Positions 1-64,000 of a stretch of DNA of 64,000 nucleotides are shown in pieces (within the stretch, counting starts at the first letter, position 1; each line of letters begins with the position of its first letter). The DNA is taken from NCBI GenBank assembly GCA_963514005.1, contig OY740799.1:8804001-8868000 (forward strand), read 5' to 3'. The position numbers and the translations under genes were made by a program. The notes beneath the pieces are model-generated. The model made no database searches. It was not told the origin of the DNA and saw only the letters and a program-made list of their open reading frames with translations. This stretch comes from Raja brachyura. Lineage: Eukaryota.

Positions 1-500
1 CCACTTTCTACAGGGGCACCATAGAGAGTATTCTGACCAGCTGTATCTCTGTCTGGTTTGGGGACTGTAAAGCCTCCGACTGGAAGTCCGTGCAGAGAGT
101 GGTGAGGACAGCGGAAAAAATCATCGGGACTTCTCTCCCCTCAATCGGGGATATTGCGACCAAATGTTGCGTGTCTAAGGCCAGCAGTATTATAAAAGAC
201 CCCACACATCTCCATCATGGACTGTTCACTCTGCTGCCCTCGGGCAAAAGATATCGTAGCATAAGGAGCAGAACATCAAGGTTCTGCAACAGCTTCTTCC
301 CACGAGCCATCAGACTCCTGAATGCCATGTAATGGGCTGCCACCATTGTCTATTTATCCTTTTTATCCATTTTATCCATGTTTATCCTTCTGTTAATTAT
401 CGTGTTGCACAGGGAGCCAAATGCAACGGAATTTCGTTTGGAACTGCATATATCGATTTATTTCTAAATGACAATAAAGTTTGACTTTGACTTGACTTGA
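1..500 (+). mobile_element. Rex1/Babar-type LINE 3' end
   Basis: TFYRGTIESILTSCISVWFG...DPTHLHHGLFTLLPSGKRYRSIRSRTSRFCNSFFPRAIRLLN*, then 3' UTR, AATAAA and a (TTGAC)n tail. Confidence 0.88.
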
Positions 501-2479
501 CAATCAAGAAAGAAAACGTTCCATCACATTGACATCCATTCAAGACCCAGAGTGAAAATCCAGCTCACTGATCCATTGCTGTCTTTGTTCGAGAGCCTTG
601 CTTTGTTTCCGAAACTCCTTTCACCCTCAAGATTTAAAATATGTTCTAATATATGTCTGGAATATTCCAGCATAGGAGTCCGGATGGCCTATCATCCATA
701 TACAGGTTCCTGGAAGAACCTACCCCAATCATTCATCTCTGCTTTCCCCTCTAGACGCAGAAGAAAGATCTCCAGCTATTCAGTTGCATACATTTATGCA
801 ATCCTCTCCATGGGTGGCCGTGGAATCCTCCACCACATTTTCAGGGTGCGCCGACAAGATTGCAACATCTGGACTACACACCTGCAAACAGGAGTTCAAA
901 TCCAACTAGGTTGGCTGAGAATTTAAATTCAAGGAACTAATTGAAACCTAGATATAGAGGTGCAATCTATAATGGGAAGCATTAACACTACAGGATTGCT
1001 GTGAAACCCTAACTTTATTTTTTAATCAATATCCCTCAGGGTATGAAACAGATCACCCTTACCTGGTCTGATCTACATGTGACTTCAGGCCCATCAACAG
1101 GGTGGATTCTTAATTGACTTCTAAAACCAGGCTTTTTCCAGCGGCGATACAGATGGAGAATAAATAATATCTTGCCAGTGACATTGCAATTTTATGAATG
1201 AATGAATAGAAAACACATTGCTTGGACAACATTCTCCCTTCTTCCTAATTCCTTGTACGTGTGCCTTTTGGCCATCAATAATAGTCAAAGTCAAATTCTA
1301 GAATGCACGGGACATTCATCACATGCTGGTACCTCATACCAATGTTCTCCGTTGCTTCAATATCTCCATTGGTATGAAAAGGTCAAGAGGACGTATTATA
1401 AATATAGACTCATTCTGATGAAACAATGGACTACAGATGTGGTTTACAAAAAAGGACAAAGCTGGAGGAACTGAGCAGTCAGGCAGCTTCTCTGGAGAAC
1501 ATGGGTATAAGGGGCCCGACCCCTATCCATGTTCTCCAGAGAGGCGGCCTGACCTGCTGAGTTACTCCAGCAATGTGTGTGCATCTACATTTCTTTCTCA
1601 GTTTGAAACCCTCAGTAACGACGCATTCCCAATAAATAAAATACCTTCCAATAAATGCGGCCTTTAGGGAATGCGACATCTCTTAGGGTCGGAAATGAGG
1701 GCAGCAAGACTAGCTCCACCGCACACCGCAGCTTTGCCATGCTGCAAAGTCTTAAAGATGATTTGGAGTTCCTTTGAATACGTAAATTGATGCATATAAA
1801 TCATGTACAAACCCCTGTCAGAATGCTATTCTCCTTTCCTGTTCATGTTATAATTGATGGCTAAGCTGTTTAAACTGGAAATAGTTTGATGCTGGGACTT
1901 TGTTGAGTTTAATTATCAAAATTCTGAGCCAAGCAAAATGATTAAGATTGGAAAATCCAGTCACACCTTAGCAGGTGGCTCTCAGTTCCCTACAAAAGCC
2001 TTTTCAGGTGTTGCCAATTAAAATGCTACATTAAGTTCCAATTGTCACGCCTTGCAACACAACACCAGTGTCCAAAATTACAACTGAAATAAACATTGCA
2101 GTGCCCAGTCCACTCTCATATTCAACTTGATCACAGCGATTCTGCACTTCAATTCCCAATGCTCACTTCAGCTAGAAGGTTCAGTGATTCCAGAGACGTT
2201 CCCATGTTCCTTGCCGTGCGTCCCTTCTAAAATTCATTACCTTCGGCTTTGAAACTTACAATCGACCACAAATGACCAGTGGTTGAGTTAAGTTCTCCTC
2301 ACCTAAATTTCAACTCACTCCCCACCCTTCCTGATCATATGTAGTCCTGATCAGCAGAAAGCGGGAGATCCAAGATGGGGCCCAAAACCAGGCAAGTCTT
2401 TGTGTGCCAGTCACAGAAATGGACACGCAATCACGCATTACAGTCGCTACACTCTTTCAAGTCCCTACTCCAACATTAA

Positions 2480-2620
2480 ATTTTCTTATTCCCTTTATCG
2501 TGTATCTGTACACTGAGGATGGCTCAATTGTAATCATGTATTGTCTTTCTGCTGACAGATTAGAACGCAACAAAAGCTTTTCACTGTACCTCGGTACACG
2601 TGACAAGAAACTCAACTCAA
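2480..2620 (+). mobile_element. LINE-derived 3' tail fragment (same family as 54290-54430)
   Basis: attgtaatcatgtattgtc...caaaagcttttcactgtacctcggtacacgtga, also present at 54340-54430. Confidence 0.7.
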
Positions 2621-3339
2621 CGCACCTTCCCAAACGTCAAGAAGAGTCCACACATGGAATCAGATTTCTCTTCCATCCTCCTTCTCATTACATCCACAAT
2701 GATCCTCACAAGTGATCACACTGCAATGACAGGTTTGGCTCTCACCCACCTGAAGGATAACTTCTTCAACCAAAGGGTGCTAGGTGCAGTAGTTGAGGCA
2801 GGTACTATAACAGTATTTAAGATACATTTTGGACAGGTGCATGGATTGGAAAGGTCTAGAGGGATATGGGCCAAATGCAAGCTTAGATGGGGCATCTTGG
2901 TCAGCATGGCCAAGTTAGTCCAAAGGGCCAATTTCCATGCTAGGGCACCGGGCGATAATTTAAAACACAGCCTTTTTCTGGGGATTGATGCAAGTTAATT
3001 ATTGAATAAGCAAGTGGACATGATAGACATTCACTTTTCACTGGAATTTTTTGGGAAATGCAGAATTCAAGCCAACTCTGTCCATGACCAGGGATAGAAC
3101 TGTAACCCACATAAAATCAACGCAGCCCTCCGCTGTTGAATCTGGCACTTTTCACACAAAAACCGACAGCGCTCTTGGCCACCAAGAGACCATTCACGAG
3201 TCGTTGTGGCACGAGTGACTATTAGTGAAACAGATTGGCAGCATCACTGCAGGAGCAAACAGTGGCGATCAGGAACCAAGACAAGACCCCAGCACCAACA
3301 CTTTGACTTATAAATACATCGGCAATCCTTTAGGAGGCG

Positions 3340-3848
3340 CCACTGTGGCACAGCAGTAGGGTTGCTGCCAGACAGCACCAGAGCCCCGGGTTCGATCCCG
3401 AGTACAGATTCTCTCTGTGTGCAGAGTTTGTACGTTGCTCCTGCGACAGCCTGCATTTTTTTTCTCTCCGGTGACTCCAGTTTCCACCCATATTCCAAAG
3501 ACAAGCAGGTTTGTAAGTTAACAAAAGGTAGACAAAAGTGCTGGAGAAACTCAGCGGGTGTGGCAGCATCTATGGACCGAACGATATAGGCAACGTTTCG
3601 GGCCGAAACGTTGCCTATTTCCTTCGCTTCATAGATGCTGCCGCGCCCGCTGAGTTTCTCCAGCACTTTTGCCTACCTTCGATTTTCCCGCATCTGCAGT
3701 TCCTTCTTAAACAGGTTTGTGGGTCAATTGGCTTCCATAAATTGTCCCCAATGCATAGGGCGTGAAACTGGGATAACGGGTGATCATTGGTCAGTGCCGG
3801 CTCGGTGGGCCGAAGGGTCTGTTTCCACGCTGTATCTCTAAACTTAAC
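3340..3848 (+). mobile_element. tRNA-derived HE1/V-SINE-like SINE interrupted by a Penelope-derived palindrome (~3515-3710)
   Basis: A box gtggcacagcagtag, B box ggttcgatccc, CR1-like tail gggccgaagggtctgtttccacgctgtatctctaaact. CAGGTTTGT occurs on both sides of the insert. Confidence 0.8.
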
Positions 3849-5329
3849 CCACTGAACCTGCCAGCTCTGTGGGAGGGCCTTCACCACATGAAAGGCCCCG
3901 ATTTAATAAAGACGGCTCGCTAATCTTCTGAAAGGCTAATTGCAATAAATATCAGTGGTGACCACGTCCACAGAATGTGTAATTAAAAGGTTTACGCTTC
4001 CAACAAGTTAATGGAACATTGTAACTCAAGAGTAATTGACGAAAAATGGTGCAATGAATGAATGCACAATAAGATCCTTGCAGATGCTGCGCTTTGTATG
4101 AATGCAACAATCTTACACTAACAAGCATAAACATCAGTAAAAGTGCATTTGTCAGAAGCAAAGAAAATGCATCCTTTTCTAGACTTTTAAAATAGAAACC
4201 TGTGCTGCTATTGCCTTTTAAATCAAACTGCAATCATGTTGTACCCTCCCTCCAAAACAGGCTGCTAGGAAATTAAATGCAATCATTTTGCTATTCACTG
4301 TTTGTTAGCACTTCCTCTATTGTTGAGATTCAATTTAATTAGAGAATGTAATAGATTGTCCTTTGTTCTCTATGCTGCAGTCACTTACACATTGTGCTGT
4401 GTCAGAGCTGGTGCGGTGCGTATTCCATCCACGGAAGCCTGGGTTTGACCACTTTATTTAACATTGCACTGGACTCTTCCCAGAGAGGGTTATAGGACAG
4501 CAATATGAAATACAGCTGGTTGATTTTTCACCCGGCTCAACCCGTGCCACTGCAAATATACATACAGACACTGACTGTTATAGTCATAGTTAAACAGCAT
4601 GGAAACAGGCCCTTCAGCCCAACTCATCCATTCTGACCGAGTTTCCAAACCCAGCTGGCCCCACCCATCTGTACCTGCCCATATCTACCCAAACCTCTCC
4701 CTTTCATGGGCCTTTTAAATAAAGTAATTGTACCCTCCTCTACCGCATCCTCTGGCAGCTTGTTCCATATTAGCACCATCCTTTGAGTGGAAAATGTTGC
4801 CCCTCAGATCCCTTTTGAATATTTCCTCTCTCACATTGAAGCTATGCATCCAATGTGGAAAGGATTTTTGGCCGTTCACCTATTCTCCTTACTTCGTGAT
4901 TTTATATACCTCTATTAGGTTGCCCCTCAACCCCCTACAATCCTGTGAAAAAAGTCTCACCCTATTCAGTCTCACCTTGCATCTCAGGCCCTTCAGCAAG
5001 GAACCATTTGCTCTCAGGCAGAATAATGGTCCCCAGCCACTGTAACATAAATAGCATCTGAAGTTCCTTCTGACACAATACTTTGTACTCCTTTCTTTGG
5101 CATTAGTGCCTGTGGGCTAAACTAAGTTTAGAAACCCTTCAACACGAACCAAGCCAGTTTTCCCCCCAAAAAAACATTTTTTTTTAAACTGTATAAAATA
5201 TTGAAAATTTGATTTTAAATGTTTCAAGTTGTTGGTTTCTAATATCAATGATGTGAATGTTGACGCAAATGTAGAAGTCAACACTTTAATTATAATAATC
5301 ACGCCAATGGCTGGTGATCTGAATCCATT

Positions 5330-6030
5330 CCCTTGTTAGCCACTCTGTGCACACCCGACTGTGTGGCACAGTACAATACCAACTCGATCTTGAAGCTAGC
5401 CGACGCCACCACTGTTGTCAACCAGATAAATGAGACAACGTACAAGAAAGAGATCAAGAACCTTGGGTCATTATGTCGGGACAACAACCCAACCAAGCAA
5501 AAGTGTCGGTTGTTGATCTAATAACCCAGGGGAGGAACACAACCCTGTCCTCATCAACAGAGCAGCTGGAGAGATGGTCGACAGCTTTGAGGTTCATAGA
5601 CATCCATAACCACTAGCCAGCTGCCCTGGTCCCTTCACATTAATGCAGTGATCAAGAGAGCCATCACTATATTTACTTTCCAGACAGCTCGAGAAGGCTT
5701 GGTGAATCCACGAACATTCTCGGGAACTTCTACAGATGTGCTGTAGAAAGTATTCTGATAGGATACATCTTGGCCTGACCTGGCCTGGCTTCTGCTCTGG
5801 TTTTGCTCGTCTGCCTGAACCTGTAGAGAGTGGGGGGGGGACATTGGCCAGTCCATCACAGGCTCGTCACTTCCTTCCACTCAGTCCATCCTCATAGTGC
5901 GTTGCATCAGGAATTATTGTCAAGGTTGTCTGCTGCCCTGGCCATTTCCATTTCTCTCTTATATGTTCAAGAAGATAAAAGAGCTTGAAACCTCAGATGG
6001 ACAGACTCAAGAACCGCTTCTTCCTTCCGC
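5330..6030 (+). mobile_element. Degenerate Rex1/Babar LINE RT fragment
   Basis: TPDCVAQYNTNSILKLADATTVV (decayed KFADDTTV motif) and FYRCAVESIL. Confidence 0.75.
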
Positions 6031-6252
6031 TGTAGGAAGGAACTGCGGATGCTGGTTTATACCGAAGGTGGACGCAAAGTGTTGGAGTAACTCAGCGGGT
6101 CAGGCAGCATCTCTGGAGAAAGGAAGCAGGTCACGTTTTGGGTCGGAACCCTTCTTCAGTCTGAAGAAGGGTCTCGACCCGAAAAATCACCCATTCCTTC
6201 TCTCCAGGGATTTTAAACCATTTTAAACCAGCATCTGCAGTTCCTTCCTACA
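6030..6252. mobile_element. Palindromic Penelope-derived mini-element with head-to-head hammerhead-like cores
   Basis: Ends tgtaggaaggaactgc...gcagttccttcctaca; centre cttcttcag-t-ctgaagaag at ~6160. Confidence 0.8.
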
Positions 6253-7123
6253 CACTACTCTTACCTCTACCTCGGTTCCCTATTCCCTGGGTCTGTAATA
6301 CATTTTGCACTACTTCAGATTGCACTGCAGTGTTTGCACCATCAGCTGCTTTGCACTCTCAATGTATTTATTGGTGTGATTATCATTACTGTATCCAAAC
6401 AGTTTAGTCTCCGAGCTTCATGTGACAAAGAATTTCATCGCACCCTGGTGTATATCACACTGATCATACCAGATCGGACCCAGAACAATTAAATTCCTAC
6501 TTGCTGCAACTTTACTGGCACATTAGATGCAACAAAATGGGTACATTTAAGATTCTGGCAAAGTGTTATGCACCATTTAAAAAAAAGAACAAATATACAC
6601 TTATGAATAAGAGCGTCAGTTGAGTTTAATGGTTCCAAGCTGGTTTGTGTGGCACAGTCTCCATCACAAGTAATGTAGTAATGCACCATAAATGGTTATG
6701 ATGTGCTCCGTCTGCCGTGTAGATCAGACCCATTGAATGTCCACATATGTGCTACTGCCCATGCAGCAGAACCTGATCTCCAATTGTCTCAGTATTCTGC
6801 CAAGCATATTTTTCTACTAAGAACAAGATATTCATGTGATAGGAGCAGAATTATGCCATTCAGCCCATCAGGCCGACACCACCATTCAATCATGGCTGAT
6901 CTATCTCGCCCTCCTAATCCCATTCTCCTGCCTTCTCCCCATAACCTCTGGCATCTGTACTAATCAAGAATCTATCTATCTCTCTCTGCCTTAAAAATAT
7001 CCACTGACTTTGTCTCCACAACCTTCTGTGGCAAAGAATTCCACAGATTCGCCACCCTCCACTCGCCAAAATTCCCCCTCATCTCCATCCTAAAAGGGGA
7101 TGAGGGGGAACATTCTTTACTAG

Positions 7124-7586
7124 AATGTTGCCTGGGTTCCAGCAACTAAGTTACAGAGAAAGGTTGAACAAGTTAGGTCTTTATGCTTTGGAGCGCAGAA
7201 GGTTAAGGGGGGGGGACTTGATTGAGGTCTTTAAAATGATGAAAGGGATAGACAGAGTTGACGTGGATAAGCTTTTCCCATTGAGGTTAGGAAAGATTCA
7301 TACAAGAGGGCATGACATGAGAATTAAGGGACAGAAGTTTAGGGGTAACATGAGGGGGAACTTCTTTACTCAGAGAGTGGTGGCTGTGTGGAATGATCTT
7401 CCTGCAGAAGTGGTGGAGGCAGGATCGATTTTAACATTTAAAAGTCAATAGGTATATGGACGGGAAGGGAATGGAGAGGTATGGTCTGAGTGCAGGTAGA
7501 TGGGACTAGGGGAAAATAAATGGTCAGCACAGACTGGAAGGGCCGAGAAGGCCTGTTTCCGTGCTGTAATTGTTATATGGTTATAT
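7124..7586 (+). mobile_element. Young CR1 LINE, 5'-truncated
   Basis: LSYRERLNKLGLYALERRRLRG...DLIEVFK...TRGH...FFTQRVVAVWNDLP; (ATGGTTAT)-type tail; nearly identical to 61099-61563. Confidence 0.9.
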
Positions 7587-7770
7587 AAAAGAACGTTCTT
7601 TAATTCTGAGGCTATGGCCTCTAGTCCTAGACTCTCCCACTAGTGTAAACATCCTCTCCACATACACTCTATCCAAGCCTTTCACTATTCTGTACGTTTC
7701 AATGAAGTCCACCCTCAATCTTCGAAACTCCAGCGAATACAGACCCAGTGCCCACAAAGGCCCATCATAC
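7587..7770 (-). mobile_element. CR1 LINE ORF2 fragment
   Basis: LGLYSLEFRRLRVDFIETYRIVKGLDRV...SRTRGHSLRI. Confidence 0.85.
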
Positions 7771-9078
7771 GTCATTGCCCTTGTGGCTAAAGGGATCAGG
7801 GGGTATGGAGAGAAGGCAGGTACAGGATACTGAGTTGAAATGATCAGCCATGATCATATTGAATGGCGTTGCAGGCTCGAAGGGCCGAATGCACATATTT
7901 TCTATTTCTATGTTAACCAACTCATTCCTGGGATCAATCATTGTAGCTGTGCATGGGGGTTTTTTTTTTGACAATATCTAATTCAATGGGTTAGCAAACC
8001 AGGTTCTCACCCCAGGAGTTGAGTTTTTAAAAACCCAAGCCAAATGAAGAAATAACTTCACTCTCCCTATTACGTTGATGGATCTGAGCTTTTCTTGTGC
8101 ACACAGCTCAGTTGGGCTGCCTAAGGGTTGGAAAAGATCACGCCATCCACTGTAATTTTGTTTTCATGCTAACTAGCTCCTCCTCCATTCACTGCAAAGT
8201 GGTGAGAATTCAACAATTCCTTTTTTCCACACTGCCCAAAATTAACTGGCTGGTTTATTGATTTTCAGAGTGCGAGTGAATGCATATTTCAATTTATAAG
8301 TAAGTCTTTCCACTATAAGTACGGATAAAATCTTCAGTATGCATCCTTCTCCTCTGAAATAATGACCAGTCTGTTGCGCTGTGAAGGGTCTCTTGCAATC
8401 CTATGGCACAAGTTTCAAAGTTGGCCGACACCTTCCAAGCATTTGTTTTGTAAAATTAGGAAAGATAGATTTGGCCAAATCCTTGGGATAGATACATCAG
8501 GTTAGTTGGATATCCATGCATCGGTGTGTGGATGCTGCTCAACTTATTCTAAACCTTTTAAGCTTTAATTTTATTTACAATTAAACCAGAGGGATTACAA
8601 TTTAATAGTACTTCACTTCTGGTAAAACCAGGACACAGAGGTTGTGAAAAGCACTGCATGGACGCAAGCCATTCTTTCCACTGGGGTTGAGTGCAGAACC
8701 AAGCTAGAACAACAGAAGATCGGGAGATAGTCGGGGCAGATAATAATCCAGAAACGCATTTGCACACATCTTGGTTTCAACCGCTGGGACATGAGCTGGG
8801 TCATCGGAATCAGGCCTCCACTGTCGGCAACCTGCCACCAATTGCTCTTGGCAACTAGACAGATGCTAGAATATCCAGTTGGAAAGGTGCCATATGCAGC
8901 CATATAGAGTCGTCCAGCAGGCAGCAAGGCCCCTGGTTCCAATTAGCCCCCACTGGTCACCACGCGTTCAGTTGCACGATTCCTACTTTATTCTCCTTAC
9001 ATTCCCATCAACTCCCCCCAGATATCTACCGATCACCGACATACTGGGGGCAAGTTTACATTGTTCAATGATATCATA

Positions 9079-10115
9079 TAGGTATGTTGCAAAACTTACC
9101 TTGAGCATCACTGCACTTCTGCCACTCCCCATGTGCGTGACTTTGGCGCCTTTCAGAGGGGGGCGGGCTTAAAGTGCCGTTTTTCAACAGACCTGGAAAA
9201 TCGATCAATGTCGGGCGATTTCGTTGCGGAAGAAAAATCGCTCCGACATTTCATCAATGAAGGTATTTTTAAATTACTCTAAATCATTTGTTAACTAGAG
9301 TAATTTAAAAATCACCTTCAAAAGCCGTGAGCACTGACAACCGGAAGGATTTTGCGTAGGGGAGAAAAAAGGTAAATAGTTTATTTTTATATTAAAAGTT
9401 GGTTTTTCGGGAGGCTTTAATAATATCTTTATGTTGCGAAATGGGGTCCCAAAAAATGTATGAACAAACAGTATTTTTCCTCCCGACTTCACCGCTAACC
9501 GCAACGTTCCAATCCACCGCATTCCACTAAAACCCACTCGCTAGTTGATTTAAAATGTCCATTAATTTACAGGAATCAAACACTAAATTCCTTCCATTTG
9601 GCCCAGAAATTCATGAAAATGAGATTTAAAAATTATGTTATATTGTGGATTATTGTGTGAATGTTATTTGGACACTTAGGCAATTTTTAAAAAGTTTATC
9701 TTTTCTTAAGAAATGGATAGATGTTTAGATCTACTCATTGAATTTTGTAATTAGCTACAATTAGATAACTAACTAATTATATGCTTTAAATTCAGGTCAT
9801 CCAAGATGTAAGATTGTTCCATATTTGTTTCAGAATGCTTCAATCTATAATAACTAAAAATTTCATTGAGTTCTCTTAATTTTTAAGAAAGTTATGGGCT
9901 TTTAACTTTTCCAGATCACAGCTTTTGAGTTAAGTCATTTGAAAGGCAATGGGGAGCAAGATGCTAATTTCCAAGTATGAAAATGGCCATAACTTTCGTA
10001 ATACTGAAGATATGAAAGTAAATTAGGTGTCAAATTAAACTTCTTTTTATGCTTTATCTGATGGGATAAATTGCAGACTTGATTTTTTAAATCTCAAAAT
10101 TTTGTAACATTGCTA
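9079..10115 (+). mobile_element. Non-autonomous DNA transposon, ~16-bp TIRs, apparent 7-bp TSD (hATw-like)
   Basis: Left end TAGGTATGTTGCAAAA, right end TTTTGTAACATTGCTA; TATCATA at 9072-9078 and 10116-10122; homologous to 49068-50879. Confidence 0.82.
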
Positions 10116-10629
10116 TATCATATATCTTTAGGATGTGTGAAGAAATTGGAGCATCCATAGGAAATAGGGAGAAACTCCATACAGGCGGCACTGGAGGCCA
10201 GGACTGAATCCGGATTACTGGAGCTGTGTGGCAGCGGCCCTACTAGCTGTGCCACTCTACCTTTGTACCATCCTGAAAGTACCTGGTGCCTGGGAACGGC
10301 CATGCAATGCCACACAATCACTTGGCACTAGAGCAACAACATGGTGGCAGAGACAAAGCATCTGCCCGGCTCATCTGTATGATTCAGGCCTATTAATCCA
10401 AAAACCCAAACATAACTAATCTTCACTGATGATTTGTTATAAATAATATACTGTTATCTTCAGGGCCCAGACTACCACTCTAAGATAACACATATGCCCT
10501 ATATAGAGCATAATGTTGGATTAAAACCCATGTTAGCCTTGCACACAAACGTTACACAGAATGACGGTGCTGGCTCGAAGGGCCGAATGGCCTCCTCCTG
10601 CACCTGTTTCTAGCATCATGACACATGCC

Positions 10630-11070
10630 AATGTGAGGAACTGCAGATGCTGGTTTGCCAAAGAATGGACACAAAGTGCTGGAGTAACTCGGTGGATCAA
10701 GCAGCATCTCTAGAGAACATGGAGCGGTAACATTTCGTGTCGGGATCCATCTTCAGACTGATCAATCCTGACCCAAACCGTCACCTATCCATGTGTAGGA
10801 AGGAACTGCAGTTGCTGGTGTACACCGGAGATAGACACAAAATGCAGGAGTGACTCAGCGTGACAGGCAGCATCTCTGGAGAAGGAATGGGTGGCGTTTC
10901 GGGACGAGACCCTTCTTCAGTCTGAAGAGGACTTACATCACCCATTCCCTCTCTCCAGAGATACTGCCTGTCCCACTTGAGTTACTCCAGTATTTTGCGT
11001 CACCTATCCATGTTCTCCTGAGATGCTGCCTGACCTGCTGAGTTACTCCAGCACTTGGTGTCTTTTTTTT
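10630..11070. mobile_element. Nested pair of Penelope-derived palindromic elements
   Basis: Inner copy ~10795-10998; cgtcacctatccatgt duplicated on either side of it. Confidence 0.75.
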
Positions 11071-11589
11071 TCCCCCCATGACGTATGCCAATGGGAGTTA
11101 GCATTTTTAAGGAACGAGCACAGCAGGTAAGAATTTCATTGTTCAGTTGGCTGGCACATCCGATCTAACTCGCCAGCCTTCTCCATCAAGACATGTCCAT
11201 CAATACACAAAGCTCTTCAAATGTCCGCTTTAGCACAGCATTTGAACATATATATTTGAATTTATTTTTGTTCCATTCTTTCTAACTGTGGAGAGAAGCA
11301 GGTGATAGCATAAGACCTGCCAATCTATCCAGCCAACTACCATAATAAACTGTTGGCTATGAAATCAACTTATTTACACAGAGAGATGGGCATTGTAAAT
11401 ATTTACCACGGCCAAATTATTCTCAGCAACACTACTTACAAGTACAAGCTGCATCCTTTGTGCACAAATTTCAGGGAGAAATTTAGGTCTGATCAGTAGA
11501 ATATGACATTTTGGAATGGTTGACAGAGATTTGATATGTCCACTTCAAATCTCTGACACAGATAGGACATTGCACTTGGTAACCTAGAG

Positions 11590-11865
11590 GGTGGCCCAGT
11601 GGTAGAGTTGCTGCCTCACAGCGCCAGAGACCCGGGTCCGATCCCGACTACGGGTGCTGTCTGCACGGAGTTTCTACGTTCTCCCCTGCGACCGCGTGGG
11701 TTTTCATAGAGTGTTCCGGTTTCCACCCACATTGCAAAGACGTGCAGGTTTGGAGGTTAATTGGCTTCCCTAGATGCAAGATGCAGAATTGGGATAACAT
11801 AGAAGTAGTGGACTGGTGATCATTGGTTGGCGCGGATCCGGTGGGCCGTGCTGTATCTCTAAAAA
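11590..11865 (+). mobile_element. HE1/V-SINE-like SINE
   Basis: tRNA-like head (gggtccgatcccgactacgggtgctgtc), central core and gctgtatctctaaaa tail. Confidence 0.8.
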
Positions 11866-13224
11866 CCTGTTCATGTCAAACTGGTGTCAGCAGCTCTGGG
11901 CCAACAGGTCTCCGTGCTGCCACACATATATCATCTGATATAATCATTCACCACAGGTGGTGGCCATTCACCCCATCGTAACCATGCCAGCCCTTTGAAA
12001 GAACTTTGCAATTAGTCCCACTGCTCTCTCTCTCTTTCAAGTCCTGCACCTTATACCTCAGTTCCAAGTGCATGACCTTGCATTTATTTGTACTGCAATT
12101 TCACTCTCATGGACCAATGTGGATCTTATGGACTTACAAGGATAGGACAGGTTTAGAGGGATATGGGCCATATGTAGGCAGATGGGACTAGTGTAGATGG
12201 GACATGTTGGCTGATGTGGACGTCAGGCCAAAGGGCCTGTTTCCATGCAGTAAGAAATGCAGAGTAAAGACGACCATTGTTCCAAGCTATGCTCCGATGT
12301 TATATCCCCACTATCGATGCTCCCTCACACAACGACTCATACAACAACTTATCTCTATTATATTCCAAGACAAAAATCCAGAGAAAGATAACTTCCAACA
12401 GCCAGAATGATCCATCTCTGAGCTGCAGAAAACATTCTCCTGCTCAGTTGGTTTTAAGCTCCAATTAATACACAGATGAAATAATAGAAACCAACAAACA
12501 TTACTCCCACACAAAAATGCACAGTGACTGTCATAATGAAATCTTGAAACAATTAAATTCTGACACTCCAGAATCATTAAAATTAATTCAGAACTAAATA
12601 TTACTTATGACTTTAAGAGCGTGATTATGTCATCATCAAAGAAAGTATAAAATAGGAGCACTAATACACGATTGTATAATAATTGTAAACAATTAGGCCT
12701 GTATTCCACCGATGCAGCCGGGTTAACTGTGTTTCATTCATCTTAAAGATTCATTCAATGCTCCACGTTAAAACCACTATTAATTATGGTTAATGAGAGT
12801 CTAGGCAATAACCTGATAATGAGAAGATCTCTTCACCAACAGCGACTTCAAGGATATGCAGATTCTTGTGTCAGTGAGGATGGAGGATGGTGAAAATCTA
12901 ACGCAGTTTTGAGAACACTCACCACTATCTCAATCTTGAGTTTCACATCTTGCTCTGGTCACATCAATTTATAATGTTTGGTTAACAATTGGCCTCAGCA
13001 GTTTCAATTAATGAACCTTAATTGCAATTGCTCAGAATTAAAAACCATTATTCGGAAAACTGCTGATAGGCCTCAAAACCACATTGCCATCGGATTCACG
13101 CGGCTTCCAATTGTTTAGGTTCCTAAATATCCGTCCATCTCAACTCCGCAGAACAGAACGTGGCATAGGCATGATTATTGACTCTTCTTTGATGGCATAT
13201 TTTAGTAACGACCAACATAACAAC

Positions 13225-13615
13225 AGAGGCCTGGCCTAGATTGCCATCCGCGAGTCACAGTGACAGGCGGTAGGCGGCTCCGCCCGAGCCGGCTGCCTGT
13301 CCCCTTTTCCGGGGGTTACGCCCCCCCCCCCCCCCCCCCCGAGTGGTATCAGAGAAGGACTACGCGCTGTCCGCGGGCACCCTGGGGAATTTCCGGGGCC
13401 GCTGGTACCACGGGGGTTGAATGCATCGTTGACAAAGATTGTAATATAGTTGTTTAAGGATATATTTGACATTTAAGAATATTAGTTTTGATAATTGGCT
13501 GATTTTGTATTAAGGTGGTGGGTTTAGTAATTTGTTACAATATTTGGTATTGTTTTGTATTCGTATATATTATTCTTGCAATAATTGATTACATTTATTT
13601 TTGTTAAAAAAAAAC
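13225..13615 (+). mobile_element. Tx1/L1-clade LINE 3' end
   Basis: Decayed IAIRES..AVGGSARAGCLSPFRGY..ERDYAL...GVECIVDKDCNIVV*, followed by a T-rich UTR and an A tail. Confidence 0.7.
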
Positions 13616-15079
13616 ATAACTACCGACAGCAGAAGGTCGGTCAATCACGCCACACTGTAGGTTTCAGGCTTCAGTCTCTCTGTGGTTCAGTCATTGCCAC
13701 CACCCATCATCAAACATTGGCAACAGGTAGAAATGCCATCAGAATATTTACAGTAGACAAAGTCGTCGATTGCTCCATGTCTGAGAGAATCATCCAAGAG
13801 CTATCCAACCTCATCACTCCTTGCAGTACTGGGTCTGTCGCCCTGAGGGGCATGACTCTTGAAGTGCACCAAGTGCATTAGAAACATGATGAGGTCTCTG
13901 CCCTCTCCCTCTGGCACTGAGTTCGAGACCCATACCAATCCTCTGAGTGAAAACAAATTTCTAATCTCCCTTCTAACAATCAGTTTAAAGCATTTGGTCT
14001 TTGACACTTCCTCCGAGCTGGTTCGAGGTTATGCTGGTAGTTATAAACTGGTCCAATTTCAGTACCTGTACCGCTCTCGTGCCCAGAGTTTGGTAATAGT
14101 CTGAATATAGACATATTATGAGAGATTAATAGTCAAAATACAGAGAGATTACTTTGCAAGCATTCTATTGCAACAATATCCCTTTATATAGTCAACCACG
14201 TATAGAATTAGCCCAGCAATAAAAAGGCTACTATTTCCAAAAACCTAAATGTGACAGCATACTTTTCATTGACGAACCTTTACAAATAGTTAACTGTCTC
14301 TTCCATATGATGGACTGGTCACTTCTATACTTGAGGGATAGGATTACCCACTCACCAAGGAATCACATATGTAGTGTATAAAATATAATGTTGGATTAAA
14401 ACTCCTAAATTATCCTTGCACAAGAAGGTTACACAGCATCCTGGTATATATGCCTGTGGGTTAGCATTTCTATGGAGGGCGGGCCAGCTACAGAGCCAGT
14501 GGTCAAAGTGCCAGCACAGTGGTGATTTTGCACTCAAATGTCAATGGCTCCCTGTATTAGGACACAATACCTCCCAAGTGTTCACAAACTCAAATGACAC
14601 CAAAACACCAATCAATTCAACAAGGTTCTTTCATTTATCAAGCTGCCAAAAACCGCCGGAAATCCACTAAAACAATTAACTTCCCAGCACTGCTGACCAA
14701 CTTTGTTTGCGTCTTTGCTGGAAGTGAAGTTGATTCACCAACTTCCAATGTTCACGACTATCCCGAACATACTTGCTCTTGATGCCAGCTCTCCAGCACC
14801 AGGTCATCCACAGCAAGTCACACAGAGTCTGAAAATGCTTCAATGTTGTTTGCCAAAGAACCGTGTGTTTGCTGTCAATTCTAAGCAACTCCAACGCACT
14901 GATTCCTGACGAATGCATTCAATGAAGGAAATGTGTATAGCAACATCAAGTACATCCAAATGCACTACTCAAGCTTTCAACACCAAACGCTGGCCGTTAC
15001 AAGTACCACCTCACACGTCAACAGCCAAGGGAATGGGGTCGGGGAAAAGGAAAGAGAGACAAGGAATCAGCGTTCCTAC

Positions 15080-15262
15080 CTTTTTCAGCTTGCCGCTTTT
15101 CGTGCCCACAAACACCAGCGAATGGTTGTTGTAAATGTACGAAATCACCGAGCTCATCCTGTCTTTCTCCTCGGAGAACAGGGGAATGCCCTGCATGAGA
15201 GTGGAACCACCTAACGGGGCATTAATGTCCAAGCCGCAAAAATTGTCGTCAATTGGAACAGG
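15080..15262 (-). CDS. plxna4: Plexin A4, second coding exon (183 nt, 61 aa, phase 0/0)
   Basis: [61 protein letters not shown]. Acceptor tctttatcctccccacag| and donor AAG|GTAGGA; in frame with the previous exon. Confidence 0.96.
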
Positions 15263-18200
15263 CTGTGGGGAGGATAAAGAATGGCAATGGTTAAAACTCA
15301 CTCCAAAATACGATTCAATGTGCATGCATCTTTGCGGACACGAGAAACTGCAGGTGCTGGTCTGCAAAAGAAAAGACACAAAGTGCTGGAGTAACTCAGT
15401 GGTTCAGGCAGCATCTCTGGAGAACATGGATTGGTGAAATTTTGGGTCGGGACTCTTCCTCAGAATTAAGACGTCACCGATCCATGTTCTCCTGAGATGC
15501 AACATGACAGCTGGTTGACTCCAGCATTATGTGTCTGGGTTTATCTTTGGTCAAAGTTCATAACCATACAGATCGCAGCCAGCACAAAGTCCGGCACGTT
15601 GGAGGCCGAGGAGTGACCTTATAGATGTTTACAAAGCTTCGAGGAGCATAGATAGGATCGGTAGCCATAATTGTTTTCTTTCCAGGACGTGGTTGTCTGG
15701 AGCTAGAGAGTGCAGGTTTAAGGTAAAGAGATAGAATTACGGTAAGTGAAATCTGAGGAGTTTGTTTATCCCACAGTGGGCGGCAAATACCTGGAATGAG
15801 CTGCCGCTATTGATTGTGGAGATAAATACCATTAAATCAATGAAAAGGCATTGGTACCTGGATAGGAAAGAAAGAGAGGGATGTAGACCTAATGTGGGCA
15901 AATAGGATGAATATGAATAGGCATGTGGGTCAGCATGAACACCAAGGCCCATTTCTGTGCTTTATATTCTACTTATTTCTTCATTTATCGCTACGATAAT
16001 TTATGACAGAAAAAAAAATTGCCAAATAAGAACCATCCACAAAATCTTCAGCATTAATAAGGAGACACAATGTGTTTTATTTCCCTTTTGGGTAACAAGC
16101 TATCACTCAGTTATGGTCACCGCTGTAGGCAATACCATTTGATACCCAGAAGGCAGAATGGCTTGGCTCTACACCAAGCTGTACAGGTCTACCACTGATT
16201 TTTGGGCAGCTGGTAGTCCAGCACCCCCTTTCATCTGGACAAAACTACACATGGAATCTCCTCTCCTCCCCTCCTCCCTCCCTGGATGTCCCCCTGAAAA
16301 TGTGAGGCATAGGCTGGGTGAGGCGGCCAATCCCAAATGCATCGGGACTCCCGCGGGCAAATTTCCAACTGGCCGGGTCGAAGTTGCCCCCTGTGGCCGG
16401 GGCTCTGGTACTCCGGCCCGGTCAGAGCCATACCCATAGCTGACTTCCAAAGCCACATTTGCAGGCCGGTATCTCGGCTCCCCACCAGCCTAGGCGGACC
16501 ACTCCAGTACCGTTAGACTCCTCTCGGTGGCCGTGACCTCTGTTGGTCCAGCAAAACGGATAATCGGACAAGGCTCTGGAAAGAAGGGTGGTGGACCTGT
16601 ACTCATACCATGCCAACATTGATACTCTCCCTGACTGAACGTCATTAGCCTGGGGTTTTCCCCATTCTGAGAATGACACGTACAATAATGCACTACATTA
16701 CAGCAAGATCAGAGCACAATGGAACGTGATCAGACTTTGCATGGGTCAGGTCATCATTCTTTGCACAAGGCAATATTGGTTGAGGGGTAAACGTTTGCAA
16801 GGACATTGCAACATTTCCTCTGTGAAATACAACAAGATTTTTTTTTTACAACTACCTCAAGAGTTCTGATGGGGTTTTATAGGTACCGTCTTTGATGAGG
16901 TGTTAAAACAACAACAGTCCCTCGCTGCTTCACATGGGTCAGGTTTCCTTAAGATAATTGGTCTTGGATCGCCTGAGCAGTAAAAGTTCCAAACCTAAAG
17001 CACTTATAAATAGATTATTGACTCATACTGTAATTTAAAACCTTGTGTGTTTAGTACAACAGCCTTCAGTTTTAACTTACACTACTAATCAATACACTAT
17101 TACTCTTAGTTTCAGAGTGGGTGAGAAACATCGGAAAGGAAAAAGGCAAGAGTCCTATGTTTTTAAAAAATCATCTTGTGCCTTTTTTGCCCAGCCATTA
17201 AGACACAAGTGCCTTTCTGCACTGTAAATTTGGTTTCTTGTATTGGCAATTAACTATCCCCACATTGTTCCCAGTTTGGCCGAACATAAAGCGTCAAATC
17301 ACACTCCAGGGACACAAGCATGAAATGACCCAGCTGGCACCAGGACAGTGCAGCTCTGTCAGAAGTGCCATCTTCTGACAGAAGGATGAAATCAAGGCCT
17401 TGCATATACACAGATGAATGCAATAAACCTCAGCACTATTTCAGAGAAGTAGCAATATCCCTCACCGAAAATCCCCAAGCAAATTGCCTGGTCATTATCG
17501 CTTAGTTTTACAGGGATTTTTCTGTGCACAGGTTGCCAGCCACAGTTCTGACATACTACAACACTGCTACTGCAAAGGTGCTGCACTTCCTAAAGTACTT
17601 CACCGACTCGAAAGTGCTTTATGGTTTTCTGCTGCGGTGCAAAGCCTAATGCAAGGGCAATTTTTTTCCCAGAAGAAGAGAAGAACGCACGGAGTTAAGT
17701 AGCTCCCAGTTGGCAATTGCCCAAATGGAACGGTAATATGGGTCCCAAAGCCTATAAACTAACATGACCATTGTTCTCCATGAAGGGGATAGGGAGGGAA
17801 GGGGGGGGGGGGGGGGGGGGTGGATAGAAATGGTCAGGTAACTGAAGCACCAGTTTGCCACTTCAACAATCATGAGAGCAATAGATCAGGTAGATGCACA
17901 GAGACTCTTGGGGAATGGAGAACCAGTGGACAGAGGTTTGTGAGGGGGGAATGATTTAATAGAAATCTGAGTAACTCACTCACACAAAGGTGGTAGGTGT
18001 AAGGAACGAGCTGCCGGAAGAGGTAGTTGATGCAGATACAATCGCAACATTTAAGAAACATTCAGACAGGTACATGGATAGGGCGGGGGCTTGGAGGGAT
18101 ATGGATCAAACGCAGGTAGACGGGACTCGTGTAGATGGGGCTTGCTGGTCGGTGTGGGCAAGTTGGGCTGAAGGGCCCCTGTTTCCACACTGTATGACTC

Positions 18201-19764
18201 TATGATTTGAATAAAGTCACCCATCCATCAACCCCTCGGCAAATCCTCAATCTTACAAATGAATGACAGGGCATGGAGTTGGAGAACAGCACTGGTTCAT
18301 TCCTCGGCACAGTGAAGTGCTTTTCTCCTAATGCATTTGGGTGAAAGTGGTTTAATTCTAGACTTTAACGGAGCGCGGTGCACTAATCACACTGTGCGCG
18401 CCTCATCACACGATTGAAATGCACTGTCCAACACCTGCTGCCACGATGATTTATATTACACTTTCATTTATGATTGCATGGACTTTATTTAGATTGTAAT
18501 GACAGTGCTTGGGGTCAGTACTAACACTGGTGAAGGGCGCAACAAGGTTGGCAACTTTATTGTCCCTCAGACAAACGGCAGAACGAACTTGCGTTTTTAA
18601 ACCGCCTTTATATGTAAAGAACGTCAGGGGAGAGAATGGAAAGGAAGCAGGGAGATAAAAAGGAGGCAGGGGGCGGGGAAAGACGGAAAAGAAATCAAAG
18701 CCTTGTCAGAACTCTTTTCCCTTCAAGCGCAATCTTTGATTCTCTCACGAATCAAAGGGAAATAAAAAGGGTGAGCAAATAAAACTGGATTTTCCAAATT
18801 GCAAATCAAATATATCTGTTTGCGACTGGGCTGGCTGGTGTGGCAAGTTGGACACGCTCATCACCTGTGCACCCAGAATTAATCATCTGAATCCTGCATC
18901 AATGTTATGCCCACTTCAAGACGGAAATTTGCCAGTACTGTACTGATCAGCAAAAACCAGCACTGATCTGTGAAAAGGATATTTGTAATTAAATGGTGAA
19001 TTTTGGGTAGATAGTCAGAACATTTCTTCCCTACAGTAGAAATGTGAAAGGTGAGAGGGCATAGCTTTAGGGTGAGAGGGGAAGTTTGAAGATGTGCAGG
19101 GGAAGTTTTTTTTTTAAATACACAAGAGTAGTGGGTATCTGGAACCTGCTGCCAGGGTAGTGGTGGAGAAATATATAAAAGTGGCATTTAAGAGGCTTTT
19201 GGACAGGAATGGCGGGATAAGGCTCATGTGCAGGCAGATCAAATTAGTTTAACTTGGCACCATGTCCAGAGCAGTCATTGAGGGCTGAAGGGCCTGTTCC
19301 TCTGCTGTTCCATGAAGCATGGGAAGATGGCAAGCATGCACAGCAAATAATTAGGAAGGCTAAGAGAATGTTTGCCTTTTTTGAAAGGACACGGATTACA
19401 AAAATGGGGAAGCTTTGATGCCAATGAGGTTACATCTACAATATTATGTACACATTTGGTCTCCGTACTCAAGGCTGCGCAGAATAAGTTCATTCAGTTG
19501 ATTCCTGGGAAGAAGTGGTGGGCATATGAAGATGACTGGGCAGGATGGGTCGATACTCATTGGAGTAGGTGGTCCTATTGAAAATTGGGTAGATGCTGCG
19601 ATTTCAAGTATGATTTACTTTTCTACATTTGTCTGAGAATGCATGCCTGTGATGTTGCTGCAAGCAAGACTTTCATTGCAGCTCACCATACTCATGCATA
19701 TGACAATATACTTGAACCGAAGAGACATCCTCTAATGGGGATATCTAGACCTAGAGGGCTTCCA

Positions 19765-20050
19765 GGGCAGCACGGTGGCGCAGCGGTAGAGTTGCTGCCT
19801 TACAGCGCCGGAGACCCGGGTTCGATCCCGACTACGGGTGCTGTCTGTACGGAGCTTGTGCGTTCTCCCCGTGACCTGTGTGAGATTCCTCGGCGATCTT
19901 CAGTTCCCTGGCACACTCCAGGTATGTAGGCTAATTGGCTTGGTAAATGTAAAAAATGTCCCCAGTGTGTGTAGGTTAGTGTTGATATGCTGGTCGGCAC
20001 AGACCCGATGGGCCAAAGGGCCTGTTTCCACACTATCTCTAAATTTAAAA
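19765..20050 (+). mobile_element. HE1/V-SINE-like SINE
   Basis: ggcagcacggtggcgcagcggtagag...gggttcgatcccg...gggccaaagggcctgtttccacactatctctaaa. Confidence 0.85.
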
Positions 20051-22754
20051 TTCTGAAAACAAGAGAGTGGCCAATTCCGATGAAGACGAGGAGAAATGTC
20101 TTCTCTGCGAGGATCATGAACCTTTGGAATTCTCTACCCCAGAGATCCTGGGAGGCAGAGTCATTGAATCTACTCAAGGCAGAGATTGACGAACATTTAA
20201 ACAACAAGGGTGTCTGAAGGCAGTGAGGATGTGGAGCTGATGCTAATATTGAATCAGCTTTGATTGTATTAAATGGAGGAGCCGGTTTACGGTGATGATT
20301 GGCCTGCTCTTATGTTCTTAAATCATCGTATAAATTACTCAAGGAGAATCATAAATGAGGATATAATGAGAACAGAAGGGGGGAAAATTAGTTAACAGGA
20401 ACAAAGGGTTCTGAGGCCGTGGATTCCTCTTTATTGCTTTTAATTCACTTTCCCCATCAGAATGGCCAAATTGTTGTTATGCAGGCTTGAAGGTGCCCTT
20501 CTTGAGTTAGTCAAGTTGAACCAGACACTCAATGCAGTTCCTTCTTTAACACTCAATGTTCAAGTTCCTCAAAGAAAGGCACAAAATGCTGCAGTAACTC
20601 AGTGGGACAGGCAGCATCTCCAGGGAGAAGGATTGGGTGATGTTTCGAGTCGCGAACCTTTGTCAGACTGTTCCTCCTCCAGCTTAAGGACAGATACATC
20701 AAGATTGTCAAGGTGAATATTGGGACGTTCTCCCGGATGATGGCATGAGTTTTCGCCGGGTGCTCCAGTTTCCTCCCACATTCCAACTACATGCAGGCTT
20801 CTAGGCTAATTATCTTCTGAAAATCATTCCCGGGCGTAGGATAGAACTAGTGTACAGTTCATTGGTCAGTGTGGAATTGGTGGGACGCAGGTCCCGATTG
20901 CATGGAATATCTCCAAACTAAACTAAGATCAGAGAGTTAACAACATTGTCACAGGGGGTGTGCATAGTTAATAATGCACAGTTTGGAGTAGAGGCAGTCC
21001 ACGTCACATTCAAGGGAGCCAAACAAAGGCAATAGTGGCAAGAGAGAGGTCAGCCTGGAGCCGCAATGCCAAGTGATGGGGTAAGTTGACCAGGTTAGTT
21101 TGCAATGAAGGTAGAGATACGGCAATGAAATCAGACAGGCAGGCAAGAGAGACAAAACTGTTCACGTCTGGTCAGGCGGCCCACATTCATTTTGCATAGA
21201 CATTGAAATATTGCGGTTACAAGATTGAACAGCAAAATGGCAGTGAACTGAAAATTGTCATTAAATAAAATGAGGCAGCTGAGCTAGCTCAGCACAAGAC
21301 AGAATTGAAACTATACGCTTCTCAATCTGGTGACACGACCATTCGGCACACGGTTCATTTACACTCTTGAACCATCAGAACATTCTACTTTAATATCCGA
21401 GCAGGGCCGTGCATAATTCATAAGCCCTAAAGTCACAAATAAATCACCAGCCTTACAAGCAAGGATTAAAAAAAACATTTGAAAACTTTATGTTCCCTAC
21501 TCAAATTAATTTTATCATATTTGAAATAAGATTTCTAATTTCTTTGCTGAAACTGCAGAAATGAATCGGGAAATACCAAGTGGCTATTAAAAGATAATGT
21601 CGAATTTTGGCACTGCAAAAATTAAATCATGTACCAATGCAAATGAGCACGACCCATCAAATGAGGTCTATAACGACAGATTCTTCGCAACCAGCTCGGC
21701 ACCCAGTCTGAAGTTGTGGATTCAATTTCCATTGCAAAATGTGTACAGAATTTATTATGTACAAGAGGCGGAAGAGCTGGGAGAGTGAAACGAGGCTCAA
21801 GTGGACTATAAACCAGTTGGGGCCAAATGGATTTGGAAGTGAAAAATTACAGAGAGTGGCATAAAGGATTGGAGACGGCACAATTTAAATTGCTTCCCAT
21901 TCCCAAACTGAAATCTATTGGAAGTGCAGGGTATTTTTCTGGCCAACACTCCTTCCTCAAACGACAAGTGTAGGCTGTTTGGTCATTCAAATATTATTTT
22001 TGCTGGCCGTTTATACAAATGACACAGCTGCTTTTAAATGGGTGCAGCAACATCAAGTATACCTCAAAAATCAATCCATTCAAGAAGGGTTTCGGCCCAT
22101 TTCCATTGCTCCATAGATGCTGCCTCACCTGCTGGGTTTCTCCAGCATTTTTGTCTTCGATTTTCCAGCATCTGCAGTTCCTTCTTAAACATTATACTAG
22201 ATGATGGCCAAAGTAATTACACATATTGAATAAAATATTTTTTTGTTTTCTTGACCACCAATTACATTTTGTTTTCAGAATCTCAGATTTGTCTCAAGGT
22301 TTAAAGCCAATGCTTAAATTTCATGAGCTCTTGTGCCAAATGCAAGTGCCCATCTTTGATGCATATTCATAAGAGCAAGTGTTGGCAGGCTACCAACTCA
22401 TGCTACCTGCCGATGAACACGCATGCTTATTTAATGGTGATTGGGGCTCCGTGCCAGGAATAAGATTTAATACATGCTGGTAAGTTCAGTATCTAGAGCA
22501 TCTTTCATAGTTTGGGGTGAAGTGCCAAACAGCTCCGATCACCATGGTGCTACCAATATCAGGAACTTGCCCAATGGCAAGTCTTTGCTGAATGTACATG
22601 CCCTGGATCTTCCATGTGGGTGGAGATATCACTTTTCCAGGAGACCTGCTGTCTGAGTTAGAGTAGTGAGCCTGCAGAAACCAGCTTTGGTCACATGATG
22701 TAAATGCCATAACAACACACAAGGGTTGATCAAGCATACGCACATTCAGAATAG

Positions 22755-23062
22755 GGCAGCACTGTGGCACAGCTGGAAGAGCCGCTGCCTCACAGTGCCT
22801 GTGACCTAGGTTCGATCCTGACCTTGGGTGCTGTCTGTGAGGAGTTTGCACATTCTCCCTATGACGATATGGGTTTCCCCGGGTGCTCCGGTTTCCTAAA
22901 GACGTGCATGTCTGGGGGCTCATTGGCCTCTGGGAACTGCTCCTAGTGAGTGAGTGGATGAGAAAGTGAGATAATATAGAACGAGTGTGGACAGGTGATC
23001 AATGGTTGGTGTGGACTCGATGGGCCAAAGGGGCGCTACCATGTTGTATCCTCAAACCTAAA
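22755..23062 (+). mobile_element. HE1/V-SINE-like SINE (older copy)
   Basis: gggcagcactgtggcacagctgg...ggttcgatcctgacc. Confidence 0.75.
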
Positions 23063-23823
23063 TATTTTTTTCTTTTTGAACTCACTTCAGGCATCAGTGC
23101 AAACAACATCATGTGTGGGAGGGAACTGCAGATGCTGGGTTACACCGAAGATCGACACTAAATGCTGGAGTAACTCAGCGGATCAGGCGGCATCCCTGGA
23201 GAAAGGGATTAGGTGATATTTTGGGTCGAAACCCTTCTTCAGACGCCGAACGACATCACATCCAGTGAAGACCCCTCATTACATAACACACACGTGCAAA
23301 CCTCACTCAATAGCAGAGTCCAAAAGGAACAGAACCAGTGACTACCTGCAAATATTCAGTCTGGCCTTATTTCCGCATGTCCACTCTGTATTGAAGTACA
23401 CACATATTGGTAAGCCCAAGTAAATGCATACACAGTTGTAAACATACCAAGAGCTGGGCACTTACAAAGCACCCATCATCAGCGGGGAACATCTCAGCGG
23501 GGTACTTTACAGCACAGAGGAGCTTACTGAAGAAAGGTCCCGACCCAAAACGGCACCCATTCCATATCTCCAGAGATGCTGTCTGGCCCGCTGACTTACT
23601 CGAGCTTTTTGTGTCCATCTTTGGGACTTACTGAAGTCTGGTCATATGTGTAATGTTGGAAACAGAGCAGCAAATATGTTCCGGGCAACTCCTGCAACTA
23701 GCAATGGGATAAATAACTAAATAACCTGTTCTGGGAACGTTGACTATGGTGAAAACATTAGCCAGGATACCATGGATAAAGGACCTCTTGCTCTTCAAGA
23801 TGAACACTGCTGAGGAAAGTTAA

Positions 23824-24309
23824 GGGGCCTGTCCCACTGTGGCGACTTAATAAGGGTTTGCCCTGGACTCAAACTCGCAGCATGGTCGACAAGTTGGTCT
23901 CAGGAGGTCGCTGGAACTCTCCTTCTTGCTCGAGGGAAGATCCCGCATACTCGCGGCCTCGGCTAGGTCCCGGAAGATTTTTCATCATGTTGAAAATTTT
24001 CCACTGTCGGGGTTGCTATTTAGTTATATGCAGTCGACGGCAGCTGTAGGCAATGTCCTTCGCTGACCGGGCATTTCAATTTTAATTGGCTCATTGGAGT
24101 TTTGAGGACCAAAGAAAGACGACCAGTAGTCCGCTAAACTTCATTAAAAGTTGCCTGACTTCTTAAATGTGTCTCCACTCCTTCTCCCCCCTCCCCATTC
24201 TCTCCCTCTGCGCTCTCTGAAGGAAACACCATACACTGTGCAGCCTTTTACCTTCCTGTTCATCGCGGGTGTGGATTTCAGACAGCGGCCCCCCCCCCCC
24301 TTTTTTTGC

Positions 24310-24356
<47 letters not shown>

Positions 24357-24499
24357 TCGGTCGATCCAGCTCGAGGTTTTTCAGGCGAGTGCCCTCGAGC
24401 TTGAAGGTCGAAGACAGTCGCTGAAAGGTCGCGTCAGTGGGACAGGCCCTAACACCCTTCTCAACTCGCAAATTATGTCGCCATAGTGGGACAGGCCCT
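23824..24499. mobile_element. PIF/Harbinger-type MITE with internal (GT)n
   Basis: ~28-bp TIRs GGGGCCTGTCCCACTGTGGCGACTTAAT / ATTATGTCGCCATAGTGGGACAGGCCCT, flanked by TAA and TTA (TWA target). Confidence 0.82.
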
Positions 24500-24590
24500 T
24501 TATGACTGGAATGCTCCACCACCACCACCACCACACAGTGTTTGCACGGCTACGTGAAGGAGAGGGAGACACACACACACACACACTTAC

Positions 24591-25757
24591 CGCGGGCACA
24601 CACTGAATGTCCTTGACTTTGAGCCAGGCCAGGTCCAGCAAGCCCTCGCCCCGGTAGCAGGACTGCAGGCGCCTCTTGATGCGCTCGTTAATGGTGTTGA
24701 GCACGAACATGCAGAGGACCGTCTCGTCGGGCGGTTGGCTGCGCTGCTTCTGGCCCTTGGAGAAGACGGCGAAGAGCACGTCGTCGTGGCCGGGGCTGAT
24801 GCCCAGGGACTTGGCCAGCACCGGGCCGGCCTTGGCCAGGTGGGCGGCCTGCAGGAGCCGGTACTCCACCCCGTCCTTCACGCAGCCGATGGGTATCTCC
24901 ACGTACGAGTTGAAGGTGGTGTCGGCTTGGCACAGGCGCACCAGCTTGGAGGTGTAGACCCTCTGGCGGGTGGAGCCGGGCCCGGCGTGGACCACCTCGG
25001 GCTGGAGGGTGAGGAAGTAGACGAAGGCCGAGCTGCTGAAGCCGTATATGTAGTAGATGTCAAAGTCGGGGATGACCGTGAAGGTGTCGGAGGGGATCTT
25101 GATGAGCGACGCCACGAACTCGTCGTGGAACACGTAGGAGAACATCTCGTCCGCCTCGGGGTTGGCGGCGAGCAGGCGGCTGGAGATGGTGGGGAAGTAC
25201 TCGGGCTTACCGTCCACCGCCGTGGCCACGAACAGCTTGGAGCCGTGTCCCTGGCCCGCCACGATCACCCCGAACACAGAGCCGCTGTCGTTCACCCCGG
25301 ACAGGTAGTGCTCCTTCTTGTGGAAGGGCTCGCCCAGCTTGAAGAGGTCGTTCAGCCTCAGCACCTTGCAGATGCCCTGGTACAGGCTGCCGCAGGCGAT
25401 CAGCCGCCTCTCGCCCTGGTCGATCAGCAGCATCTTGTTCACGTTGTCGGTCAGGCTGAGCGGCTCGCTGCACGGCTGCACGATGCGGGGAGGGTAGCAG
25501 TCCGGGTTGTCCTCGTCCGGCCCCGTCTGGTGCACCACCAGCAGCTGCAGGTCGCCGGACAGTTTGTAGATCCTGTTCACCGCCCCCAAGTACAAGTTGC
25601 CCGTGCGGTCGTCCAGCGCCAAGTGGTTGAACGCCCACTCCGCGTTCTCCCCTTTGAAGGCTTTATACTCCAGACTCGTGGCTTCCCGCCGCCCCGCCAC
25701 CACCGACAGCAGCGAGAGGAACATTAGGCAGCTCCTCGCCCCTCTGCACGCTGCCAT
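24591..25757 (-). CDS. plxna4: Plexin A4, first coding exon (signal peptide and most of the Sema domain; 389 codons, phase 0 end)
   Basis: Translation MAACRG...FNHLALDDRTGNLYLGAVNRIYKLS...CYPPRIVQPC...DGKPEYFPTISSR...FHDEFVASLIKIPSDTFTVIPDFDIYYIYGFSS...LDLAWLKVKDIQCVPA closely matches PLXNA4 as I recall it. Donor GCG|GTAAGT at 24591/24590. The ORF track's extension to 24381 is intron read-through. Confidence 0.96.
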
Positions 25758-39370: not shown

Positions 39371-40559
39371 ATGATCCTCTCTGGACTGTGTCTTTGGTTG
39401 CATTGCAGACTTCCGTTTATGCACTATTCAGTTATTAATTTATTTGTATTTTTTGATTATTAAATATTATCTGCGTGTTATTAAGTTTAGGTGCCTGCTG
39501 AGCGGCAGCAAGTAAGAATTTCACTGTTAGGTACATACATATGACAATTAAACACTCTGGCCTCTTGACTTCCCCCCTTAACTTTTAGGACATGTTTTTA
39601 AGACAGCACTCCGTCCCCACGGAAAAAATACCAAGAATCAAAAGTCACGTTTTATTGTCAAATGTCCCGAAACGGAACAATGAAGAAGACGGGTCTCGAC
39701 CCGAAATGTCACCCATTCCTTCTCTCCAGAGAGACCCAGAGTCTGTCCCGCTGAGTTAATGCAGCATTTTGTGTCGACGAGCATCTGCAGTTCCTTCCTA
39801 CACATTTAAGTTCTTACTTGCAGCAGCACAGCGGATACACAGACACAGTACTGAGCAGATACCACCATAAAACAACCACAAAATGTCAATGTATTAAAAA
39901 ATAAACTAACAATAATACAGCAAAGACAAAACCAATGCCCCCTAAGTCTAGGCAGTTCATTACTTAGTTGGACGTCATAGAAATAATAAACTGCAGATGC
40001 TGGTTAATACACAAAAGGACACAAAGTGCTGGAGTAACTCAGCGGGTCAGGCAGCTGCTCTGGGGAACATGGATAGGTGACGTCTCGGGTCGAGGCCCTT
40101 CTTCGAAAGTCTGAAAAAGGGGTCACGCCTCGAAACGCCACCTATCCATGTCCTTCAGAGATGCCGCCCGACCCCGCTGAGCGACTCTGGCACTCTGTGT
40201 CCTTTCAGTTGGAGGTCGCAGTGTTCGATAGCCTGGCGGTTGTTGGGACACGCTGGTCCTCCACGCAAATGGAATTTCCTGCACAGAAATCGCACGGAGA
40301 AAGGAGGCACTTTGATGAACGCCACCGCTGACTGTTAAACATTCGAGGTTGCAGCAGAGACGAGTGCATTCGGCGTTGTGTGGAAGGGAAAACTCGCTGG
40401 CGAATCCCTGCATTGCAACGACCTCTACAGGACAGATAGATCTTGCAAACTCAGCACTAGCCCACTCTCGGGGGGGGGGGGGGGGTAATGTCGATTCTCT
40501 CAGGTCGGTCCGTAAGGAGGGCTGGGGGGGGGGACGTTGCTGCTTTTGAGCGGGGATGG

Positions 40560-40881
40560 GATGTTGGGGGAGTCCAGAACCAGGGGCCACAGTTTAAGAA
40601 TAAGGGGTAAGCCATTTAGAACGGGGATGAGGAAACACTTTTTCTCACAGAGAGTCGTGAGTCTGTGGAATTCTCTGCATCAGAGGGCGGTGGAGGCAGG
40701 TTCTCTGGATGCTTTCAAGAGAGAGCTAGATAGGGCTCTTCAAGATAGCGGAGTCAGGGGTTATGGGGAGAAGGCAGGACCGGGGTACTGATTGGGGATG
40801 ATCAGCCATGATCACATTGAATGGCGGTGCTGGCTCGAAGGGCCAAATGGCCTACTCCTGCACCTATTGTCTATTGTCTAT
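40560..40881 (+). mobile_element. CR1 3' fragment
   Basis: ESRTRGHSLRIRGKPFRTGMRKHFFSQRVVSLWNSL; (CTATTGT)n tail. Confidence 0.9.
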
Positions 40882-41854
40882 AATTGCAGATGCTGGTCCA
40901 CGCCGAAGATAGACACAACACGCTGGAGTAACCTCAGCGGGCCAGGCAGCATCTCTGGAGAGACGGAGTAAGGACGTTTCTGAAGAAGGGTCTCGATGTC
41001 TCCAGAGATGCTGCCAGTTCCCGCCGAGCTACTCCAGCACAATGTGTCTATCTTCGGCGCACCTGTTTTGGCTTCTCAGAATCAATATTCCATCTCCCTC
41101 CACTCACCCGTGCAAAAAAAGGTGTCCAATCTAAACCCGTAAACGCGTCCCCCGCCCACAGTCTGATTGTATCAAACAATTGCCCTTCCCAAGTCTGATA
41201 GCTACTCTCTCGGGAAATATGATAGCGTTGATTCCTGGAGAATAGAACTTTGCCTCCCCTCTCCCCAGTAGAGGTCCATAAGGGTTGGTATAACGGAGCG
41301 AGTTCCCGCAGAGGCATTTATTTCACCGCTCAACACGGGTCACACACTACTATCTCACGCCACAGATAGATGCAGGACTACAATGGCGTTGGGTTTGTCT
41401 GTATTTACATTAGGACGTGTTTGGTTTTGGGGGATATTTCCCAGAAAACGCATTTTCAAATTTGAACACATATCCCTCTCACCTCACGTAGAATCCAAAA
41501 ATACAGAGGATATACGCTTTAAATTAGGGAACGTATTCTCACTTATGTATTGCGACACAAAGGCGGCTACTCGGCCCACAAAGTCTATGCTATCCCCGCA
41601 TTCGTTCCATTCCCCTTATTTCCCTGTGACCTGCCCAACTACCTTGAAGGAGGGTCCCGACCCGAAATGTCACCTATCCCCGTTTTCCAGAGATGCTGCC
41701 TGACCCGATGAGTTACTCCAGCATTTTGTGGGGTTTTTTTGTAAACCAGAGTCTGCTGTTCCTTGTTTCTACCAGCACCATTGATTCCTTCGTCGCCAGC
41801 CCATACCAGGAGTCATTCACAGTGGCAGGTTAACCCACCAAGATGCACAGATCC

Positions 41855-42560
41855 GGGAGGGGAGAGGAGGGAGGGGGGAGAGGGGGGAGAGGGGAGAGAG
41901 GGGGAAGAGGGGGAGAGAGGTAGGGGGGAGGGCGGGGGAGAGGGCAGAAGGAGGGAGAGAGGGAGTTGGGGAGAGGAAGGGGGAGGAGGGAGGAGGAGGG
42001 AGAGGAGGAGGAGGGGGTGGAGGGGGAGGGGGAGGAGGAGGGGAGGAGGGGAGGGGGGAAGGGGGGAGGGCGGGGAGACGGGGGAAGGGGGAGGGCGGGA
42101 GTGGGGGAGAGGAGGGAGGGAGAGGAAGGGGGAAAGGAGGGGGGAGGGCGGGGGAAGAGAGGTGGAGGGCGGGGGAAGAGAGGGGGAAGAGGGGTAGGGG
42201 GAGGGGGGGAAGAGGGGTAGGGGATGGCGGGGAAGAGGGGTAGGGGAGGGCGGGGAAGAGGGGTAGGGGAGGGCGGAGGAGAGGGGTAGGGGGGAGAGAG
42301 GGAGTGGGGAGAGGAAGGGGGTAGGAGGGAGGAGAGGAAGGGGAGGGAGGGGGAAAGGGGTAGGGGAAGGGAGGGGGAGAGGGGTAGGGGAGAGAGGGAG
42401 TGGGGAGAGGAGAGAGGGGGGGAGAGAGGGGGAGAGGGTATGGGAAGGGAGGGGGAGAGGGGTAGGGGGAGAGGAAGGGGGTAGGAGGGAGGAGAGGAGG
42501 GGGAGTGGGGGGGGGGGAGGTGGAGGCGGGGGGGAGGGAGGCAGAGAGAGGGAGAGGGCG
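41855..42560 (+). repeat. ~700-bp polypurine (G/A) low-complexity tract
   Basis: Nearly pure G/A with many G3+ runs. Confidence 0.92.
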
Positions 42561-42854
42561 GACGAACTCAGCGAGCGGGCGGCACAATTCTAACCAGAGG
42601 ACAACGTGCATGGATTATGAATTAATGCTTCTTTTCTACGTTTATCATGTTGATGGCAAAATAGGGTTATGACGAGAAGGCTGAAGAGAGGGGACTGCTG
42701 CTGAGATATTTATCTGACTTTTTGTACTTTTCCAGCATTTTATGTTTATTGATCGGATCTGCAGCTTTCATGGTTATCTCTGGTATCCCACAGAATTGAA
42801 CCAATCTTCTACACCCAATAACATGGACCTATGTGAGATGACATCAACATCAAG

Positions 42855-43535
42855 TCATAGTCATACAGTGTGGAAACAGGCCCTTTGGCCCAACATGCCC
42901 ACACCAACCAACATGTCCCAGCAACACCTGTCCTATTCATGTACCTGTCTAAATGTTTCTTAAACGTTGCGATAGTCCCTGCCTCAACTACCTCCTCCAG
43001 CAGCTTGTTCCACACACCCACCATCCTTTGTGTAAATATGTCACCTCTCAGGTTCCTATTAAATCTTGCCCCACTCACCTTAAACTTATGTCCTCTGGTT
43101 CTTTAATACCCTACTCTGGACAAGAGATTCTGTGCATTTACCTGATCTATTCATCTCATGATTTTTTACCCCCCCTCTATAAGACCACCCCTCATCCCCC
43201 AGCGCTCCAAAGAGTCGCAGCCTGCTAAACCTCTCCCCATAGCCCATGCCCTCGAGTCTTGGCAATATCCTCGAAAATCTTCTCCGCACCCTTTCAAGCT
43301 TCTCAACATCTTTCCTATGACATGGTGCCCAAAACTGAACACAATACTCTGAATGCGGCCTCACCAACATCCTATACAACTGCAACATGACCTCCCAACT
43401 TCTATACTCATTGCTCTGACTGATGAAAGCCAATGTGTCAAAAGCCTTTTGACCAACATCTACCTATGATGCCATTGTCAATGGCACCTGTACTGCAAGA
43501 TCCCTCTGCTCTGCAACATTCGCCAGAGCCCGACC
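42855..43535 (-). mobile_element. CR1 LINE fragment
   Basis: LQLYRMLVRPHSEYCVQFWAP, FTQRMVGVWNKL. Confidence 0.88.
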
Positions 43536-43559
43536 AACTCTCCCACGAGCCCTACTGAA

Positions 43560-44118
43560 ATGTCCTTTTTAATGCTCTTTCAACGTCTGCAGTAAGATTC
43601 TGCAGATGTGCTATCAATGGGTGGTGGCCAGTGCCATCCTCTTTGCTGTCGTATGCTGGGGTAGCAGGGCAAAGGCCACGGATGCCAACTTAATTAACAA
43701 GCTCATCAGGAAGGCTGGTACCCTCCTGGGGGCGGTGTTGGTTTCACTGGAGATGGTCTTGGAGGGGAGGATGCCCCACAAACTGCGTAGCATTTTAGAC
43801 GCTACAGCTCACCCCCTCCATGATACACTGGTCAACCTGAGCAGCGTCTTCAGCAACAGACTGGTTCCACCGAGATGCAGTACAGAACGCCACAGGAGAT
43901 CACTTTTCCCTGTGGCTATCACACTGTACAACCCCTCCCTCTTCTGTCGTGGGTTGGACTGACTCCCCTCCCACCCTCCCCAATCCTTGCACATCCTCAA
44001 TCCTGGACTTTCCACTTGTCACTTTAATTTAATGTTTCTTGTATCTTGTAGTGTTTTATGACTGTTGGCAGACCAATTTCCCTCCTGGGATAAACAAAGC
44101 TCTTTCGTATCATATCGT
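43560..44118 (+). mobile_element. Rex1/Babar-type LINE 3' end
   Basis: VVASAILFAVVCWGS...INKLIRKAG...HPLHDTL...TERHRRSLFPVAITLYN; (TATCG)-like tail. Confidence 0.82.
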
Positions 44119-44602
44119 TAAATACATTCAATGACTTGATCCCCAGCTCCTTCTGTAGTAGAGAATGTTGTGGTCTCATCAAGTTCCTATATAATTGTGG
44201 GATGATATCCTATAACAAGGAATGTAGGAGGGGAAGGGGGATGCAAAATAAATAAATCCGTCCAAATACATTAATCACACCCATACGCTTTAACATCTTC
44301 CATGGATTTTATCAAAGGCATTCGGCTCTAACTGACCAAAACACAGGAAATCACAAACCAAACGTGTATTTTGTGTGAGAGGGGGAAAGTTTGAAGGAAA
44401 TATGCAAGGCAATTTTTTTACAGAGGAAATATGAGCTTCTGAACAAGGGCCCTGATGCAAAGCGTCACCTATCCGTGTTCTCAAGATATGCTGCCTGACC
44501 TGTGGAGGTACTCCAACACTTTGTGTCTTATACTTTGGAAACCAGCATCTGCATTGGTTTATTGAGTTTATTGGTTTAATTGAGATTAGTTTAAATTGGC
44601 AG

Positions 44603-45528
44603 AATAGAAAGGCAGAATCAAGCAATTTAATATCTTACTTATATAATATAATTTTAAGTATAGAAACACCAACGACAGAGACAATTAGAAGGGACTGGGA
44701 ACAAGAGTTATTGATAAAAATTCCTAACGATAGATGGGAAAAAAATCTATTATATGCAAATAAATGTTCAATTAATGTAAGACATAAACTAATTCAATTA
44801 AAAATTTTACATAGATTATATTATTCTAAAACTAGACTGAATAAAATATTCGCAAATGTTTCCCCCATCTGTGACAAATGTCTAACTCAAAATGCCACTA
44901 TAGCACATTCCTTTGTCTCGTGTATAAAACTGTATAAATTTTGGAAGGAAATTTTTTGAATTTTTACAAAACTATTTAACACAAAATTGAACCCCAATGC
45001 AGAACTGATTATCTTTGGATCAATGGAAGAGGGAAGTAAACTAACTATATTCCAATAAACTTTTCTTAATTATGGTCTAATAACTGCAAAAAAACTTATA
45101 CTCAAATTTTGGAAAAACGCAACTACGCCAACATTCAAAATGTGGATTTCAAATATGTCTGAAACGCTTCATCTGGAAGAAATGAGATTTCTCCTACTAG
45201 GCAAAGTAGACCAATTCTCAAAGACTTGGTCTCCTTTCATCAACTTTTTGCAAGCATATGGTGCAACATAACATAACCTCAGAAATTAAATGTTTTAGAA
45301 CCGGGTGATGGATGGGCAAAAATACGAAATAGGTAGATCTCTCCTAATCTCTCTTTTCTTTACTTTCTCCTTCTATTTCAATCTTTTCAGCTTCTCTTCT
45401 ATGTCCTTTATTTAATTTGCTATCTGTTTCTACTGGCTTTTCTATCTATTCCCACACTCTTTATTTCTTTTTCCTTCCACTGAAAAAAAGTAATTAAATT
45501 TTTTATATAAAAAATAAATACAAAAAAA
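44603..45528 (+). mobile_element. L1-clade LINE, 5'-truncated, with poly-A and a 10-bp TSD
   Basis: LIQLKILHRLYYS...CDKC...HSFVSC (CCHC knuckle), pyrimidine-rich 3' UTR, AATAAA plus A tail; AAATTGGCAG at 44593-44602 and 45529-45538. Confidence 0.88.
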
Positions 45529-46379
45529 AAATTGGCAGCACAGGCACTGTGGGCCGAATGGCCTGTTGCTGTGCTGCATTATACTATGTTTAATGTACAG
45601 CTTTGCATGCTTCCAGTTACATTAGTTCTGGAGCAAAACAAAACTAATATGAAGCGAATTCTTGGTAGTTGTTTACACATATTTACACTGTGACTGTCAA
45701 CAGCTTAATCTATGAAAGCAGTACATTGATATTTTTAAGTCAATCTTGGAACTGAATTTTATGAAAGTCAAGGGAAGAGAATGAAACCAGATTAAGGGTG
45801 AATACAAGATTTGTAAGACAAACCCGTTTATTTAGAAGGAACCATGCCAAGAGTTGTGAATCATACCAGCTTGCTGAACAATCTGTGTCACATTCTTATG
45901 CTAACTGGAACCTCACAGTTAATCATTGCTGGTTAGAGTCCTGTGGATAGTGTATTTGGGCTTCTAACTCAGGACAGGACCAATTTAAATTGGAAAATTT
46001 GGTTGTTGTTTATAGTTAATGGTCTCTAGGCTTTATTTCAAAGTTGATCATATTTTTCTTTTCTCCATTGATCATTGTTATTCTAGTCCAACTCCCTCTC
46101 TCTTTACTTTTCATCCTTTCTATGATTGGAATTAAGATAATCACATCTCCTCCTCTGTGCTTTCTTACCCCCCCCCCCCTTAATCTTTAAATGAGAAATA
46201 ATCCCACGTAACTCTCAGAATGTTTTTGTAGAAGTGCATGCAAAAGCAGCAATCCCAGACTACCTGGTAACCCTCACTTTTGTCATTTCAACGACACTCG
46301 GTTTAGTTTATTGTCACATGTACTGAGGTACAGTAAAAAGCCTTTGTTGCGTGCTATCTAGTCAGCAGAAATATAATAG

Positions 46380-47503
46380 GTTCAATATAATGGGTTCAGT
46401 ATTGATGTGGATAGGGAACTGGCTGGCAAACAGGAAGCAAAGAGTAGGAGTAAACGGGCCCTTTTCACAATGGCAGGCAGTGACTAGTGGGGTATCGCAA
46501 GGCTCAGTGCTGGGACCCCAGCTATTTACAATATACATTAATGATCTGGATGAGAGAATTGAAGGCAATATCTCCAAGTTTGCGGATGACACTAAGCTGG
46601 GGGGTAGTGTTAGCTGTGAGGAGAATGCTAAGAGACTGCAAGGTGACTTGGATAGGCTGGGTGAGTGGCAAATGCATGGCAGATGCATTATAATGTGGAT
46701 AAATGTGAGGTTATCCACTTTGGTGGCAAAAATAGGAAAGCAGACTATTATCTAAATGGTGGCCGATTAGGAAAAGGGGAGATGCAGCACGACCTGGGTG
46801 TCATGGTACACCAGTCATTGAAAGTAGGCATGCAGGTGCAGCAGGCAGTGAAGAAAGCGAATGGTATGTTAGCTTGCATAGCAAAAGGATTTGAATGTAG
46901 GAGCAGGGAGGTTCTACTTCAGTTGTATAGGGTCTTGGTGAGACCACACCTGGAGTATTGCGTACAGTTTTGGTCTCCAAATCTGAGGAAGGACATTATT
47001 GCCATAGAGGGAGTGCAGAGAAGGTTCACCAGACTGATTCCTGGGATGTCAGGACTGTCTTATGAATAAAGACTGGACTCGGTTTATACTCCCTAGAATT
47101 TAGGAGATTGAGAGGGGATCTTATAAAAACTTACAAAATTCTTAAGGGGTTGGACAGGCTAGATGCAGGAAGATTGTTCCCGATGTTGGGGAGGTCCAGG
47201 ACAAGGAGTCACAGCTTAAGAATAAGGGGGAAATCCTTTAGGACCGAGATGAGAAGGACTTTTTTCACCCAGAGAGTGGTGGGTCTCTGGAACTCTCTGC
47301 CACAGAGGGTAGTTGAGGCCAGTTCATTGGCTTTATTTAAGAGGGAGTTAGATGTGGCCCTTGTGGCTAAGGGGATCAGAGGGCATGGAGAGAAGGCAGG
47401 TACGGGATACTGAGTTGGATGATCAGCCATGATCATATTGAATGGCGGTGCAGGCTTGAAGGGCCGAATGGCCTACCCCTGCACCTAATTTCTATGTTTC
47501 TAT
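46380..47503 (+). mobile_element. CR1 LINE, 5'-truncated, ORF2 disrupted
   Basis: [17 protein letters not shown]...QGSVLGP...KFADDTKL...VRPHLEYCVQFWSP; (TTTCTATG)n tail. Confidence 0.95.
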
Positions 47504-48419
47504 AATTCATAATTACAATCGAGCCATTTACAGTGTACAGATACATGACAAGCGAATAACAATTAGTGCAATGTAATGCCAGCAAAGTCCGATCAAGGAT
47601 AGTCCAAGGGTCACCAATCCAGCAGATGGTAGTTCAGCACCACTCTGGTTGTGGCAGGATGGTTCAGTTGCCTGATAACAGCTGGGAAGAAATTGTCCCT
47701 GAATCTGGAGGTGTGCGCTTTCACACTTCTATACTCCAGCACAAAGTGTCAAATTGCTGCAGTTTCCCAGATTGGTAAACCTCGCCCACTGAATGTGAAA
47801 CAGTTTGGACTTGACACAAGTTCAGTGACTAATTTTGTTTTAAGGAAGAGGACTTTTTTCATTTAATGAGTTACTTTAGATGTACTTGATTCTGTTTTCC
47901 AGTATTTTCCAATTTATTATAGAGTCAGTCACACAACGCAGACACAGGCCCTTCAGCCCAACCAATCCATGCCAACCAAGACGTCCAATCTAAATGAATC
48001 CCATTTAATCACATTTGGCCCATATCTCTAAACTTTTCCTGTCCTGTCCTATATAGTGGGTCCAGTACAAAAAAAACATTTAAAATAATATATATATGCT
48101 AAGGGTATGAACATGGTTTATTAGCTATCAATGCATTTACATTGGTCGTCTGCTGGGCCCAGAATTACCCATTTACCTACGTTTGACATAAAGGATGAAG
48201 AAAAGTTGTCCAAGATGTTGGTGAGGCCACATTTGGAGTACGATGCTTAGTTTTGATCACCCTGCGATAAGAAGGATATTGTTAAGCTAGAAAGAGTGCA
48301 ATGATGGTTTGCCAGGAATTTGCCAGGATTTGAGGGCCCGAGCTATCGGGAGAGTTTGGGCACACAGAAGGTTGACTGGTATACAGAAAAGAGGTGTGTA
48401 AGATCGTAGACTTGGTAAG

Positions 48420-48983
48420 ACAGGGTCTTGGTGAGGCCACACCTGGAGTATTGCGTACAGTTTTGGTCTCCTAATTTGAGGAAGGACATTCTTGCCGTAT
48501 AGGGAGTACAGAGAAGGTTCACCAGACTGATTCCTGGGAGGCAGGACCCATATGAAGAAAGACTTGATAGACTCGGCTTGTACTTGCTGGTATTTAGAAG
48601 ATTGAGGGGGGATCTCATAGAGACTTACAAAATTCTTAAGGGGTTGGACAGGCTAGATGCAGGAAGATTGTTCCTGATGTTGGGGAAGTCCAGGACAAGG
48701 GGTCACTGTTTAAGGATAAGGGGGAAGTCTTTTAGGACCGAGATGAGAAAATCATTTTTCACACAGAGAGTGGTGAATCTGTGGAATTCTCTGCCACAGA
48801 AGGTAGTTGAGGCCAGTTCATTGGCTATATTTAAGAGGGAGTTAGATGTGGCCCTTGTGGCTAAAGGGATCAGGGGGTATGGAGAGAAGGATGATCAGCC
48901 ATGATCATATTGAATGGCGGTGCAGGCTCGAAGGGCCGAATGGCCTACTCCTGCACCTATATTCTATGTTTCTATGTTTCTAT
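48420..48983 (+). mobile_element. Young CR1 fragment inserted into an older CR1 remnant (~48200-49065)
   Basis: RPHLEYCVQFWSP...FFTQRVVNLWNSLPQKVVEAS; (TTCTATGT)n tail; decayed CR1 sequence on both sides. Confidence 0.88.
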
Positions 48984-49067
48984 AAGGGGAATTGATAGGA
49001 TTAATGCACAGTGTTTTACCTAGAGTAGGGGAATCAAGAACCAGACATGGGTTGAAGGTGAGAGGAA

Positions 49068-50879
49068 AAAATCAAGCCTGTAATTTATCCCATCAGATAA
49101 AGCATAACAAGAACTTTAATTTGACCCCTAATTCACTTTCATATCTTCAGTATTAAAACAGTTATGGCCATTTTCATACTCGGATATTAGCATCTTTTTC
49201 CCTATTGCTTTTCCATTGACTTAATACAGACGCTGTGATCGAGGACAGTCCATAACTTTCTTAAAAATTAAGAGAACTGAATGAAATTTTCCGTTATTAT
49301 AGATTGAAGCATTCTAAAAAAACAAATATAAAACATCTTACATGGATGACCTGAAATTAAAGCATATCATTAGTCAGTTACCTAATTGTAGCTAATTACA
49401 AAATTGACCGTTGTGACGGAAATAGTAATAAACACCCAGACTGCCTTGAAAATTAAAAAAATATGATATTCTCAAGATCAGAATATTATTGTATTATATG
49501 CTGTAAATCCGTAACAGATAGGTAAATAAATTACAATTTCTAGCAATAGACCAAGTCTTTATGGAGAAGATCAGTTGCTAGCTGGTACATTGGCATATCA
49601 TAATCAGTAGCATCATTATACTCCTCAGATTGTAACCAATAAGCAACTCTGTACACCTTGTTTTTCCTCAACCTTTCAATGTTGGCATTGTAAACTACAA
49701 GTTTTTATTCTTCAAACCACGCATGACATGCCCTTCTGCCCACTACTTTCCCCCATTAAGAATGTCCCATATATCATCACATTTGGAGTAGTCCAAATTC
49801 GGATAATCTCTGCGAATGCTAAATCAGTTTCTTTTGCTGGGCATTTGGATTGTCAATTTAGCATTTCTTCTTCAGAGACATCAGTTTAAAATGTAAAGGA
49901 AAAAATATATATTGAACAGCATTAACAGAAACAAGTTATTATTTGCAGTTTTAAAAAAAAGGTAGAAAAGGTTAAATACTAAAACAAATAGCAAATCCCC
50001 ACAAAAAATTCATATTCATCAGTTTCATCAAATCAATTAAATTCATCTAAATTCAATTACTAGATCTAAACATCCATCCATTTCTTAAGAAAAGGCTAAC
50101 ATTTTAAAATAGCCTAAGTATCCAAATAACAAACTGATCCCATCCGCACAATAATTCACAATATAACATGATTTTTAAATCTCACTGTCATTAACTTATA
50201 TGCCAAATGGAAGGAATTTAATGTTTAATTTCCATAAATTAATCTAGAAACATCCACTCTCCATACAATTAAAAATATTATATTTTGCATGTGACTAAAA
50301 CTGTTGTGGATATTTAGTATAAAAATATTGATTATGGATAGACAATAACTCAAAATAGTGACGATTTAGATGCTCTTATGACATGATTGTCCAAAAAAAA
50401 GAGATTTTTAAAATCATCTTGAGAGTGGATGTTTCTGGAATGTGATTGATTGGAACTTTGCCGTCGCCGTAGATTTTAAGCCCATATCGGCTGGCAAGAC
50501 ATGACCAATTCGTATGGGGCCTAAATAACATTTTCGCATCGTAAATTCAGACTAAAGCCACCCTAAGAAGCAAGATTATGTGTGAAATAAACAACTTACC
50601 ATTTGTTTTGCCCTGATACTGCGATCCGTGACGTTGAGGGCGTTAGAAGTCGCCTTTTTCTTTAATCCAGCTATTAAATTGTCCAAGGACTTAAAAAAAA
50701 AACGGGAACGGAAGTCCGATCGATTTTTCTTCATCAACTAGCAGCCCGAGGAAATCCCTCTCCGACAAGCAATACAAACCTGCATTTGAATCCCCCACCC
50801 CCCAAAAGGCTCCGGAGTCACATACACAGCCAGTGGCAGATCTGGAGCGCCACTGAAGGTAGGTTTTGTAACATCGCTA
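49068..50879 (-). mobile_element. Longer copy of the hATw-like DNA transposon, with a decayed coding remnant at 49540-49885
   Basis: Minus-strand end TAGCGATGTTACAAAACCTACC at 50879; collinear with 9079-10090 apart from extra internal sequence (mainly 49407-50050); the other TIR is lost. Confidence 0.82.
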
Positions 50880-51717
50880 CATTAGGTTTTGTATGGACAT
50901 AGTGGGCTAAAGGTGTAAGAAGGAACTGCAGATGCTTGTTTACAAAGATAGATGTGAAATGCTGGAGTAACTCAGCGGGTCAGGCAGCATCTCTGGAGAG
51001 AAGGAATAGGTTGAGACTCTTCATCAGACTGAAGGTGTCACCTATTCCTTTTCTCCAGAAATGCTGCCTGACCCGTTGAGTTACTCCAGCATTTCGCGTC
51101 TATCTTCTGTGGGCTGAAGGGCCAGTTCCTGTGCTGTACTGTTTTATGAATGATGTTAAGTCTTTAGATTGACAGAAGACACTTACTAGACTGGCAACAG
51201 ACCACAGTTATACAGGAAAACTGTAGATGCCTGTGTTGTTCTCACAGCAGAGGAGGAGCAGAGGAGATTTAATAATGGTTTCCAAAATTATGAATGGCTT
51301 TGATAGACTAAATGAGAAATTGTTTTAAGCAGCAGGAGGGTCATTCAGCAGGGAAGATACATTTAAAGTAATTAGCTCAACCAATAGGGAGGTGAGGAGA
51401 TTTATTTTTATACAGTGAGATGCAAATGTGCGATGTACTCTCTGTAAAGTTGGTATAATCAGATATAATAAATCTGTGCGAAAGCAAGTTTTAAAAGTGA
51501 ATTAGAAAGGAAAATAATACTGAGCAGCGGGGAAGCTACAGAAAAGTAGGGCTACTTGGAGCAGTCCTTTGAAATAACTCCTGTGCTCTGAATTCTATGT
51601 TTTGCATGTGTAATGTCTGCTGTGTGACCCTGTTGTGACTAGCAGTTGGGGTCCCATGGGAGGGACATGATGTGGCAGTAAGAGCCCTAGAAGCGATGGC
51701 AATTTGCTTCTCAATTT

Positions 51718-52100
51718 TTACTTCTTTTTGCCACCAGCCTTGGGTTTAGGTGCTCCTGCTCCCTCAATCTCTGCTGCTAAAGCATCAATGTCATTGTCAT
51801 CTTTGGCATTTTCCTCGTTCTTGTTTTTCTGCTTCTTTCCCCATCTCCTTCGCAGTTTCCCGACTCTGTCACTTAAAAAAAAATCTCTTCCAGACATGTG
51901 GTGTCCTTTAATTTCTCGATCATGGCGGCGGCCGTTATTGCCGCGCGGACGCGGGCTCCGCTCTTTGATCTTTGGGCGCGGGTGACGGCGCGGTGGCAGC
52001 CATTACTCCCTCTGGGATGGGCCGTCTATGAAGACCTGCGGTTCCTCCGTCGATTCCTCTGGCCATCACGAAAGGCGACTTTCTCTCCGTCTCCTGACCC
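51718..52100 (-). pseudogene. eif5b: EIF5B processed-pseudogene fragment (GC-rich 5' UTR plus ~41 codons)
   Basis: ATG at 51844. Removing one extra base after ATG GGG gives MGKKQKNKNEENAKDDNDIDALAAEIEGAGAPKPKAGGKKK* (TAA at 51718-51720), matching the eIF5B N-terminus MGKKQKNKSEDSTKDDIDLDALAAEIEGAGA. The 5' boundary is approximate. Confidence 0.88.
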
Positions 52101-52379
52101 TCTGAAACCTGAAATTTTACAGGGGAAAGAAAGGACCCCCAACAGCTAACCCCAAACCTTTCAAAGAGGTAATGACAGGTCATTTACCTGCAACATTCAC
52201 TATGCTTCTTTCTCCACGGATGCCGTCTGACCCGCTGAGTATTTTCGATCTTATCTGTTTAAGTTTAGATTTCCCGCATCTGTAATATTTTGCATTCAGC
52301 TCTTGAGAAATCAAAAGGTCATTCAGGATATTAAGTAGACAAGCCTTGTCTGTTTCTCATTCTACCTAATAGTTCAGTG

Positions 52380-52585
52380 TAGTTTTAGTTAGTTTAGAGA
52401 TACAACCTGGAAACAGGCCCTTCGGCCCACCAAGTCCGCCCCGAGCAGTGATTCCCGCACATTAACACTACCCTACACACACTAGGGCCAATTTACAATT
52501 ATACCATGCCAATTCACCTACAAACCTGTAGGTCTTCGAGTGTGGGAGAAAATCAGAGCTCTGGGCGAAATCCCAGGCAATGGCA
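52380..52585 (-). mobile_element. HE1/V-SINE-like SINE 3' half, with further SINE/CR1-tail fragments to ~52930
   Basis: tttagttagtttagagataca...gaaacaggcccttcggccc is the reverse complement of the SINE tail. Confidence 0.75.
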
Positions 52586-53924
52586 GGCATGTGGGAGTAG
52601 GGTAGCTGGGACATTGTTGGACAGTGTGGGCGAGTTGGGCTGAAGGGCCTGTTTCCACACTGTATCACCGTATGACACTAAAACCTATGTTGGTCACGGT
52701 GAGAATGTATAAAATCAGGACATGCACCAGAAGTCAGCATTGGAACCTGCACCTCTGGCACTGTAAGGCAACAATGCTACCGCTGCGCAACCATGCTGCC
52801 CAGTGGGAGGAAACCAGAGCTGCTGGAGAAAACCCACGCAGGTCACAGAGAGAACATCCAAACTCCGTAACGACACACACCTGTGCTGAGGCATTAAACC
52901 CGAGTCTCTGGCGCTGTAAGGCAGCAAATAGTTTCATACTGATATAGTAAGCTCCCTTCACTCTTCAGGAAACAAAGAACTGCAGATGTTGGTTACTGCA
53001 CAAGAGGATACAAATTGCCTGATTAACTCAGCAGGTCAGGCAGCATCTGTGGAGAGAATGGTTAGGTGACAGTTCACTCTTTACACCGATCACCCGCTCA
53101 TCTCCAACATGCCTTGTTTTTAATAGAGAAGTCATCTTTATTTTATTTAATCTCCACACCGACAAATGAAATAGAGGGTAATAAACTCACTTTGAAGTAT
53201 TGTCTTGAAATACTATTGCAATTATAAAACAAAGAAAAAGCCAAAGCAAGCTCAGTGAGCTAAATGGGAAAATTATATATGTGGTGCGTAATGCAAACTT
53301 GCTCATTAGTGTGAACTGGTCCCTTGCAATGTTTCTTGGTACCAAGTATCAATAACCTTGGGGAGGAAATTCCTTTCGTCAGAAAGGCAACAATGCCTCT
53401 TTAATCAGTATTGGTGTCGGATTACTCTTGGTAGGGTGTACCGAGATACAGTGAAAAACATTGTTTTTTGTGCTAGCCTCGAAAATTAATCCATACATGT
53501 GTACAATCAAACTGTATGTGTGTACAAGTAGTGCAAAAAGAGAAAGGTGACAGAATGCAGAATATATTGTAAAAAAAGACACAAAGTGCTGTAGTAACAC
53601 TGTGGGTCAGGCAGCGTCTCCGGAGAACATGTGTAGGCGACCCTTCTTCAGACTGATTATGGTGGGGTGGGTCAGTAAGAGAGGAGGAGCAAGACTAAGC
53701 CTGGCAAGTGAGGGGGAGCAGTGAGAGAGGGTCTCACGGAACCGCCATCAGAGAGAGGAGAACGTCTTTAAATGAAGCATACCTTGAGGTGATTTCACAG
53801 TAGAGCAGGAACATGGAGAAACAGGGAACAAAGTGAGTCTGCTCTTTATCGTTCACCTGTCAGAGAAAGGAAATATCTGTGATAAAGTGAGACCAGTAAA
53901 TCATGAGATGTCCATCAACCAGCT

Positions 53925-54432
53925 TGGTTTGGGGACAGCTCCATCCAAGACCGCAAGAAATTGCAACGAATTGTGGACGCAGCCCAGGCCATTGCACAAA
54001 CCAACCTCCCTTCTATTGACTCCGATTATACCTCACGCTGCCTCCACAAGGCCAGCAGCATAATCAAGGACAAGTCGCAATCTGGCACTCCCTCTTCTCC
54101 CCTCTCCCATCGGGCAAAAGGTACAGAAGTGTGAAAAAGCGCACCTCCAGATTCGGAGACAGTTTCTTCCCAGCTGTTATCAGGCAACTGGACCATCCTA
54201 CCACAACCAGAGAGCAGTCCTGAACTACTATCTACCTCTTTGGTGACCCTCGGACTGTCCTTGATCGGACATTGCTGACTTTACCTTGCACTAAACGTTA
54301 TTCCCTTATCATGTGTCTATACACCGTAAATGGATCGATTGTAATCATGTATTGTCCTTCTGCTGACTGGATAGCATAAAACAAAAGCTTTTCACTCTAC
54401 CTCGGTACACGTGATAATAAACTAAACTGAAT
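53925..54432 (+). mobile_element. Rex1/Babar-type LINE 3' end
   Basis: KASSIIKD...SLFSPLPSGKRYRSVK...RFGDSFFPAVIRQL; aataaactaaactgaa tail. Confidence 0.8.
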
Positions 54433-54489
54433 CAAATGGGTTAATTGGAACTGTTAAAGGATGATCGTACAAGGAAAAAACAGCCAAAC

Positions 54490-54697
54490 ATCTGTAGCCT
54501 CCCTTTGATCTGGTATTTTGTTGGTTCACATGCTTGATCAATGGTGTTTTATCATTAATGTTTTATTATTATTAATGTTTAGTGTTTTATGAGTCATTCG
54601 TAACTGTCACTGTATGTCATGTTGTTACTTGTGGGCGGAGCACCAAGGCAAATTCCTTGTATGTGAATACTTGGCCAATAAACTTACTTACTTACTA
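54490..54697 (+). mobile_element. LINE 3' UTR fragment with (TTAC)n tail
   Basis: caaattccttgtatgtgaatacttggccaataaacttacttacttact. Confidence 0.65.
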
Positions 54698-55889
54698 ATG
54701 TGGCTCCCTGGAGTGGAGGTCGGGATGAGGAGGGCAGGTCGAGGTCGAGGATGAAGTGGGGGGGTCAAGGACGGAGGACGGACGTGGTTTAAATCAAAGA
54801 AAGACTAAAAAATGCTGGAGTAACTCAGCGGGACAGGCAGCATCTCTGGAGCGAAGGTTTGGGTGACTTGAGTCTGAAGAGGGGTCTCAACCAGAAACGT
54901 CACCCATCCCTTCTCTCCAGGGATGCTGCCTGTCCCGCTGAGTTACTCCAGCATTTTTGAGTCCATCTTCGATTTAAACCAGCATCTGTAGTTCCTTCTT
55001 ACGCAACCTCATTTAATTTATTGTGCACAGCGGTTTAATCAAATATCTGTGTTCCAAGCCCCTTTTTCATATCAATAAATCACTAAAAAGAGAAAGGAAA
55101 AAAACAAAACTGTTCCAGCAATTCCACAGAATACATTGCCAAGATTTCAGGTTTATGACAGTCATCAGACTCAAGTGACATGATGTCTTTCTGAGCAACA
55201 TTCATTCCATCAAACAGGATTGGCAGTGTGATGTTTACAGATCGCTTGTTTATATTGTGGATTTTATCTACTTTTCAATGAGAAACATTTTTTTTTCCCC
55301 TTGTACTGAGTGATGCTTGTCAATAAAGACCCAAAGATGAACAAATTCTGTTACTTTTAATGAACCAGCTCTGCACTCTCCCTTTTAAACACAAAATGCT
55401 GGAGTAATTCAGCAGGACAGGCAGCATCTCTGGAGAGAAGGCATGGGTGACGTTTCGGGTCAAGACCTTTCTTCAGACTCCACCTGAAACGTAATCCATC
55501 CCTTCGCTCCAGAGATGCTGCCTGTCCCGCTGAGTTACTCCAGCTTTTTGTGTCTATCTTCGGTTGAAACCAGCATCTGCAGCTCCTTCAGACACATTTG
55601 CCCTTTCTTTTCTTTTGGGCCTTCCTGGACTGATTCTCTTCATCCCATTTTGTCCCTGAACCATGCATCCATTTGCTGTTCATGTTTCACTGGTGACAGT
55701 GAAGACATGTAAGGCCAGGCTTGGAAAATAGTTTAAGTCGCCAGCCTTAAAGTCAAAGAATGGCACGCCACAGAAAATGCTTTTTAATCCATAACGTCAT
55801 GGCTCACGATTTAAACGTTTTCCAATTAACCCAATTTTCCCCCATTCTGTTACCATAGCTCTGCAAATAATCCTCAAACCATTTAAGGT

Positions 55890-56205
55890 ATCATAGAATC
55901 ATAGAAAATAGGTGCAGGAGTAGGCCATTCGGCCCTTCGAGCCTGCACTGCCATTCAATATGATCATGGCTGATCATCCAACTCAGTATCCCATACCTGC
56001 CTTCTCTCCATACCCCCTGATCCCTTTAGCCACAAGGGCCACATCTAACTCCCTCTTAAATATAGTCAATGAACTGGCCTCAACCACCTTCTGTGGCAGA
56101 GAATTCCACAGATTCACCACTCTCTGTGTGAAAAATGATTTCCTCATCTCGGTCCTAAAAGACTTCCCCCTTATCCTTAAACTGTGACCCCTTGTTCTGG
56201 AGTTC
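55890..56205 (-). mobile_element. CR1 3' fragment
   Basis: SRTRGHSLRIRGKSFRTEMRKSFFTQRVVNLWNSLP; tail read on plus as (tcatagaa)n. Confidence 0.9.
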
Positions 56206-56929
56206 CAGAACAAGTCAATTGGTCTACCTCAAAGCACTGGGTTAAGGTGAGAAGGGAGATCTGAGGGGCACATTTTTTCATGGAGGTGGTGAATATATGG
56301 AACAAGCTGTCAGAGGAAGAAGGGAGGGACAGATACAATCAGGATGTTAAAAAAGCATTTAGGCAGGTACATGGTTTAGGTTTAATGTAATTGTCACGTG
56401 AACCGAGTAACAGTGAAAAGTTGTGTTTTTCATGCTATCCCATCAGATTAGATAACACTGTACATAAATACAATCAAGTCAAACTCAAGCACAATATGTA
56501 GAGCAACGAGTGCAGAGGAAAGATACAGAGTACAGTTCTCAGCATGTTGTGCAACTGTTCCAGACCCGAAACGTCACTGTTCCTTTTCTGCAGAGATGCT
56601 GCTTGACCCAATGAGTTACTCCAGCGTTTTGTGTCTATCTTCAGTTCCATGGATAAGTCAGATAACGGAGGACAAGCTGTTCCTGTGTATGGTGGAGCGC
56701 AGTTTCAAGCTTCTGTTCCTATTCCCTAACACGAGCAGGGACATGGGTGGGACAAGTCTTCGATTATGTTGGCTGCTTTCCTGAGGATCAATGGTGGGGA
56801 GTCTGGTCTGCGTGGTGGACTGGGCTAAATCTACAACTCTGCAATTTCTTGCAATCTTAGGCAGGTCTATTCCCAAACCAAGCTGTGAGGCAACCCAACA
56901 GTATGCTTTCCCACCAAATTTATTTCCAC

Positions 56930-58552
56930 ATACCTCAACTCCATCCTATCCCTCCCTACCTGGTGAAATCCCTCCCTACCTATGTTCAAGACACCTCACA
57001 CGTCTATTCTAGGCCTTCCGTTTTCTTGTCTCCCATTCCCTCATCTTCACCATGGATGTCCAGTCACTCTACACCTCCATCCCCCACCAGGAGGATCTTA
57101 AATCCCTTCGTTTCTTCCTCGACCGCAGAACCAACCAATCCCCGTCTACTGATCGTCTCCTCGGCCTAGCGGAGCTGGTCCTTATCCTTAACAACTTTTC
57201 GTTTGACTCCTCCCATTTCCTCCAAATGCAAGGCGTAGCTATGGGCACGCGCATGGGCCCTAGCTATGCCTGCCTCTTTGTAGGGTACGTCGAACAATCT
57301 TTGTTCGAGGGTTAGCAGGATCCTATCCCCAAACTCTACCTCCACTACATCAACAACTGCATTGGTACTAGCTCCTGCACCCACACACAACTGACTGACT
57401 TCATCCGCTTCACCACTAACTTCCATCCGGCACTCAAATGCACCTGGACCTTTTCCGACATTTTCCTACCATTTCTAGACCTCACTATCTCCATCGCAGG
57501 TGACAGACTACTGACCGACACCTACTATAAACCCATTGAGTCCCATGGCCATCTGGACTACACTTCTTCCCACCCTGCTCCATCCCCTACTCCCAATTCC
57601 CCCGTCTACGCCGCATCTGCACCCAGGATGAGGTGTTCCAAACCACGGCATCAGCGATGTCCTCATTCTTCAGGGAACGGGGGTTCCCTCTTCTACTATA
57701 GATGAGGCTCTCACCAGGGTCTGTTCTGTACCCCGTAACTCTGCTCTCACTCTCCATCCCCCCCCCACTCGTAACAAGGGCAGAGTCTTCCTTGTCCTCA
57801 CCTTCCACCCTACCAGCAGTCACATACAACAAATAATCCTCTGACATTTTCGCCACCTCCAACGGGATCCCACCACTTGCCACATCTTCCCATCTCCTCC
57901 CGTCTGCTTATCGCAGAGACCGCTCCCTCCGCAGACAAACCACCCCCTCTCCTGGCACTTTCCCTTGCAACCGCAGGAAACGCTACACTTGTCGCTTTAC
58001 CTCCCCCCTTGACTCCATTCAAGGACCCAAGCGGTCTTTCCAGGTGCGGCAGAGGTTCACCTGCACCTCCTCTATTGCATCCACTGCTCTAGGTGTCAGC
58101 TGCTCTACATCGGTGAGACCAAGCGTAGGCTTGGTGATCGTTTCGCCCAACACCTCCGCTCAGTTCGCAATAACCAACCTGATCTCCCTGTGGCTCAGCA
58201 CTTCAACTCCCCCTCCCATTCCACATCCGACCTTTCTGTCCTGGGCCTCCTCCATGGCCAGAGTGAGGCCCACCATAAATTGGTGGAGCAGCACCTCATA
58301 TTTCGCTTGGGCAGTTTACACCCCAGCGGTATGAACATGCAGCGGTATGAACATTGACGTCTCCAATTTCAGGTAGTCCCTGGTTTCTCCTCCCTTGCCC
58401 AGCTCTCCCTCAGCCCACTGTCTCCTCCTCACCCTTTCTTCTTCCCGCCACCCACCCTCACATCAGTCTGAAGAAGGGTCTCGACCCGAAATGTCGCCTA
58501 TTTCCTTCACTCCATAGATGCTGCCTCACCCGTTGACTTTCTCCAGCATGCT
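56930..58552 (+). mobile_element. Decayed Penelope-like element (RT plus GIY-YIG endonuclease, terminal hammerhead-like motif)
   Basis: TMDVQSLYTSIPH, QMQGVAMGTRMGPSYACLFVGYVE, decayed YIDD (YINN), LYIGETKRRLGDRFAQHLRSV, PVAQHFNSPSH; ends with CTGAAGAAGGGTCTCGACCCGAAATGTC at 58468-58495. Confidence 0.92.
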
Positions 58553-58618
58553 TTCTATGGTGCATCTGTAGACGTTTGTAAGAGTCATTGGAGAAGTTTC
58601 TTCGGTCTCCTAAGAAAG

Positions 58619-59632
58619 TATAGGCGTTGATGCGCCTGCTTGCATCTCCCATCAATATGTTTCATTCACAACAGATCATTAGTAATATGCCAAAGAACAT
58701 GGTGGCGCAAAGGTAGAGTTGCTGCTTACAGTGCTTGCAGCCCCAGAGACCCGTGTTCGATCCCAACTACAGGTGCTGTCTGTATGGTGTTTGTACGTTC
58801 TCCCCTTGACCTGTGTGGGTTTTCTCCGAGATCTTCAGTTTCCTCCCACACTCCATAGACGTAGAGGTATGCAGGTAAGTTGGCTTGATAAATGTAAAAA
58901 ATTGTCCCTTGTGTGTGTATTGTCCCTATTGTCAATATGCGGGGATCGCTGGTCGGTGAGGACCCGGTGGGCCAAAGGGCCAGTTTCCGCACTGCATCTC
59001 TAAACTAAGCTAAAAATTAAACATGAAGCTTTTGCACCATTGATGCTGCTTGGGGCATGTATCCCATGCGCCCTGAAGTTGATAATTAACTCTCTCATCT
59101 AACTGACAATGAGGGAGAGGTTGTTGTCCTGACACCATGTTAGCATTGGATAATAAGAGTGGAATTGGGCTTAATGAGGAAAATGGGATTAGCGTAGCTA
59201 GGCATGTTGGTCATCTTGGATTTGTTGGACCAAAGGCCCTGTTTCCATGCTGTACGAGTCTATAATTGTATAACTTTATTATCATTTTCCTGAGTACTTA
59301 CATACCCAGAGGAAACGAAAAACCGTTGCTCAACCAGTGTCCATTCAGTGTGCGGTAAAAAATAAATAGAAATAAAAATAAAAATACATATATCATCATG
59401 AGTTCCAATCGGCAGCGGCACGACAATGACTCTGCTTCAGTGTGTCCAGGTTGGTCGTTGGTGCGCGATACTTTGGCAGGGGGCAAAGTCCGTTTATCAG
59501 TCTTATAGCCTGCGGGAAGAAGCTGAGGAGCATCCTGCTGGTTTTGCAGCTGATGCTCCTGTACCTCTTCCCAGATGGCAGGATGGAGAATATGTGATGC
59601 GATGGGTGGTAGGGGTCTTTGATGATGGAGTT
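58619..59632 (+). repeat. Left arm of a 1014-bp inverted duplication (SINE ~58700-59015 plus Rex1 3' end)
   Basis: Reverse complement of 62550-63563; about 7 substitutions seen by eye; equal arm lengths. Confidence 0.95.
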
Positions 59633-59930
59633 AGAGCCAACTAACTCTTGATACATCTCTTCCTGTATAGGTCGAGCAGGAAAGGGAGTGGAGCACCAAT
59701 AATCCTGCTGGCGGTCTTCACAATCCTGTCTAGTTGGTGCCGTTCGTACGCTTTGCAGCTCCCGAACCAGGAAGTGAGGCCGTAGGTTAATGTGTCCCCC
59801 TATAAAAACTTCCTAGGTGTGCAGTGGGGGGACCTGCTTTCCGTAGTCTTCGGAGAGGGTGTAGTCGCTGCTGGGCTCTCTTGACCAGTGCTGTGGCGTT
59901 GGTCGTGGACGTCAGGTCATCTGACAGGTG
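59330..59930 (-). mobile_element. Rex1/Babar-type LINE 3' part
   Basis: SIIKDPYHPSHHIFSILPSGKRYRSISCKTSRMLLSFFPQAIRLIN; continues past the duplication edge to ~59930. Confidence 0.85.
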
Positions 59931-60919
59931 GAGTCTATGGCTGGATGTTGAGATTCAACATGTCTGGGGCTCAGTTGTCCAGAGCTTAGGCCGTAAACCA
60001 AGGGTGTTGACCACTGCAATGCCGCACCCACGTCAAAATGCAAGTCTAGGTACTGGGAGAATCCAACTCGATGTATTTACCGGAAAACAGTCAAGAAGTA
60101 AAGAAACCCTGATGGCAGTGAATCAAATTATCATGGGAGAATTTGCATGTGAAAAATGAGTCAAAATTAAGCTCAGAAAGCAAATAATCAGAATTAGTTT
60201 AGTTTAGTAATTAAGAAATAAAAGTGGTCATTCAGAATTTCAATAGATGCATTCATAGGGAGATGAATTGATTGAACCCTCTTCAAAAAGAGGGGACAAA
60301 AACTCACAGTGGGTTGATAAAGAGATCTTGGTGAAGCATCTCTGAGACCAAATAGATGTGATGTGCATATCCAAGGCATGATAAGAAAGACAAATGGCTA
60401 AAGATCAATTGATGGAAAATGACTCGAGGTAATGAGGTAATTGAATCTCCGAAGTGCACAATTTGAAAAGCTGAAAGCTGACAACTGTGATCGGCTCGGT
60501 TTATATTAATTGGGAAGTTTAAAACAATCCAATATTATCTGTGGCAGCCCCGTACATTCAGGCGTCGACGGGATATCAAGCAGAAGAAAGGACTTCAATG
60601 TAATGTGATCAAGACACTTCTAATATTGGTGATTTCATTCAATGCCTTTAAAAGATAAAGATTGATGAAGAGTGGCCACAAGAATTTACGGCAAAGAGCA
60701 ATCTGCAAAAAAATCCAAGGCAGAGAATAAGGTTGTGACAGGAATCAGGTGAAAATACTGGAAACCTGGACATGCTACAGGTCTACAGTGTGTTAGCCAC
60801 CCAGAGTGAGGACATTTGGTTAGGCCTGACCCTCACATAGTATGACCCGTTGATAACGTTTGATTAGTACGGGTGTCAGGGGTTATGGGGTTATGGGGAG
60901 AAAGCAGGAGCATGGGGTT

Positions 60920-61563
60920 GAAAGCTTTTGGTGTGCTGGCCTTTATAAATCAGAGCATTGAATGTAGGAGTAGGGAAGTAATGTTAAAATTGTACAAGGC
61001 ATTGGTAAGACCAATTCTGGAGTATGGTGTACAATTTTGGTCGCCTAATTATAGGAAGGATGTCAACAAAATAGAGAGAGTACAGAGGAGATTTACCAGA
61101 ATGTTGCCTGGGTTCCAGCAACTAAGTTACAGAGAAAGGTTGAACAAGTTAGGTCTTTATTCTTTGGAGCGCAGAAGGTTAAGGGGGGGATTTGATTGAG
61201 GTCTTTAAAATGATGAAAGGGATAGACAGAGTTGACGTGGATAAGCTTTTCCCATTGACGGTAGGGAAGATTCAAACACGAGGGCATGACATGAGAATTA
61301 AGGGACAGAAGTTTAGGGGTAACATGAGGGGGAACTTCTTTACTCAGAGAGTGGTGGCTGTGTGGAATGATCTTCCAGCAGAAGTGGTGGAGGCAGGATC
61401 GATTTTAACATTTAAAAGTAAAGTGGATAGGTATATGGACGGGAAGGGAATGGAGGGGTATGGTCTGAGTGCAGGTAGATGGGACTAGGGGAAAATAAAT
61501 GGTCGGCACGGACTGGAAGGGCCGAGAAGGCCTGTTTCTGTGCTGTAATGGTTATATGGTATA
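60920..61563 (+). mobile_element. Young CR1 LINE, 5'-truncated
   Basis: LKLYKALVRPILEYGVQFWSPNY...FFTQRVVAVWNDLP; atggttatatggt tail. An older CR1 follows at ~61610-61960. Confidence 0.92.
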
Positions 61564-62549
61564 TAAAATTATGAGAGCATAGAAAGGTTAAAAAGTACTA
61601 TTAAAATTGTATATAAAATTAGGAGTCATCGATAGAGTTGACAGACAGAAACTTTTTCCAAGGGTAGAAATGTCGAAGTCCAAATTGCATAGCATTAAGG
61701 TGAGAGGGGCAAAGTTTAAAGGAGGAGGGCAGGCAAGTCTTTATACAGAGGGTGGTGGGTGCCTGGAATGTGCTGCCAGGGATGGCGGTGGAGGCAATTA
61801 CGATGGTGACATTCAAGTGCCTTTGAGAAAGGCACATGGATGGATATGTAGGGAATGGAGGGATATGGATCATGTACAGGCAGATGAGATCAGTTTGGAT
61901 TGGCATCATGTTCAGCACAAACATTGTGGGTCGAAGGGCCTGTTCCATTGCTGTGATGCTCAATGTACACATGGTATACAGAGAGAAGTCTTGGAGATGC
62001 ATTGTATTGGTGTGGCATGGTGTCCCATCTACACTGGGTTGTTGCTCTGCTTTCATCCTTTTAGGGTTGTTCCTGAGTGTGGAAGAGTAAGGGAATGACA
62101 CAATCATGGTATTTAAAATGACCAATGAACCTGGCAGTGGACAAGGAGAAAACTGTTTTCTCTGGTTGAGAAAAAGTGACACGAGCTTACAATTAGAGGC
62201 AAAGTGTTCAGCAGTGAAATCAGGAAGCATTCTTCACACAAATGGTGGTGAAAATGTGAAGTATTCTCTGCCGACGAACTGTGGTTACTGGAACAACAAA
62301 AACTTGATTGATTTTGTCAGGGCCTTTGGAGCTAAAGCAGGTAAATGGGACCACAGTGCAGATCAGTCTCAATCTATTTGGAGGGTCAAGGAGGCATGAC
62401 AGACTGAATTTTTATTCTATATTCTCAATGCTGCATTCCCAAGCAGTTATTTCCACGATAGTGGGGGGGGGGGGGGGGGGGCGCTCGATGATCAGGAAAC
62501 AATTGAATTTGCACAATTCAAGGAAATTAGCAAATGATATAATATGTAC

Positions 62550-63563
62550 AACTCCATCATCAAAGACCCCTACCACCCATCGCATCACATATTCTCCATC
62601 CTGCCATCTGGGAAGAGGTACAGGAGCATCAGCTGCAAAACCAGCAGGATGCTCCTCAGCTTCTTCCCGCAGGCTATAAGACTGATAAACGGACTTTGCC
62701 CCCTGCCAAAGTATCGCGCACCAACGACCAACCTGGACACACTGAAGCAGAGTCATTGTCGTGCCGCTGCCGATTGGAACTCATGATGATATATGTATTT
62801 TTATTTTTATTTCTATTTATTTTTTACCGCACACTGAATGGAAACTGGTTGAGCAACGTTTTTTCGTTTCCTCTGGGTATGTAAGTACTCAGGAAAATGA
62901 TAATAAAGTTATACAATTATAGACTCGTACAGCATGGAAACAGGGCCTTTGGTCCAACAAATCCAAGATGACCAAGATGCCTAGCTACGCTAATCCCATT
63001 TTCCTCATTAAGCCCAATTCCACTCTTATTATCCAATGCTAACATGGTGTCAGGACAACAACCTCTCCCTCATTGTCAGTTAGATGAGAGAGTTAATTAT
63101 CAACTTCAGGGCGCATGGGATACATGCCCCAAGCAGCATCAATGGTGCAAAAGCTTCATGTTTAATTTTTAGCTTAGTTTAGAGATGCAGTGCGGAAACT
63201 GGCCCTTTGGCCCACCGGGTCCTCACCGACCAGCGATCCCCGCATATTGACAATAGGGACAATACACACACAAGGGACAATTTTTTACATTTATCAAGCC
63301 AACTTACCTGCATACCTCTACGTCTATGGAGTGTGGGAGGAAACTGAAGATCTCGGAGAAAACCCACACAGGTCAAGGGGAGAACGTACAAACACCATTC
63401 AGACAGCACCTGTAGTTGGGATCGAACACGGGTCTCTGGGGCTGCAAGCGCTGTAAGCAGCAACTCTACCTTTGCGCCACCATGTTCTTTGGCATATTAC
63501 TAATGATCTGTTGTGGACGAAACATATTGATGGGAGATGCAAGCAGGCGCATCAACGCCTATA
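62550..63563 (-). repeat. Right arm of the 1014-bp inverted duplication
   Basis: Inverted copy of 58619-59632, followed by a 57-bp CR1 filler (63564-63620). Confidence 0.95.
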
Positions 63564-64000
63564 TCAAGTCCCCCCTTAACCTTCTGCGCTCCAAAGAATA
63601 AAGACCTAACTTGTTCAACCTGTACAATTTTAATAGTACATTTAACTCCCCTCTCTGAAGCTGCTGATTAACAATAAGATTTATAAAAATGACAGCCTCA
63701 TTTGTTAATTGGAATCATAGACCACGGAAACATGTCCTCCATCACAATTTGTTCATGCCCTCCTCGATACCCCAGCTAAGCTAATCCCATTTGTCTGCGT
63801 TTGGCCCATATCCATTGAAACCTTTCCCATACACCTATCTGTCCAGGTGCATTTTAAATGCTGTTACAGTGCTGGCAGCTCGTTCCATACAGCCACCACC
63901 CGCTGAGTGAATTGTCATTGAAAAAACCTTGTCATTTCCGAGTCTGAAATTTCATCAAGGCAAAATCAAAAGATATTCAACATTCCTTGGCGGTACAATT

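What the first reader, a model, noticed from the sequence alone, without database searches (positions are those of the whole stretch)
49540..49885. DNA transposon carrying a decayed Spin/Ssty (spindlin)-like Tudor domain
Seen: hand translation of the minus strand inside the transposon, across two frameshifts and two stops, gives ...DYPNLDYSKCDDIWDILNG-KVVGRRACHAWFEE*KLVVYNANIERLRKNKVYRVAYWLQSEEYNDATDYDMPMYQLATDLLHKDLVYC*. It is absent from the ORF track. Known: Spin/Ssty repeats start with patterns like IVGCRIQHGW / MIGKAVEHMFE and end with LYMYQLLDDYKEGDL, and spindlins read methylated histone H3 through aromatic cages. Inference: this is the C-terminus of the element's transposase or an accessory protein, i.e. 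a cut-and-paste transposon with a built-in chromatin-reader module that could steer insertion. It may also bear on the origin of vertebrate spindlin domains.
Basis: partly seen in the sequence, partly recalled or inferred. Interest (0 to 1): 0.8.

Follow-up and report, generated by a model that had tools for sequence, protein, structure and literature searches.

The report
Jumping gene with Spindlin-like reader tail
This is a dead, internally deleted copy of a cut-and-paste jumping gene whose intact relatives in the same genome encode a 978-residue enzyme ending in a domain predicted to fold like Spindlin's histone-mark reader, which likely ties the enzyme to chromatin, although landing sites show no pull towards CpG islands or repeats.

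Summary
The peptide is real. It is the decayed C-terminus of a transposase in a 1.85-kb non-autonomous deletion copy (window 49067-50879, minus strand). The genome, likely a cartilaginous fish, holds young 4.26-kb relatives with open 978-aa frames; 46 of 46 young insertions have perfect 7-bp target duplications. A full-length homologue folds like the hAT transposase Hermes (E 3e-6). The domain is integral: 86 of 87 core-selected homologues long enough to reach it carry it (Hydra, molluscs, echinoderms, fish). Its model (pLDDT 92) matches Spindlin1 repeat 2 best (Z 8.0-8.7, rmsd 1.7-4.0 A); Pfam Spin-Ssty gives no hit. Three cage aromatics align by profile, a fourth is inferred, and the acids matching Spindlin's H3-tail anchors D184/D189 are 100%/97% conserved. 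Binding is untested. Insertion sites show no CpG-island or repeat bias (44 sites vs 40 controls), so steering is unsupported. This scan reported the same fusion earlier in sponge and sea-urchin DNA; new here are a vertebrate host, recently active intact copies and the target-site tests. I found no paper describing it. A transposon origin of vertebrate spindlins stays open.

The parts
49067..50879 (-). Non-autonomous 1.85-kb deletion copy of a hAT-like transposon; last 28 bases with the 3' inverted repeat are missing, so no target duplication can be checked here
   Evidence: 90% to the family majority over 1,877 columns; ends at family position 1867 of 1895
50864..50879 (-). 5' terminal inverted repeat (TAGCGATGTTACAAAA)
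49837..49881 (-). Remnant of the first 15 transposase codons; the splice acceptor just upstream (AG in the family) reads TG in this copy
   Evidence: splicing inferred from sequence, not shown
49834..49837 (-). Junction of a 2.6-kb internal deletion that removes the whole catalytic region and puts the tail out of frame with the start codon
   Evidence: blastn to the 4.26-kb element jumps from position 859 to 3455; a contig joint of the same size in a public run
49540..49834 (-). Decayed coding sequence of the C-terminal Spin/Ssty-like Tudor domain (about transposase residues 884-978); Tudor barrel from about 49752; conserved W at 49719, Y at 49692, Y at 49641, Y at 49602, D at 49572, D at 49557
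9079..10115 (+). Complete copy of a second, 1,035-bp non-autonomous family of the same transposon, without the Tudor part; 7-bp duplication TATCATA

Best explanation
The window holds a dead deletion copy of a Hermes-like (hAT-type) cut-and-paste transposon whose intact transposase ends in a conserved domain predicted to be a Spindlin-like Tudor barrel, which likely binds a methylated histone H3 tail and so would tether the transposase to chromatin. Shown: element anatomy, 7-bp duplication with C-W-W-W-W-W-G bias, open 978-aa frames, domain present in nearly all full-length relatives. Predicted: Hermes-like catalytic core (D429, D506, C531xxH534, E784) joined by a long helix to the Tudor barrel. 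Inferred: W920, Y929, Y946 and F/Y959 form the cage, and D969 and D974 hold the H3 N-terminus as D184 and D189 do in Spindlin1 repeat 2, pointing to methyl-K4; a basic hairpin may also grip DNA. The tether more likely aids loading on chromatin than imposes a sharp target choice. The window copy itself makes no protein and was moved in trans.
For: Foldseek PDB list dominated by spindlins, prob about 1.0, E 0.03-0.2. VIA-align: the first 24 of 50 rows are spindlins, Z 7.4-8.7, repeat 2 (residues 123-193); next RDM15 Tudor 7.2. hhalign to Spindlin repeat 1: prob 92.5%, score 37.3 against a maximum of 18.6 in 40 column shuffles, aligning W62, W72 and Y91 with the domain's W, Y and Y. Among 29 Tudor stretches of this genome, spindlin repeats 1 and 2 take 4 of the top 5 profile scores. 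In 89 homologues picked by the catalytic core, cage positions are 98, 99, 99 and 94% aromatic, D184-like 100% Asp and D189-like 97% acidic. Cage and anchor residues of Spindlin1 are from PMC3967050 (passages). dN/dS 0.33 between the two lineages (6 vs 9 changes, p 0.044). Hermes match E 3e-6.
Against: No Pfam Spin-Ssty hit in 5 copies, and it is not among the 25 families listed for the 82 alignment members. No Foldseek hit at E<=0.001. The repeat-2 profile score (15.9) lies inside its shuffle range. In the wide VIA search RDM15 (7.2), Spindlin-4 (7.1) and a TraI SH3-like domain (6.8) are tied, all under Z 8. The fourth cage residue (Y177) aligns by sequence to a non-aromatic position; its match to F/Y959 rests on my reading of the predicted strand. 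GC, CpG and repeat content around 44 young sites do not differ from 40 controls (CGI-like within 1 kb 8/44 vs 6/40, p 0.77; site inside a repeat 16/44 vs 15/40), nor do 41 flanks of the older family differ from 80 controls.
Confidence: 0.55

Rival explanations
1. The barrel is a DNA-binding SH3-like domain, as in Tn7 TnsB or retroviral integrase C-termini, that grips element ends or target DNA; the aromatics are structural.
For: TnsB N-terminal domain Z 6.8 and TraI Z 6.8; strand 2-3 hairpin is 64-92% Lys/Arg at five positions; no chromatin-proxy bias at insertion sites.
Against: Spindlins score about 1.5-2 Z higher; the conserved positions include those of the Spindlin cage and acidic anchors; the loop and helix are strongly acidic.
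Confidence: 0.2
2. The cage binds a methylated non-histone partner (a host factor, a PIWI-type methyl-arginine tail, or the transposase itself) for regulation or evasion of silencing, not chromatin.
For: Repeat 1, the best profile match, reads methyl-arginine in Spindlin1 (PMC3967050 passages); Spindlin1 structures with non-histone peptides are among the hits; flat insertion profile.
Against: Conservation of the D184/D189-like acids fits an H3 N-terminus; no partner is in view.
Confidence: 0.17
3. The 1.85-kb family keeps the domain because it makes a stand-alone reader from a second, in-frame ATG.
For: The family majority has a 115-codon open frame with an ATG at codon 8 behind an acceptor-like site.
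Against: Copies drift near neutrally (pN/pS 0.79; 0.87 without CpG codons; 12 of 30 with a stop, 9 with a frameshift); the younger 1,035-bp family dropped the domain (34 of 35 newly fetched young copies).
Confidence: 0.04
4. A host spindlin fragment captured by this one copy, without function.
For: The genome has two spindlin genes.
Against: The domain is about 15-19% identical to spindlins but 60-70% to transposase tails of other animals, and is in 86 of 87 full-reach homologues.
Confidence: 0.01

Closest known systems
Hermes and the hAT superfamily (PDB 6DWZ, 4D1Q, 8EDG)
   Same: Predicted RNase H core with helical insertion; DDE and CxxH positions; short inverted repeats starting TAG; top 10 Foldseek hits.
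   Different: 7-bp not 8-bp duplication; 978 aa; no Pfam BED finger or hAT dimerisation hit; 9-13% identity, rmsd 12-21 A; long coiled coil and C-terminal Tudor domain.
hATw group (RepeatMasker label hAT-hATw)
   Same: 7-bp duplication and presence in Hydra and molluscs fit what I recall of hATw (recalled; no call defines it).
   Different: No hATw sequence could be compared; the two papers found use the name only as a label. Fungal hAT7 also has 7-bp duplications but clusters with Ac/Tam3 (PMC12730594 passages).
Spindlin1-4, Spin/Ssty repeats (PF02513)
   Same: vG...HxW start, cage aromatics, C-terminal helix and final strand with a Y-Q/E-L-x-x-D-x-x-x-G-D-L pattern as in repeat 2.
   Different: Single repeat, not three; about 8 residues longer; basic hairpin; below the Pfam cut-off.
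RDM15 Tudor (H3K4me1 reader, PDB 7DE9) and PTM/DIR17-type Tudors
   Same: Z 7.2, rmsd 1.8 A over 57 residues; weak Pfam PF21743 hits in 5 of 82 members; W/Y/Y cage (PMC8184781 passages).
   Different: Shorter match (57 aligned vs 63-73 for spindlins); plant host protein.
Transposons with reader domains (chromoviruses; hAT-Chromo in Ephydatia; PHD fusions in cnidarians)
   Same: Reader fused to a transposition enzyme (bioRxiv 10.1101/2021.11.30.470311, passages).
   Different: Those readers are Chromo or PHD and the hAT case is lineage-restricted; this is Spin-like Tudor across many phyla. The word 'spin' does not occur in that main text; its supplements were not visible.

Membership tests
hAT superfamily | RNase H DDE core with helical insertion (Hermes fold) | tested here: met
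   Model of homologue P0089; Hermes E 3e-6 to 2e-4, 10 of 10 hits at E<=0.001; sequence profile alone finds no transposase in PDB
hAT superfamily | Conserved D, D, CxxH, E (motif recalled) | tested here: met
   D506, C531, H534, E784 invariant in 9 of 9; D429 is Asn in one
hAT superfamily | Short terminal inverted repeats | tested here: met
   About 16 bp at both ends of 46 of 46 young copies
hAT superfamily | 8-bp target duplication (canonical) | tested here: not met
   7 bp, perfect in 46 of 46; 13 of 17 older copies within one mismatch; 5-, 6- and 7-bp hAT groups exist
hAT superfamily | BED finger and PF05699 dimerisation domain | tested here: not met
   No such hit in 20 and 7 proteins; so filed as hAT-like, not canonical hAT
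hATw group | Sequence similarity to Repbase/Dfam hATw transposases | not testable with these tools
   No such library here
Spin/Ssty (PF02513) | Pfam curated cut-off | tested here: not met
   the genome search with PF02513 returned 7 matches, six spindlin repeats and one weak unrelated stretch
Spin/Ssty (PF02513) | Tudor barrel plus helix and extra strand | tested here: met
   Predicted model, Z 8.0-8.7 to repeat 2
Spin/Ssty (PF02513) | Four-residue aromatic cage | tested here: inconclusive
   Three positions align by profile; the fourth is inferred; no residue-level superposition was available
Spin/Ssty (PF02513) | Three tandem repeats | tested here: not met
   One domain in each of 89 homologues
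Spin/Ssty (PF02513) | Binding of methylated histone tail | not testable with these tools
   Needs a binding assay

The most novel reading that the evidence does not exclude
A pan-animal clade of hAT-like transposases carries the single-copy ancestor of the Spin/Ssty repeat and uses it to read methylated H3; vertebrate spindlins arose by capture and triplication of this transposon domain, so a host chromatin reader descends from a transposase tail.
Probability: 0.2. Interest if true: 0.9.

Novelty: new variant of a known kind. Interest (0 to 1): 0.62.

Why it matters
Few cut-and-paste transposases are known to carry their own histone reader, and my ten paper searches found none with a Spindlin-type domain. 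Near-identical copies with open frames in a vertebrate genome make reader-guided transposition directly testable and could yield a gene-delivery enzyme with a swappable reader. The domain's spread from Hydra to fish offers a candidate source for spindlins, described as conserved in vertebrates (PMC3967050).

Tried and rejected
Single-sequence Pfam and PDB searches of the domain: nothing significant. Profile against PDB sequences: spindlins only at E 0.29-1, below an unrelated hydrolase at 0.12. Targeting to CpG islands or repeats: no signal. The proxies are crude, the samples small and selection after insertion can erase a bias; the window copy itself lies about 0.8-1 kb from a CpG-rich first exon, a single anecdote. 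Stand-alone reader from the deletion family: rejected. Expression: no RNA holder listed, and the contigs laid show no splice joint among those printed; no verdict. The protein atlas and the complex prediction with an H3 tail were not available, so co-folding is untested. L069, the seventh PF02513 match, is not the element. The Kojima review was not held. Academ and P/Galileo were considered from the TAG ends and the 7-bp duplication (recalled features) and dropped after the Hermes match.

Full report
Observation. The DNA is a dispersed repeat: 2,158 first-look candidates, 40 scored at 91-100%. I fetched 30. Seventeen show both ends, about 1.85 kb apart in most, with 16-bp inverted repeats beginning TAG; 8 of 17 have a perfect 7-bp duplication and 13 of 17 at most one mismatch. 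The window copy spans 49067-50879 and lacks its last 28 bases. The host is likely a cartilaginous fish, inferred from its spindlin's best named matches.

The parent element. A library relative used as query found 97 matches in the genome; 6 of the top 10 have no stop over the query and open frames of 891-1,023 codons. Eleven of 12 fetched stretches held complete elements of 3.9-4.3 kb, 95-99% alike, each with a perfect 7-bp duplication; the frame is 978 aa. With 35 more loci, 46 of 46 young copies have perfect 7-bp duplications with a C-W-W-W-W-W-G bias; 34 belong to a 1,035-bp family without the domain. The window family joins codon 15 out of frame to about codon 884 and differs by 24-28% in its 5' part, so its parent was a sister lineage. 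Its copies drift near neutrally (pN/pS 0.79), while the domain shows dN/dS 0.33 between lineages on few changes (p 0.044).

The enzyme. I folded homologue P0089 (990 aa, 33 rows, pLDDT 80), not this genome's own protein. All ten hits at E<=0.001 are Hermes, with large rmsd. D506, C531, H534 and E784 are invariant in nine aligned proteins, and D429 is Asp in eight. Pfam finds nothing above cut-off. It is hAT-like with a 7-bp duplication; hATw is my recalled best label and is untested.

The domain is integral. 211 library proteins match it; in 115 of the 120 stored hits that reach its end it lies within 12 residues of the C-terminus. In a search on the catalytic core alone (131 hits, 120 listed), 89 of 120 carry it. 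Of the 31 without, 30 are too short to reach it and one appears fused, so 86 of 87 full-reach proteins have it. Named carriers include Hydra, Patella, Nucella, Littorina, Biomphalaria, Priapulus, Nymphon, Asterias, Anneissia and the loach Misgurnus; a chiton protein is 53% identical over its length. In a tree of 38 chosen rows this genome's enzyme groups with chiton, sea-urchin and unnamed rows (99/97), apart from three teleost lineages; horizontal transfer is suggested, not tested.

Fold. The domain model has pLDDT 92. Foldseek returns mostly spindlins, none at E<=0.001. VIA-align on those chains ranks spindlins in rows 1-24 (Z up to 8.7, rmsd 2.2 A, 66 residues, repeat 2), then RDM15 7.2, BAHCC1 6.9, TraI and TnsB 6.8. 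In the representative library RDM15, Spindlin-4 and TraI are tied at 6.8-7.2. hhalign gives 92.5% with repeat 1 (37.3 vs at most 18.6 in 40 shuffles), a score inside the shuffle range with repeat 2, and nothing with repeat 3; six repeats of this genome together give 69.7%. Among 29 Tudor stretches of the genome (some cut by introns) spindlin repeats 1 and 2 score 6.6-9.9 bits, one LBR-like stretch (name recalled) 7.1, all others at most 1.4. So Tudor is firm and Spin-like is probable, but Pfam membership is not met.

Mechanism. Spindlin1 repeat 2 cages H3K4me3 with F141, W151, Y170 and Y177 and anchors A1-R2 with E142, D184 and D189 (PMC3967050, passages). The domain's W920, Y929 and Y946 align to the first three cage positions. 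F/Y959 on the last barrel strand is my inferred fourth; the plain sequence alignment puts Y177 three residues later. D969 and D974 align to D184 and D189; E142 has no counterpart. Conservation in core-selected homologues is 98, 99, 99, 94, 100 and 97%. I therefore favour a methyl-H3 reader that tethers the transposase (0.55). A basic hairpin keeps a DNA-binding role open.

Against steering. 44 of the 46 young sites (2 dropped for short flanks) and 40 chromosome-matched controls do not differ in GC, CpG ratio, CGI-like windows or repeat cover at 0.25-2.2 kb (all p>0.2); 41 flanks of the older family agree. Strong promoter or repeat targeting is not seen; weak or purged bias is not excluded.

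Prior knowledge. Paper searches (listings and abstract starts) found no description of a Spin/Tudor-bearing hAT transposase. I read passages of PMC3967050, PMC8184781, PMC12730594, PMC8721813, PMC6128900, PMC12905397 and bioRxiv 10.1101/2021.11.30.470311. Four earlier notes of this scan describe the same fusion in sponge and sea-urchin DNA; they are not independent evidence.

Spindlin origin. The named rows among the best 120 of 369 spindlin hits are jawed vertebrates (the other 249 were not shown), while the transposon domain reaches Hydra. That fits capture and triplication from the transposon, but an old capture of a lost host Tudor fits too. Probability 0.2.

Verdict. Real, a new variant of a known kind; interest 0.62.

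Noticed in passing
window 9079-10115 (+): Complete 1,035-bp non-autonomous copy of the same transposon group, with perfect 7-bp duplication and no Tudor part.
   Followed up: yes
window 51722-51844 (-): First coding exon resembling EIF5B (name recalled) in CpG-rich DNA; the element lies about 0.84 kb into the following intron, same orientation.
   Followed up: partly
window 24381-25835 (-): 484-codon frame resembling the first coding exon of a plexin A (name recalled).
   Followed up: no
window 58619-59632 and 62550-63563: 1,014-bp inverted pair, 99% complementary, 2.9 kb apart.
   Followed up: no
window 46400-49066: Fragments of CR1/L2-type LINEs (name recalled); the element's broken 3' end abuts one.
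   Followed up: no
L057:7726-9016: A full-length element and a second copy of the group lie tail to tail about 480 bases apart.
   Followed up: no
L051:4210-7143: Core 75% identical to unnamed protein P0277 and whole protein 53% to a chiton protein; patchy tree suggests horizontal transfer.
   Followed up: partly
L063-L068: Two spindlin genes with each Spin/Ssty repeat matched on a separate genomic stretch, apparently one exon each.
   Followed up: partly
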